Source of the DNA: Microbotryum violaceum
Taxonomy: Eukaryota
Assembly (NCBI GenBank): GCA_001244265.2
Contig: CDLV01000013.1
Span: 806,001-870,000 of the forward strand
Direction: 5' to 3'
Length of the DNA: 64,000 nt
In this document: positions 1 to 64,000 of the stretch, in pieces
Position numbering within the stretch: the stretch's first letter is position 1
Layout: every line of letters starts with the position of its first letter
Made by a program: the position numbers and the translations under genes
The notes under the pieces: model-generated
Databases searched by the model: none
The model's input: only the letters and a program-made list of their open reading frames with translations
What the model was told of the DNA's origin: nothing

Positions 1-1966
1 GACCTCGGCCGGCGTTGAGCCGCAGAGTGTCCCAGATCCGATAGGCGGTCGAATAAGCACCTACGCGAGAATAAGCCCCCATGAGCGAGTTGAACAACGG
101 TGTATCGGGATCGAGGGAGCTATCGAGTTTGATCAGGGAGTGCAGGTGCGCGATCGTTGATGTGCTCGCCGAGGGGGCTCGAGAATAGTAGCTCAGCAAG
201 AGGGAGTAGGTCGCCGAATCGGCGGGGCAATTGCTATATCGCATGTCGGAGAGGAACTCGAGGATGATCTTGGGAGGGGCGGGATCGCTGTCCTCCGCTT
301 TCTCGAACTTGAGCGACGTGAAGGCCGAGAGAATCGTGTTGTAGCTCTGTAGGTCGTAGACGCTCGCATCGAGAGCTCGGATCTGATCGTAGGCCGTGAA
401 CGCTTCCTCGTACGAAGACGAAGCGCGCATCAACCCAATGATATGCCATGTCGCCAACGTGCCGTCCAACTTGATCCCTCGCTCGCGCATGTCCGCCACA
501 AGGGTGCGAGAGAAAGCGAGATCGGGATGGGCACGAGACGCACAGGCCCGGAGCAGGGTGATGTAGATCGAATAGTCCGGCCCCAGCTTGTACGACTTGG
601 ATGCTTGCGCCAGGTCTTCGTAGAGCGCCTTGGCCGATGCCAACGATTGGGACGACGGCTGAGACAGAAGCCCATCGATGAGAGGCTGCACGATACTAGA
701 GCTGATGGGTACGGAGCGATCGCGCATCTCCTGGTAAAGTCCCAGCGCCTGGTCGAGCCCACCCGACGAAGCTCGCAGGAGGCGGTGGATGAGCAAAGCC
801 CAAGACCTCCGATCGCCAACGGAGCCCGTGACGTCCTCGATGTGCTCGATGAGCTTGATCGCCGCTTCTACTGTGTCGACCTGCTTGGAGCCGTACTTGA
901 TCAAGGTGTTGAGCGTCCATGCGTCGGGGATGAACCCCTGATCGCGGTAACGATTCGTGGTCTGCACACCGGCCTCGACACCTTCACTGGCGCAGGTATA
1001 CGCTATGACGGCATTGACGGCGGCCACATCCCGCTCCCACGATGGCTTCCCGACCATCTCCTCGTCAATGATGCGCACCAACCGCCGATGAACGATCTTG
1101 GCGCTGGCCAATTCGCCCTTGTCGACGAAACCCGAGAGCAGCGCGGTCTCTGTCCATGCGTCGGCTTCGATCTCGGCCTCCTGCATCTCCTGTACGAGTT
1201 CCCTGACCTGTGCGATCTCGTCGGCCTCAAAGGCGGCGCTGATGGCGATGTTGTAGGTGTAGACGTCGGGTCGCTTGTCGAACTGGCGCATGCGCTCGAT
1301 CGTGGCCCGAACGCGGTCGAGCTGCTTGGCGCGGCGGAAGCCAGAGATGATGACGTTCCAGTCCTTGACGATGGGAGTGACCGAATACGTGTCGGGCATG
1401 CCCTCTATCCATTTGAGTGCGGCATCGGCCTTGCCGGCCTTGCACAAACCGCGCAAGAGTAGGTGGTGATCGACTCGGCCCGGTTGGATGCGGAGCGAGT
1501 GCAGGTCGGTGAACATGCGCATCAGCAGGTCGAGCCGGTCCGTCGACGCGACAAAGGCAAGCACGGATCTCAGTCGAGCATGGTCAAACACGGGTGGCGA
1601 GGCGGGTGTACCTCGTGTCGCCTCTCGGTTCGCGGCGAGCTGTTCCGTTTCGTCGCGCGCGGCCTTGGCGAACTTGGGGTACAGCTTGCCGATCAGATCC
1701 AGCCGTTCCTGTTGGCGGGCATCGTTGAGCTCACTCAGCAGCTTGCTCGCCGTGGGTGGTGGTGGCCGACGGTTGAAGAGGAACGTGGACCGTGAGGAGC
1801 TGCTGAATGATCGCTGCGACGACGAGGAGCGCGTGCTGGACGAGTTGGATCCGCTTGACGTCACGACGGCGGGGCGGGGAGGCCATGTCGAGCCAATACA
1901 CCGTGGGACATGGTTCCATGCTCCCAGAATCGTACGAGAGCTCCGAGGAGCCGAGGAAGCGAGCAT
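1..1966 (-). CDS. Pentatricopeptide-repeat (PPR) protein, probably mitochondrial; 3' part lies outside the window
   Basis: The minus-strand frame from ATG 1966 is the same frame read at base ~1 and is absent from the ORF track, presumably because it has no stop in the window. N-terminus is Ser/Arg-rich and acid-free (MLASSAPRSSRTILGAWNHVPRC...SQRSFSSSSRS), like a mitochondrial presequence. PPR-like units: HHLLLRGLCKAGKADAALKWIEGM, DWNVIISGFRRAKQLDRVRATIERM, PDVYTYNIAISAAF, LFNSLMGAYSRVGAYSTAYRIWDTL. Confidence 0.85.
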   Translation of the reverse strand, partial: MLASSAPRSSRTILGAWNHVPRCIGSTWPPRPAVVTSSGSNSSSTRSSSSQRSFSSSSRSTFLFNRRPPPPTASKLLSELNDARQQERLDLIGKLYPKFAKAARDETEQLAANREATRGTPASPPVFDHARLRSVLAFVASTDRLDLLMRMFTDLHSLRIQPGRVDHHLLLRGLCKAGKADAALKWIEGMPDTYSVTPIVKDWNVIISGFRRAKQLDRVRATIERMRQFDKRPDVYTYNIAISAAFEADEIAQVRELVQEMQEAEIEADAWTETALLSGFVDKGELASAKIVHRRLVRIIDEEMVGKPSWERDVAAVNAVIAYTCASEGVEAGVQTTNRYRDQGFIPDAWTLNTLIKYGSKQVDTVEAAIKLIEHIEDVTGSVGDRRSWALLIHRLLRASSGGLDQALGLYQEMRDRSVPISSSIVQPLIDGLLSQPSSQSLASAKALYEDLAQASKSYKLGPDYSIYITLLRACASRAHPDLAFSRTLVADMRERGIKLDGTLATWHIIGLMRASSSYEEAFTAYDQIRALDASVYDLQSYNTILSAFTSLKFEKAEDSDPAPPKIILEFLSDMRYSNCPADSATYSLLLSYYSRAPSASTSTIAHLHSLIKLDSSLDPDTPLFNSLMGAYSRVGAYSTAYRIWDTLRLNAGRG

Positions 1967-2273
1967 CGCGCAGATGGATGCGAGAGCGTAATCGTCAGTC
2001 GAGAGGCAGTCGAGAGCTCTCACAGCCAACATTAGCCAATAGCCCATTAGCCGACTCTCGCCAACCTATTAGGCCAACTCGAGGCAACTCGATCGCTCTC
2101 AGACTTGGGGCACTAACTCGGCGTCGATACCAAAACAACACTTCCGCGTGCAACCCCAGAAAATATGTCGTACATCATCGCAAGATTAAAATAGATGACC
2201 CGATCAGTGCGCAAAACCCCCACAATCTAAAATCACTACCTCTCCCTCTCCCCAAATCTCACGGCTTTCGGGC

Positions 2274-5200
2274 CTAGGCCCACGATATCCGCGCCATCGG
2301 CCCTTGCTGTTCCCCGACTCGCGTCAACGCACTCTTGTAGTCCTCTGAATGTCAGGCAGTAGGTTGATTCATGTTAGCACCGCCTCCACAGTTGCAGAGA
2401 GTTATGTGCTCGAACTGACCCATTTCGAACAGGTTCAGATGCCCGTCGCCGGCCGCACATCCGAGCATCATATGGTGCGGGTGGAACGCCACCGACGTCA
2501 TCGAGATGTTGCGTTGGTTCATGAACCCGACTGGGAGAATGTGGGGCGCGAGAGTCCTCAGTATCAGCATTGGTGATGAAGGGCCAGGGCGATGGAGCAC
2601 AGGTTCGCCAGAACACTCACATGAGTTGCCGAACTTTGAAATGGGTTCAGTCATGTCCTTCATGCTCCACAATTTGATCACATTGAACGCCGACGAGCTG
2701 TGCAAACCACACTACTCTTCATCAGAGATGGCCGTATCAAACAACGGAAGCGATACCGAGGCACCCACGTAGCAAAGACAGGGGCATGTTCATGCACCGC
2801 AAGCTGAGTCATCCCTCCGTGATGCGCCTGGACCCTCTTGATCGGTTCGGCTAACCGAATATCCCACAAGCACGCCTCACCTCCCAAACTGGTGAAAGCG
2901 CGTCGACGAATCAGCACCCAAGATATTTTCCGGTGCAGCAGCTCGCTTCGCGAAACTCACCTAGCGCTGACGAGCTCTCGATCGCCTCCTCGCTGCATGT
3001 GCACGTTCAACAACCAAGATTGATGATGCCCCTTGTAGCTGCGCACCATGTTGTCCCTCGCCGAAAGGCGTCGATCGTAGATCCTCATACCACCGTCTCC
3101 GAACCCAGCAGCCAGAATATTGCCTGCGACTTGGTCCCCCGTCAGACTCGTCAAACACGAATTTGCTCGAGTGGGCAGATCCTGCACGGCTTGTTCTTTC
3201 GTCGCGTCCCACACTCGAATCAGCTTGACGTTGCCACCCATCAGTAGCTGACCGCGACCTTGTTGCCATTCGAGGACGAGTCCAGCATCTTGCTGTGTCG
3301 TCGTGGTCGGGATCGTTTCTGCGATGCCCTGGAAGGACGAGACGAGCTCGACGTTGTCGGCCGAGGCGTAGTTGCGGAACAGTCGAACGTGACCGTCCGC
3401 TGCAATCGAAGAAACAGATGTGGTCAGCTCTTTTCATCCCTAAACCTTGAGCAATCGAAATATGCTCACCCGTCCCCGAAAGCAGCATCGCGACATCATC
3501 CTCGTTGACGAACTTGAGCGAGGTAATAGGTACCGATGCCGGGCTCCCGTTGGCGAAGCGATTGATGCGCAGGTTCTTCTCCCAGTCGTACACACTGCAG
3601 GACAGGCGCATCAGCACACCCGCTCAAATTTTTCTTTACATCCAATCCAACGCACGTAATTTGTCCTCGATCATCCGCAGCCAGTAGATGCGACTCGAAC
3701 TGATGGAACAAAATCCGTGTCGGAATTGTATCGTTGCTGTAGAACCCAATCTGCGAGTCCCATCGCGCACGCGAAGCAGCCGTCTTCATCGGTTGTGTCT
3801 TGAGGATCACGGCTTCGTTGCGTTGACGCCTCCACATCCTTTCGTTGTGTTGCACACTCCCAGGTTCTTCTGATTCGGTCGTCTGTCAGTGCGAGTCGGA
3901 GCGCTCAAGACATCAGCTCCCCATCGCCAAGGCTCCTGGTTCGACGAGCGCACTGACCTTCATCTGCGACTCCTTGTAATACTCCAGCGCATACTCATAC
4001 ACCAATCCCTTGAGCGGGAACACCTGATCCGGTTCACCCTCGCTCAGCGTCGGCGCGGCTCTTCGTCTACGCAACCTCTCCTCATCCGCGGCAACGAGCT
4101 CAATCATGATGCCTTCGATCGTCGCCGAGTCCGTCGTTGGGATCAAAGCTTTCTTCGATGAAGCTTTCCCACCCGCTCGCGATTGCAAGTAGCGTAATGA
4201 GTCCGTCGAAGCGGACGAATGTAAAGGCGAGGCACTACCCGTCGGAGAAGCGGCGACCGAACCTGATCCTCCTCCCGTCGATGCACTTCGCCCGTTCAAC
4301 CTCAGCGCCGAGGGTGGTGGTGGAGGCTGATTTGTCGTAGCTTGTTCGGTCAAAGTCGAGCTTGTCAAGTGCGCCAAGGACTTCATCGCCGTCGTCGTCG
4401 CTCGTTTCATCGTCCCTCCCAATCCAGGTGTGACGTGCCCATTCGATCGAGGGGTCATACTCGACGACCCTGGATCGGACGAGTGCAACTGATCTCGCAA
4501 GACGCTTCCCGCCGGAGGCGCCGGGTCGATGCTAGCTCTCAGTGCCGACGACGGAGCGGAGCGTAAAGCCAGTCGAGCTGATGGTCCCAACGGCGAAACA
4601 AAGACGAGGTCGATGATATGATCCATGACAGTCTGCGCCAATGCCGCGATATCGGGCTGAGGATCGGCGGTCAGATCAAAGATGGTCTTGTACATGCACG
4701 AGAACATCACGGCCCGGAACTTCGGCGACTTGGGACCCTCGATCAACGACTCGGCCGTGGCGTTGATGCTGGAAGCGATCGCCGAGGTCGGGTCTTCCCG
4801 AGCAGGTGGGGAAGTCGATGAAGCTCGTCCTATTGTCGATGAAGCATTGGCGGGACCGAGACCACCTATCGGAGGGCTGCTCGAGGCATTGGCAGCGTGG
4901 GCGGCTTTGGTCGCGCGTTCCATCAGGGCGCGATATGCGGCAATGATGAACTGGCCAGGATGTTCGTTCACGATCGAGGAGAGCAATGCGATCAATTCCC
5001 GTCGGACCAAAGGTGATCCGTCGGTCGAGCTCTTGAGCGTGGCCATCGCGACGCCCAATTCGATGTCATTCGCCTCCTCAGGTGATAGGCCACACGCCGG
5101 CCCCGTAGCAGCGATTGAACGCCCAAACTTCTTGTTCGGATCACTCGACCCCGTCGTCCCCAACAACGTCCCCAATGCGTACAGCACCGATGCTCTGACT

Positions 5201-7631
5201 TCCGGGATAGGATCGTTGTTCAACAAGCTGCAGAAGAGCTCGTGCACCCGAGTCCGTACCCCAAGGCCCTTGGCTTCCTCAAAGTCGTCCCAAATCTGAG
5301 CGATGCACAACGCCGCCCATTGTCGCAACAGGCCGTCCTGGTCGTGCAGATGCACAAGGCAAGCTTCAAACACGTTTGACTTGAGGCAGGCGACCTGCCC
5401 CGGCTTATGTCCGCGGCAGCAGACCGAGAGGATGAAGGCACACATGGCGCGATGCTCGGACACGTTCGAAACGGGCAATTGACTGTTCGTCGACGGGTGC
5501 AGAATGTTGACAAAGTAGGTGTAGGGCGATAGATCCGCGGTCCGTGTCGGAGGGTACGTCTGCTTCAGCAGATCCTCCTTACAGTTCTCGTAGACGGCCA
5601 ATATCCGCGCCCAGATGTAGATCAACACCGGCCGCAGCTCGCTCGCAGGCGCTTGCAGTAGTCGGAGGACATAGGCAAAGATGCCGATCGATAGTGCGAC
5701 GTTGACGGCCCAGGGGCCAAGATCGATGAAACGACAAAGCAAGATCAAGGCTCGCAGTCGGTGGGCCTGGGACAGCAGGACCTGCAGCACTACGGGTAGT
5801 TGCTCCGGATGCCGTCGTTTCGAGACGGCGCCTTGGTCGAGCCACACCTGGAAGGCGGTCAGTTGCTCAGAGAAAAAGTTCGAGTGCTCGTACGGCAGAA
5901 GAGGCCCTGGTGGTTGCGGCGGTGCTGCTTGATCGGGCATCATCAGCGGGTGAGGCGGGAGCGAGTCGAGCCACCGCTTTTCGTGGTCCAGAAGTTTGGG
6001 CAACTGGGCGAGGCACATGTCCACGGCTAGATCCCAACTGTCCCACAGCGGGTGGTTGTGCGTTTGAGGCAAGGCGGGGACCGAGATTGGCGTGCATTCG
6101 TAGAAGCGCATGATGCGCTCGGCGAGCAAGAAGCCTCGGAACAGCGCCGCAACGACCAGATCGTGCCGGAAAAGTTTCTGGAACAAATCCCTCGGCAGCG
6201 AGTTCCATGCAATCGTGTCGGTGACGGCGGTAAAAATCCAGTTGAGCTCGCCGAGCGGTGTCCGTCGATCGTTGACTTTACCCGGTACCTTGAGCAGCAT
6301 ATCGAGATCGAGTTGACCCATCTTGAGCGGATTTCTGAGCAAAAAGAAGCGCAGAGCAATCTCGATCGGGGAGGTGAGGCATGAGGTGAAGAGATCGGCG
6401 GGGAGGTCGGGGTTCATCGGCAAGGTCTCGTGGGCGAGGCAGGCGCCGAGCTGGATCGTGTCACGGAACGGCACGGTCGGGATCTGGGGTTTCGCCTCGG
6501 GTACTGGGAATGAGCCGTCTGCCGCTGGGGTCTGTGGATGCCCGTTAGCGGCTGCGACCGCTGCTGCGGCTTCCTTTGCGAGCTCGGCGTCGCGCTTGAT
6601 CGCAAATTCCTGGACTTTGGTGACGATGTTGCTGGCGGCGCTGCAGTCCCATACAAATATGGTCGGACTGCCCAGCCAGGCTACAATCTCGGACAAAGAA
6701 ACGGGGATGTACTGCGTGTACTGCTTGTTGAACAACCACAGCTCTCCGCTCGGGGTCGGCTTCGGCACGCCGTGGCCGTTGTAGTAGAAGAGCACGCGTT
6801 CGTTCTTGGCCGTCTTGCGCGCGGCGGTGCAGAACTTCTTCGCGTCCTCGATCGGCGGGTCGAGGTACTGCTTGTAGCGGGTTTTAGGTGTCGCGGCGAG
6901 GTTCTCGAATTGAGACTGCAGGTTCTTGCCGATCCGTTCCATCGCCTTGTCCTTGGCCAGGGCGTGCGGGTCAACCCAGCATTCGAGTTTGGCGCACGGG
7001 TCGGTCTTGATGACGTCGGGTGGGTCGTACCCGATACGTAGACAGACGACGAGGACGGCTGCTGCAGTGCGAATGCGGTCGCGGTTTCTCCAGTCGATCT
7101 TGTGGTCGGCCGGGTTCGACGACGGCGGTTTGGTCAATCCGGCTCGCTCGTGCCGTGTCTCGGTCCAATACAAGAAGTAGCTCTTTTCGAGTGCCTGCAC
7201 GGGGTATTCGGAAGGAGATATGTCAGCTGACATCACTACAAATGACGTGCGCTCACTTGACCCTGGACGCACGGTGAGGTACTCTTCGGACGAATAAGCC
7301 TCGGCGAAGCCATGCCTCATGATCTGCGGGAGACCAGGCGATGGCATGAGCTCGGATTCGCGCACGACGTGGCTAGATAAAGTTTGTGCAAGCTCACCGA
7401 ATCACTCGCCCCTTGCGCTTGACCTCTTTGGACGTGCGCATAGGACTGCAAGGGCCCATCGTCGTAGTCGGGATCACGATTGAGGCCGTCGTCGTCTTCG
7501 TCGTCCTGGGAATCATAGTCGTCGTCGTCGTCTTGATAGTCCTCGGCTTGACGATCCTGCGATGGTTCGTACTCGTCAGGAGGAGTTGCCGAGGTCGAGG
7601 CCTTTATGGGCGTCAATTGGAGAGGTGCCAT
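2274..7631 (-). CDS. KOG1: TORC1 subunit Raptor/Kog1 (Raptor N-terminal caspase-like domain, HEAT repeats, C-terminal WD40); multi-exon
   Basis: Motifs CLRIGYDPPDVIKTDPCAKLECWVDP, RVLFYYNGHGVPKPTPSGELW, PADLFTSCLTSPI, LGELNWIFTAVTDTIAW, EQLPVVLQVLLSQAHRLRAL; WD40 exons (IRVWDATKEQAVQDLPT, AGFGDGGMRIYDRR, AFHPHHMMLG). The last intron GTCAGT..GCTAAC..CAG gives terminal exon EDYKSALTRVGEQQGPMARISWA*, stop at 2274. Confidence 0.95.
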
Positions 7632-8653
7632 GGCGACCGAGTTTCAGCCGAGTCGACCGCAGTGCGATGTGGGAGGAGGGCGGAAAAGACGACACGGCTC
7701 CGGCACTCGATCTGTGCTGGATCAGGTATGCGTTTTAGTCGGGGGTCGGGGATACTGGCCAGTATGATTGGATTGTTCGTGCTTACATGGTAGCGCTAGA
7801 CGTGAGTGAGCGGTCGATATGGCTTCGTCGTGGGTCGTGACGCCCCTCTCGAGCCCGTGAGCAAGACCGCCGCCTGCAAGTTACCGCCTGCCACACGACT
7901 CGAAAGTTCGTCCGATTATTAGAAAGGGAGAGAGCTACTGCGTACTTGCGCACTGCGTACTGCGTGCGACTCGGCCTTGCTGGCGTCGGCCCCCCTGGAC
8001 TCGAAGCGGATGAGGCACGGAGCGTGATAGACGATGATAGACCCTGCTGGCGAACCACCAGCCGCGCAAACGACAGCGGGCCCGGGTCGTGTGGGGCGTC
8101 TCAGATCTCAGGGCGTCTCACACGGCGACGGCCGCCGGATCCGCCGGAGCTTGATACGCTGGGCCGAGCAAAATCTTGCGGCAGCAACTGCCGGAAGAGC
8201 AAGTCTTCACTCGTTCCGACACGAGAAGACCAAAATCGCTGTCCCCCAACTCGTGCAATGGCCAGGTTTGAACTTGCGAAAATTTATCGGCCTCGGCCTC
8301 GGCCATTCTGGCGGGCACTCATGACTATGTTCCTCCCATGTCTTCACCCCTGTTTCCCAGAAGAGGATTTTCCAGTCCGTCTATCCAAATATGAATGCCA
8401 CTGGGTCCGGTCATAACCTCCCAGCAGCCTGGCCCTGGTCGTAAAGATCGCGGCTCCGTCTGCAGTAAAGGTCTCCCCCATTAATAAAGATAAAGATTAA
8501 TCCATTATTTTTCCCCACGCGCCGCTCCTTCGCTGGCATTCCCCACATCCCCTCCCCTCTCGCCCCAACACGTGACCGTACCGCACGCATCTCACATCCT
8601 CGATATATTTCTCCGCCGTTTCGAGACCCCGAACTCTCGAGTACTTTGCAACG

Positions 8654-9429
8654 ATGGCCTCGTTCACCTCCTCGGATGCGGCCGGCAGTTCAACAACAAG
8701 GGCCTCCTCCGCCTCGTCGACACGGTTAACCGCAGCTCAGCAAGCGCTCAACACGTACAAACTCAAGGACCCAACAAAAGGTGCGGCCAGCCAAAGGTCC
8801 CCATTCGGCTTCAAACGGACCATCATCTCTTACCTCTTGCGCCTAGTACTGACCCCCTATCGGCTACCGCTACCCCCACCCCCGACCTAACCTACCGTCC
8901 TCACCCAATCGCAGTCGTCGTACGGTTCAAGGCAACAGGCAACGCGCCCATCATGAAACAAAACTTCTTCAAAATCTCCGCCTCGAATCGGTTCCAGACC
9001 GTCATCGCTTTCTTGAGGAAGGAGTTGGGGTGGAAAGCCAGTGATGCGTTGGTGAGCGCGAATGAAGGGGCTCGCGCTTGGATCCCGGCCATCAACGATC
9101 GATCACATGGTCGGCTGGGATAGCTGATCTAGTGGAATTCCCCTCTATGGAACAGTTCCTGTACATCAATTCGAGCTTCAGTCCAGCACCGGACGATACC
9201 GTCGCCAACCTGTTCAAAGTCCGTTCATCGTCGACAACACTGTCCCGTTTGTGTCTTCTCACTCAGAACGATGTCTTGGCTCTTACCCTTCGCAGTGTTT
9301 TGCCACGGATGGGCACTTGATCGTCAACTACAGGTCAGTCGGGCCTGTGCGTTCAGCTCCTGCCATTGCTTCTTCACTCGTCTCACCGTCCATGGGCTTT
9401 CCTACAGTTCAACAGCCGCTTGGGGATGA
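8654..9429 (+). CDS. ATG12: Ubiquitin-like autophagy protein Atg12; 5 exons
   Basis: Spliced reading ...KLKDPTK / VVVRFKATGNAPIMKQNFFKISASNRFQTVIAFLRKELGWKASDAL / FLYINSSFSPAPDDTVANLFK / CFATDGHLIVNYS / STAAWG*, with the hallmark C-terminal AWG; canonical GT-AG introns (last one 9334-9407). Confidence 0.95.
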
Positions 9430-9922
9430 TCGATAATCTCCGACCTCGGCTCTGTTTCTCGATTCGGAACGGACCATGTTTTCTACTTCGGACTCACACC
9501 TCGCATTCGTATCACTCGTGTACTCCTCGCATTGCAACTAGCTCATCACTCCCTTTCATCCTCCATTATCGTTGCTCTACCGAGAAGAGCTCGCTCCGCT
9601 ACCATCAGCTATTACACTCTCTCATGAAACGAGTCCCTCTCCAACAGTCAACCACCTTCAGCGCCAAAATTCATGAGACCATTCGATCAAGGTGCTCGGC
9701 ATGATGTAGACGTAAAATTTATGGTCGTAAAAGAGGTTGAAGCCGCGGCTCGATACAGGACGTGACAGGGACGTGAGGAAAGAAACCTTGCTGATTACAA
9801 CTTGCTACGGGGTGAAAACGCACGAACGAAAAGAATGGACACAGTCATTCCCTGTCGGTGGGCCAGAAAACAAAGTCCACAGAGAAAAGAAATGAACGAA
9901 ATAAACGAGGATGCTACAATCT

Positions 9923-12236
9923 CTATCGATCCCTCTTGGCACGTTCCAACAAGCCGAACGGGTTCTCGAACCCAATCCTAGATACGATCGGAGTAACCTT
10001 GGCATGGGGAACTTCATCTTGACTCTTCTCCACCTCTTCTCGTTTCCTCTTTAAAGTCGATCTCCTCGTAGGTTGTGTCTTGGTCGCTTCCACAGTTTTG
10101 GCAGGACGTTCCTGGGCCACGCCTGCGAAACCCTTCGTTCCTCGCCAGATTTGTCCGCCTCGCTTCTCGACCAACACGTCAACTTCGGCAGCTTCCGTTT
10201 CGGGTTTCTCGACCAATCGAACGAAAGCGGCACCGAGTTTGTCCACACTCGCTGATAAGGGCTGGATCACACCTGGTTGTGAGCCTGTTTGAGAAGTGGG
10301 GATACGTTTTCAAGTGTGAGCATCCGGGCCTGCCGATCGAAACGAGAAATGAGAACTTACAAATGAGGAAAACCAAAGGCGTATCGTTGAATCCAGCTTG
10401 TAGCGAGCTCCCCGGAGTCGTCCATGAATCCCTGACCAAAGCTTGCGGCGTAGGAATCGTCGAATCAGGGATGCAAGCCGGTGAAGGCCCACCACCGAAA
10501 CGGCCGAGGAGGACGTTGTTACCGATTACGGTCGCATTTTCATGGCCGGCGACGGCGATGGAGTACCCAAAGTAGCCGTCGTTCAAGGAAGTGAAGGTAT
10601 TGTAGCGGAACGTTCCAAAGTGGCCACGCGAAGCGGTTCGATTATCGGAGCCCCAGATCTGAGTCAGATAAAGATAGGGGTCGAGTCAGTTCCTGCGGTA
10701 CTTCGGCGTGGGCACGAGGGGTTAAAGGCTAGGAACTGACCATACCACCAATCGCCACCCCAACTTTCATCATCTGACCATTCGTGATCAGGTGGTTGTT
10801 CTCAACGACCGTTCCCGAGTAATTACCGGCGAAAGGTGCGTAATCGACGGCGTTGATGCCACCCAAAGCACGTCGAGTGACACTCTGGATCGTGTTGCCC
10901 GTGATCAAAGAGCCCGGTGCTCCAAAGATCACAATTCCACCATCCGTAGCATCCGTGACGACGTTGTTACGGACCATCGAACCCTTGCAAGCCAGCGAGA
11001 TCCCATCGGCCCATTGCCCCGGCGCGATCGTCGCGTCCACCGCTCGGCGGCGGAATTGAAGACCGGTATTGGGGGCGTTCCCGGAGGGGCCGATTTGGTT
11101 GTTCTCGATGAGCATGTTGCTGCAGACGAGATTGGTGCCTTCGATAGCGTGCACCACGGACCATCCGCGAGGCTCCGACGCCTTGACGTTTCGTACGATC
11201 TGAAGGAAGAGGGCGGGGTTAGAATCCAATGTTACCAGCTAGTGACTCCGTCAAGCTGTCCAAGCTCACCTGGCCATTGGTCATTCCACCGAGCTCCAAC
11301 AAGGCGAAACCGTTCGAGAGATAACCCAAAACATCGCGCTGTCCGAGTACTTGGATACTGGAAACGACGATGTTGGAACATTGATCGCACGCGCCGTAGA
11401 TGGCGCACGATTGCTGTGCGCCGGTAACGACCAATCTTGCTCGAGCATCGTCGGTAGGGTTGCCTGTTACGCCATATACTGTCAGTGCTCTACACTAAAC
11501 GCATACTGGATCAATCGGATTGGGCCCACCTGCGGTTGTCAGCACTTGTCCAGCCGCAGTGAAGAAGATCGTGTTGGTCAAGTTGATGGTCGCTCTCGGG
11601 CACAACGTCACCGTGGTATTGGCTCCACCATAGTGAAAGAGCTTGTTCTGATACAAAGCCCAGACAACTCATATCAGCCAATCCGTCAGATGACTCGCAA
11701 AAAAACTCAATACTTTTGCCGCCACTCACGATATCGACGTCAGTCACCCAAGACCCCAAGCACGTCGGCGTCCTCGAGACCTTGGTTGTCGCATCCATCT
11801 CGGACCCATCAATGATCGTATCATTACTAACGTTACCCGATAAAATCGCATCAAAGTCGACCACTTCGTCCAAAGCCCTCATACGAATCTTCTCCGCCGA
11901 TTCGGTCGCCCGCGCTTTCTTTTTCGCGATGTGGGACGCCATCGCCGCGGCGGCCATGGTATCGATCCTCGATTGGATCTCGCGATCTTCTTCATCTTGG
12001 TAGAACTGAGGCCCTAGAGACCTGGAGGGTGTTCCGGGAACGGATCTTGTGGCCGGTCGAGCAAGGATGCTACTGCGTCGAGCTGAGACACCACGTAAAG
12101 TAGGGAAGGCCTCGGCGCATGGGAGAGGAGCGGTCAGGAGCGCGGTTGCGACCAGCGCGACCGTGAGCTTCAAGACGCCACGGCTCGCGCGGCGCCCGGC
12201 GCGGTTCCGTTGTCGCTCCATGGTTGAACTGGACAT
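9923..12236 (-). CDS. Secreted right-handed beta-helix (pectin-lyase-like fold) protein; multi-exon
   Basis: Hydrophobic signal-like segment (VLKLTVALVATALLTAPLPCAEA); beta-helix-type repeats IENNQIGPSG, WADGISLACKGSMVRNNVVTDATDGGIVIFGAPGSLITGNTI, GTVVENNHL; exons joined by GT-AG introns. Start could instead be 12221. Confidence 0.75.
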
Positions 12237-13606
12237 GTCGAGAGGATGGTGAGGATCTGGCGTAAAGAACAGTGGTCTATGAGGAGTCGAATGCGAGTTA
12301 TGGGAGGTTCGGACCAGCCGTACTCGTTGACAATGCACGTTGCGCTGTGGAAGCGGTAGGTTGCGAGATTACGGATGCGGATTCGGAGGAGAACTGCCTG
12401 TATGAGCTGCGCGCGCTGGCCGAATGAGGAACTCCGAGGGGTCGAGCAATCGACGCAGAACGGATCCCGGAGTGGAGTCTGAAGGGAGCAAGCAGCGCAG
12501 GAAAAAACACGACAAAAAGAACTGCTTCGGACGTAGACGACGAAGTGGTGTAGGAAGAGGAAGAAAGGCACGAAAAGCACACTACACAGATCGACGGTTG
12601 GTGACGAACCTGGGCGAGGGATCGGATAGAGATCGCCCCCGAGCTCGGGGTTCAATTTGGTGCCCTTCGGCAAAACGACAACCAATGGATCCTGCACGTT
12701 GAGGACATCCAGATACTTTTCATTACTCGTGACAATCTCGTGTGAGCTGAAGCTCTAGCCAGAAAGTAGGGGCAACCGTCCGTAGGGGCGTCGAACAACG
12801 CAACGTGCGCTCGCATCCGTCATCATCCGATCAGGTTTTGCTCAAAGCGGGTCGAACGCGTGCCGCCATTTTGGCGTGGACCCCTGCGCCTTTGCTTGAA
12901 AGAGGAAGGTTAGCCCGCGTGCCTAAATGGCACGCGCGCATGCAGGGACCGTGATCATCGCTCTGATTCCCAACTAAGTGCAACGCCAGGCGACCTGGAA
13001 CATTTTCAATCTGAGGCACACCTGTGCTGTGAGACTCGACTTTGCAATTTTAGGTAGGTGCCTTACTCAAGTGCCTAGCTAGTAGGCAGCAATCGGACGC
13101 CGACGATCCGCCTCGCCGGAAAATCTTTTGAGCGCTGTGGACACGCAAACCAAAGATCGTGGCCCGCCTTGCGCAGCTGACAGGACAAACGCAGTGGTAT
13201 AGCATCAAAATTAGTAATGGTGGACACAGCATCTTTAAGGAGTATATTTCTCCAACTATGACAAGGTCATCCCGAGCTAGAATCCTTGCCACCAGTTTTG
13301 AACTCGGGGGGCGGCAAGTTCGAAGCGACCAAGTCCGGCCAGGATTTAGCCGAGTGCTTCGGCGCGCGCGCTCGAGCTGTTCTCGCGCCAGGCGACTCTT
13401 GTCTTCGCGTCCTGGACTTCTCAAAGATCATCTTCGGCCGGCTTCCGGATTACTCTTGACAGAGTGACACGAGCCGAACTTCACGTGACCTTCCACGCCA
13501 CGCCCTTTGTGGCGTTTCCAATATCAGCTATCTCCCTCCAATGCGATTGCACACCTTTCCTATGAACGAGTGAATATGTAAAGAGAACACCTGGCCCTCC
13601 CTCTTC

Positions 13607-16058
13607 TCAATTTTCCAACCTCGCTTCCCTGGTCCTCTTGACCCCTCCCAAAGCTCTGACCACCCGAGCGACCAACTCGCCAATCCCGTCGGCCTGCACG
13701 AACCCTCTCCCCGTCACGCGACCCAAGACAGCGACGAGCAAGACCGCGATTCCTAAATCACCCATCACCCTTCGTCCAACCTTCATCAAACTCTGTACGA
13801 GCCTCACGAAGAGGCCGTACCAGCTCAGCTTGGGCAAGGTGCGTTGCGACGTCGGTGACCGAATCTTAAGCAGGACCAAGAGGCGCAAGAAGGTCAAGCG
13901 AAGCAACGAGATGGGTGAATCGAGATCCGTTGCTGTCGAGGTCGACGAAGAGGTGGAAGACCGTTCAAGTTCAGCCAGTCGTTCGTGAAGTGCCGTCAAG
14001 GAGGTTTGGATGCGATCGAGAGCGGCATCTAGGCCTGCAGGGGCGGCAGCCGCGGCGGCTACGGCTGTCGGCAGACGAGCGGCGGCCGCAGCGACCGTGT
14101 TGACCGTTGACTGGGTCGATGGAGGTCGCATATGCATCTGCATTTGCACACCCGGTGGATAGGCCACGGCGAGCTGCTGCGAGCCGCCCTTCGAAGGACC
14201 AGGGGAGGCGGCACCTGGCCGAGCGATATCAGCTGCCCCGTGCAGCATCGAAGCAGAAGGTGGCGGATGTTGGGGCGAGAACATGTGAGGGTGGGGCAGC
14301 TGTTGCGCAGGCGTATGAAACTGTGGCGAGGGAGCCAGACCTGGGGATAGCATGCGTTGCGGTGGTTGCATCATGTTTGACGGAGGTTGTAGCCCTCCAT
14401 GCGAGGATCCGGCGTATTGCTGCGGCGTGAGCGGTGCACGTTGGTATCCTGCAGGTACACCCAGAACAGAGCCACCTCGGGAAGACGCTGGTGGTTGATC
14501 GTAGTATTGTCGTGGCCTGCGACCCTCGTCAGACGAGGAGCTATACTCTTCCTCGTCGCTCAAATCTTCCGGACGGCGAGGCGAGTCGGCACGTGTCCGC
14601 GGTGGGCCATAGCCGGGTAACGAAGGTGCGACCGAAGCCGAGGTGATGGAAGCCGGTGGTGGAGGTCCGGCATGGTGACGATGTGAAGAAGGTTGTGGCG
14701 GGGCTCTCCCACGGATCGACTGAGGAGTCGGCGCTGGGGCTGCTCGTCGCCGGGAGGAAGAGGCCTGCGGCTGTCGCCGATGACGGGGATCCTCACCTTC
14801 TGTCGATGTCGACGATGATGACCCGGCAGATTGTACAATTGAGCCTGCGGCATATGGTGCTGGCAAGATCAGCCTTGCTCCTGACATCTATCGTCGATGA
14901 GGGCCGCGGCCCAGCAGAACCTACCCGACATGACCATGCCCCTCGGGTCGAGAGAGAACGTCTCGAGTTCGCGAATCAGTTCGATCGCTTGCGGTCGATC
15001 AGAGTAGCCTTTGAGGATCTTCCAACATGGTTATCCGCCTCCAAGGTCAGATCGCCGGCCAATACAATCCTCAACACCACGTCGAGGGGCTCACCTTGAG
15101 CAAACCCTGAACGTAGAGCCGCTCGGCCTCTTCCGGCGAAAGTCCCTTCTTCTTATTCCAAGCGTCCCTGCGTCTCAAGCAAGAGCAAAAGCATCAGATC
15201 TGAGCACTCCGACGCTGGCCGAAGCAAGCTGAGCCGTCGCTCGTAAAACGCACCACTTGGCCTTGCCCAACACGTCCAAGATGCCCGGGCGCGGTACTTT
15301 GATGTCGCCTTCGGTGGCTGTAGGAGCCCGCGCGAAACCAGACGAGGTCAGCTTCGACGCTTCGGTATGAGAAAAAGAGCTGTTGCAATTGCAAGCTTTG
15401 CCCACCTTGTTTGTAGACGCTACAAAATTCGACGAGGAACGGAAAACACTAGATCAGCCCATCTTTTTGGGTTCGATCGCGCTAGGGTCGTCGTAGCGCG
15501 CGCGCTGGGGGCGTCAACACATCGATCTTGGCGCAAAGGGAAGGACATACCTGTACAGCAAGAGCTTGTCATCGTAATTGGTTTGGATAGGGCCAGTCCG
15601 AGGAAGACTATGCGGTGATTTTGGGGTGAAATTAGTTACGGATTCAGTTCGAAGGGTGTATCGATCCCGGATGAGTGAGGACGACGAATACGACGCGTGT
15701 GAAACAGGACGACCAGAGTGCCAACTCACGACTGGACGATGTCGACCGCCCTTTCGAACCTCCTGTGATTTGGAGAGTAGAGTGAAAGGTCTGAGGTCAG
15801 TATTTCACTCTTCAAGTTGTGATGCCCTCGCCGGGGACCGATGGCTCGCCGCTCCGTCCCGACGAGTTGCTTGCGCATCACCCCACCTTTCCCCCTCTCC
15901 CCCGGCTATCGATCGCTTCCCACTCGCCGGACAGAGAGCTCCGCTCAACTCGCCAGCACCGATGCAGAAGCGCAACCGACTTACGCATGCACCCAATCGG
16001 CTGTATCAGCACCGGGAGGAAGGACGATCCCGCCACCATAGGAAGAGATGGACGTCAT
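13607..16058 (-). CDS. Acyl-CoA-binding (ACBP) domain protein with a long low-complexity region, coiled coil and C-terminal hydrophobic segments (ACBD5/Atg37-like architecture)
   Basis: Spliced N-terminus MTSISSYGGG...HARFERAVDIVQSLPRTGPIQTNYDDKLLLYSVYKQATEGDIKVPRPGILDVLGKAKWDAWNK matches the ACBP consensus (YKQAT.GD...RPG..D..GKAKWDAW). Large last exon has LDRIQTSLTALHERLAELE and GDLGIAVLLVAVLG. Confidence 0.85.
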
Positions 16059-16311
16059 GGTCTCCTGCTCCGTCGAGTTCGAGGCGATGGACACTGGAAA
16101 GAAGCGAGTTGAGGTGCAGGCAGCTTGCGCGCAACTTGCCCGAGAGAGCAGCGCCGCGCTACTAGACCTCGCTCGGACCCACCGATGAAGGGTCTGCCAA
16201 ATTTAGGACTTTGTGTAGAGGAAAGAGGAACACACATCGTACATGCAGATTGATAGAACTGAAAACTGTCTTTTGATTTGAAAGCATTCGATTGCACGCC
16301 TCCGAACCTCT

Positions 16312-19136
16312 CTACTTCGCCCCCATCCCAGCCTTATTCATCCTCCTAAAGCACATCTCCAAGCTCTTCTTCAAACTCCCCTCATTCCCGACCCCAGGAA
16401 AACGTTGTAGATACCAACACAACGCAAGGGCTTTATCTTGCGATGGTTTGGGCAGTTTGATGAAGGGTCCGTACATGGAACCTCGGGTCGGGTGGGATAC
16501 GTGGAAGAATGGGGGTAGGACACCGATGAGGGAAGTGATGGTCTAAATTCAAGGCGGAGAGGGGAGAGTGTCAGTTTTCTGAAGAACGAGAGCGACAACT
16601 GAGGATGAGCAACTCACTGATTTCGCAAAGACGCCGCCCCCATCGGAGGAAGAGGTAGCGACCGTCTTGAGCAGGAAGGTCAAGACCATCTCCGAAGTCT
16701 GGGGGTGCTTGGTCCCGAGTTCCCAGAGGTACTTGGGCAGCGATAGGAGCCACTTGTCAATCGACGATCCTGACGAAGACGAGGCGGACGGGATTGTGAA
16801 TCGATCGATGTAGGCTGGGTCGGATTGTAACTATGTCAAAGGGGTTGGACCGAGTAAGTCAGTCGTCCTCAAAGCGGAAGCACCTCGGGACAGACCGCTC
16901 ACCATGACGATCCTCGCGATGAACAAAAAGCTCAACTTCTTCGTCTCCCCTCCCGCATTCGCCTTATCGAAATGATACAAAACAACCTCCCACAACGCAC
17001 TTTCTTTCTCCTTCGTCGTCGTCCGTTCATGATCCACAACCCCACTCTTGAGCCCCGAAGTCGAAGCCGACCGGTTCAACAAGGCCCAAATCGTAGGGAT
17101 CAAACATTCGATCGCTTCGACGCCCAAGGTTATTCCCAAAGGTTGACACGTTGATTTGAGTTCCCCTTTCAACGCGTCAATGACCCATTCTTCGACGTTT
17201 TGGACCATTAGTTCGATCTTGAAGCCGAATTCTTCTTGTTTTCTTAGCTTGGTTGCAGTCTTTTTCTTCAGCTTCCCTGCTACGGCCCTTGTCGCGTTCG
17301 GATGGGACACCTCGGAAGGATCGTTGAGCACGAGAAGAGAGGCGAGGGCAGAGAAGGATAGATTGAGAGACAAGAGTTGGTTCTTGGCTTCGTTCGAACG
17401 TTCACGCAGATCATCGGACCCAAAGGGGAAATAAGCTGCTGCATGACCCAAGAGCATAACGAGCGATTTTCTCGCTTCGTTCGTACTTGAAGACGTCGAC
17501 GTCAAGGCGAAAGATCGGCCTAGTTCCCTTTGGTAGAGCGACTGCGCTACGCCTACGACGGCGACGATGGCTGCGAGGTCAGAACTGGAGGAAGTGCTCG
17601 GAGATAGTGATTCGGTAGGGGAGAAGGCGGCCGGAGCAGCATCGAGGAAGGAGGAGAGCAGAGTCGGATGGAGGATAGATAAGAGTGTCGGGTTGGCCGA
17701 GGCAGTCGTGGAAGGGTTCGAGTAGGCTGCAGGAGCCGGGTGGACCAAGCCCAACGTGTCGAGCGAAAAGTCCAGGTCAAAGTTCGCAAACGCGAGTGGG
17801 TATGGCTCGATCGAATGACCTTCATAGTCATCATCTTGAATCCTCGTTACGGACGCAGCGGAAGGTGGGAAAGAGGCGATGAAGTTCTCATAGGATCGAT
17901 TCGACGAGAAGGAATTCGAAAAGTACCACGGCTGCGACACGGCTGTCGAAGTCGAGGTCGAGGCGACAGGGGTTTCTGGCGATAGAGCGACTTGCAAAAA
18001 TCTGGCCAAGGTTGAGAGCACAGCGAGACGGGACTAAAAGGCTCAATGAAATGTCAGTGTCGATTACAATTCGGCCAAAGAGAGGTCACGAGCAACTGAC
18101 AGCGGGAGAGAGGTCACTCGAGGCTACGGAGGTGAAGCTGCCCTGAGCAGCCGCCAACCCCGGATTGCGCACCCTCAGCACCCCCAACAGCGCCTCAACG
18201 ACCTTGCCTCCCACTCCCTTGTCCTCTAGACTTGCTTCTGCAGTTTGTAAAGCCGATCGATCATGACTATGGGCCTGGGCATCCCATCCTCGGACAATCT
18301 CGTCGGGGATCTTTTCTAGAAGGATGTCGAGCACCTTGAGCGCGTCGATCTTGACGTCTTGGTCCAGCGAGCTCAGACTGGAGATGTTGAAGAGAATGAG
18401 ACCTTTGGATACGCCCTTGAGGGCTTCGAGATCGAGACGGTCGGCGATCTTGACGAACAAAGCTCGGGTCGAAGCTCGCACGCTGGCAGAGGTGTCGGAG
18501 AGGAGATGGACGATGCACGAGACGAGTGGGAGGAGGTGTTGGTGCAGCAGGTGGGGGTGGGAAGTGAGAAGCTGGTCTATTTCGAGAAGGGCGTCCTTGC
18601 GTACGGGGAGCGAGTAGTGGCGCGATTGGACGAGCAGCTCGCTCAAGGTGTGGTTGCGCCGCGATACCGGTTCCGTCTTTGCGAATTCTGACAAAGATTG
18701 GTTCGGCAGTCCGATACCTGTGGTAGGTGGGTGTGGGAGGTGTCAGTTGAGGGTAGTATCTTTACACGGCCAATGCTCGACGGCACTCAAGCGAAGGTGG
18801 ACCGTACTCTTTGAGGATATGGTGGTGTTTGTGGCATTGTTGGCGACCTGCTTGCCCTTGCCGAGCTTGAGTTTGGCTTTCTGTGAGGATTGATTGGATG
18901 AGTGAGCTGGATGTGGTGCACTTGGTCGCAGTGCGCCGCGCTGATCGCCGCTGTCGGGCTCGGTCGATTATTCGCACCGCAGCTCAGGAGCTTCGCAGCT
19001 GGTTCGGCAAGTGTGGGGACCGACGGGGGCTTCGACTTTGGATCGCGATCGACGGGGTATAAGTAAACGCAGTAGATGAAGAACTGACCGTAAAATCAGC
19101 GACTCGCGCCTTCTTGTGTTTGTTCGACTTGGGCAT
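16312..19136 (-). CDS. IPI1: Pre-rRNA-processing protein Ipi1/TEX10 (Rix1 complex); multi-exon
   Basis: N-terminus MPKSNKHKKARVADFT/KAKLKLGKGKQVANNATNTT, then LSELLVQSRHYSLPVRKDAL and LLSDTSASVR...SSLDQDVKIDALKVLDILL, typical of Ipi1_N; C-terminal KWLLSLPKYLWELG and GPFIKLP; stop at 16312. Confidence 0.85.
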
Positions 19137-19418
19137 GCTGGGTGTTGAAGTGAGTGAGGTGAGCCCGAGCTATTAGATAGAGCGCGATGTGAAGTCGAGT
19201 CGGACTTGGTCGTCACCGATCGCCGTTGTCAGGCGCAGGCAGTATCAGGCCCGGTCAGGCCGGGTCAGGCAGGCCGTGCCGAGCTTCGCAGCCAAAAGCC
19301 AAATAGTGAGCGGTCCGAGCTCAGGCGCGACGGGCCAGGGCAAGTTGCTCAACTTGGTTGCTTCTTCACTCGTGAGGGTCATCGCTCTTTCCCCGCAGCG
19401 CAGCACCTCCAACACGGG
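19137..19418. promoter_or_regulatory. Putative bidirectional promoter shared by IPI1 and DBP7
   Basis: Only 282 nt separate the divergent start codons (19136 minus, 19419 plus); contains a phased CAGGC motif cluster at 19230-19274. Confidence 0.6.
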
Positions 19419-22400
19419 ATGGACGACTTTATCATCAATTTCGATACCTCGTCAACATCCACCACCGGAGCTGCCGGCTCGTCGAGGCAGAAGGGAGGAC
19501 GATGGACCGACCGCGTCAAGGACAAGCGCAGGCAGCAGGCTCACAGCAGGAAGCAGAATCATCAGAGTCCCAACGGCTCCGGGAGCGCATCAGCATCACC
19601 CTCGACCTCGAGCAACCTTGGCAAGAGGCCCAGAGAGGCGAATGACGATGATCAGGGCGCGACGTCACGCTCCTCGGCGGCTCCCACCACGATCCGACCT
19701 AAAGGCTCCTTCAACATCAGGGCCAATGCCACCACTTTGCACGGCCAGGGACGAGACGACGATCAGACAGCCATGATCCAACCGAGACGAGGACCGCAGG
19801 CGAAGCGACCTAGCACATCGACCGCCGAGGCAGGAGCTGCCAAGCTCGCTCCGGGTCAGAAGAAGCAGTACATCTCGTCCCTCTTCACCGCCGAAGGATT
19901 GCCGTCGACCGCACCTGCTTTGCCCATCATTCCTTCTCAACCTTCCAACGCACCGATGCGAGCACGACCTGGTCATCCCGACGATGACGACGAGCAACAC
20001 GATGTCGAAGCCGACGTCGATTCGAGCATGGTCGTCGACCTCGAATCCAAAGCCGACCCAGCACCAGCACTGACCGCGCTCGGCATCATGCGCCCGTTGG
20101 TGCATCATCTTGCGAACAAGCTCAACATCACAGGACCTACCGCATGTCAAGCTGGTGCGATCCCTCCCCTCCTCCAAGCGATTCAGCCCCCAACCCCGTC
20201 TTCATCGTCATCTCCTCGAGCTCACGACGCCATCTTGCAAGCCCAGACCGGATCCGGCAAAACGCTCGCTTTCCTGCTACCGATGTTGCAAGATCTTCTC
20301 TCCCTCGATCGTTCCATTCTCCCTTCTTCCGCGTCCGCTCCGACCCGCTCGATCGGTACACTCGCCCTCATCCTAGCCCCGACACGAGAACTCGCCTCAC
20401 AGACCTACAACGTCCTCGAGTCACTCCTATCGCTGCCCTCCTCGTCCTCCTTCAACTTTCCCCCTCGAGCGTTGACCCCTTGTCTCCTCGTAGGAGGCGC
20501 AAACCGAACGCACGAGAAATCCCGACTGAGGAAAGGATGCCCCATCGTCGTCGCCACACCGGGCCGATTATTGGACCATCTCAAAACGACCGAGAGTTTC
20601 CGTATCGCCGGCGAACCGATCAAATCTCGTGGACCTCAAGGACGACCTGGAGTCACGGGCTCGAACTCGTCCGAGCTCGGTGTCCGGGGAGGGAAAAAGT
20701 TGGGTTTGAGGTGGTTGATTGTCGATGAGTGCGATCGATTGATGGATTTGGGTTTCGAGGAACAGATGAAGGGCGTTTTGGAAGAGTTGGAAAAGAGGTC
20801 GCCGGCGATGGCTAATCCTGGGCAGGGGAGGAGGACGGTCCTGTGTTCGGCTACGGCGAGCGATGGCGTCGATCGATTGGCAGGGTTCATGACTTTGCAC
20901 AATCCTGCTACGCTCAAGGCCGTCAACAAGGATCACAAGGGCGTCGTCGTTGCCGTACCGACACCGAAATCGACGATGGAAGGTGCCGGTCAGGATGGTC
21001 AGAGTCTCGAGGTTGCAATGGGCAACGATACAAAAACTTCCTTCACTCCACCAACTCAACTCGTGCACAACTACATTGTCTGTCCCCCCAAGCTCCGCTT
21101 CGTCGGCTTGATCGCCCTCCTCCGTCGACTCTTGATCAGTCCCAAATCATCGGGCAAGAACGGCGTCGGGACCAAGGTCCTCATCTTCTTGTCCTGTACT
21201 GCCGCCGTCGATTTTTATTGGGAGGCTCTAGGATCCATGGGAATGGGTCTAGCAGCATCAAATTCGAACGACTCGGAGGCTCAGACGAACAAACCCGAGT
21301 CGGCGAAGGAACGCGTTGAGAGGGAGAAACGAGAAGCCGAAGAAAAACGGACCAAACTTGCCTCCGATTCGGCCGTACTCCCCGGGGTCCCCATCTATCG
21401 TTTGCATGGAAACCTCGAGCTCGAGACGAGGCTGAACTCGTTGAAGGCTTTCGCGCACAAGTCGGTCGTGCAAAAGGGCAAGAATAAGGGAGCTGAGACG
21501 GAGAACGCCGTGTTGCTTTGTACGAGCGTCGCGGCGCGTGGTTTGGACGTGCCTTTCGTTTCTCATGTCGTTCAATACGATCTTCCGACCGAGGTGAGAC
21601 ATGTCGAGGTGGTGATCGATGCGCCCGAGGTACTTCACGCTGATCCTTTGACTCTTGTGTTTCACAGGGCGGTGTAACGGAATACGTCCATCGAGTCGGA
21701 CGAACAGCTCGAGCTGGTGCATCGGGCCAAGCGACCTCTTTTCTTCTTCCTTCAGAAAAAGAATGGGTCCCCTGGGTCGAACAAGGGATGCGTTCGGATC
21801 CTTCGACTTTGGCTCCGACGGCGGGTAAAAGGGAGGTCAAGCTGAGGGAAGTGGGTATTGAGGATGTGCTAAAGGATGGGTATGGGGGCGAGGGGAGGGA
21901 GTATGAGACGAGGGCGACGGACGTGCAAATGGGATTCGAGAGATGGGTCAATGAAGAGGATGAGGTGAGTTGTGCTCGCTTGATGCCCTCTAAGGTGCAC
22001 ATCAGCTAATACCGGTGATTTTGTTGACTCTAACAGCACGCCACTTTAGCACGCAACGCTTTCGCCTCCCACATCCGAGCCTATGCGACCCACCCCGCCG
22101 CCGAAAAAGCCATGTTCAACACCAAAGCCTTGCACCTCGGTCATCTCGCGAAGTCTTTCGGCATGCGCGAAGCCCCCGGAGCCCATCGTCAAAGCCTCAG
22201 CTCCAAATCGAAATCCACTAAGAAGTCTCGTTTACAAGCTCAGGAAGAGACATTGGCGATGGAGAAACCGACGATCAATCTGAGTGGTGGGTTCGAGGTC
22301 GGGAGGAGGAGTACGGGCCCGAAGAACCTGAAACAGTTGATGAGGGGGCCGACGGGAGATTCGGAGTATACCGTCGCGGATTCGGCGATGTTGGAGTCGA

Positions 22401-22441
22401 TGGCCAAACCCTCGGCTGGGGGAAAGAGGAGGAGGATGTAA
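19419..22441 (+). CDS. DBP7: DEAD-box RNA helicase Dbp7/DDX31 (60S biogenesis); 3 exons
   Basis: Motifs [72 protein letters not shown]; Dbp7-type C-terminus [39 protein letters not shown]; start MDDFIINF. Confidence 0.92.
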
Positions 22442-22636
22442 CATGGGGTAGTGCTGGTGGTTGGGATTGAAGTGCAATCTGTTTGGTTTGCACTGTATCT
22501 ATAACCGCGTCGAAGAGGGCTCGGCAATCTGGCCCAAGTGATCCAGACTTCCCGACCGTCTGAGCGAGTACATCTGAAGTAGCGCATCTCTTAGTAAATG
22601 AAAACAAGGCCTCGAGATATCTACGACATCATGCCG

Positions 22637-23263
22637 TCACTCCCCCCTGGCCTTCCTCAGTTCTACACTATGCAACTCCTCCACCTGATCCAACTCGTCC
22701 TTGGCAACCCCCTCCCTCCTCAGCCCCACCACATCCCCCTTTTCCCCACCCAAGCCTTCGAACAACTCCTTCCTCCCTCTATACTTCTTCTCCCACTCCC
22801 TATACCCCCCATCCAAAATCTTGACTTGCACTCCCTCGGGCCAATCATCATGTTCAGACAGCGCTTGAGCGGCCATAGGTCCGCGATATTGCGAGCGCAT
22901 GCAATGCGTGATCACTGTGTTGAGGCCTTGAGGGAGTCGAGGTTTGATGTGGGTTGAAATGATGGATTGAACGGAGGCGGGGGAGGAGAAGAGACGGGAG
23001 GAGAGCCATAAAGCTCGGGGGAGATTGCCACCGGGGAAATCGGACGTTCGTACGTCTGAGGTGCCAGGAGGGGTATCATGTGGGGGGGTTCAGTGTCGGG
23101 GCGTATGGGCTATGAGGGTGGGTGTGGGGTCTTTCCATGCCGAACTGCTCCGATTGAGTGAGATCTTACCGATGATGAGGAACGAATCGGGGTTCGGACT
23201 CGAAAGAATCATCTGCTCCACCTCGGTCGTGGAGATGTACGAAGGCGAAGCGGCGCGAGCCAT
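22637..23263 (-). CDS. Small Cdc25-like rhodanese phosphatase / arsenate reductase (Ych1/Ibp1/Acr2 family); 2 exons
   Basis: FLII/DVRTSDFPGGNLP, active-site loop HCMRSQYRGP (CX5R), and VKILDGGYREW. Confidence 0.85.
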
Positions 23264-23995
23264 ATTGGACTGGGAAAGCGGTATGGGCGACGAAGTCAAA
23301 TGACGTCGACCCCACCCGAAGTAGGTTTGTATTGGTTTGAACGTCGTGGGGCGGCGGGAAAGCGATCGTGGGTTCGCCGAGTTGCTAGCTTGAGCGGTCT
23401 GACAGGGGACAAACGACGTCACTCGTGAGCGCGTGAGCTCGGGCGGCGCTTCGTGCCAGGCTTCGGCGAGACCGAAAAAAACCCGGGTTTGCGGGCTTTG
23501 GTATTACACCTTCTGAGTCTTGACCACTGTGGTAAAAAGAACAAGAAGAAAGAACTCCAGGGCGCAAGATCTCTACATGCTGTTTTCGTGTAGACATGTT
23601 TGTTCTCTTTTCATGTCGAATTGATGGCGCTTACTAACCTACAAATGGTCGACTATCGCAGTCGCAAGCGAAACGGAGTAACAAAAACGTCAAGCCCGAA
23701 TGGGTCCGCCCGTAGCCGCCCGTTCGCCGCCGCTAGCCTCGACAGCTTTGGTACCTCGCCTCCGACGTCTCGAACCCCTGCACGACGCTCGACACCTCTC
23801 TGCATCTCCTACCGGTGGAGATTAGTGTGTCTTTCCGGTACATCGCAACCAGGCACGACGCCAAGACGGTCCACCCTCTCGCTGCCATCAAAAGTGTCGC
23901 ACATTCAGTCAACGCTCTACGCCGACGTTTTGATCGACTGTAGCGACTGCAGCTCGCCCGCGACCCCGGCATTTACGTGATCGACATCTTGCACC

Positions 23996-26900
23996 ATGGC
24001 AGGTGCAGTGGCTCGGGCTTCGACTCGCACGCGCAAGAAGACTGCAAGGGCACAAGACGATGACGAGCGCGACGGCAGCAACCCTCCCAGCCAGCCCTCA
24101 GCGCCGGCCTCGACCAGTGCGAGTGGTGCCAGTGCCAGTGCGAGCAGGAGCAGGAGTAGGAACGGCACTGTCGACCTCGCCTCGGACGCTGATGCACCAC
24201 TCGTAGCAGCTGTGGCTTCGAGCTCCAACAAACGTAGGTTCCTGCCTGACACTCTTTTCGAGTTGTGGGACGCCAAGGCTCCGATAGCTGACATCCCCCA
24301 TCTTGATCTCTTCCTTTCCTTCTCTCCTTCCCTTCTCTGTCTCTCTCGACTGCGGATCCTCCTCGACCTCGATGACTGTCGACTTGCGACTGGTGCGCTG
24401 CCCGCCCGCTCAATCACCGGCCTCGCCTTTGCCGTGTGCCTCTTTGAAATCGGCGACGAATGACGGTGTCGCATTTGCATTCTAATTGTACGCGCTCGCG
24501 CTCGCAATGCTAATGCCGTAATGGACGCGCGCCGCCCCCGCCTTCGGGTTCCTCTCGCGACCTGTTTGCGGTTCCCCGCTTTCATTGCTCTCCCGCCGCC
24601 TGTACGCTCTCCCCGGTCTGTATATTCTCGTTCGACTTCGACTTATTTTATCATCCGACTCGGAATTTGCTGTCAACCTACACCATACTCGTTCATCACC
24701 CGCTGTCGACGTGGCGAACCGCGTCGGGCCGCGCCGCGCTTTCAAAAAACAACACGACTCGGACGACCCCCACCCGTTGACGACTTTCGTCGCGCCGGCG
24801 CGCCATGGCCTCCAACCCGCATCCCAACTCTCACCCACACCCGCAACACCATGGCAACAATATTTATGCCGATCCGCACAACGTCGACCACGCTCGCAAT
24901 ATCGTCGTCGGCTCATCCTACACGATGCACTACCCGATCGGTCCGCCGCTCGACATCATGCATGCCTATGCGCCGATGCCGATGCCCATGCAAATGCCGA
25001 TGAACCACATGCCGATGCAACCGTCGCATCGACCGTCGGTTCCGATGATGCCTTTACAACCCATCACCAATACCGCATCTTCGTCCTTCATTTGGCCCGC
25101 TTCACCGCCCAAAGCCGCCGCTCCCAATACGCCGGCCGCCGCGCCTTGGCCTCAGAATGTGCTGCCTCCACCGCCCTCGGCCGCCCCAAACCCTAAATTG
25201 GCTGCGGCGGCGACGACGACAACCAAGGCCGCCCGTGGAGGTGCTGCAGCGAAACGAAAGTCGATCATCAAGGATGAAGCCGCAGCCGCACAGTCTGCAG
25301 CGCTTCTGCTCGCGCCCGATTACACCGCCAACCCTGCCGGACCTGCTTCATCCTCGGACACGGATTTCAAGTGCTCGTACTGCGATAAGATCTATAAGGG
25401 CAAGCATGCGCGGTCGATCTGGAGACGTCACTTGCAAGACAAGCATGGTATTCCTTTGGCGTCGCAGCCTCGACGGACCCGATGGGACAACGGTGAGTAA
25501 ATGCTGGCCTGTCTCCTCAGATTTGTACCCGCGCCCTGGCACGACCAACAGGGACGATGCTATTCTCAGGCGCGCGACGCGCTTGTTTGTCGAGGCCCCA
25601 CAAGCCGCACATCTCGACACAATGTCGTACTACACGCCCAAGGCACGTCATCAGGACCGAGGACATTCGTGTCTTGTCCTGGTCGAGTTGGTGTGTGCAC
25701 GCGTCGCGACGCGCAAGAGGAGGCCTGAGCGCATTATTTTCAATAGCTCCTCGGGACGTCATGGCTTGTCAGGGGCCTGTCAGAAGCTGGCTTCATTCGC
25801 AGACTTCGCACTGCACAGTCGATCAGTGCTATCATACTGATCATATCCTCCCCCTCCCCCCTTTTTTTATGTTCGTCCTGGCAGATGCGAATCGGCCCAA
25901 GTCCGAAGAAGAACGGCGGGCTAGAACGCTAGACTCCAAGCGAAGATGGGCACGCAAGAACCGTGGGACCGACGGGAGATCAGCCGGTGGCGACACGCCC
26001 GGTCGCGGTGGTTCGGCCTCTTTCGATGGCCGTGACGAGGGTGAATGGGAGGACGACCAGTTCGGCGATGAGGACGGCAGCAGTGCCGGTGGTCGAAGTC
26101 GAAGTAATAGCGCCAGTACCTGGCAAGAGAGCAAGACCGCACTCGCTCGTTCGGGCAGCGTACCCACGCTCGGTGGTGCTGGTCGACTTCAGGACGAGAA
26201 GCCCGATCGGTCGAGTCTGAGGGCCAGTCAGTCTACATCGGCCGTTCCGCACGCCTCCGAAATCGATCCGAGACATCCTCAGCAGCACCGCGGGTCTTAC
26301 GCTCATGGGCCACCGGCCCATCTCGTTCAACCTCGTGGATCACATCTGCCCCACTCCCCATCGTCGTACTACCAAGCACCATTGGCTGCCGCTGTCCCTA
26401 TCGGTGGGGCCTTGTCTGCGCCGCTTTTCCCGCAGGCGAATGAGGCCGAGTTCTACCGAAGCGAGAACCCGACATCGATGATGCAACGCCTTGGTGCCTC
26501 GATCCCTCGTCCCGCTTCCGCCTCTTCCCTCCCTCCACCGTATGCACCAGCTCAATCGACGTCGTCTGCCTCCTTGGCGTACTATGCCTCACGAGCCTCG
26601 CCGGGTCGGGGTAGTCGGACGACACTGCGACGCGATCCCAAAAGCCCAATACGCACCGGGTCCAACACCGAGGATGCCGCGGGAGTGCTGCTCGCGCTCA
26701 AGATGGCCAGTCCTTCGACAAGCTCGATCCTTCAGTCACCGGTCTCGGCGACCCGATCACGTCGATTCGATGACGATTCAGACGATGATGAGGAAGAGGA
26801 CGAAGAGGCCGGTGACCTCAGTCTCGAAGCGAACGAACCCTTCTCGGCCTTCACCGCCAAACAAGCGAGTCGGCGCACAGGTGGGAGTCGACTCGTTGCA

Positions 26901-27974
26901 AGCGGACGAGGGGCCGCTTTCGCAAGCCCTACTCGCGACCCACCTTCCTCTCCCGAAGGGTCCGATTCCTCGATCGACAACTGGTCGCGCAACGAAGGCG
27001 AAGCTTCGACATCGACGATGGTCGATCCGACGAGCTCGAAGCGAGCCGGCAAGAAGCGTAGCGCCGAGGACTCGCCACCACCTTACGGCAGTGCCCAAGC
27101 GCTCGTCGGTCTCAGTGCCAGTGCGCGCAAGATCCGGCCGATCGCCGGCATTGCGCCGAATGGTAACGGGCAGGTCGCTGGTCGACCCCTAGGTCCTAAC
27201 TCGTCTTACCACCAATACACCAGCTTGACGGCGACTCCGACGCCGGCGATGCGCGTCACGATGGAAAGCTCCCCCGCGATGGTCTACGGCCGAGACTTGT
27301 TGGAAGGTGGCTCCATCGGGCGCGGCCCACGGCACGATCATCATCATGATGACGACGATGGCGATCTCGAGGAAGACGAGCCGAGTCGAGGCGGCCGTGT
27401 CCACGACGGAAGCCCTAGTCGTGCGATGCGGTCCCATCGAAATGGCAACGGACCGATTGAGGACGCTTCGTCCTCTGCGCCTCGAGCTCATCACCACCAT
27501 CCTTATTCTCACGGGTACCCTTCGTCGGCTTCGTCGGCTCGTCATTACCCGCAAGCGCTGCACCACCATCACCCCGTCGGACTAACTTCGGATCTCGGTC
27601 ACTTCAACCTCTCGTCCTCCTCCGATCCCTCGCATCCTTCGTCTTCGTCCTCGTCGATGCCACCGCATCCTTCCTCATCTTCAGCCTCGTTCCCCCACTC
27701 GACACCCGGTGGTGTTTCAACCGATTACTACCGACTCCGAGGCTCGTCCCCACCCTCGCGCTCGAACGGCGGAAGCGGCTACCTCTTCTCCTCCCCCGCC
27801 CACCCCGGCATCTCAAAACAACTCGGCCTGCACGCCCAACCCGGTCCCGGCGTCTTATTCTCCGGAGAAACACCAGGTCGCAACGCCGCGGTCGATGTGC
27901 TCGAGTCGAGATCCAAAGGGATGAGGTTGGTCGAGGAAGGTGGGAGTCGAGCGGTGTTGAAGTTGGAGGATTGA
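23996..27974 (+). CDS. C2H2 zinc-finger putative transcription factor, long isoform (exons 23996-24233, 25115-25492, 25885-27974)
   Basis: Zinc finger FKCSYCDKIYKGKHARSIWRRHLQDKH followed by a basic helix QPRRTRWDN/DANRPKSEEERRARTLDSKRRWARKNR across intron 25493-25884 (GTGAGT..CAG, phase 1); long Ser/Pro/His-rich tail. Exon 1 is inferred from donor GTAGGT at 24234 and a phase-matched AG at 25113-25114. Confidence 0.7.
24234..25114 (+). other. Predicted 881-nt intron with distal branch point and 825-nt AG-exclusion zone
   Basis: GTAGGT (24234), GCTGAC branch point (24287-24292), ~55-nt pyrimidine tract (24293-24347), no AG from 24288 to 25112, first AG at 25113-25114 restores frame. Confidence 0.7.
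24805..27974 (+). CDS. Alternative short-promoter isoform of the same zinc-finger gene, with a His/Pro/Met-rich N-terminus
   Basis: ATG in strong context (CGCCATGG) downstream of a pyrimidine-rich promoter-like tract; 103 codons open and in frame with the zinc-finger exon. Confidence 0.6.
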
Positions 27975-28575
27975 AGAGTCGTTGTATCCTATTCCCGCCC
28001 AATGCACGTGTACCTTGCATAAACCCCTTCGAAATTCTTCATACCCCCCTGTTTGCACACCTAGTTCGCACTCCCGCGAGAACAAGCCCTCTTTCGTCTG
28101 TCGTCTTGCTACCTCTTTTTTTGTGGTTAGATTCTCCCAGGTCCTTTGGATCCCCGCTCTTTCTCTCTCACTCTTGTACGCTCGCTGCTGAACGATGTCT
28201 GTTCTGATTTTTTTTTTGGTCCACTCGACTTGTCGCGCACACCCTATATGAAATTCGAGGATCGCATTTCCTTTTGTACCTCTCACATCGGATCGTCAGA
28301 AAGAAGTGACCGTGGTTGCAAGCAAGTTTAAAAGACGAGAGCCAAAAGAACACAGAGATAAAACACAAAAGAACAAACAGGGGCTCATCAAGGCGTTCCT
28401 GTGCATAGCATAGCTATCGCTCACGCATGGATCGGTTCGAGTCGCAGGTAGTCGGGATAGGATGCGAAAGAGGACGGAATGGGCGTAAAAAAAAGGGGGT
28501 TGCATAGCAGTTCATGGGACAGAACGGCGGATGTCGAAGGCTTTAGGAACAATCAAAGGAAACTTGCGAGGTTCC

Positions 28576-30352
28576 TTAATCCTTGCCCACATCATTCGCG
28601 GCATTCACCCCCACGGCAACCTCTCCACTTGTCGCAGCGGCACTTAGAGACCCGCCGGAAGGACCGGAGAAGGATCCACTGGTGGAAGAGGTATTGTCGG
28701 CCGGTTGCCCGGCCAAACTGGCGACGGTCGCCAATCTTGGCGAGGCGGACGATCCGGGTTTGGTCGCCATTCGTTGATCGAGAGCTTTTAAAGCCATTGC
28801 TCTGCAGGGTCGGATGCGATTATGACAAAGCAGGTGCGATGTCAGCTCGCAACAAGACACTGGGGTGATGAGGCAAAGGAGACTAACCTCCGTCTCTCAG
28901 CCTCGGCCCTTGCCGCACCGGGTACGGCAGCATACCCACCCATTTCCACATCAGTCCAAGCCCTCAGTACCCCAACCTTGACCGCCAATTCGAACGCGAT
29001 CCCGGCAACCTTGGCAACGTAAGGTTGGATGAAAGGAGGGAACCAGGACGAGAAGGCGAAAGTCTCGGATCGATCACCTCGGAAATCGGAAGTCGGGTCG
29101 GCGAGCTTGATGAAGCGGAGGTAGAACCAGCTGACGATCCAGCCGAATTGGATGAGGATGTAGGGGGATTGGTACCCGATCATGCACGCGACGTTGGAGA
29201 CGGTCACGTAGAGCATCGGCAAGGACTGTGCACGGAGAAGCGCGGGCAAGGTCAGAATTTATTATCGACATCAGCACGGACTTGCTTCCTGAATGAGCCA
29301 ATACGAAGGCGCCACTGTAACGGACCTTTACTCTGACTTTGGCGATCCCACCAAAGACTTGGACCTGATGCTCGGGGATGAGCTGGGTGAAGGCGACGAG
29401 GAATCCGACCTGGAGCGCCATCAGGCCGTGGTAGCTCATACCGTAGCTATTGTCAGAGAAATGTAATAGCGTCAGTACGTTGTGCTCTTTATCGGTTTTG
29501 ATCGGGTTGCCATGGATCACGATGTGCGCTCTCCGTGGTAGCATAATTGCAGAGGCCCATCGGCGATCCAACACTGCACTGCAGCCTCCTCAGCATCGAC
29601 CGTAGACATTATCGCGCGCTCGTCGCTTCATTTGAGTGCCTCGGACAAAGGGCGTGACGCTGCCTCGTCTGAACCGACTAGTTGCTTTCTCCGCAGCGCC
29701 GATGCCGATCCGCAGACGAGCGAGCGCGAACGCGGGCCCCGGGGGTCGATGGGCCGCATCAAAGCACATTGAACGACAACAAGAAAGCGTCCGACTAACA
29801 GGAACAGTTCTTTGTTGTCCAAGACGACCGACTCGAGCACGTTGACGACGACGGCGATGATGTTGGACGCGACGACGACGACGAACACAAACTTGAGCAG
29901 CTCGACCTGGCCCCAGACGCGTTCGAGGTACCGCGCCGCCAGGGGGAGAGTGAATAAAGAGAAGAGGAACTGCGGTAGGACAGGACACACGTCAGTTCGG
30001 TGCTTCGAGTGAATGCTCGAGTGTAGCCGAGGCGGAAGACATGCGACCGACGAGCGGGAGGCGACGAGGCGACGAGGCGCTCAGCAGCGGGGAAAGCACT
30101 GACCTCGAGAAGGTTGTTCTCGACAAACGAACTCGTCAACAAGGTCCATGGGTACCACATCACACTGCCCGGCAGCAACACGAGCCAAGGGAACACCAAG
30201 GACGGGTCCGATGACGCGCCAAAGATGCCCTTGAGGTCGCCCGGCGCCAGCGACAAGCGCAGCGCAAACAGAAGCAGCGACATGCCCACCAACGCGCCTG
30301 TCAGCGCCCGTGTCGCAGGTGGCAGCGCCAGCAGCGACAAGAAGCTCGACAT
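28576..30352 (-). CDS. TMEM115/DUF1751 rhomboid-like integral membrane protein; multi-exon
   Basis: Multiple TM segments; PWLVLLPGSVMWYPWTLLTSSFVE, YLERVWGQVELLKF, LVAFTQLIPEHQV, GWIVSWFYLRF, RGDRSETFAFSSWFPP, AEAERRR/AMALKALDQRM. Confidence 0.88.
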
Positions 30353-30785
30353 CACCGACTGGGGCTACGAGCGCGGTCGGGCAGGAGGAGCACGAGCGGA
30401 GGTGGATCAGAGAGCGCAGAGGCAGCGCGGAGGGAGCACAAAGTAGCGAGAGGAGCAGGAGCTAGCAGGAGGAGACCAATCCCCGAGTCCTGACGCTCGC
30501 GACTCATGAAACATCGATTGGCAGTCGATCATATTTCTAGGGGCCACGGGCCACGAAGGGTTACTAGGTGTTTCAACAACTACAATAAAAACAAATAGAT
30601 TCGCTCAGAATTGTAACAACAAACAATGTTAGGATTCGGTGAAAGAAAGAACCTCGGCCCCCGCCGTAGGGCCGTAGGAAGACTATATCGTCCTTCATCG
30701 CTCAGCGTAGATCCTATACCCACTACCTCGTCGTCCATGGCTATACGTGTGTTTTGTGGTTATACACGTCCTTGGATGAATGCTC

Positions 30786-33086
30786 TTAGGCATAGATCGC
30801 ATACACCGTGGCTAGTACCAGCGCCACGGTCATCACATCCCTTGTCCACTCGCCACCGCCACCGCCGTGCAAAGCCCGAGCACCCGATGTGCCGCTACCC
30901 GACGCGTTGGTCTTCGAGTCCCCCAAAGATTCGGTTGCAGATGCACCCATTGGGTTTGGCACCGTCGACATGGCCGTATAGTCCGCCCATGCGGCTTCCA
31001 TCATCAACACGAACGCTTGACCCTCGGGTGACTGCTGACCAATTCGGCCGAACGAGAGGGGATCGACGACCGGCGAGAGCAGACCTGTCGTACTCGAAAT
31101 GTGGGAATGGAGAGCGATGCGCGTTTCTTGCGCTTTGGCCAGCGTCGATTCGGAAATCTTGAACTGCGCCAGGCGGAACGACACCGCTGTGAGCAGAGCC
31201 GTTGAGGCGGCGTCGGTAAACGTATTCGGGTCGTCCAAATAATTGTGAAACAGCAGATTGGCCTGTGTAGGTCGAGGCACCAGTGTAAGGTAAGCGGCCA
31301 GTTCACTCCGATCTGTGGGGACAGTTTACTGCAGGAGGCTCACAGATTGTAAACTGAAAGCTGCTTCAACGATCTGCATCGTCCAGGAGGCCAAGTCATT
31401 CGCCTGCGACGCAAAGGCGGACGCATAGTTCGAATTCATGATCGTTGCCCACACTCGAATCCTGAAACGAGTGCACGCATGAGACTGTCAGCAAAGATGA
31501 AGCCAATCCCTTGCTCAAGAAAGGACGTACATTCCAGCAGCGGCCCAAGCGTTGCCAGTGGCCCAGTAGCCGGGATCGGGGTTCGAACCCCACAGGATAT
31601 GTTTGTACAAGCCCGAGCTTGCGGTGAGGAGGTTTTGTCGGTACAGTCGACACTGGTCGTATGCTTCTTGAATAAGCGACATGTTCGCGTTGATGGTCCC
31701 ATAGTAGGCCAAAAAAGGTGGGACCATGTCTATGAAGCGGCAAAAATAGCAAAAGGTTAGCTTATGCTGCACGCTGTGGAAAAATAATTACCGCGTCAAA
31801 ATTTGACGGAGGCGAGATAACGAACATATAGAGTCCGCCCTAGAGGGGGGGAAACGATCCAAAGTCAGCATGACGATCTGGGGGGGCAGTAACCCGTTCG
31901 GACCAGGTCACGTACCACAAAGAGAGCTCATCAGCACGATGCGAAATTGCACCATCCGCTAGTCTTGGTGTGTGAAGTAGCAAAGCCTCCAACTGATCCT
32001 CCGCAGCCGCTCCAAACTGAGCACGATTACCCGTCCGGATCGAATAGTTGGCCATGATGGTAGCCACACCGATGCTCGCGGGATCGGCGGCGGATCCGTC
32101 GGGCATCAACTGGAGCGATTTAGGGGCCTTGCGCGAAACGACCGAGCCGACCAGCGACATGACGGGGTACGGGTAAATGGTGTCCTGCGGTAGGTCCGGG
32201 TACGTGTCGAAAAAAACCGCGAGGACTGGATAATCACTGCAGATACGACGGAAGAACCTCGTGGTCAGTGGGGACCTCCTGAGGGGCACACTTTCCGTAA
32301 GGTATGCGCCTCTGATGTGCATAAAATACAATCTGTCGTTCTTGACCGCTTCGAGGCCGATCGCATGTGCCGAGAATCGTGTGCCGATTCAGATCGCCGT
32401 TGGCACTCACTATTCAAGAAGTGCTTGAATATGAGCGCCAATCTCCCAACTGATTGTAAAGACGAAACAAAGCTTGGCGTGAAGGATCAGTACATGAGAT
32501 GACGGGTCAAACTCTGAAAGCTGTGCTCGGTGTCGGAGCGGCGGCTGGGCCCCACCCGCTGGCCTGGGCGCGCCTTTGTGCGCAAGTCTTCCGGTCCAAC
32601 GAGTGGAACTACGTCATGAAGATTTGGCAGGTTGCGCTCGTCAGAAGGAGGTGACCGCCAGCGCGTCCGCATGGGTCCTCGTGAGATCAACAGTCACAAA
32701 AGTCGAGCAAGATGGCGGTAGATCACTCCAAGTGGTAAGGAGTCTCATGCACCTCTTTCAGGACCAAGCCGGCCATGGTTGAAGGAAACGCTGAGCTCGC
32801 AGGAGGTCGCATTGCGCACGTACCTCTCGCGCGCGGTCTTGTTGAGCATTTGCTTGATCAACGTGATCGTCTTGCTCGACAGCGCTGTACTGTCTTTCGA
32901 AGTCGCAGCGACCGCGAAGGTCAAGTTGTTCATCGTCTGAGTCTGCCTCGGTCGTATCCGGTATGCCGGTAAGGCGTGTACACGCGGTAACGTGGCCAGG
33001 ATCGAAAGGAGCAGGGCGAGTGATGCTGTCGCCGACGCGTGCATCAGGACTCGTCGAAGACTGGCGGAGGATGGAATAAGAAACAT
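30786..33086 (-). CDS. Secreted six-hairpin glycosidase, GH105/GH88-like, with C-terminal hydrophobic (GPI/TM-like) tail; multi-exon
   Basis: Signal-like N-terminus; SWEIG, DGSAADPASIG, PRLADGAISHR..LSLWADSIYMVPPFLAYYG, WATGNAWAAAGM, DAASTALL, GLLSPVVDP..SPEGQAFVLMMEAAW; tail VMTVALVLATVYAIYA. Confidence 0.8.
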
Positions 33087-33634
33087 GATCTGTCGACGTG
33101 CAGCCAGTCAGCTCAAAGAACGTACTCCATGGCCTTGTCCTTGAAGCACCTACAAAATTAAAGGTCTGTCGAACGTGGGAGATTGCGGAAGGAAGCCAGG
33201 AGGTCCCCTAGCTCGGCGAAGGAACCCGAGGGAGGGAACTGATTAGTAACCGTCAGCGATACCAAAGTGAGACATGATATTGCAATCGTGACGTCCAAGC
33301 GCAAAATTTGCATCCTTGAAGACCTTGAGCCTTGGCACTCACCAGGCTTGACCCAACGCCATCAAGGACTGTGTTTCGCTTTACTTTTGGTGCAACGTGT
33401 AGATCGTCCCGATGGATCACCATTACGCGCATGCAGTCTGACCTCAACTATGCCAGAGGCAGTCGCCGGCCCGCCTGACGCTCCTCCCCTGCGCCAAAAG
33501 GCCCGCCCTCAAGTCAGGCACGTGCCAAGCCTGAGGAGCGGATGGACTCTCATCTCCATACACTTCTGTGACAGCTCCTGTGGCCTCTCGTGCGTGCATA
33601 AAACTTTGTATTACATCAATTCTCTCGACGCTCA

Positions 33635-35445
33635 TCAACTCCTGGGTGTGTTGTTGACCGACGACGATGACCTTGTCGATAGGCCGAAAGCCTCGTTGAT
33701 CACCTCCACGTCGCTGGCGGCTTTCTGCAACGTCTTGGTCAAGTGATCCAAGCCAGCTTGCTGCGATGCAAGGATCTGTGTCAAAGACAGTGTCTCGAGT
33801 CTGGTTCAGCGAAGAACGCGCGATGTGAGCGTGACAAGGGTTGCTCACCTCGAGTACTTGTCTCAACCCTTCTTCATCTACGACGGCCCACTCGCGTTCC
33901 CCAGCCAACGCCTGCTTCCGCGCTTTGACGGCCCCGACACCACTCCACAACTCGTTCGCTCGACCTTGAACCCTTTCTGCATCCCCAGCCATGCTCTCAA
34001 GTCGAACGCGCATCGCATCCTCCTCGCTTCGCACGCTCGCGTTTCGACTCGGGGTCAATGCCGAGACCTTGGCGATCAAGGCGAGCACGCGGGCCTCTAG
34101 TGCGGTGGCCGTTTGTGTGGCTCGTAATGTGCGCAGTGAAGTCACAAGAGAATGTGTCGACGATAGTTCGGAGAGGTGAGCTCGGATCTCGCTGAGCAAA
34201 GCTTGGTGCGCGAGAGCCTGCTTTTGCTGCGACTCGATTCGGGTTTGGATCGCGGGGAAACCGATGGCAATGGCCGGAACCAGTCTGTGAAGTGTAATCA
34301 TGGTTTAAGCGATGATATCCTAAATTGCCCCTCGGCAGCCCCTGCGGAGCCGACTCACTTCTCGGGATCGGGATTTTCCCGCACGGCCTTTTGCCAAGCC
34401 TTCTCATCTGTCCCTTGTGGTGGCCTTCCATACATCTTGACATTGTTGGGCGGAGCTGGTTCATTGTAAAAATACGTCTGGAAGCGACAATTGGGATCTT
34501 GTGGGTCCCAGGCGGACTTGATGGCTTCAATACGGGCTTCGATCGGTCGCTCGTTCGGATTTGGGGGTGGGTAAGGGTCGCCGAGTCGGGGCATGGGAGG
34601 TTGGGGTTGACCAGTTGGATTGGGCTGGACACCGAAGGTCGAGTTGGAGGCGAATAGCGAAGACGAAGCTGGCTTGGAGCCGAATAGAGAAGCCGTCGCG
34701 GCGGACTGCGATTGACCAAACAAGGGAGCGGCCGTCACTGCTGGCTGAGTGGCACTGTTCCCCTGCTGCTGAGACTGATTGCTAGCACCAAAACTAAAAG
34801 GTGTTTGCTGGGACTGGCCGAACAATGACTGCCCTGCCGGTGCCGCCGACGCGCCAAAGAGTGAAGATGTTGCTCCCGGTTGCGAGGTGGCGCCGAACAA
34901 GGAAGAACCTCCCTGCGAGGCTGTAGAGGTGGCAGCGCCGAACAGACCAGGTGTTGTCGTTGTCGACTGCTGTTGACCGAACAGGGAGGTCGTTGCTGGG
35001 GCCTGCGATGTCGAGGAGGCACCGAACAGTCCGGCACCAGGGGTGGATTGGCCAAAGAGACCACCACCGGAAGTCGGTGTCGCTACACCGAAGCCACCAA
35101 ACATGTTTGCCGTGGTTCCGGCAGCGGAGGTGGGCGTGGCACCAAAGAGACCACCTGTCGGCACAGGAGTCGAAGTCTGAGCCGAGCCAAAGAGGGAGGG
35201 GGTCGCACTCGGCGTCGTTGTAGCGCGTGCGGAAGCTATGCGGAAAGGGCAGCGTTACATCAGCACCCTATCCAGACATCATGACTCTTCAACCGGGCAA
35301 CTGACCTGTAAAGTCGGGAATCTTGTTCGCGGTCGCCGCGGGTGCGCCTGTTTCAACATCGCAATTGGAGCCGAGAGCCCTGAGCTAGACCGCCACATGT
35401 GACTGAACAGCGTGACCACAGCAGCGTACCGAATGAGAACGACAT
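33635..35445 (-). CDS. NUP57: FG-repeat nucleoporin Nup57/Nup54; multi-exon
   Basis: MSFSFG start, many GLFG/SLFG repeats, then IKSAWDPQDPNCRFQTYFYN, WQKAVRENPDPEK/LVPAIAIGF, coiled coils and ILASQQAGLDHLTKTL. Confidence 0.88.
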
Positions 35446-35951
35446 AGGTCTGGCGATAGCGCTGGTGTTTGATATACTGTCCCGTGCCGTGGAAATTGAA
35501 AGCGCTTACTGGGAGTCAGCCCGTTGAACCATGCGTTCCCTGGCGAAACCGGTCCCATCACGGGCCTCTGAGGCGCAGAAGACAGACCTTAGTTTGCCCA
35601 AGTGGACAAGTCCCCAAGGTTCCTTATAGTCTTGAGCGCCAGTGCGTGTTTTGAGCGCCAGCAGCAAGCACGGACGGAAGGAGAGCTTGCCCGTCCCAGG
35701 GGCTCCACGCGGCGCTCAGAGCTCAGGGCGATCTTCGAAATTACTCGAAAGTACTCGACAAAATGCATGATGCTGCTGATGATGTCAGTCTTATCGGCAA
35801 GAGCTTTCCGTGACATTTCGAAATAGGCGGGCCGTGAAACAAGCGACTAAAAGTACTCCAATGACTCGAATCATTTGTCGCCATCACCCCTTACGAGCAA
35901 GTGCGAAAAGAAATCCATGTACATCCCCAAGCCCCCAAGCCCCCAAACCTA

Positions 35952-38900
35952 TCACTCCCCAACGTCCAAGGCGAATAGATCGATCAGGTACTCGTTGTAC
36001 ATCCGCCTTGACCGGTCCCCCCCACTCGCACTCAGCGGTGCTCCATCCGGTCCCGTGCCTGACCCTGCCCCAGCACCTCCCATCAATCCCATCGTCGTCC
36101 CATCCTTGGACGATTGATCGACACCGCACATCAAGTTCAACAAAGCCTTATAATCCTCAAAGTCGTACTTGATTGTACCCTCCCGAATCGCATCCAGCAT
36201 CTCCTTGGGTCCTCGACCGAACACGTCCCAAAATTTCCGTGAACGATCAAAGTTGACCTGTAGCGGAGCGTCGCCGAGGTTTTTGAGGTTTTGTTGTAGG
36301 GCAAGGATGTTGCGAAGCATTTTTTTAAGACCGAACTGGTTTGCTAGACGGATGTGACGCGCGTTCGAAATGAGCAGTTGGTCCATGAGCAGCGAGAGGC
36401 CCTCGAAGATGAACCTAGGACCAGGAGGAATTTGCGGTCAGTCGAAACGCACGCTTTTTTTTTGCGTCAAGAGTCGACTCACTTTCGTTCCGGCTCTGCT
36501 AGTGTGGTTGCTGCACACTCGTCACACTCGGCCAGATCCGAGTTCAGATCGACCACGCTCGGATCGGGTTCGGCGATGTCCTCTGCGAGCTGGTACACGC
36601 CATCCCTTGTCGCCTTGTCCAGGTAATGGATCGTCCTAAGGCGAATCTCAAGTCGCAGGGTGAAGAGGACCAGATTCGCGAGCTGGCGGTAGGACTTGAG
36701 CAGTGAGTCGAAAGGTCTGAAGGAATCGAAAATTCAAGATGTCAGTAAGTTCTGCTGCTATGCGAAAACCCACCAGAAGTGCGACCCACTTTGACATCTC
36801 ACTCGTCAGAGGTAAAGAAAACGGTCGAGTAGGAGAGTGTCCATCGTCGGATTGGTCGAGGACAGGTGAAGACGGGGACGTATCATCGCCGAGGGTGCTC
36901 CCGTTCGGTCTGTCGGTCACGTGCTTTAGGGCTGAGATGTGAGCGATGAAGCAGTCCTATGGATAGCGCGGCATCAGAAGTGTCCCCAGGATGATCAGAC
37001 AGCTGAAAGACTTCTTCCCACCAGCGATACTCACCAGACTCGAGTAGAGTGTCCCCAATGCCATCAGCTTCTTCGACGGTGTGATCAAATCTTCCGAGTT
37101 GACGAGGCTGTTACGCTTCTTGTCCAACTCGATCTTAGTCTCGCGCCTCAGTGCCGCGCTGGCAGCTTCTGTGTTGCCCGGCATCGCAGCATGAAGATCG
37201 GCAAGAGTTGCATTCAGCTCAGGCAACGATGCCCAATTTGCCGACGTCTTGAGCTGCATAGCCTTGGAGTTCGAACCAGCTGCCGATTCATGATTCTCGC
37301 GGGCCGTGAGGTCCTTGAACCTCTCGTTGCAGCGTTGATAGAATTGATGAATGACGCTAATGATGAGGTGCGAATACGACTCGCGATGGAAAGGCGTCGC
37401 TTGAAGCATGGATGTCAACGACGTAATGAGCATCATGAGGTTCGAGACCGATTTGACGATGGGGACGCGTGAGACCTTCTTGTAGTTCGGGTCTTCTTGG
37501 AACGCATCGAGCCCGCCGACGGCCTGGTGGAAGACGTGTGTAACCTTTTCTTCGAGCTGCGGCAAAAAAGTGCGCACGACGAAGTCGTCGAGGAAGCCTC
37601 CGAACCCACCCGCGCCATCGTGGTCGGCAACCAGACCTCCGGGCATGACCTCGCGCACTCGTGAGAGAAAGGAAAGCGTGGGCCCGAACAGGACCGAGAC
37701 ATTGAACGCATCCGCCGAGACGAGGGCTTTGTGCGTTCCGGCCAGCCCAGAACGAGCACCACCAGCCCCGTACCGGTCATCGCTCCCTAGTGTTATCCCC
37801 GAGGATTGGGAAAAGTTGGCACCGTCGGTCATCAGTCCGGGAAGTACGAGCTTGAGCGTCCGGTTGAGCTCTTCCTCGTGGATTTTTAAGGCTTTGGACG
37901 AGGCTTTGAGATCCGAGTCAGCAAATTTGAAGATTTGCTGTGGGAGAATGATACCAATCCGAGCATCTTGTCAGCTGTGTCTCTCGACAGAGGCGTCTGG
38001 CCTACGGATGTGCATTAACCTTGCGATAATCTCTCGGCCGAGCAAGGCGTAACACCTCGTTCACCGAAACGATAGGATTGCGCGACGACACCGTCCCCGA
38101 CTGATCGTCCGTCAGGTAATCATGTAGCAGCGACCGCACTTCCTGCTGTACAGGTTTCCAGATGTCCATCAACGAGAAGAGCAAATTCCCCGATGATGAT
38201 TTGACGATGGCCGAGTCCTTGAAATCCCTTCGCTCCGTGATGCGTAACGAGACCTCGTACGCGACGCGAAACCCTTGCAGCACCGCATCGAGTTTCGAGT
38301 ACAAGGTCCAAAAGAAATCCTTGAGCGTTTCGACGTTGGATTCGAGAGCCGTCGTCTCGCTTGCGGTCAACCGCAGCGAACTCGTTCGGTTTCTTACTCC
38401 GTTAGGTAGCGATAGCGACGACAAGGAAGCCAATGGCCCTCGCTGCTCCTGGAGGTTCATGCCAGTCGAAGCGGAGGTCGGAGAGAGCAGCGATTGGGGT
38501 CGATTGACACCAGCGATCATTGACGCCTGCTTGGTCGAATCGTTGCGCTCATCGACCTCCTCCACGGTCGTTTCAACAAGCTGGAACATCTCCCCTTGCA
38601 CACGCTGCGAGATCGCATCCAGACCGTAGCCAAGCTTGCCTAGACATGCCAAACACTCCATCAACATCTCGATGTAAGCGAACGAGTCCAGTTCAAGGTT
38701 TTTCTTCGGCCGTTGCTTGTCACCGCTCGATTCGAACTTGTCGCCTCCGAGAGGGATCCCTGTACCATCGAGGCCGACGGACCCATCATCTGCGGTCGGG
38801 CTTAAGCTGTCGTGTATATCGTCGATGGGTTCGTCCAGTAGCGGATTGATGGAAGGTCGTAAAGAGAGGTAATTAAGGTATCGGTGCAGTTTGGTCAAAC

Positions 38901-40624
38901 GCGGCAATCGGGCTGTCGAACGACCCGAGGAGTGGAACGAGGGTTCAAGATGAGACGGTGCGCCAGCCGTTTCGACATCTTCTCCGAAATCGACCACGGG
39001 CAAGCTCGTCTGTCCCCGCGAGTAAGGTTTCCATCGCACGTCGCAATAGAAGCTTTTAAGGTAGAGATGGTTGTGAAGTTCCTCGATCAGGATTTCGAGC
39101 ATCACGCCTTCTTGCAGGACGAGCCAGCTCCGCAAATCCGTGAGCGCGCCGATTTCCATCATCTCGGGTTTGCTGATCGTCTTCAGTGACCGGACGAGCA
39201 GCACGACGGCGGACAGGAAGCGTTTTTCGGACAATAAGAGCTCGAGTCGATCAGGAATGGACCGGAAATGGTCGCTGCAAACATACGGGACAGATTCGCG
39301 TCAGTTTCGCAGAGCTGGCCATGTCCGTTCTGCCCAGAGCTCACATTTCGTCGAGAAGCTTGAGCATTTCCTCCAAATGGCTCATCCGGTTGTAAAGCCC
39401 AAACAAACCTTCCCTCCCTTTTCCCTCGAGCATCTCTCTCGCATCAACGAGCGATTTGCGCAGATCAACGATCTGCTTCTGGTTCGCCGTCAAGCTCTGC
39501 ACGGTCGAGTTGTGGGTCGAGATACTCGTCTCGAAGGCGCGATAGCTCGACGTCGAAGCTGCATCTCCGTCACTCAGAGTCGCCATAATAGCATGATCAA
39601 GATCATCTTTCATCCTTAAGAACGATGACAGCGAATTGTTGATCCCATGATTCGAGGGGTCCAACAAGCCGAGCGCGAGCGAAACAGGGTCGAACTCTTC
39701 CGCCTGTCGACCCCCAGCCTCAAGGCTCGTGCCGAGAGTCATGACGGGCCATTCTTGTACGACCTTGCGCAGTACGGCCTCGACTTCCCGGAATGCAGGG
39801 GTGTCGGGGTACTCGTTCGGATCGAGTGCGGTCGAGTGAACCTTGACTCCCTTTTCGTCGGCATCGGCAGCATCGAAACCTTGATCGGCCAAGCCACCTC
39901 GTCGCCCGTCTCTACGCTGGCCAGCACTGGAGAAGGCTGAAACGGCACTCGTCAAGGCCATCGTCGGTTCCGTCACACCCATGACGCCGACGACTTCTTC
40001 GCCGTCATCGCCCTGTCGTGGCGAGCGGGACCGAGACGAAGTCGAGGACCCGTCATCGGAGGACATCGAATCGCGTCGGAAAGCAGGCGAAGGGGTTGCG
40101 CGGGTGTTGGAGGCTGAAGATGGATGCAGTCCATCCTTCTGACTGTGTGGTCGCGAAGAAGATGATTTGATGACGGGGGAGGAGGGGGATCCTTTCCGGA
40201 GCTGGTCCATCATCCGACTCGACTTGTTAGTGACGGCACCATTCCCTGATCCGCCTTCGTCGTAGCCACCATTAGACTGATTGCTACCGCTTCTGACCAT
40301 GACATGCGACGAGTTCATATCATAGGGCCCTCCCCCAAATGAGCCGCCGTGCACGTTGTTCAGGCCCGAAGGCCCGGCACGGTAGGGACCCGCCCCACTT
40401 GGTCGGCGCGAGATGTCTTGGTCCGGGAAGCGACCATCGCTCATTGCTGCAAAGCCAGACGGACTGGATGTGCTCCCGAGTGGTCTCCGGGTTGAGCGCT
40501 CCGGTCGTGAAGGCGCGTGTTCGTCACCATATCGACCGGGCGATTCGGGGGAATGGAATGACGAAGGTGAGGAGGCACCGCTGGTGTGACTCGGCGGCAG
40601 ACGCGAGTTGGGCTGTCTCGACAT
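35952..40624 (-). CDS. SEC8: Exocyst complex component Sec8; multi-exon
   Basis: FDPVSLALGLLD, EEMLKLLDE, EKRFLSAVVLLVRSL, ILIEELHNHLYLKS, LDSFAYIEMLMECL..LGKL, DFFWTLYSKLDAVLQG, IWKPVQQEVRSLLHDYL, LRLEIRLRTIHYL, KKMLRNILALQQNL. Confidence 0.92.
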
Positions 40625-41288
40625 GTCCTAGGCTCGAAGATTGGATAAGGAGTGTCTATTCAATCGAGCGATGGCTTGCGTGTTGGTAGTCGACCGCCCG
40701 GGGATCGGCAGGTGGGGCGGGGTCTCGACCGGAGTACGTGTCTCTGAGAGGGCAGGCGGCGGGCACCCGGTGTTTGCTGAACAGAGAGTGGTCACCAAGC
40801 AAATGATCGAACAGGATCTGGCGTGATACGAGTCCAATCCAGATCCAGATGACACACCAAGCCGCTGATCGGGTCGAGTCGTCTCTCCCTCCCACTACAC
40901 TCGACGCGGCTGGCGATCCAAGGAACACCGGACAAGCCAAAGCGGAGCCGGGCCAAGTGGTGAGGTCGCGTCGGCCGTGGGGCGATTGAGCTGCACCTGG
41001 GCCACCGTTCAGGCTTGTAGGTTGATGCAGCCGATATCAAGAAGCCGTGCCGCTGTTCCCGAGTGCTGCCTGATCGATAGATGCGCTGCACAGCCCTCGG
41101 TGCTGGGCCGGTTGGATAAAGGTAGACCTGCCCCGGCTCGTGGGCACGGACCTACGGGATACGGGATACCCGGCGAGCCCGGCCTCATTTCTTACTCCTC
41201 AGTAGCGAATGCTCAAGTGTTTGGAAAGCAGGGCAATACGTTCGTAAGGCTTACAACAAAATATGTACTCGACCTCCTCCAGAAATAT

Positions 41289-42593
41289 CTACATGTGAGC
41301 CTTTCTATCCGCCTTTTCCCTCACGACCCCATCCTCGCCTTGCTCCAATCGACCATCGACGAAACCCTTAACATCGACACCTGCATCATCAGGTCGATCA
41401 CGCCAAATTGGATCCTTGTCCGAGTCATACACGATTCGACTCGGTGCATCGTCCGAGGCGTTGTCGACTAGTCGGACCCTGTGAGTCAAACGCCACTGAA
41501 CAAGTCAGTCCGCTGCGCTCACCTCCGAGGTAGATCGCACTTGGCGCACCTTCGGACATGAGCAGGCGTTGAGAGCTGCGTCACACATTGCGGTGACTTT
41601 TCCCTCGAGTGTTTGAGCGCATCTGGGTTTGTTATCTGGTCAGTCGGGACGAGAAGCGTTAGGCCGCTGGACGAAAATTATGCGCGATTGGAGAGAAGCA
41701 CTGACCCGTCCGGTAATCTTGGCCCTTCTCTGAGCTCGCTCCAGCATCTTTTCCTCGGGAGCAGTCTGTATGAAGATGACATCAACTCAGCTAAATCCCA
41801 TCAAGTGTGCTCGATGCTCGAACTAAACGCCTGGCGAATGACTCACGACAAAGACAATCTCGCAGTCGTACCCATCGGCGCCATACCGCCTGCAAGGTGT
41901 GCAGGGGCGGATCGTCAGAACCATAAGAACACACATGATAAGCCACGCTATGTAGAGTTTGATTTTGACTCACTTCATCAGCTTGGAGAACCAAGCACAA
42001 TCGCTCAAACTCCCATCCACGACCAAACTCCTCCGCTTGCTCCTAGCGACCTCGGACAGAATCTCCTGCAGCAAAGCCGCCTCGGAATGCAGTTTGTTAC
42101 TCGCCGTCTTTGCATCGGCCCTAAGGTATTGTTCCCGTTCGGGTAATTCTCTAGCCAGAGCATCAGGGTCGACCCAAACGAAATCCCGGGGCAGTCGGAT
42201 CGTGCCATCCTTGAGCATCTCCCGAAGCGTATGACCTTTGCCCGCTCCCATCCCACCGGCCGTGAAGAGTGCCAAGGGCTTGTTGGAATGGTCTGATTCC
42301 TCGGGTCCGTCTGATCGCCTTCGTTCACAATCGCGATGAGCCCGCGCTAGGACGGAACTGAGGATCGAGTCTTGCAAAAGCTGGCGTTCCTTGGTTGGAA
42401 TGCGATGGTACTTCCAATCGAGTTCCTTGCGTTGGGCAGCGTACAGCCCATGATGCGTATCTGAATCGGACAATGAAGACGACGGGGTAGGTCTTGCATA
42501 AAGCTCCGCGGTCGATCGAGTCAGTTGTGCTGGCGTGAGCTCAGGTGGTGGCTCGTTCGTAGACGTAGGCGAGACGATCGACTCGTTCGACAT
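41289..42593 (-). CDS. Zeta-toxin-like P-loop kinase domain protein; 5 exons
   Basis: PLALFTAGGMGAGKGH (Walker A), WVDPDALARELPE, LHSEAALLQE, SLVVDGSL (Walker B-like), MLERAQRRAKITGR (lid-like), VRLVDN; small exons bounded by GT-AG. Confidence 0.7.
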
Positions 42594-43041
42594 GGTGGAT
42601 CTCGAGATAGTTCCGTAGCACTGCTTTCGACCTAGCAAAATCCACGTTGAGCCGCAAGAGCGACGATACACGAGTGGAAGGGACAACGTTGTGAAGGTCA
42701 ATCTTGATCTCGGCCAGCTGAAACGTAAGTAGGGGATGACGTCGAAGACCCGTGTTCTCGGCGGTAGAGAGCACCCGATTGCCCTTGCACTTCACAGACG
42801 ATGGCGTGAGGAAGTGCTGTGCAGAGGAAGAGTTCGCAAATCGGGATCGTCAACGGTAGGCTCAAAGGTGGGGCATGGACTGGAAGAGGAGCGAGTGATC
42901 TAGTGATCACCGGGTCGGGAAGGAACTTGGCCGGTTTGAGAGGGTTTGTGCTCGCTCCATTCGAAATCTCAGCGCCATCGAGGAAAGCACCTGCTGATCG
43001 GATTCAAGATGACAAGCGTCGCTCTAACCAGCTTCATACGT

Positions 43042-45240
43042 CTATGATTGACACAAAACATCTAATTCCTTGAATAACTGAGCCACCTCTGCGTTCCCCT
43101 CAAGCAACTTAGCTTTTCCATTGACCACCTCCTCCAGACCCAGCACCCCAAGCAATTCCTTGACCGGGTCCGCATGTGAACTCTGAAACATCAACAAACC
43201 CAACGTAGCCGCCAGACGATGCACGACCTCGACGCTTTCTTCCTCCTTCGATAAGGCTTCGAAGAGTGCACTCGCCATCTCGACTTGCCATTCTTCATCG
43301 GCGTCGATCGAGGCCAACCCGACCCGACGATCATAGACCCGACTGATGATGGACCAAGCTAGACCGGACCCAGCGCTACGCACGCTCTGATCAGGATCCA
43401 GTAGAGCTCGTACGATGATCCTTGTGACAGTATCAAACGAGGACCGCTCGAGGAGTAAGTTGACCAACGTAGGTGAAGGTAGCATGTTGGAAACGAGGCG
43501 GACGAGCGTGAGGATCAAGGCTTTCTCGCTCGATTCGAGGTCGGTGCACGTTCGCTCAAGTAGTCGTGGGATGAGTGAAGTAAATGCAGTCGAGGCGGAG
43601 AGTCGAGATATGTCCCGAGCTAGGGCTATCCGATAGGTGTCCAAGAGAGGGAACCACTCTTGAGGAGCGAGGGCCTCGAGTGCTTTCTCGGTCGCTGGGA
43701 TCCACGCGTCCGCAGGTAGCGGTGTTGTAGGAGCGACCGGCGGCGCTGGAAGAGCGGCAAGGTAGGCAATGACCCGTTCGGTCAGAACGTCACGAGTCGT
43801 CGAATCTATCTTGTCTTGGTGGTTGTTAAGGCTCGCATCAAGTTTCTTCGCAAGCACGGGTAGTGGAGGGAAGCTAGGGTAGGTGACGGGGGCCAGAGAC
43901 TTGGAGAGCTTCGTGAAAGCCGGGAGGGATAGCTTGGTGTGGGCGTGGGCTATGTGCAAAGATCCGGTCAGTACGTACTTTTCAAGGCTGATCGCAAATG
44001 ATCTGGCTCACCTGGGTAAACCTCCATTTCCAAAAGTTGAACTTGGATCTTTAACTCCTGTCGATCCGCTCCCTGGCACTGTCCAAGTTTTTCGCCCCGA
44101 GCAAAAAAGACGAACGTGGGTGTAGCACGTATCGGTCCCCCGAACGCCGGATCTGATGCAACCTGTGCACCACCACCGAGGCCCATCTCGACCAGGACGA
44201 AAACGATCCGCTTTGGGCCAGCACCGTGGGTTCTCGCCAGCTCTTCAAAGTAGGGCTTGACAGCGTTACAAGGCGGACAACTGTTCGACGTGAACATGAC
44301 CGCAACGGCCGGATTCTCGGACAGAGCAGTCTGCATTGATGCGGGGGATGTACAAATTTGAAGATTCGATCCCATGGACTGCTGAGAAGGAGTCGCAGTG
44401 GAGGAGTTTGAGCCCGTCGTCGGTGGAAGCAGTGACTGAACGGCGTTAGAAGCATCGGGCCGAGCATTGCCTCCTCGGAACATTTGGTCGATCATGGGAC
44501 GCATGTTGCGACCGAAAGGCGTGCTCATAATCTCGCTCGGCAGATTCCGGATGTCTTCCGGGATCTGGTTCCCGTTCCTGCAGCCGTCCGACGTTTTCAG
44601 TCACCGTCCGCAACCCTTCAAAACGTGCATGGTGTACGGGGCACCTACAGGAAACCAAGGACGTCATTTGTGAACGTGTTGCAGTTGAAGTCGAGCAAAT
44701 GGTATCGATCCGCCGAGTAAACCCCACGCATGCCCTGAATATATCTGCGCGACCAGCGGGGAAGCACGAGCATCATTTAGTCGACTCCAGAGGATGATAC
44801 AACGATCTCGGTAATGCTGAGCGTACTCCAAAAAGGTGTCGCGGTCTATCTGGGTGGACCCCATCGAGAGTTGTTTCACCGGCCGACCATGCTGTACAAC
44901 CGGAGAGGATAGGGGTCAGACTCAACCCCAGGAAGCGCAGGCTAGTCGTCTTACATGGGTCGTGCCAGGTGGGGAGACGATATCGATTCCTTGTCCGTAA
45001 AAAACTTCCATCCCATGCAAAACCAGCGATGTGTGCCTGTTCGTACAGCAAGGTAGACGTCATCGTCAGTGTCCTCGTCACGGCCACGTAAGCGCGTGTG
45101 ACAACCTTCCTCCTGCAAGACATGATCTCGACGCACCAGATTCCTTCAACATCACGGCCTGTCAACATTCTCCCCCATTGCTTCGCCATCCCGTTGCTGA
45201 GGTCATACACGTACAACGAGACCGGCTCGGCGGCGACCAT
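43042..45240 (-). CDS. PPPDE/DeSI peptidase - thioredoxin - PUL domain protein; multi-exon
   Basis: VSLYVYDLSNGMA...EGIW/HTSLV (catalytic His), YHLLDFNCNTF (catalytic Cys), STPFG; thioredoxin FTSNSCPPC...IRATPTFVFF; helical C-terminus FPLLDTYR, EEWQVEMASALFEAL, VHRLAATLG. Confidence 0.85.
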
Positions 45241-45584
45241 GATTCCAGTCGTCTGTTCTCGGATGACGTGTGGGGTCGACGATTTCGATGTGGGGTCGAG
45301 CAATTGGTGATGCTGATGGATGCACAGCTCTTTCGAAAGCAACTCGGTCCAGTCCGAGCTGGTGATTTGAAGACCCAACAGCCAAAGTGGGAAGGGACGC
45401 AGTGAGGGTGCTGAGGGTACAAGTGGGCTGGGGCTTGCGAAGCGCACAAGTCCGCCGAGCGCCCAAGGCACGGGCCTCCTCGTGACATCGAAGCAGATCG
45501 AAGCGATTGGCCATTCACGAAACGGGACAGGGGCTTCACGCGCATGCTGATGACACATTACAAAAAACGCCGCCACAATGGTTC

Positions 45585-48342
45585 TCAATTTCTGTATATC
45601 CCATCAGCCACTTTGGCAACATCGACCATTGCTTCGACATCATGCACCCGAACGATCTCGGCCCCTCCGGCGATACTGGCCGTCACCCCCGCGGCGGTAC
45701 CCAACACCCGATCCTTGGCCACGTCTTTCCCCGTCAACGTCCCGATGAATCGTTTCCTCGATAGTCCCACTAGGCTAGGAAATTGACGCAACAAGGTCGA
45801 ATCGTGGTCATCATACTCGGCGGAATCGCCGACTTCCTGTCGACCGAGTACTTCGGGCAACCTTCGCAGCAGTGCGAGATTGTCCGCTCCCGTCTTGGCG
45901 AAACCGATTCCCGGATCGACGATGATGTTCCACCTCTTGACACCCGCATCCAAAGCTTCTTGGATACGCTGGGCAAGCTCTCGTCGCACGCCAGCCACAA
46001 CGTCACCGGCCTCGTAATCCGTCATCTTTGACATTGTCGCTGGCGTGCCCCGCGAGTGCATCAACACAACGGGGACGTCAGCGGCGGCCATCACTTCAAG
46101 CATGCCCTCGCTCGCACCCCCATCACGTCGTTGATGATGTCGGCACCAGCGATGACGGCGGCTTTGGCGACCGAAGGGCGGAAGGTATCGATCGAGAGAG
46201 GGTTCGTCACTCCTCGCTCCCGCAGCGCCTTGATGAGAGGCACGACGCGAGCTTCTTCTTCTTCTGGGGTCACATCCGCAGCACCTGGCCGTGTACTCAT
46301 CCCTCCAATGTCCAAGATGTCGGCTCCGGCAGCAAGGTGACCCAGCGCAGTGGCTACAGAGGCTTCGAGATCGACATTGTCGCCGCCATCAGAGAAAGAG
46401 TCCGGTGTCGTGTTGATGATCGACATAACCAAAGTCCGCCGCAGGGGCAAGGTTGGTGCCAGCGAGGCCGACAGAGGCATGACCCTCTTGAGCGTTGACG
46501 GGCCGATCGAAAGTGCGTACAGCAAGCCGGACGTCGTTTGGCCCATTTTCGGGTGTCGAAAGTGCGGATTCAAGTCGACGAGAGGCCGCAGAACAAACTC
46601 GCGCTCGGCGATACTCGCATGTGGGATTTGAAGCCACCTGTCTTCGGGAGTGACGACGGTCGTCGTCGTCTGCCGCGAGTCAAATACAAGGTCATCGTAG
46701 AATAACACGTCCAGGTCGATGATCCGTGGCCCGTTGCGGATCGTCTTCTGCCGGCCAAGCCTATCCTCGACCGACTTGAGCGCGTGGAGCAGAGGCAGAG
46801 GTTCCAGCGTGGTTTCGATCTGGCCCAGTGCCGTCGGGGCACCCCAAGTCAGCGGGTTGTTACGTATTCTCGTCAGGTATATCAGCTCACCTCTACAGCA
46901 GCATTGAGAAACTTTGCCTGCTCCTCGACGTACATCGCCTCGCTCTCGTAGAGGAAGCTGGTACCGACCACTCTCGTCTTGTGCCCATTCTGACTCCCGA
47001 TGACACCGAGCTCTTTCAATGCCTCTGAAATGTTATGAACCCTTTGCCCCATATTCGTACCAACTCCAAGCACGACACGGTGTGGTTCACCACCTTCCTC
47101 CACGATTTCAGTCGCAGCTGTGGACTGACTGGACGAGCTCTCCGCCGTGGCACTCGTTCCCGCGCTCCAAGCGTCGGTCGCCAGCCCCCGTGCACTTGAT
47201 GCTCGAAGTGCCCCATTGGCGTCGAAGAAGTCCTTTCTATCACGAGTCACTTGCACGGAAGGATATTTCGCGAACATGAGGGCCGATGGCTTGGATACTC
47301 GCACACTCGTCCGTGGGACGTTCCAGCTAAGCGGCAGCGAGGTTGTCGAGCAGGTCGGTGGAGTGACGATCAGTTGAGCGAGAGATGTGGTGATGTGTTC
47401 GATTGTCAAGGGCTGAGATATGCTCAGTTGCTGTTTCGAGGAAAGAAGAGAGGGGTGAAAAGTCAGCTTGGACTAGGAGGGATTGAGAGATGGGAGATTG
47501 GGCACAAAGACAGGCCCTTCCGCGGGCCTGCAACTGCCATCGAAACTCACCTCCTCCACCTTCTTGACGACCTGTCGCCATGCCCTCCATTCACGGCGGG
47601 CCCCATTCTTCAAGCGATGTGCGACCATGAAAACCTCTTGATTGGCTAAAAAGTCGAGATCAACGATGACCTCTTGCTCTTCAAGGCGTTCGCAAGCGTT
47701 GATGCCGATGATGATGAAGCGGCGCAGACCTCGGATGAAGAGCTTGTCGTGAGCAAGGTTGGGCGACGAGGGATCCAAAGTCAAGGCTTCGATCGAAACT
47801 GAAGGATCGGTATCCGCAGGAGCAGTGTAATCGGCACGTGTGCGGAAGATGTCCACCCCAAGTGACTCGGCGGTGAGCAAGGCTCGTGGGCGAATGAGTT
47901 CGAGGCGAACGCAAGGCGCGTTGGATCGGAAGAGAACAACCTTGGCAAGAAGCTCTGCGATTGCTTCGAGAGGGTGGCCACCGAAGGAGTCGAGATCCAG
48001 GTTGAGTTCGTCGGATGAAGACGGAGAAGGAGGTAAGGGTGCGAGCTCGGCGACGGCCTTCTCGATCGCCTTAGTGACGGTGCCGTAGTTGAGCGACGAT
48101 CCTAGCAGCGAGTCGGTCGAGGCTTCGTCCTGCACGTCGGTATGGATCCACAGCGAGAGAAAGAGCGGTTGCGCCTTGCTCGGTCGTTGCCAAAGATCCT
48201 GTTCGAGGCTCGAAGTTCGCAGTGCCAAGGAGGTGATCTGGATCAGGTCGCGAGAGGGGAGTGAAGCTGACGGATGTTGCATCATCGGAGCATACCGGTG
48301 TGGAATTCCGTGCGTTATTCTGTCGGATCGAATCAAGACCAT
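45585..48342 (-). CDS. FOL1: Trifunctional folate synthesis protein (two DHNA domains, HPPK, DHPS); apparent 1-nt frameshift at 46117-46121
   Basis: DHNA SLNYGTVTKAIE and IIGINACERLEEQEVIVDL; HPPK VVLGVGTNMG, TSFLYESEAMYVEEQAKFLNAA, NGPRIIDLD, IPHASIAEREFVLRPL; DHPS IINTTPDSFSDGG, SIDTFRP, VLMHSRG, DPGIGFAK, SRKRFIG, VRVHDV. Start may be 48285. Confidence 0.92.
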
Positions 48343-49169
48343 GACGTCAGTGTTGAGGTTGCTCTACCGGAGACGGCGGCGATCCAGCCAAGCTTGAGAC
48401 AAGCGGGAGCTAAGTCGGGTGTTGATGGTGATCCACTACGATGCCACCGAGGCCAGTAGCTGGAGTCTTAACATGCCGACGCGACATTTCTTACGTGTTG
48501 AGTGTCACGCTTCGCAAGAATCGAGTGCGCCAACAACTTGAAAGTGGCCGACGGAATAGCTTGGCGAGCGAGCAAGCTTTGGGGAACGAGCTGTCCCGGC
48601 CGCTCGAGCAGTGGTGGGGATGCCGATGCGACGCTCGTCCTTGCTAGCACCCATGAAAGCCCAGTCTGAGGCGCGTAGGTAAAATCCGGGAAAATCGCTA
48701 ATTTTGGACCTCATTTGTCCACCATTTTTTAGAATTTTCGCCCAAAAAAGTCCCCCAAATGTCCAGTCCATCTACGCGCCTCAAAACATAGCTCTAGATT
48801 CGCTTCAAATACTCTAAAACATCTTCAAAAATCGCGAAAACGCCGTCGACTACATCGTAAGAGCGCAATGCGAGCCGAAATAGCTGGGATGGAGTCGGAT
48901 TTGCAGCATAAGAACCAGGCATCCCGTAACAAACGGGATGGGTTGAAAATCTACCCACGAGAGACCATAGATAACAAAGTAAAGGAAAGAAATAGACCAA
49001 CAAGGCTGTTTTTGTATTTATTTATTTTGAAGGGTGGGTGGGAGGAGACGAAGATAGAACGACTATGCTTGTAAAGCGCGATTCTATTAGTACTCGGAAT
49101 ACTGCAAAAACTCTGAGGACTATGGCATACCTATGCTTGTAAAGCGTGTCGCTTGGAGACAAGAAGACA

Positions 49170-49564
49170 GCAAAGGAAAACAGACCTCGGACGCTGGTAC
49201 GTCGAGGTTGGGTCTGTGTAGCAAGGTAGCCAAGTCAGTCAACGTGTCCAACAAGGACAGTCGAAAGCAGGAGTACCCTAAGGTAGAGCCTGAAAGGGGG
49301 TGATGTACCTCGGCTCTTTGAGCGAGACGCAGGCGAACAGGAGAGAGGCGCAGCACTGGCAGGTGCAGGCAAAGGGAAAACAGACCTCGGACGCTGGCAC
49401 GTCGAGGGTGGATCTGTGTAGCAGGGTAGCCAAGTCAGTCAACGTGTCCAACAAGGACAGTCGAGAGTAGGAGTACCCTAAGGTAGAGCCTGAAGGTGGG
49501 TGATGTACCTCGGCTCTTTGAGCGAGACGCAGTCGAACCCGAAAGAGGCGCAGCACTGGCAGGT
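49170..49564. repeat. Tandem direct repeat, 2 copies, 200-bp period
   Basis: CAGACCTCGGACGCTGG...GGCGCAGCACTGGCAGGT begins at 49181 and 49381; scattered substitutions. Confidence 0.95.
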
Positions 49565-49776
49565 ATCGCTGGGGGGGGGTCTCCTGTGAGAAGCTCGGAA
49601 CCTGTCAGCCAATTGGCGGCAGGAAGAGTTCAAGGAAGGCCACTGACCTTGGTAGGAGGTGGCAGAGGTACACAGCGATACTGGTACGGCAACGGCAAGC
49701 AGTGGGAACTGAAAGGTGCGGCAGGAGCTGGCTTGGTAAACTCTTGCGCAAGTGCGGCTTACAGACCAGGGCTCGA

Positions 49777-49882
49777 GGCAGGCGTGCGGCGCACGCGCAC
49801 GGCTTATTGCAAGAGGGGCAGGCGTGCGGCGCACGGCTTATTGCAAGAGGGGCAGGTGTGCGAGCACGGCTTACTGCAAGAG
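49777..49882. repeat. Minisatellite, 3 copies of a ~33-40 bp unit
   Basis: Unit approximates GGCAGGCGTGCGGCGCACGGCTTATTGCAAGAGG; third copy is diverged. Confidence 0.9.
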
Positions 49883-50572
49883 GGTAGAGGTCGCGCGCGC
49901 TTGAGTCCTCGGCGTCAAACTCTTGCAGCAAAGGCAGAAAAGACCATCCGGACGTTTTTCGCTCGGACCGAATCGGCGGAGCCCGCGCGCGCGTCAGCCG
50001 TTTCGGTTCTGCTTCGCCGAGGACTCCTCACCTGCACTTACTGCCTGCCTCTTTGCCTATGATTTAACGTGACCATAGTATACATGTAACGTACAACGAG
50101 AGGTAAGATCGATTGCGGTCACTCTGCGAAGCAGTAAGCTAGCTACAGTGAGATCTACGAACCCCCAGGTTCATTGAGGGGGTAATTGCTCCTCAACGAG
50201 CAGTGACGGCATCACCTCCAGAGCTCTAACGAAGGGACGTTGATCCTCGATGCCGACACGCGAATAACTTCACCAACTCTTGGCTACTGAGAACAACTGA
50301 ACGCATGCGCTCAGCGTGATCTATATGCCGTCAGATTCGACGTCGAAAGGCAGCCGATAATGATAGACTGGTGGCCTTGCCTACGTACCGCAAGGATTGC
50401 TCACGATCTTCGATTTGTCCCTCAAAGCATCGAGCGGCCTAGCAAGGGATTCAAACTCGAGAGGCTCGTCTGTCGACCATGAAAGCTGTTTAAGCTAAAT
50501 CCGGGTGCATTGGCTGGTTTGTCCAAGAGGGGTGCCATTCGCTCAAATCATCGTCAAAGAGATCGATATCCG

Positions 50573-50719
50573 GACCTCTACGTTTCGTCAAAGCAAGCCG
50601 TGCCGAGAATGTAGGATATTGGCGATGATGGCACAGACGACGTCGACCTCCACGTTTCGTCAAAGCAAGCCGTGCCGAGAATGTAGGATATTGGCGATGA
50701 TGGCACAGACGACGTCGAC
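50573..50719. repeat. Tandem direct repeat, 2 copies, 72-bp period
   Basis: GACCTCYACGTTTCGTCAAAGCAAGCCGTGCCGAGAATGTAGGATATTGGCGATGATGGCACAGACGACGTC at 50573 and 50645, one mismatch. Confidence 0.95.
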
Positions 50720-52624
50720 GCGACGTGGCGGGGAAGGCAATAGACGCGCGCACTCGAACGTTCGAACGCCTCGTTCAACCAGCCAATAGGTCATTTTTCA
50801 TAAAAATGGACGGTTAAAAGCAAGTCGATCAGAGTAATTGTAGATTTAAGAACAAATGTTGGAAGTGCAAAATATCTATCAATTAGAGCCGTTGTTGTGA
50901 ATTCGGTACAGCCCAGAATGTTTCGCGCGCGCTCCCGCCGCTCTTGAGGGTCGAAAACTTTGGGTTTCCAAGCCGAATGTGGCCGAAATGGGTCCGGATT
51001 TGTCCACTGAAACCTACGGGCCTAGGACCCCACCCACACCGGCTCACCATGATTTGTCCACCCCCGTCTACGCGCCTTGGCGATTTTGGCCCATCTGAGG
51101 CCCAAACTTTGTCCAGTCGGACGCCACGCGCCTCAGGCCGGGCTTTCGGGGGTCCTTCCCTGCAGTGCTCGTCCTCGCTCGTCACTCGCTCGTCGCCCCC
51201 CCCCGACGCCTGCCGACGCGGCACGTCCCAGGTGGCGACGAGTGTTCCTGAGCCGAATGCTTCGCCTTGCACCCTGTCTAAAATTTTGGTTTCAGGCAGT
51301 CAAGGGTCGAAGCAATGCTTAAGCTAAGTACTGCCCAGTCTCAGAGTTACCTTAGGTAGGTACGTAAATACCATTTTCATTTGCAGAGGAGATGAAATTT
51401 CATATACATAGGCGGTCTCGCGCACCTCCGGAGCCCGGGTCGTGCCTGGCCGGCCAGCTGGGCCTCGAACTTTTAGGGGACCTACACCTCCATTCGCCCA
51501 TCTGTCTGAAACAGAATTAGGTAGCTAACTACTTACAATCCTACCGGCCTACCACTACCAAATTAAATGGCTACTTAATACCCCCGCTAGCTCTTCGTAT
51601 TCTGGGTCTCAGCTTATCGAAGCGTTCCAAGGGCGTGAATTCCGTGGGTACTCGGTATTTCGGGAATTGGCAAGCTGATTACCTAGAACTATAACCGAGA
51701 AACGATAAGTAGGCAATCTACCAATTGTGCGGTCGATTGGGCGACGTAATGTCTCACCAATTCCAGTGCCCCCCTGTCTTAACATTTGCTCCGATTCGAC
51801 GCTCTGCCACTTATTAGATCCCGAGCCACGCGGCGGCGGCACCTCGGAGGAAAAACAGGAGAGGCAAGGCACGACACCCTCGGCTCGACCGCTAGTCTCA
51901 TGCGGCCAGAACAACCTACAAAGACGCCTGTTCATCTTGGACGACGTAAACCATTTCTTCTGCCTGCCATCAACGAGCTTTAAGCTGAGCGAGATTTTCG
52001 TCCCAGCCGCCACGAGCTTCAACGATGGAAACGCCGCAAAAGTTTGCTCAGGAAAGCCCAAACCACTACTGCATTTACACCTAAAACCCAACGGAGAAGA
52101 GTGAACCGCCCTCTTTCCATGTTGGATGTTGGACTCAGGTTGACTAAAAAAAACAGCACAAGTACGAGTCACTAGGGCTGCAGTGGCAGTGGCTGCATCG
52201 GCGAAGGCGGCGTCGATCATTGCATGCGCGCGGGCCTCAAAGGTGCGGGCCCCGCTGCCCACATCGGCCAAAACGGAACTAACGGAACGCGAGCTTGTGG
52301 GAGTTGAGGGCGGCGACGACGCGACGACGGGCTGCCGCAGCCTTCCCGCTCACCACCACCACCTTTCGCCCTCGACTAAAGGCAACGATCGCCCGTCGTG
52401 GATCGTTGGCACCTGACTTTCTTTAATCTCACAGGTTCGTCATTTGCTATACGAACAAAGCCTGCCCACCCTCCTCAACCTGCGTGTGTCCAGCTCCGGG
52501 CCCCGTCGACGCCTTTCCGAGATCGAACTCCGTTCGCCCGGCTCGGCGTGCGGTCTGACCTCCCCGCGAGGTGCGACCCAAGCCGACTCGACTGAGCTTG
52601 CTCCAGCCTCGAGCGTTCACCAGC

Positions 52625-55600
52625 ATGTGGAAGAACGACCAGAGTACGAGCTCTGCGGTCCCAGTGCCTCAACAAGCTCGGACCCATGCACCCTTCCGAC
52701 CCCATGAGGAACCATCAAGTATGGGCGAGGTGAGTGCACGACGTCAATTGGTACGCTGTATGCCGGAGCCTGGCTTTTGTTTCGCTCGCCCGAGGGAAAA
52801 AAGGGGGACGAACGCGCATGCTTTCAAGTTACAACCTCTTCGAATGCTATCCATCTTTACGGAGGGACTGGCTAAGAAATAAAAAGTTGGGCCGACTGCA
52901 CCGCCCTTGCTCGTTTGCTCTCGCTACAGCAACCCCAGCTCCAACTTGGACTTGCGCCGACGCAAGCCCAGCTGCTAGCAACGGCCGTCTGCGCCCGCGC
53001 GCCCGACCGCCGACTACGCACCGCCCGTGACGCAGATTGCCGGGCGGCCGGAGCCCCAGCCTTTTCTCCCGGATCGGCGAAGTCGAAACCCCGCGTCGTC
53101 AGGGCCACGGCGGCTTAGCCCCACGGGCCACGCGATCTGACTGCCGGTCGCTCCGGACTCCGCACGGCCATCATCCTGGAATTCGTCGCATTCTGGTAGA
53201 CGCCGCAGCAACGAGTACTGACCACGCGATACAACTTTTTTCTTCTTTTTTCTTTTCCTTTTTTCTTTTTTCTTTTTTCTATCTGTCGATCTACTATGTT
53301 GTCCTGATCACTTTAGGATGGGTACCTCCGAAACCAAGACGCTAGCTCGTCGCACTCTGGAGGCTCGAACGAGCCGCTAGCCCGAAGAGGAGCCGCGCCA
53401 GGAGTCGCCGGAGCAGCCGCCGCGGGCGGCGCCACACAACGAAGGGGGGGGTCGCGCCGTGACGTCGACAGTGACACTGGCAGCCCTGAAGACGATAGCA
53501 TCGACTCTGGGTACAAGGCCGGGATGCCGATTGGCTTGCTCGCTGCGCGAGGTGAGTTGTGGCGGTCCCGTCCATCTCTCTGGCTGCGCCTCGTCCTTGA
53601 GGTCCCCGCCGGGGTCGCCGCTCTTTTTAGCGCGCTTGCGAATGCGTGCGCGTGAGCTCTGGACAGAAGGCGGAGACTCGAGGCACCCGTGCACACCTCG
53701 GGGAAGCTCTTATGTTTTCTGTTTTCTGATCACTGGTTTCTGGCCCCTTCACCATCACATGCAGGCACAACCCACGCGAAGAAGCCCATCTTCAAGTCCC
53801 GCAAATTCCTGATACTGTGTCCGATCCTGGGTCTCGCGACGCTCGTCGTGAGTGACCGCGCCGCACCTTGACGCTTCGATGCAGTGGCCTTGCGACATAC
53901 TCTGATGATTGCACTCTTGTCAAACAATACTGTTCTCTCCACAAACAGATCGGCATTGTGCTCTTGGTCTTCCCCATCTTGAAGGCTGTCGCCAAACACA
54001 CGCTTTCCGTCGCCGTGCTCGGCGTGACTTCGTCCAACATCACCAACGCGGGCAACGATTCATTCACACTCACGCTCGAGGGTCAGGTGCGCAAGGTCGG
54101 TGTCTTCCCCGCCCAGATCTATTTCCGTGAACCCGTCTACGTCCACTGGATCGCGCCCGAGAACCTCACCCAAGAGCTGCAGATTGGTCACTTCCAACTG
54201 AACCGCATCGGCGTCGCCGCCGGCCACGGTCGCATCAAGCAGCAAACCACTTTTGTCATTGACGATGTCCCCGGATTTTCGCGCTTCGCACAATACCTCA
54301 TCACCCAGGACGAATTTACGTGGCGCCTGAAGAGTAACAATGTGGAGGCCAAGGCCTTTGGCTTCATCCCCGCCCGCAATCTTGCCTTCGTCAAGGATCT
54401 GACTCTGAAGGCGATGGCCAACATGACCGACGTGTCGATCACCGATTTCCAGATCCCCGGAGACGATCCTGCTGGCGGCGTGTCCATTTCAGTTATCACC
54501 AAGTTCACCAACCCGTCTGCTTTTGGTGTCGGACTCGGCATCCTCAGCGTCGACCTCTACTACGGCGATCTGTACCTGGGTCCAGCTTCGACGGCGACAG
54601 AGACCAACTTGACGGCTGGTGCAAACACCGTTCACTTGGTCGGTCGTTTAGTGCCCTACGCCGATGATCCGGTGGCCCTGCAGAAATTGTCGCAGGTCTT
54701 CTCCAACTACATCAACGGCGATGCTACCCCAGTTGTGGCTCGCGGCGCCAAGGTCGCTTTGCCCGGCGGCAACGTCGTTGGCTGGCTAACCACGGGTGTG
54801 AGCGCGCTGGTACTCAACGTGCCCCTTACGTCGCCGACGGGACCCATCCGGCCGATCACCGGTATCACGATTCAGCAGCTGTCGCTCGCTTTCGACCCAA
54901 CGGCGCCGTATTCTCCTCAAGCCAACTCGAGCGCCGTCTCAGCGACGTTTGCCTTGCCCTTCGGCTTCTCGCTCAACATCGTCCAGCTCGCCAACAAGTT
55001 TGCGATTGTCGAGAACCGCACTGCCGTTGCAAGTCTGTCCTCTCCGATGGGCGCGGCTAACACCAGGATCCTCGTCCAAAACTCGGGTCAGACCTCGGGG
55101 GACATTTCACTCAATTTGCCGCTTGCGCCTCTGGAGATTGGGAGCAGCGTCAGCGAGCACTTGACGTTCGATCAGTTCACGTACGACCTGACGACTGGGA
55201 ACGGGTCCGCGTTCTACTTGCTCGGTAGCACGGACGCCGTGACCGACACGCCCCTCGGCCAAGTTTTGCTCAAGAACATCGCCTTCACTGTCCCAGCGGG
55301 CCTCATCGGTCTCTCAAGCCTCTCCACATTCCCGACCTTGATTCGCAATGTCGATGTCTTGGGTGGCACCAAGGATGCGATCCTGCTGAACATCACCGTC
55401 GGCTTGACCAACCCCTCCAACTTGGACCTCAAGGTCGGCAACGTCACGTTCCAATTATTCAACAATGGCTCATTCGTCGGCACGACGGTTTTGCCCGACT
55501 TACATCTCACCCCGGGCTACCAAGAACACGGCGCGATCGGCTACTTCCAGGCCAACAACAATCCTGTCGGGCTCAATACGCTCAACACCTTCGTCGCCGG

Positions 55601-58600
55601 TACCGACAACGAGCTCCAAATCAGTGGTTTCAATGGTTCGACCGCGGTCGAAAGTCTGACTCAGGCGTTCATGGCGCTCAAGCTTAACGCGACCCTGCCC
55701 GGTCTGCAAACCAGGTTGCTCGAGTCGGCTGCGGTGACCATATTGCCGACGACCGGTGTCACGAGCAACTTGGCCAATGCGGTCGTGAACCTCAACAACC
55801 CCTTCACCTCGGGATTGACGGTCACGAACATCCAGTCAAACGTCACCGCGTACGGAGTCTTCATCGGTTCGATCGTAACGGACACAAACTTTGCCGCCGC
55901 TGGTAAAGCTGTCACGCAATCCCCGACCCTCGGACTGTGAGTTGGCTAGTTAAAGGCAACCTCGCTCGTTCTTATGCGGCACCAAAAATTGACCGACTTA
56001 TCTCTTTACCTTCTTCATCCTACATGCAGGGACATGAACTTGTACCCTCCTGACATCTTTGGTCTGCTCCGTGCGCTTGCCGTTACTGCGGGTTTGCCAA
56101 CCGAGCAGCTCGATGGTATCGTCGGCCTCGCTGGCTACACCCTCACTCCGACCACCGCCGACGCCGCCGGCTCGCCCACCACTGCCAACGTCACCGGCTC
56201 GGCCAAACGCTCCCTTGATCCCAAGATCGAGGCGTTCTGGAAGCATACTCTTGACAAGCGAGCGAACATCTACACTGGGTCAGTTCAAGTCGATCGATGC
56301 TCGAACTGCCGCTCATTTGCTCACATTGTGGTTCCTCCTCGCCTCCCATAGCTTTGACCTGCCTTCATTCGTCTTGGCTGCGTTCAAAACTCTCGTCGTC
56401 AACGTCGAGCTTGCCGCCTCGACGACGCTCGGCGAATACGTAACCAAACTCAGCTTTACGCAAAAGAATGTCCCAGCCGTCACCGACTCGAGCTTAACAA
56501 TGCTGTTACCAGTCCTGGCTCGCCCGATCGTACAAAAGATTGTCGACGAAGCTATCCTCGCCATCACGACGGTGACCATCGCGAACCCTAGCAACACTGC
56601 ATTCACGGCCGGTCTCGTTGGTGCCATCAACAACGCCGGTCCTTTCGACGCTGTCATTGCATTCACGTCTGGTCTGACGGTTGCGTGGAACGGCACCCCG
56701 CTCGGTCAGATCGCCATGCCCAACGTCTCCCTCACCGGAGACGTCGGCGCATCGCTTGCTCTCTCGGCGACGTTTGCCGTCGCGGATCTCAACCATCTCA
56801 CCGACTTCACGGGTTACCTGCTCACCGAGCCCTCGTTCACGTGGCAGATCTACGGTCAAAATCTCACCGTCGCTGCCCTCGGTATTCAGGTCGGCGGCAT
56901 CTCGATCATGAAGACAGTGGTTCTCGACGGTATGAACGGCTTCAAGAACAACGTTCTTATTGAGAGCTTCGACTTGCCTGCCAACGACCCCGCTGGGGGT
57001 GTCGCATTGACGTTGCAAACGAGCTTGACCAACCCGTCATCCGTCGGTGTGGACCTCTCCAGCATCGGCTTTATCAACTCGTTCGGTTCGACCATCATCG
57101 GCCCCGCGGGTGCGACGAGCGCATTCTCGCTCAAGCCCAAATCGACGATCCAGTTACCCCTGTCGGGTCGACTCATCCCCCAAACGACCGCTCAAGGACT
57201 CGCCGACGTCTCGAGCATCTTCAACGGCTTCATCCATGGGGTCCCGTCCGATCTTGTCGTTGCAGGTGACTCTGCTGGTCCTGCCGATTGTACGTGGCTC
57301 AACCAAGGCATCAAGAAGCTCAAGATCGCAGTCGTACTCCCTGCGGTCGCCAACTTGCAGATCATCAAAGCTATCAACATCAACTCGCTCACTCTCATGT
57401 TTAACCAGTCCGATCCGTGGAACCCGCTCTTCACCACGACGGATACCCAGGCTGGTTTCGGGCTCCCCTTCGCATTTCCTATCGACATCACTCACTTGGC
57501 TACGACCATCACGGCCAAAACCGGCGCCAGCGGAAGCCGTCTCGCTAAACGCGACGCTGGGGACTTCGCGACGCTCGCCGTCCCTTCGGGTCCCGTCAAA
57601 ACGAACGTGGAAACTCGGGAGATCGCGCTCACCTTCGCCAACGTGCCTTTCAAGTCGATGGACAACTCGGCCTACTCGGGCTTCCTCACCCAGACCACCG
57701 ATTCGCCGCAAGTTCAACTCGGCCTTCACGGTAGTGCTGACACGACCGCGTCTACGGCCATCGGTGCGCTCAACCTTGCCGGCATCGATTTTGAAGTTTC
57801 GTCTCCCTTGCTCGGTCTCCAGGGCCTGAACGCGCAACCGACCACCGTGTCGGATCTTGATGTGTTCCGTGGCTACACCGACTACTTACAGATTAACGTC
57901 AAGGCGCGCTTGTACAACCCGTCCAACATCACGATCGGCACCGGAAACGTGGCTTTCGGTCTACAATTCCAAGGGCAGATCATCGGTACGGCCAATATTG
58001 ACAACCTTGTGCTCGTCCCGGGCGAGAACATCGTCGCCACGGCCGTCCACTATCAACCAAGTGGCGGTGCTTCCACGGCTGCGGGTCAGCAGCTGCTCCA
58101 GAACTACATCCAAAATGTCCAGTCGGCGACCATCATCCTCGGTACCGATACGACCACGCCGATCGCGTCACTTCAGGCCGCTCTCAAAACGATCGCTTTG
58201 AACACTCAAATTCCCGCCCTGGACCAATTGCTGATCACGAAGGCGGCGATCACGTTCCCTATGAACATTGGTCAAGCCGGCGTGACGTCCAACGCCAAAG
58301 TCACGCTCGCCAACCCCTTCACGGCTTCGATCAACATCATCAACGTCGTCACCAATGCCTCGTACAATGGCATCATTCTCGGCGCAGTCAACGCCCAAAA
58401 CCTGAACCCGCGCATCTCGGCGCCTGGCCACACCACGATTGTCTCTCAGGATCTGCCATTCACGCTCAACACGGATGTCAAGTTTTTGATCCGGTTTATC
58501 GAAGCTGCTGCCGCTGCTAATAATGTCAATCTCGGGCCTCTTCGTAAGTCGGACCGCTTCGCAGAGTCGGCGTTGGACAAAGGTATGCTAACCAGTGGAC

Positions 58601-61600
58601 CGTTGCCGCTTCTCAGTGCCCCAGTTTGCGTACGTACTCGGCCTTTCGGACACGTCAACAAGTGTCACGGCTTCGGTCAACCCCAACCCCGAGTCATGCG
58701 CGCCAACGGGCACGACCAAAGCCGTCCAGGGGCTGATCTTGGCGGCTGTCGCAAATCTCAAGACCGATTTGGCCATCTCGGCCTTCACAGCTCTCGATCA
58801 GTACCAGACCGGTCTTAACTTTGTGCAAAAGCAGGTTCCGACTGTCTTGGACGACTCGGTGTTGCACCTCACCGGCATCATCGGAGCTCCTATCGTCTCG
58901 AACATTGTCGGACAGGCCCAACTCGCCTTCGTGTCCGGTGACGTCGACAACATTACCGACAAAGGTTTCACGGTCGCACTCAAGGGCAGCTTGACCGACG
59001 CTGGACCCTTCGATGCCCTGATCTCATTCCCTGAGGGAGTTCAGGTGATTTTCCAAGGAAATTACATCGCCGACATCGCTCTGCCCGACATTTGCTCGCC
59101 CGGCTCGACGAACGTGCCCAATTTGCAGACCACGGGTACACTCACCATCCGGGATCTCGGCAAATTCACCGACTTTGCCACTTACCTGTTGCTGAACCCA
59201 AGCTTCACTTGGACTAGTCAGTGCCCTTGACGTTCCCCTTGCTCCTGCTCTAGCCGGTGCCTTGTACTGATTCGTCTCCTCCCCGCTTGACTTTTTCCAT
59301 AGTCACGACCAAGAAGTTGCGCGTGTACGCTTTGCAGACTATCTTCGACAACGTTACGCTCACCAAGAACATTACCTTCTCGGCCTTCAACGGCCTTCCC
59401 GGTGTCACGATCGTCAACCCGGACTTCCCCTCAGACGTCCAGGATGGCATCGCCCTTGTTACGGAAACCGCCATTCCCAGTCAGTCGAACCTCGGCGTCA
59501 ACCTCGGCACCGTCAACTTTAAGGCCTATTTTGAGGGTGAGCTCGTCGGCCCCATCCAAGGAAACAACCTCGATCTCGCGCCTTCGACGACGACGACTAC
59601 GAAGTTGACGGGGACGATCGTGAAACGTACCTCTTCGACGAGCACGTCCTCTCTGGGTCACCTGTTTTCGGGCTTCTTGGCTGGCCTCAACCAGACCTTG
59701 CAAGTCAAGGGAGACTCGGTCATCTCACCAGCTCAGCCGAACAAGGCCGTGAATTGGCTGAGCGCTGCGTTCCAGCAGTTGACGTTGCAGGTCGTGCTGC
59801 CAGGCAAGATCTTCCCGGACATTATCTCTTCGATCACGCTTCAGGATCTGACGGTCCGTATCACGGAACAAGATGCGGCCTACAACGTTCCGTCGCGCAA
59901 CAACGAGACCGATGTCGTCTACAAGTGAGTCCTCTTTCTCCTCGCCCCCCGCGCCTTGCTTCGGGGTCGTGGACTCCTCAGCTTGAACGGCGCTTACACT
60001 AATTGTATGTCTTCCAATCGGTCAACAGGAATCCTTTCGGCTTCTCGCTCACTGCCAAGCAAGCTGGCGGCTCGTTCTACATCAATTGGCAAGGCGTCCA
60101 AACGGCTCTCTTGACATTACCGGTCGCCAACGCTGTCCGCGCCGAGACTTCGACCGGGCAGCCTGCCAACCTCGTCATCGACTTCAAGCAAGACCGGTTT
60201 ATCAAGAGTCTTGACGACACTTCTTTCCGCTCCTTCTTTGATGCCGTCACGAACACCGCGAGCGTCACATTTGGTCTCAACGGGGCGGCGACGGTCATTG
60301 CTGGCACGAACGCGGGAGATATTCCCATCACGGGCATCCCTTTCAACGTTCAAACGTCTCTGCGAGGTATCGAATCCCTCAACGCACGCCCTACTGTCGT
60401 GTCGGATTTGGTGGTCTACCAAGGCTTCCCGATGTACCTCCAGATCAACGCCGACGCGGCGCTCTACAACCCGTCGAATGTGACCGTGATCACCAACGAC
60501 GTCACGTTCGGTCTGTCGTTCATGGATCAGATCATTGGTTCCGTAGTAATCGGTGATTTGTTACTCATTCCGGGTACCAACAACCTTGGAACCGAGGTGC
60601 GCTACATGCCACAAACGGCTGCTCAGGTCGTGGCTGGCATGGAGCTGCTGGCCAACTTCATCGAAGGCAATGTCTCGGACGTGATCATTGCCGGCACGAG
60701 CACGACAACCCCCTACGGCTCGCTCAGTGAAGCGCTCGGTAAGATTCAGATTAAGGCGTCGATTCCGCCCATTCACCAGAACATCATCACCCGCGCGGAC
60801 CTGAGCTTCCCGACCAACATTGGCGAAGGCAATGTCTCGTCTCAAGCGACGTTCGGCCTGAGCAACCCGTTCCGAGTGTCAATCAATCTTGTCAGCGTGG
60901 TGGCCAATGCCTCGTACAAGGGTATCTACCTTGGTCAAATCAATCAACAGCCTCTTCCTACGGTCATCACGGCGAAGGGCTTCCAGAATCTCACCTCGTA
61001 TAAGTTGCCGTTCAACCTCAATCTCGATCCGCGCTTCCTCGCCAAGTTTGTCGAGTTCGCCGCGGCCAACAATGGCGTGGACCTTGGAATCCTGAGTAGG
61101 TCTCATTTTGACATATTTGATGCCGGTGTTTCCTTAGAGTCGGTCTGATCACTGACACCGCTTATTACGATCTCGTGCGAACTCCGTAGAGCCGGCGCTG
61201 GACTACGTCATCGGGCTTTCTGACGCCCAGCTCAACACGGCAGCCGTCACCGCTATCACATCCAAGGTCAACACGGCCGATGAGACATGTCAACCCACCG
61301 GGACCACCAAATCAGTGCAAGAGACGATTCTCAAGGCCGTTGCAAACCTCCAGACCGATTTGAGTGTTCTCTCAAACACGCGTCTTGATCAATACGCCAC
61401 TGGTGTGTATTCAGCGGCCGGGCCGGGCCTTTCGACCTGAAGTTGAAGCTGACGCTGTCAAAATGTCCGTTCGCTTGCGATATACAGACTTGCAATTCGT
61501 CCAAAAGAATGTTCCCACCTACTTGGACGACTCGGTATTGTATCTCACCGGTATTCTTGGTCGTCCGATCGTCGCCAACATTGTCGATCAGACGACGTTG

Positions 61601-64000
61601 AGTTTTACCGGCGGCTTCATCAACAACTTAACCGACAATGGCCTCACAGTTGCACTCGTAGGATCCTTGCTCAAAGCTGGACCTTTTGATGCCAGCATCG
61701 AGTTCCCTTTCGGTGTTGACGTGATCTGGGAGGGGCAGAACATTGCTAAGATCGCCCTGCCCCCGATCTGCTCCCGCGGTAACGTCGGTGTCCCAGCGCT
61801 CAACACGACCGGTATCCTCACGATTACAAATTACAGGGGCTTCGTCGAGTTCGCAGGATATCTGTTGAACAACCCTCAGTTCACCTGGACGATCACGACC
61901 GACAAGTTGCGAGTTTCGGCGCTCGGAACAATCTTCGACAACGTGACGCTCACCAAGAACGTCACTTTCGATGCGTTTAACAAGCTGGCACCCGGAATCT
62001 CGCTCTTGAACCCCGATTTCCCCGGCGACGCGAAAAGCCCACCTGGTATTAAACTCACTGTCGACTCGGTGATTCCGTCCCCTTCAAATCTCGGCATCGA
62101 GCTCGGCGAAGCGACTTTCATCTCGAGCTACAATGGGTCCGAGATCGGTCCTGTTACGGCGAGCGACCTCACCCTGAAGGCCAAGTCGAACACGAGCAAG
62201 TCGCTTGTGGGAACTGTCATTTATCGTAACGACGCGAATGGCCTCACGTCTCTCGGCGACGTCTTCTCGCTCTTCTTGGCGGGCGAGAACGTACCTTTAA
62301 CGGTCACGGGTAGTTCGGTCACCTCGCCGGCGCAGAAGACGCCCGTCAAGTGGCTTTCGGAGTCGTTTGGTCAACTTGTACTTACCGTGCCGCTTCCCGG
62401 CAAGAAACAGAAGATCCTCAGCGCGCTCCAGCTCCGTGATCTGACTGTTACGCTCGACGACGTGGCGCAAGACTATGCCGCGATTATTGCGAACAATGCC
62501 ACGGACGTCACCTTCCGCAACCCTTACGGCTTCACGCTCACGGCGATTCAAGCGGGAGGTAATTTCATCCTCAACTATGAAGGACAAGCTGGAACTCTGA
62601 ATGTACCCGTTGGAAACGTTGTGAAGCAAGGAACATCGACCGGTCAAGATGTAAGTTGCGCCTTGGTGGCCTCAATTTCCAGCATCAGCACAGTTTCCAG
62701 CATCAGCACAGTTTCCAGCATCAGCACAGTTTCCAGCATCAGCACAGCGAAGACTAAATTACACACCGCTCGCTTTTGTCTGTCCTCTGTTCTCAGGCCA
62801 ACATCACCATTCAGTTCGTGAACCCTCCCGCAGTCTTTGTGGCGAACAATACGCTCGCATATCAAAAGTTCTTCGCCGCGGTCACGAACGACGCCCAGGT
62901 TGCGTTCGAGCTCACTGGTGGCGCTTTTGGTGAGTCCGGTTTTCGCTCTCCTTTGGGCCGGGTATTCTTGCGACAACTGAGCTTGTCCATCCCCCCCCCC
63001 CCAGTCACTGCGCGCACTGCGGCAGGAGATATCCCCATCAGCGGCATTCCAGTCGACGTGCCCTCGACTTTCCCTGGTATCAATGGCTTCGACCACAAGA
63101 CGGCAATAAATCAAGGTAGGTGCCTGTTGGCCTCAAAGCAACTGCCACCGCACCATTCAAACATCAAGTGGCTGAGCGTGCTTTTCTTCTTCTGCAGTGC
63201 CCGTGGTGTACGGTGGAGGAAGCGACGCGGATCCCTTCGGCCAAACGGCTGGATCCGACTTTGTTCGCATCGCCCTTACGACCATCCTGATCAACCCGGC
63301 ACCTCTGATCCTCCACACCAACTTCGCGTCGCTTCAGGTTTACTACAGATCGGTGCTGGTTGGACGGGCTTACATCAACCCGCTTGATTTGTACCCGGGT
63401 GACAACGCGGTCCCTGCCGAGTTCCACTATGAGGTATGTGCTGCGCATTCATCGAATATAGCCACAGGGTGCTGTACTAATGAAAACTTTCTTCTCTGCG
63501 CAACAGCCTAAAATTCGCTCGGATCCGATAGCTCAGGACATCCTGGCCCAGTACCTCGAGACGACCGGCCCGATCCCTATCAAGATTGAGGGCGACTTGA
63601 CTTCGTCACCCTATAAATCTTTGCAACCAGCCTTGGGTGCGCTCTCGCTCGATGCGACGTTCCCGGGGCAAGGGAAGCCTCTGATCAACAAGGTCATTGT
63701 AGGTTAAATGCATTAGCTGGCACGTTCGACCGCTTGCGAGCGTCCCGGGGCGCTGACTCCACCACCTTCGCCACAATGTAGATTTACATTGATCTTATCA
63801 CAGCCTTTTGCAACCGCACGGTGTCGATTCAGACCCAACTCACCAACAACCTTGAGACGTACATCGAATTGATTCATTTCTCCGGAACGGGCACTCAAAC
63901 GGGGACGGAGTATGCCTCGTTCAACTACACGTTCTCGGGCTCCGGGTTCCGGACCGACAAGGGCGGAACGGGGCCTTTCTCCGAGGTCGTCAAGCCCGTG
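52625..64000 (+). CDS. Giant single-pass membrane protein with tandem beta-rich DUF3712/Tag1-like modules; continues past the window end
   Basis: Basic stretch then TM helix (KKPIFKSRKFLILCPILGLATLV/IGIVLLVFPIL); recurrent motifs AGPFDA.I.F, F..FA.YLL..P.FTW, NPS, PFGF, NPF; many N-x-S/T sequons; GT-AG introns link the ORF-track pieces. First exon(s) (ATG 52625) are uncertain. Confidence 0.8.
62676..62747. repeat. Intronic minisatellite, 4 perfect copies of 18 bp
   Basis: (TTTCCAGCATCAGCACAG)x4 inside intron 62651-62797 (GTAAGT..CAG). Confidence 0.95.

What the first reader, a model, noticed from the sequence alone, without database searches (positions are those of the whole stretch)
24234..25114. 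825-nt AG-free zone: an extreme distal-branch-point intron in a zinc-finger regulator gene
Seen: on the plus strand there is no AG dinucleotide between 24288 and 25112 (checked line by line), although GA, A and G are common there; roughly 40-50 would be expected at one per 16-20 nt. The desert begins at a canonical branch point (GCTGAC, 24287-24292) about 54 nt after a GTAGGT donor, the spacing of ordinary short introns in this window. A ~55-nt pyrimidine tract follows. The desert ends at AAAG|CC (25114), where splicing joins exon 1 (phase 1) in frame to the zinc-finger exon. No CTRAY branch motif lies near that acceptor. Established: the spliceosome usually takes the first AG after the branch point, fungal branch-to-AG distances are normally tens of nt, and long distances can stall step 2 (spliceosomal cleavage, as in fission-yeast telomerase RNA 3' end formation). 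Inference: selection maintains an ~820-nt scanning path, allowing a short-intron genome to skip a whole internal promoter and exon, or making step 2 a regulated switch.
Basis: partly seen in the sequence, partly recalled or inferred. Interest (0 to 1): 0.88.

Follow-up and report, generated by a model that had tools for sequence, protein, structure and literature searches.

The report
Giant AG-free intron in fungal gene
A zinc-finger gene of the anther-smut fungus has an 881-base intron whose last 825 bases contain no AG at all. The same ban is kept in distant relatives, which indicates that the splicing machinery branches near the start of the intron and then takes the first AG it meets, even 0.8 kb away.

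Summary
There is no AG on the + strand from 24288 to 25112 (825 nt). The next longest AG-free gap in the window is 157 nt. None of 100,000 shuffles of the zone lost all AG.

The predicted splice 24233^25115 is present in contigs of three public runs from two studies. The window matches Microbotryum lychnidis-dioicae gene MVLG_00729.

Three other lineages, recovered from metagenome contigs, keep the same layout:
- a basic exon 1 and a strong donor;
- a CTGAC-type branch motif 42-71 nt downstream of the donor, followed by a pyrimidine tract;
- 338-528 nt without a usable AG, ending at an in-frame acceptor.

The zone also holds a real alternative first coding exon, so protein-coding sequence evolves under a ban on AG. 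No bridging RNA structure is predicted.

Most likely this is an extreme, conserved AG exclusion zone behind a distal branch point. AG exclusion zones are known from vertebrates. My searches of the held library turned up no case in basidiomycetes, none this long in fungi, and none overlapping a coding exon.

The branch nucleotide itself was not mapped.

The parts
23996..24233 (+). Exon 1 coding part (79 codons plus 1 nt, phase 1). It encodes a basic N-terminus with the motif STRTRKKTARA.
   Evidence: The open frame runs from ATG 23996. An RNA contig of X10 covers 23736-24233 and continues into 25115. The peptide matches residues 1-24 of the annotated Leucosporidium creatinivorum orthologue (63% identity, E 1e-6). 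It also matches the exon-1 positions of L002, L004 and L007.
24234..24239 (+). 5' splice site GTAGGT
   Evidence: Joint from 24233 to 25115 with ends GT..AG in X2, X3 and X10. Orthologues carry GTGAGT or GTGCGT at the same place.
24288..24292 (+). Predicted branch site CTGAC (A at 24291), 57 nt from the donor and 823 nt from the acceptor G
   Evidence: It is the first YTRAY at a workable distance from the donor, and the AG-free zone starts at it. A YTRAY sits at the same place in L002, L004, L005 and L007. The branch was not mapped experimentally.
24292..24351 (+). Pyrimidine tract directly behind the predicted branch site
   Evidence: 88% pyrimidine over 60 nt. The same position is 72-83% pyrimidine in the orthologues.
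24288..25112 (+). AG-free zone (825 nt)
24805..25114 (+). Alternative first coding exon inside the zone. It supplies the N-terminal 103 codons of the annotated 925-aa protein and runs on without a break into exon 2.
   Evidence: P0040 (MVLG_00729) begins MASNPHPN at ATG 24805. By my count from the alignment, 75 of 88 in-zone residues are identical to M. intermedium, with no gap. Gln is CAA in 4 of 4 codons, Ser is TCN in 10 of 10, Arg is CGN in 2 of 2, and there is no NNA-GNN codon junction. There is no upstream ATG in the last 284 nt before it.
25113..25114 (+). 3' splice site AG, the first AG after the predicted branch site
25115..25492 (+). Exon 2, which carries the single C2H2/BED-like zinc finger
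   Evidence: Contigs start at 25115 and join 25492 to 25885. Pfam zf-BED scores 20.8 bits against a cut-off of 20.6. The finger is invariant in 31 aligned homologues.
25493..25884 (+). Intron 2 (392 nt), an ordinary long intron that serves as an internal control
   Evidence: The joint is in X2, X3 and X10. It has 22 AG in 392 nt, and a CTGAT lies 44 nt before its acceptor.
25885..27974 (+). Exon 3 (to the stop codon)
   Evidence: 100% identical over 695 aa to MVLG_00729.

Best explanation
The 881-nt intron 24234-25114 of the Microbotryum zinc-finger gene MVLG_00729 is most likely branched at its 5' end, at the A of CTGAC (24291), 57 nt behind the donor, with its pyrimidine tract directly behind that.

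After the first step, the spliceosome ligates exon 1 to the first AG that follows the branch. Every AG in the next 0.8 kb would therefore be a premature acceptor and has been removed by selection. This gives an AG exclusion zone of 825 nt.

The splicing signals all sit at the two ends, so the interior can carry a second, internal first exon. That exon needs its own transcription start, which is inferred and not mapped. Transcripts from the upstream promoter splice the interior out and make a protein with a basic, possibly nuclear-targeting N-terminus. Transcripts that start inside the zone have neither donor nor branch site. They keep the zone as exon and make the annotated 925-aa protein.

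Shown: the AG ban, the junction, the conserved layout, the coding nature of the inner exon, and continued selection against new AG.

Inferred: which nucleotide branches, how the distant AG is found (I favour capture of the first AG to emerge during transcription over a folded bridge), and where the inner transcripts start.
For: 1. The AG-free run is far beyond chance.

2. The joint 24233->25115 (GT..AG, skips 881) is in contigs of X2, X3 and X10, which come from two studies. X10 is identical to the window and X2/X3 are 90-99% alike. The same contigs also splice intron 2 and a neighbouring minus-strand intron, and X10 has no cover on the intergenic 23368-23735. I therefore read these runs as RNA, although their kind is not on record.

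3. Of 17 related loci, 13 have at least 300 nt upstream of the finger exon.
- 6 of the 13 (L001-L005 and L007, three lineages of 46-47%, 64% and 72% G+C) have an AG-free run of 348-521 nt ending 40-142 nt before the match. This is the longest run among the six dinucleotides tabulated in each of them.
- L002, L004, L005 and L007 were dissected. In each, the run starts at or just behind a YTRAY that lies 42-71 nt after a strong donor, and it ends at an acceptor in phase with exon 1.
- The exon-1 peptide is found just upstream in these four loci.
- Shuffles with no AG: 1, 0, 19 and 4 of 100,000.

4. L002 and L004 differ at 110 of 481 aligned zone positions, yet neither gained an AG. Random placement of the same changes gives 4.5-5.5 new AG and leaves none in 0.16-0.64% of 5000 trials.

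5. Intron 2 of the same gene has 22 AG in 392 nt and a branch motif 44 nt from its acceptor. AG avoidance is therefore not a general property of long introns here.

6. There is no YTRAY within 334 nt of the acceptor in the window. In L007 there is not even a loose yTnAy within 100 nt.

7. In vertebrates the same signature predicts distal branch points that were then verified, for example GABBR1 exon 23 at -275 (passages of PMC1431707).
Against: - The branch nucleotide was not mapped. Contigs cannot show lariats.
- L002 and L004 have a TTAAT 21 and 30 nt before the acceptor. The window has loose yTnAy matches at -58, -24 and -10. A proximal branch site is therefore not excluded by sequence alone.
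- In L002 and L004 one AG lies 5-9 nt behind the proposed branch A. I assume it is too close to be used, but the S. pombe reporters in PMC9508853 still spliced with 6 nt spacing in wild type.
- In S. pombe reporters, spacing of 30 nt or more was already poorly spliced. In S. cerevisiae, extending the spacing to about 120 nt abolished ACT1 splicing. An 823-nt spacing would therefore need properties not yet described for a fungal spliceosome.
- 5 of the 13 informative loci (L011, L012, L015-L017) show no such zone. They are the weakest matches and lack an exon-1-like peptide.
Confidence: 0.8

Rival explanations
1. Productive splicing uses a weak branch site close to the acceptor. The CTGAC and pyrimidine tract at the start of the intron form a competing or 'holding' branch site, and the AG ban only prevents mis-splicing from that site.
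For: - Loose yTnAy motifs lie at -58, -24 and -10 in the window, and TTAAT at -21 and -30 in L002 and L004.
- In human minigenes, distal branch sites contributed only moderately and were proposed to act as a holding state (passages of PMC5378181).
Against: - A decoy that forces hundreds of bases, including coding sequence, to avoid AG would be cheaper to lose than to keep. Yet the motif and tract are kept in four lineages.
- L007 has no yTnAy within 100 nt of the acceptor.
Confidence: 0.1
2. The AG-free state has nothing to do with splicing. It comes from base composition, amino-acid or codon preference of the inner exon, a strand-specific mutation bias, or a repeat.
For: - The zones are pyrimidine-rich (62-72%), and those of L002 and L004 have only 9-10% G.
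- In Gooding et al., one 369-nt human zone was put down to a repetitive element.
Against: - Composition predicts 7-29 AG per zone, and GA is present 13-38 times.
- There is no repeat and no Rfam family.
- The ban covers non-coding and coding parts alike. It starts at a branch motif and stops exactly at a used acceptor in four lineages.
- Codon choice flips at the acceptor. Arg is CGN in 20 of 20 codons inside the zone against AGR in 6 of 10 behind it in L005. Gln and Lys are CAG/AAG in 11 of 12 codons behind the acceptor in L007, against CAA in the single such codon inside the zone.
Confidence: 0.03
3. An addition to the main model rather than a replacement. The long distance makes exon ligation slow on purpose, so that the yield of the exon-1 isoform is regulated at step 2, or first-step products are discarded or released as in fission-yeast telomerase RNA.
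For: - Greater branch-to-AG distance weakens the second step, and in S. pombe Ter1 this weakness is used to stop after step 1 (passages of PMC5378181).
- Sde2, Cactin and Tls1 control branch-distant acceptors in S. pombe (PMC9508853).
Against: - The ligated product is abundant. The exon-1 contig has depth 27 of 39 on exon 2 in X10, and 117-122 in X2, where the zone has no cover up to 24839. Contig depths are a poor measure of expression.
- Nothing here measures kinetics.
Confidence: 0.15

Closest known systems
AG exclusion zones with distant branch points in vertebrates (Gooding et al. 2006, PMC1431707; passages read)
   Same: - An AG-free stretch much longer than chance upstream of an acceptor.
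- A consensus branch site and pyrimidine tract at its 5' end.
- The zone is conserved in orthologues although the sequence is not.
- The first AG behind the branch is used.
- Predicted sizes are comparable: Fugu PTB exon 11 has a zone of 590 nt with a branch at -566, and human PTPRS has 1126 nt, unverified.
   Different: - Here the host is a short-intron basidiomycete fungus.
- The branch site sits 57 nt from the donor, so nearly the whole intron is the zone.
- The zone contains an alternative first coding exon rather than regulatory elements for a cassette or mutually exclusive exon.
- The largest experimentally verified case in the passages I read is -275.
Structured distant-branch-point introns of Saccharomycotina (Gahura et al. 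2011, PMC3239191; passages read)
   Same: They are fungal introns with unusually long branch-to-acceptor distances, up to 166 nt in Saccharomyces, 185 nt in K. lactis and 471 nt in C. glabrata.
   Different: - Those introns keep AGs and hide them in a stem that also shortens the distance.
- Here there is no AG at all, and predicted folding is not stronger than in shuffles (z +0.6, -1.8, -1.1, +1.9, +3.2). A shortened path is not consistent across loci.
Branch-distant 3' splice sites of S. pombe that depend on Sde2, Cactin and Tls1 (PMC9508853; passages read)
   Same: The acceptor lies further from the branch than the core spliceosome handles well. A nearer AG wins when one is offered.
   Different: The scale differs: 'distant' there means 20-40 nt, and reporters with 30 nt or more were poorly spliced. 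Whether Microbotryomycetes use these factors for this intron is unknown.
Spliceosomal cleavage of S. pombe telomerase RNA (as cited in PMC5378181; the original paper was not read)
   Same: A donor and branch site are followed by an excessive distance to the acceptor.
   Different: There the first-step product is the end product. Here the ligated exon 1-exon 2 RNA is seen in three runs.

Membership tests
AG exclusion zone with distant branch point | An AG-free stretch upstream of a used acceptor, far longer than chance | tested here: met
   825 nt against a chance maximum of 235 nt in 200 simulations. 0 of 100,000 shuffles were AG-free. The acceptor is used.
AG exclusion zone with distant branch point | A consensus branch site with an adjacent pyrimidine tract at the 5' end of the zone | tested here: met
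   CTGAC at 24288-24292 followed by 60 nt of 88% pyrimidine. The equivalent is present in L002, L004, L005 and L007.
AG exclusion zone with distant branch point | No good branch site in the usual place near the acceptor | tested here: inconclusive
   There is none (YTRAY) within 334 nt in the window, and not even a yTnAy within 100 nt in L007. L002 and L004 have TTAAT at -21 and -30.
AG exclusion zone with distant branch point | The zone is conserved in orthologues despite sequence divergence | tested here: met
   Present in 6 of 13 informative loci, in three further lineages. L002 and L004 are 77% identical in the zone with no new AG (P 0.002-0.006).
AG exclusion zone with distant branch point | The branch is mapped to the distal site, and an inserted AG is captured as acceptor | not testable with these tools
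   This needs lariat mapping and mutagenesis.
Structured distant-branch-point intron (yeast type) | A stable stem between branch and acceptor that shortens the path and masks silent AGs | tested here: not met
   MFE z-scores range from -1.8 to +3.2 against 30 shuffles each. The path from branch to AG is longer than in every shuffle in the window and shorter than most in L002 and L004. There are no AGs to mask.
Spliceosomal cleavage (first step only) | Exon ligation does not occur, and the released 5' exon is the product | tested here: not met
   The ligated junction 24233^25115 is present in three runs. A minor cleavage pathway is not excluded.
Alternative first exons from nested promoters | Two mutually exclusive N-terminal coding exons, both under purifying selection, joined to a common exon | tested here: met
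   - Among the 6 named NCBI proteins that contain the finger, 2 have exon-1-type N-termini (Leucosporidium, R. toruloides) and 4 have in-zone-type N-termini (two Microbotryum, Rhodosporidiobolus, Pseudohyphozyma).
- In the inner ORF, indels are multiples of three in 4 of 4 cases, and substitutions by codon position are 15/7/30.
Alternative first exons from nested promoters | A mapped second transcription start inside the intron | not testable with these tools
   Contigs cannot show RNA starts. The absence of upstream ATGs (284 nt in the window, 199-219 nt in L002 and L004) is only a hint.

The most novel reading that the evidence does not exclude
In Microbotryomycetes the spliceosome can complete the first step on a donor-branch unit the size of a normal short intron. 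It then stays competent until the first AG emerges, 0.3-0.8 kb later, without help from RNA structure. This would be a natural, conserved demonstration of a strict 'first AG after the branch' rule over near-kilobase distances.

The rule is strong enough to forbid one dinucleotide in about 100 codons of a protein-coding alternative exon. It forces CAA/AAA/GAA, TCN and CGN codons and removes all NNA-GNN codon junctions.

Promoter choice, perhaps together with step-2 kinetics, then switches the zinc-finger protein between a basic N-terminus and a proline-rich one.
Probability: 0.35. Interest if true: 0.85.

Novelty: new variant of a known kind. Interest (0 to 1): 0.74.

Why it matters
How the spliceosome finds the 3' splice-site AG is still debated. 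The candidates are linear scanning, diffusion limited by distance, structural bridging, and co-transcriptional first come, first served. The passages of PMC5378181 that I read say it is not clear what sets the maximum branch-to-AG distance.

This locus is a natural experiment. In at least four fungal lineages, selection has kept 340-825 nt free of AG behind a branch motif. This implies that any AG there would be used. In the fungal cases I read about, reporters lose efficiency at 30-120 nt and natural distances reach 471 nt at most.

The gene also exists in Rhodotorula toruloides, an oleaginous yeast for which, from my own knowledge, genetic tools exist. The rule could therefore be tested there by inserting single AGs.

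The locus also shows a rare kind of constraint: a splicing rule imposes a dinucleotide ban on a coding sequence.

On the practical side, the deposited protein MVLG_00729 represents only one of two isoforms. Gene finders that expect a branch site near the acceptor will miss such introns.

Tried and rejected
- Genome-wide ranking of AG-free runs was not possible, because no genome is held for this window. Background comes only from the 64-kb window and about 70 kb of related loci. The longest other runs there are 236 nt or less for AG and 223 nt or less for CT.
- RNA runs: no RNA holder is listed on record. The kinds of X2, X3 and X10 are guesses. I read them as RNA from their spliced joints.
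- A part without cover. In X10 and X3 the depth of bin 24104-24287 is fully accounted for by the exon-1 contig. An X10 contig of depth 11.6 runs from 24285 to 25144 across the unspliced acceptor. This could be an intron tail behind the branch, inner-promoter transcripts, or both. Contigs cannot show starts, so I do not use it as evidence.
- A folded bridge between branch and acceptor is rejected: there is no consistent excess stability or shortened path.
- Known RNA families and repeats in the zone: none found.
- A motif shared across lineages inside the zone: the alignment of the first ~180 nt of the intron from five loci has 54% mean identity, and nothing is invariant beyond the donor.
- The window's in-zone peptide has no significant match to P0011 (E 0.67). 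Its coding status in Microbotryum rests on the comparison with M. intermedium.
- The other long runs in the window (CT-free 217 nt at 10442-10659, AG-free 157 nt at 45606-45763) are within the simulated chance range.
- Earlier scan notes: nothing on this genome or on AG exclusion zones.
- Literature: searches and 43 of the held library found no report of an AG exclusion zone or distal branch point in Microbotryum or any basidiomycete. The library lacks most subscription journals.
- Supplementary tables were not opened. The intron lists of PMC3239191 and PMC9508853 could hold longer fungal distances than those quoted in the main text.
Full report
**What is in the sequence**

On the + strand the last AG before the zone is at 24286-24287 and the next is at 25113-25114. 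The 825 nt from 24288 to 25112 therefore contain no AG.
- AG occurs 3881 times in the 64,000-nt window.
- The next longest AG-free gap is 157 nt. The longest gaps of the other fifteen dinucleotides are 93-315 nt.
- In 200 first-order Markov sequences of the same size, the longest AG-free gap averaged 134 nt and never exceeded 235 nt.
- The zone holds 143 A and 167 G, 38-39 GA, and an expected 29 AG. None of 100,000 mononucleotide shuffles lost all AG (minimum 11). AG is the only one of sixteen dinucleotides that is missing.
- The zone is not a repeat and matches no Rfam family.

**The gene**

Exon 3 (25885-27974) is 100% identical over 695 residues to the hypothetical protein MVLG_00729 of Microbotryum lychnidis-dioicae p1A1 Lamole. 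It is 92% identical to BQ2448_3575 of M. intermedium.

Exon 2 (25115-25492) carries one zinc finger, which is invariant among 31 aligned homologues. The finger scores just above the Pfam zf-BED cut-off, 20.8 against 20.6 bits.

The deposited 925-aa protein starts at ATG 24805, which lies inside the AG-free zone.

**RNA evidence**

Contigs of four public runs were laid on 23000-28500. A joint from 24233 to 25115 (skips 881, ends GT..AG, no ambiguity) is present in three of them:
- X2, depth 117;
- X3, depth 64;
- X10, depth 27.

These runs come from two studies. X10 is identical to the window. X2 and X3 come from a relative that is 90-99% alike.

I read these runs as RNA, although their kind is not on record, for three reasons. 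The same contigs splice intron 2 (25492^25885). They splice a minus-strand intron of the neighbouring gene (23056-23169). X10 has no cover on the intergenic stretch 23368-23735.

The side of the joint is 30 letters, which I take to be the overlap expected at a fork of a 31-word assembly graph. The fork itself is informative. A second X10 contig (24285-25144, depth 11.6) enters the same 30 letters from the unspliced side, and 27.4 + 11.6 is about the 39.3 of exon 2.

Exon 1 begins at ATG 23996 and ends in phase 1. The acceptor restores the frame of the finger exon.

No joint to the TAG at 24285-24287 was listed. Contigs can drop rare forms, so this absence is weak.

**Relatives**

A pattern scan of metagenome contigs with the finger exon gave 17 loci. 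Thirteen of them have at least 300 nt upstream of the match.

Six of the thirteen carry a very long AG-free run just upstream of the finger exon:
- L001-L004 (46-47% G+C) have runs of 510-521 nt. In L003 the run is at least 419 nt and is cut by the contig end.
- L005 (64% G+C) has a run of 348 nt.
- L007 (72% G+C) has a run of 507 nt.

In each of the six this is the longest run among the six dinucleotides tabulated.

L013 and L014, which are one sequence, have a 196-nt run starting at a CTGAC, without a clear donor. L011, L012 and L015-L017 have none. These five are the weakest matches and have no exon-1-like peptide.

Dissection of L002, L004, L005 and L007 gives the same plan as in the window. 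An exon encodes a basic peptide ((S/A)RTRKKTQR; in L005 SGRKRQPSVRAK). A strong donor follows, then a branch-type motif, a pyrimidine tract of 72-83% pyrimidine, an AG-free stretch, and an acceptor in phase 1.

| Locus | Donor | Donor to branch A (nt) | Branch motif | Branch A to acceptor G (nt) | Intron (nt) |
|---|---|---|---|---|---|
| Window | GTAGGT | 57 | CTGAC | 823 | 881 |
| L002 | GTGAGT | 47 | CTGAT | 528 | 576 |
| L004 | GTGAGT | 42 | CTGAT | 520 | 563 |
| L005 | GTGAGT | 71 | TTGAC | 338 | 410 |
| L007 | GTGCGT | 55 | CTGAC | 498 | 554 |

In L002 and L004 one AG lies 5-9 nt behind the branch A. Splicing to it would be out of frame, by my calculation from the coordinates. I take it to be too close to be used, which is an assumption.

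Shuffles of the four zones lost all AG in 1, 0, 19 and 4 of 100,000 trials.

**Selection is still acting**

L002 and L004 are 77% identical in the zone, with 110 differences in 481 aligned positions. Neither has gained an AG. Placing the same spectrum of changes at random creates 4.5-5.5 AG on average, and creates none in 0.16% and 0.64% of 5000 trials.

**The zone contains a real coding exon**

Evidence from the comparison of L002 with L004:
- The part behind the in-zone ATG has indels of 9, 9, 3 and 3 nt, so 4 of 4 are multiples of three. The non-coding part before it has indels of 8, 2, 20, 1, 9 and 3 nt, so 2 of 6 are.
- Substitutions by codon position are 15, 7 and 30.
- Divergence is 17% in the ORF part against 32% upstream of it.

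Evidence from other proteins:
- The L002 in-zone peptide matches the N-terminus of the annotated Rhodosporidiobolus lusitaniae protein around the motif PxFPSSIPAPY (E 7e-7).
- In Microbotryum, by my count from the alignment, 75 of 88 in-zone residues are identical to M. intermedium, with no gap.
- Among the six named NCBI proteins fetched that contain the finger, two begin with the exon-1 peptide (Leucosporidium creatinivorum, one R. toruloides model; one search gives E 1e-6 for the former). Four begin inside the zone.

Both N-termini are therefore conserved alternatives.

Inside the zone the ban overrides codon habits:
- In L005, Arg is CGN in 20 of 20 codons inside the zone, against AGR in 6 of 10 just behind the acceptor.
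- In L007, Gln and Lys are CAG/AAG in 11 of 12 codons behind the acceptor, while the single such codon inside the zone is CAA.
- In the window, Gln is CAA in 4 of 4 codons, Ser is TCN in 10 of 10, and there is no NNA-GNN codon junction where 1.8 are expected.

The stretch before the inner ATG has no upstream ATG for 284 nt in the window and for 199-219 nt in L002 and L004. This fits a 5' leader of transcripts that start inside the intron, but no start was mapped.

**Why the branch is most likely distal**

- An ordinary long intron of the same gene (intron 2, 392 nt) holds 22 AG. Its CTGAT lies 44 nt before the acceptor with no AG in between. Long introns here tolerate AG upstream of their branch.
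- An AG ban that begins at a branch motif and ends at the used acceptor is what the first-AG-after-the-branch rule predicts. Gooding et al. used the same signature to predict distal branch points in human genes, some of which they then verified by mutation (GABBR1 exon 23, zone 288, branch -275).
- Near the acceptor there is no YTRAY within 334 nt in the window. In L007 there is not even a loose yTnAy within 100 nt.
- If the distal motif were an unused decoy, losing it would be far cheaper than keeping hundreds of bases, a third of them coding, free of AG. Instead the motif and its tract are kept in four lineages.

Points against:
- L002 and L004 have TTAAT at -21 and -30.
- The window has loose matches at -58, -24 and -10.
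- The branch was not mapped.

**How the far AG is found**

In Saccharomycotina, long distances are bridged and decoy AGs are masked by a stem (Gahura et al.).

That is not the case here. Minimum free energies are not lower than in shuffles (z +0.6, -1.8, -1.1, +1.9, +3.2). The path from branch to AG through the predicted fold is longer than in all 30 shuffles in the window, and short only in L002 and L004.

I therefore favour capture of the first AG that becomes available after an early first step, probably during transcription. This is inference. The published S. pombe and S. cerevisiae data, where 30-120 nt already hurts, show that it would be an unusual ability.

**Comparison with what is known**

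The kind is known: AG exclusion zones with distant branch points in vertebrates. These include predicted zones of 590 nt (Fugu PTB exon 11) and 1126 nt (human PTPRS, unverified), and distal branch sites conserved from human to zebrafish.

What differs here:
- The host is a basidiomycete with short introns.
- The length is 823 nt, against the fungal maxima quoted of 166, 185 and 471 nt.
- There are no masked AGs and no predicted bridging structure.
- The branch lies at short-intron distance from the donor.
- The zone encloses an alternative first coding exon that evolves under the ban.

My searches of the held library found no report of this for Microbotryum or other basidiomycetes. The library is incomplete and supplements were not opened.

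**Verdict**

It is a new variant of a known kind and of considerable interest to people who study 3' splice-site choice.

Still open are the branch nucleotide, the inner transcription start, and any regulation at step 2.

Noticed in passing
window 23996-24233 and 24805-25114: The deposited protein MVLG_00729 (925 aa) represents only the isoform that starts inside the intron. The exon-1 isoform comes to 901 aa by my count of the exon lengths. It is supported by the RNA junction and by the Leucosporidium and R. toruloides gene models, but it was not among the proteins found.
   Followed up: yes
window 24369-24388; L002 about 428-447: A 20-nt stretch about 80 nt behind the predicted branch site appears similar in Microbotryum and in the 46% G+C lineage. 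I count about 16 of 20 identical by eye from the alignments. By a rough hand estimate this is only marginally above chance. L002 and L004 also share a block of about 30 nt that is 100% identical, directly behind the pyrimidine tract, in an otherwise 32%-divergent non-coding part. It might be a promoter or splicing element.
   Followed up: partly
window 24234-24284 against 24285-25144: In X10 a contig covers 24285-25144 across the unspliced acceptor, but nothing covers the 51 nt between the donor and the branch motif. The bin depths of X3 show the same gap. This fits an intron tail behind the branch, or transcripts that start inside the intron. Contigs cannot decide between these.
   Followed up: partly
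window 25493-25884: Intron 2 is 392 nt long and has ordinary signals (22 AG, CTGAT 44 nt before the acceptor). In X10 it is covered by a contig of depth 6.3, which may mean partial retention or pre-mRNA.
   Followed up: partly
window 23056-23169, minus strand: A 114-nt GT..AG intron of the neighbouring minus-strand gene is confirmed by joints in X2, X3 and X10.
   Followed up: no
window 10442-10659 and 45606-45763: These are the longest CT-free run (217 nt) and the second longest AG-free run (157 nt). Both lie within the range of 200 Markov simulations (maxima 223 and 235), so they are probably chance.
   Followed up: yes
L013 2949-3144 (the same stretch in L014): A 196-nt AG-free run begins at a CTGAC inside an ORF that starts MYRPD, like P0014, about 209 nt before the finger match. 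No exon-1 peptide or clear donor was found upstream. It may be a shorter or remodelled version of the zone.
   Followed up: partly
L007 4788-5009 (the same stretch in L006, 1029-1250): A second AG-free run of 221 nt lies downstream of the finger exon in the 72% G+C lineage. It was not examined.
   Followed up: no
runs X2 and X3 against X10: Runs filed under the same coded organism label differ by 5-10% from the window in this gene. The label therefore seems to cover more than one species. The spliced junction is shared by both.
   Followed up: no

Follow-up and report, generated by a model that had tools for sequence, protein, structure and literature searches.

The first intron of the Microbotryum lychnidis-dioicae gene MVLG_00729, which encodes an uncharacterized C2H2/BED-like zinc-finger protein, contains 103 codons that are written without a single AG dinucleotide. 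Given that assembled contigs join position 24233 directly to 25115 of the window (the whole stretch of 64,000 nucleotides that was analyzed), these codons lie inside an intron that is spliced out, and the exclusion of AG from this intron is conserved in related loci. On balance, we lean toward an arrangement in which one gene provides two N-termini: an intron with a distant branch point would be scanned to its first AG and would at the same time hold an internal start for the second N-terminus.

Gene structure and product

The reading frame opened by the ATG at 24805 is identical to MVLG_00729 (P0001, 925 aa), for which this ATG is the annotated start. Upstream of it, on the same + strand as all parts of the gene, lies the coding part of exon 1 (23996..24233), which comprises 79 codons plus one nucleotide and encodes a basic N-terminus of the R-x-S-T-R-T-R-K-K type (N-terminus A). 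Exon 1 is supported by the joint from 24233 in three sequencing runs and by homologous N-termini in P0005, P0012, P0015, and P0026, as well as by counterparts with homologous N-termini at the related loci L005, L007, L008, and L010. Intron 1 begins with the 5' splice site GTAGGT (24234..24239) in phase 1 and ends with the AG at 25113..25114, placed by the contig joint. It is followed by exon 2 (25115..25492), which is common to both forms and encodes the C2H2/BED-like finger (~25366-25446). Intron 2 (25493..25884, 392 nt; joint 25491>25884, GT..AG, cut +1) contains AGs and has an ordinary branch-proximal acceptor, and exon 3 (25885..27974) encodes a basic helix behind the finger and then a long disordered region.

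Homologs of P0001 comprise 117 longer proteins and 39 of similar length, and the named ones are all from basidiomycetes. The protein passes the zf-BED profile marginally (20.8 bits versus a cut-off of 20.6; E 4e-4). Its finger has the form Cx2C...Hx4H known from BED/C2H2 proteins (Pfam PF02892; PDB 2els, ZFAT); the protein combines a single such finger with a basic helix and belongs to a basidiomycete family that has no name. In an AlphaFold2 model, the finger and the basic helix are ordered and little else is, with residues 1-171 mostly at pLDDT <50. In the ESM Atlas, no named family exceeded 0.9, and a Rfam scan of 23500-26000 gave no match at E<=1 and hence no structured RNA family. MVLG_00729 is single-copy, with just one weak match elsewhere in the genome (E 0.3), and its product is presumably a transcription factor. 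A divergent gene on the - strand (22637-22900 and 23112-23330) starts ~700 nt upstream of exon 1; we take it, by its exon peptide, to be rhodanese/Cdc25-like, and it may share its promoter region with exon 1.

An AG-free zone in the first intron

The AGs at 24286 and 25113 are 827 nt apart and enclose an AG-exclusion zone of 825 nt (24288..25112) without any AG, so that the acceptor of intron 1 is the first AG past the zone. In a gap of this length, 28.9 AGs are expected and the probability of finding none is ~3e-13; GA occurs 39 times. The next longest AG gaps of the window measure 157 nt on the + strand and 217 nt on the - strand, and AG density upstream of the zone, at 24000-24299, is normal (7-11 per 100 nt). 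In a genome sample of 600 kb out of 33 Mb (60 x 10 kb, both strands), the longest gap is 345 nt and the sole one of at least 300 nt. The same sample contains 609 donor-like sites with a CTRAY motif, a mixture of real and false introns, for which the next AG follows at a median of 23 and a maximum of 136 nt. A genome-wide pattern of CTRAC plus 15 pyrimidines, which produced 152 matches versus 113 in a reversed control, did not set such introns apart and was abandoned.

The sample's longest gap is located in the first intron of a gene that is, judging from its N-terminus, presumably a VAC8-like armadillo gene (L029:6480-6829; G000:C3, about 1,906,480-1,906,829, +). Its CTGAC is 102 nt away from the donor and 245 nt from the acceptor, a CTCAC stands ~30 nt before the acceptor, and no in-frame ATG occurs inside; this is possibly a second distant-branch intron. 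The second-longest gap, of 289 nt (L052:7606-7895, + strand), ends at AAG.

At its 5' end, the zone of MVLG_00729 opens with a predicted distant branch site, CTGAC (24288..24292), assigned by motif and position and found at the equivalent place in four relatives. Its candidate branch A at 24291 would lie 57 nt from the donor and 822 nt from the acceptor. Directly behind this motif follows a pyrimidine tract (24292..24351, 88% Y) that ends in CTCGAC (24345-24350). This tract is the strongest of the region and takes the place of the promoter-like one that had originally been put at ~24540-24700. Two more branch-type motifs, both CTAAT, are found at 24482..24514, 628 and 600 nt from the acceptor. 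Five ATGs cluster at 24372-24521 and the next one is only that at 24805, which leaves an ATG-free stretch (24524..24804) that could accommodate an internal transcription start and the 5' UTR of a second isoform. Folding of the zones of the window and of L007 indicated no stable stem between branch and acceptor (z -0.71 in both); because unusual RNA structure is missing from the zone, looping-out is not indicated.

Conservation of the intron layout

A metagenome scan yielded 18 related loci. Ten are of the close type and six of these have at least 550 nt of upstream DNA; L009, L011, L012, and L013 were excluded from this count for having too little. All six have an AG-free gap of 349-522 nt that stops shortly ahead of the finger linker (at least 420 nt in L006, where the contig ends). 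Because L004-L006 are near-identical, the six loci stand for about four lineages, and their sequences suggest a resemblance of L004-L007 to Sporobolomyces proteins and of L010 to Rhodotorula graminis/glutinis. An AG desert at the equivalent position is absent from the eight other loci (L014-L021; maximum gaps 84-237 nt), which appear to be Malassezia-like, rust-like, or weak matches.

The full layout can be followed in five loci, i.e. the window, L005, L007, L008, and L010. Each has a basic exon 1, a phase-1 donor, a CTRAY/TTRAY motif 42-71 nt on, a pyrimidine tract of 72-88%, CTCGAC, the AG-free zone, an in-frame ATG, and the acceptor. In each, the AG gap opens within 12 nt of the CTRAY/TTRAY motif, and the putative branch A is separated from the acceptor by 337-822 nt. 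In L004, L005, L007, L008, and L010, the gap's first ATG already reads in frame into the finger; the window differs by its five earlier ATGs.

Several details of individual loci were also noted. In L008, the AG gap is 349 nt long and the nested frame has about 9-10 codons; the acceptor of this locus is a CAGCAG tandem (L008:603-607). L010 has two in-frame ATGs in the zone, at 3374 and 3662, and reads GTC at the position where the R. glutinis protein P0024 starts, so that the start of the second N-terminus can move. Directly past the pyrimidine tract, a block of 32 nt is identical between L005:370-401 and L007:2218-2249 amid diverged DNA (24340-24355 is the corresponding place in the window). 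Its CTCGAC core is found 36-72 nt past the branch motif in 5/5 loci and occurs at 0.84 per kb in the Microbotryum sample; the block may be a promoter or an RNA-binding element.

The same layout might be read differently: two isoforms could exist while productive splicing uses a weak branch site near the acceptor, and the AG-free zone would then only stop a short, wrong intron from the donor-proximal motif. Candidates for such a site are TTAAT/CTCAT motifs in the last 30 nt of the intron in L005 and L007 (TTAAT 20-29 nt before the acceptor), and for three human minigenes described in PMC5378181, distal branch sites had a modest effect and proximal ones carried inclusion. However, the last 60 nt before the acceptor contain no CTRAY, TTRAY, or CTHAH in the window, L008, and L010, and the conserved elements are the donor-proximal motif and the pyrimidine tract. 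We consider use of a near branch site unlikely.

Splicing in sequencing-run contigs

Contigs of runs X17 and X9 (study P3) and X19 (P7), i.e. three of the four runs, join 24233 to 25115 and thereby omit 881 nt with GT..AG borders. The joint is in phase 1 and lets the 79 codons of exon 1 read in frame into the finger. All three runs also join across intron 2. The kind of run is unrecorded for X17 and X9 and RNA by guess for X19, the comparison had no DNA control, and the short side of the joint measures 30 letters; we read these runs as RNA because they show joints at two GT..AG introns. The fourth run, X18, consists of four short pieces of low depth without a joint. Since the contigs also show that the 392-nt intron 2 is removed whole, the M. 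silenes-dioicae model P0119, which has 45 extra residues from within this intron, is probably a mis-annotation.

Other contigs lie inside intron 1 (24285-25144 in X9, 24407-25144 in X17, and in pieces in X19). They start upstream of the putative start zone at 24524-24804, at 24285 in X9 and 24407 in X17, and overrun the acceptor by 30 letters, one below the bridging threshold; intron 2 is likewise partly covered in X9 and X17. Given this overrun and the partial cover of intron 2, the intronic contigs are no proof of a separate mRNA, and pre-mRNA or DNA may account for them. Assembled contigs carry no information on starts, strand, or levels. The depths in X9 (27.4 for exon 1, 11.6 for the intron, and 39.3 for exon 2) sum neatly, but were not used as an isoform ratio, as there is one figure per contig. 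Similarly, 24234-24284 is uncovered and a contig begins at 24285, close to the branch motif, but this was not read as a start site or a lariat stop, because contig starts vary by run (24285, 24407, and the loose end of X19).

Differences between X19 and the window within the intron (indels at 24340, 24535, and 24766; a replacement at 24402-24491) all fall upstream of the ATG at 24805, and the X19 contig over 24857-25144 has no gaps. The 39 loose letters before 24331 in X19 contain an AG, which would be located ~23 nt past the branch A if these letters are colinear. Scanning should take this AG, yet X19 joins to 25115, which we regard as a hint against scanning.

The intronic contigs extend far upstream of the ATG at 24805, as they would if the second N-terminus required no second promoter and were translated from intron-retaining mRNA, either by leaky scanning or by re-initiation after the exon-1 frame stops in the intron, with slow distant-branch splicing as the switch. 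Intron retention is described as the main form of alternative splicing in fungi (PMC5851062), and leaky scanning is known in Cryptococcus (PMC7049704). However, the ATG of exon 1 is in strong context and would be read for 155 codons to a stop at 24463, after which more upstream ATGs follow, and such mRNAs are reported as typical NMD targets (PMC7049704). Retention thus strikes us as an improbable source of the second N-terminus.

The nested reading frame

The nested ORF (24805..25114; N-terminus B, predicted to be disordered) starts in the context ggcgcgccATGG and comprises 103 codons plus one G, from where it runs on in frame to the zinc finger. The original prediction had called it an alternative first exon. 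Its in-frame start inside the AG desert of the intron is as described, whereas the ORF is not spliced as an exon of its own: it extends exon 2 in the 5' direction without a break. The account of its composition was also accurate: the peptide contains no Glu, all four Gln are encoded by CAA, AGN codons are absent among ten Ser and two Arg, and the lone Lys (AAA) forms the acceptor AG together with the next G.

It had further been suggested that amino acid composition is ruled by splicing. The AG rule bars only AG-containing codons and [KEQ]-[VADEG] pairs, and Glu and Lys are rare, not barred, in the nested frames of relatives (one Glu in L007, three Lys in L005); the missing Glu of the window is not forced. 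Synonymous choice, in contrast, is shaped by the rule. With the peptide taken as given and codon usage set to that of exon 3 of the gene, the probability of finding no AG is 9.6e-4 in the window, and the corresponding values are 5.5e-6 in L005 (with the codon usage of L007), 3.0e-6 in L007, 0.03 in L010, and 1.0 in L008 with its short frame. Three of the five loci thus range from 1e-3 to 3e-6, and because these probabilities are low given each peptide, synonymous choice appears to be bent by the AG rule.

A proxy that uses proteins alone, runs free of [KEQ][VADEG] pairs, ends exactly at the acceptor in all four Microbotryum proteins; it was dropped as unspecific because rust proteins also have long runs. 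Several genomic ORFs of relatives (P0127, P0128, P0134, and P0138) contain no start of the B type that is free of AG-forcing pairs.

Selection on the frame and its intactness in close relatives had been singled out beforehand as informative. In L005 versus L007, one pair of relatives outside Microbotryum, the nested frame shows dS 0.56, dN 0.09, and dN/dS 0.16 (Fisher p 5e-9), and 30 of 49 changes fall on third positions. The two shifted frames of the same region give dN/dS of 0.94 and 2.36, and other parts of the gene 0.04 (finger), 0.07 (linker), and 0.26 (exon 1). The four indels in the nested frame are all multiples of 3; non-triplet gaps are found upstream of the ATG. In this pair, purifying selection acts on the nested frame. 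Within Microbotryum, the peptide is intact in M. saponariae, M. silenes-dioicae, and M. intermedium, and its identities of 96/103, 100/103, and 77/91 indicate conservation similar to that of the exon-2 linker (57/62, 57/62, and 47/61). The idea that the same DNA serves as both intron and coding sequence therefore holds for its removal by splicing in X17, X9, and X19, and for selection on its frame in one pair of relatives.

For Microbotryum itself, the nested frame could still be seen as a relic or by-product, given that loss of AG removes TAG and C-rich DNA has few stops; only isoform A would then be made, and the annotated start would be a gene-finder's choice. Isoform B is predicted here from sequence and gene models, the other frames of the zones are also poor in stops (0-4), and the Microbotryum peptide shares little with the B peptides of the Sporidiobolales. 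Against this stand the frame-specific dN/dS and the triplet indels in relatives, the preservation of the frame in four Microbotryum species at the level of exon 2, and an intron of 881 nt that would be hard to explain without content. All in all, a mere by-product seems quite unlikely to us.

Two classes of N-termini

The original proposal of isoforms with unrelated N-termini agrees with the gene models of relatives, which are predictions and fall into two N-terminal classes. The basic A motif is found in 4 of the 29 top models, and public models take either start. R. toruloides has both classes: P0015 (A) and P0022/P0025/P0120 (B, again predicted models) converge on the same exon-2 sequence.

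Among 17 B-type N-termini picked by eye, 15 contain R-x-P-[LF]-x3-[ST]-x-N or R-x-x-L-x3-[ST]-x-N, a pattern that was defined after the sequences were seen and that does not occur in the 17,228 aa of the rest. We take this motif to resemble the D-box of the APC/C (consensus RxxL...N). Five rust-type homologs carry KEN in its place. In Microbotryum, the place of the relatives' R-x-P-L-x-x-x-S-x-N is occupied only by PLQPITN (25051..25071), which lacks the Arg.

Discussion

In fungi, intron definition predominates (PMC12861292), introns are short, with a mean of 65 nt in Cryptococcus (PMC5851062), internal starts are described as common in Cryptococcus (PMC11302930), and scanning to the first AG has been described for human distant branch points (PMC1431707). 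In the arrangement that we favor for MVLG_00729, isoform A (about 901 aa by arithmetic) would start in exon 1. The spliceosome would define a short unit of fungal size, from the donor to the predicted branch A, and branching would occur there, after which the first downstream AG would be taken. Since an AG at any earlier point would become the acceptor, selection would keep the zone free of AG. Isoform B (925 aa) would originate from a transcript that starts inside the zone, most likely in its ATG-free stretch, and never meets the donor; it would be translated from the nested ATG directly into exon 2, and an internal promoter would be its simplest source. A distant branch site would allow an intron-defining organism to fit a second 5' UTR and coding start into an intron without a branch site in the coding sequence. 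The start-site switch would replace the basic, NLS-like N-terminus with one that is disordered and rich in Pro/His and that carries the D-box-like motif in most Sporidiobolales. Because this swap would bring a D-box-like motif and remove an NLS-like one, isoform B may differ in stability or localization.

Instead, the mRNA of isoform B could be what splicing step 1 leaves on the 3' side, the lariat-intron with exons 2-3: some spliceosomes would not get as far as the remote acceptor and would release this piece, which would then be debranched or recapped, stabilized, and translated from the ATG at 24805. The distance from branch to AG is extreme, step-1-only products have been described (S. pombe TER1, BDF2), and in four lineages no ATG in another frame stands between the branch motif and the in-frame ATG. 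On the other hand, uncapped splicing intermediates are normally degraded, the window has five upstream ATGs past the branch site, and 5' ends are not deducible from contig ends; we regard this route as very improbable. If it were true, the kinetics of this intron would decide between two N-termini, one of them with a degron-like motif, of a Microbotryomycetes-wide regulator, and the intron would be a 5'-end counterpart of the spliceosomal cleavage in TER1.

Both ingredients of the favored arrangement, a distant-branch intron with an internal start, are known: AG-exclusion zones from vertebrates and internal starts from fungi. What seems new, against the literature covered, is a coding frame within a long fungal zone. 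The vertebrate introns described by Gooding et al., 2006 (PMC1431707) and Taggart et al., 2017 (PMC5378181) likewise have a long AG-free zone that begins with a branch motif and a pyrimidine tract, use the first downstream AG, show normal AG density upstream, and are associated with alternative isoforms. The vertebrate zones given in PMC1431707 are shorter (381 nt in PTB and 438 nt in nPTB versus 825 nt in this fungus) and contain silencer elements before a cassette exon, whereas the zone reported here presumably holds a 5' UTR besides a coding frame that is under selection. In addition, and unlike in vertebrate distant-branch introns, the predicted branch motif is only 57 nt away from the donor.

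In fungi, distal ('early') branching for step 1 has been described for introns >150 nt of C. neoformans and S. pombe, and a 3' splice site >50 nt away from the branch has been regarded as perhaps too distant for step 2 in C. neoformans (Burke et al., bioRxiv 10.1101/224170). Here, in contrast, the exons are joined at a predicted distance of 600-822 nt, and the AG-free zone is conserved. Long spacing is also known from S. cerevisiae, where introns with distant 3' splice sites are bridged by RNA structure (PMC3239191), whereas the zone of MVLG_00729 shows no stable structure and its AGs are removed, not hidden. With respect to the second isoform, the closest likenesses are TRASS in Cryptococcus (PMC11302930), for which downstream starts, one of them inside an intron, give a second isoform, and the long and short forms of Neurospora COT-1 (described in PMC11484838), the second of which comes from a downstream start. 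These are truncated or downstream products, whereas here the N-terminus would be swapped for ~100 intron codons under an AG ban. In the literature covered, with most subscription journals and supplements out of scope (e.g. the branch tables of 10.1101/224170, which may hold long fungal cases), we found no paper on this locus or its tag, no coding AG-exclusion zone in fungi, and no fungal zone of this length.

A natural, conserved intron that is seemingly scanned over 340-820 nt makes it possible to test linear AG scanning, whose part in the choice of 3' splice sites has long been debated, in vivo in a yeast as tractable as R. toruloides. It also provides a clean case of a splicing rule that is written into the codon choice of an overlapping frame. 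Loci of this kind can mislead genome annotation: public models start with one N-terminus or the other, and the spliced exon 1 that the contigs support is left out of MVLG_00729. If the start-site switch does replace a basic motif with a degron-like one, it would constitute a regulatory switch in an unstudied family of basidiomycete transcription factors.
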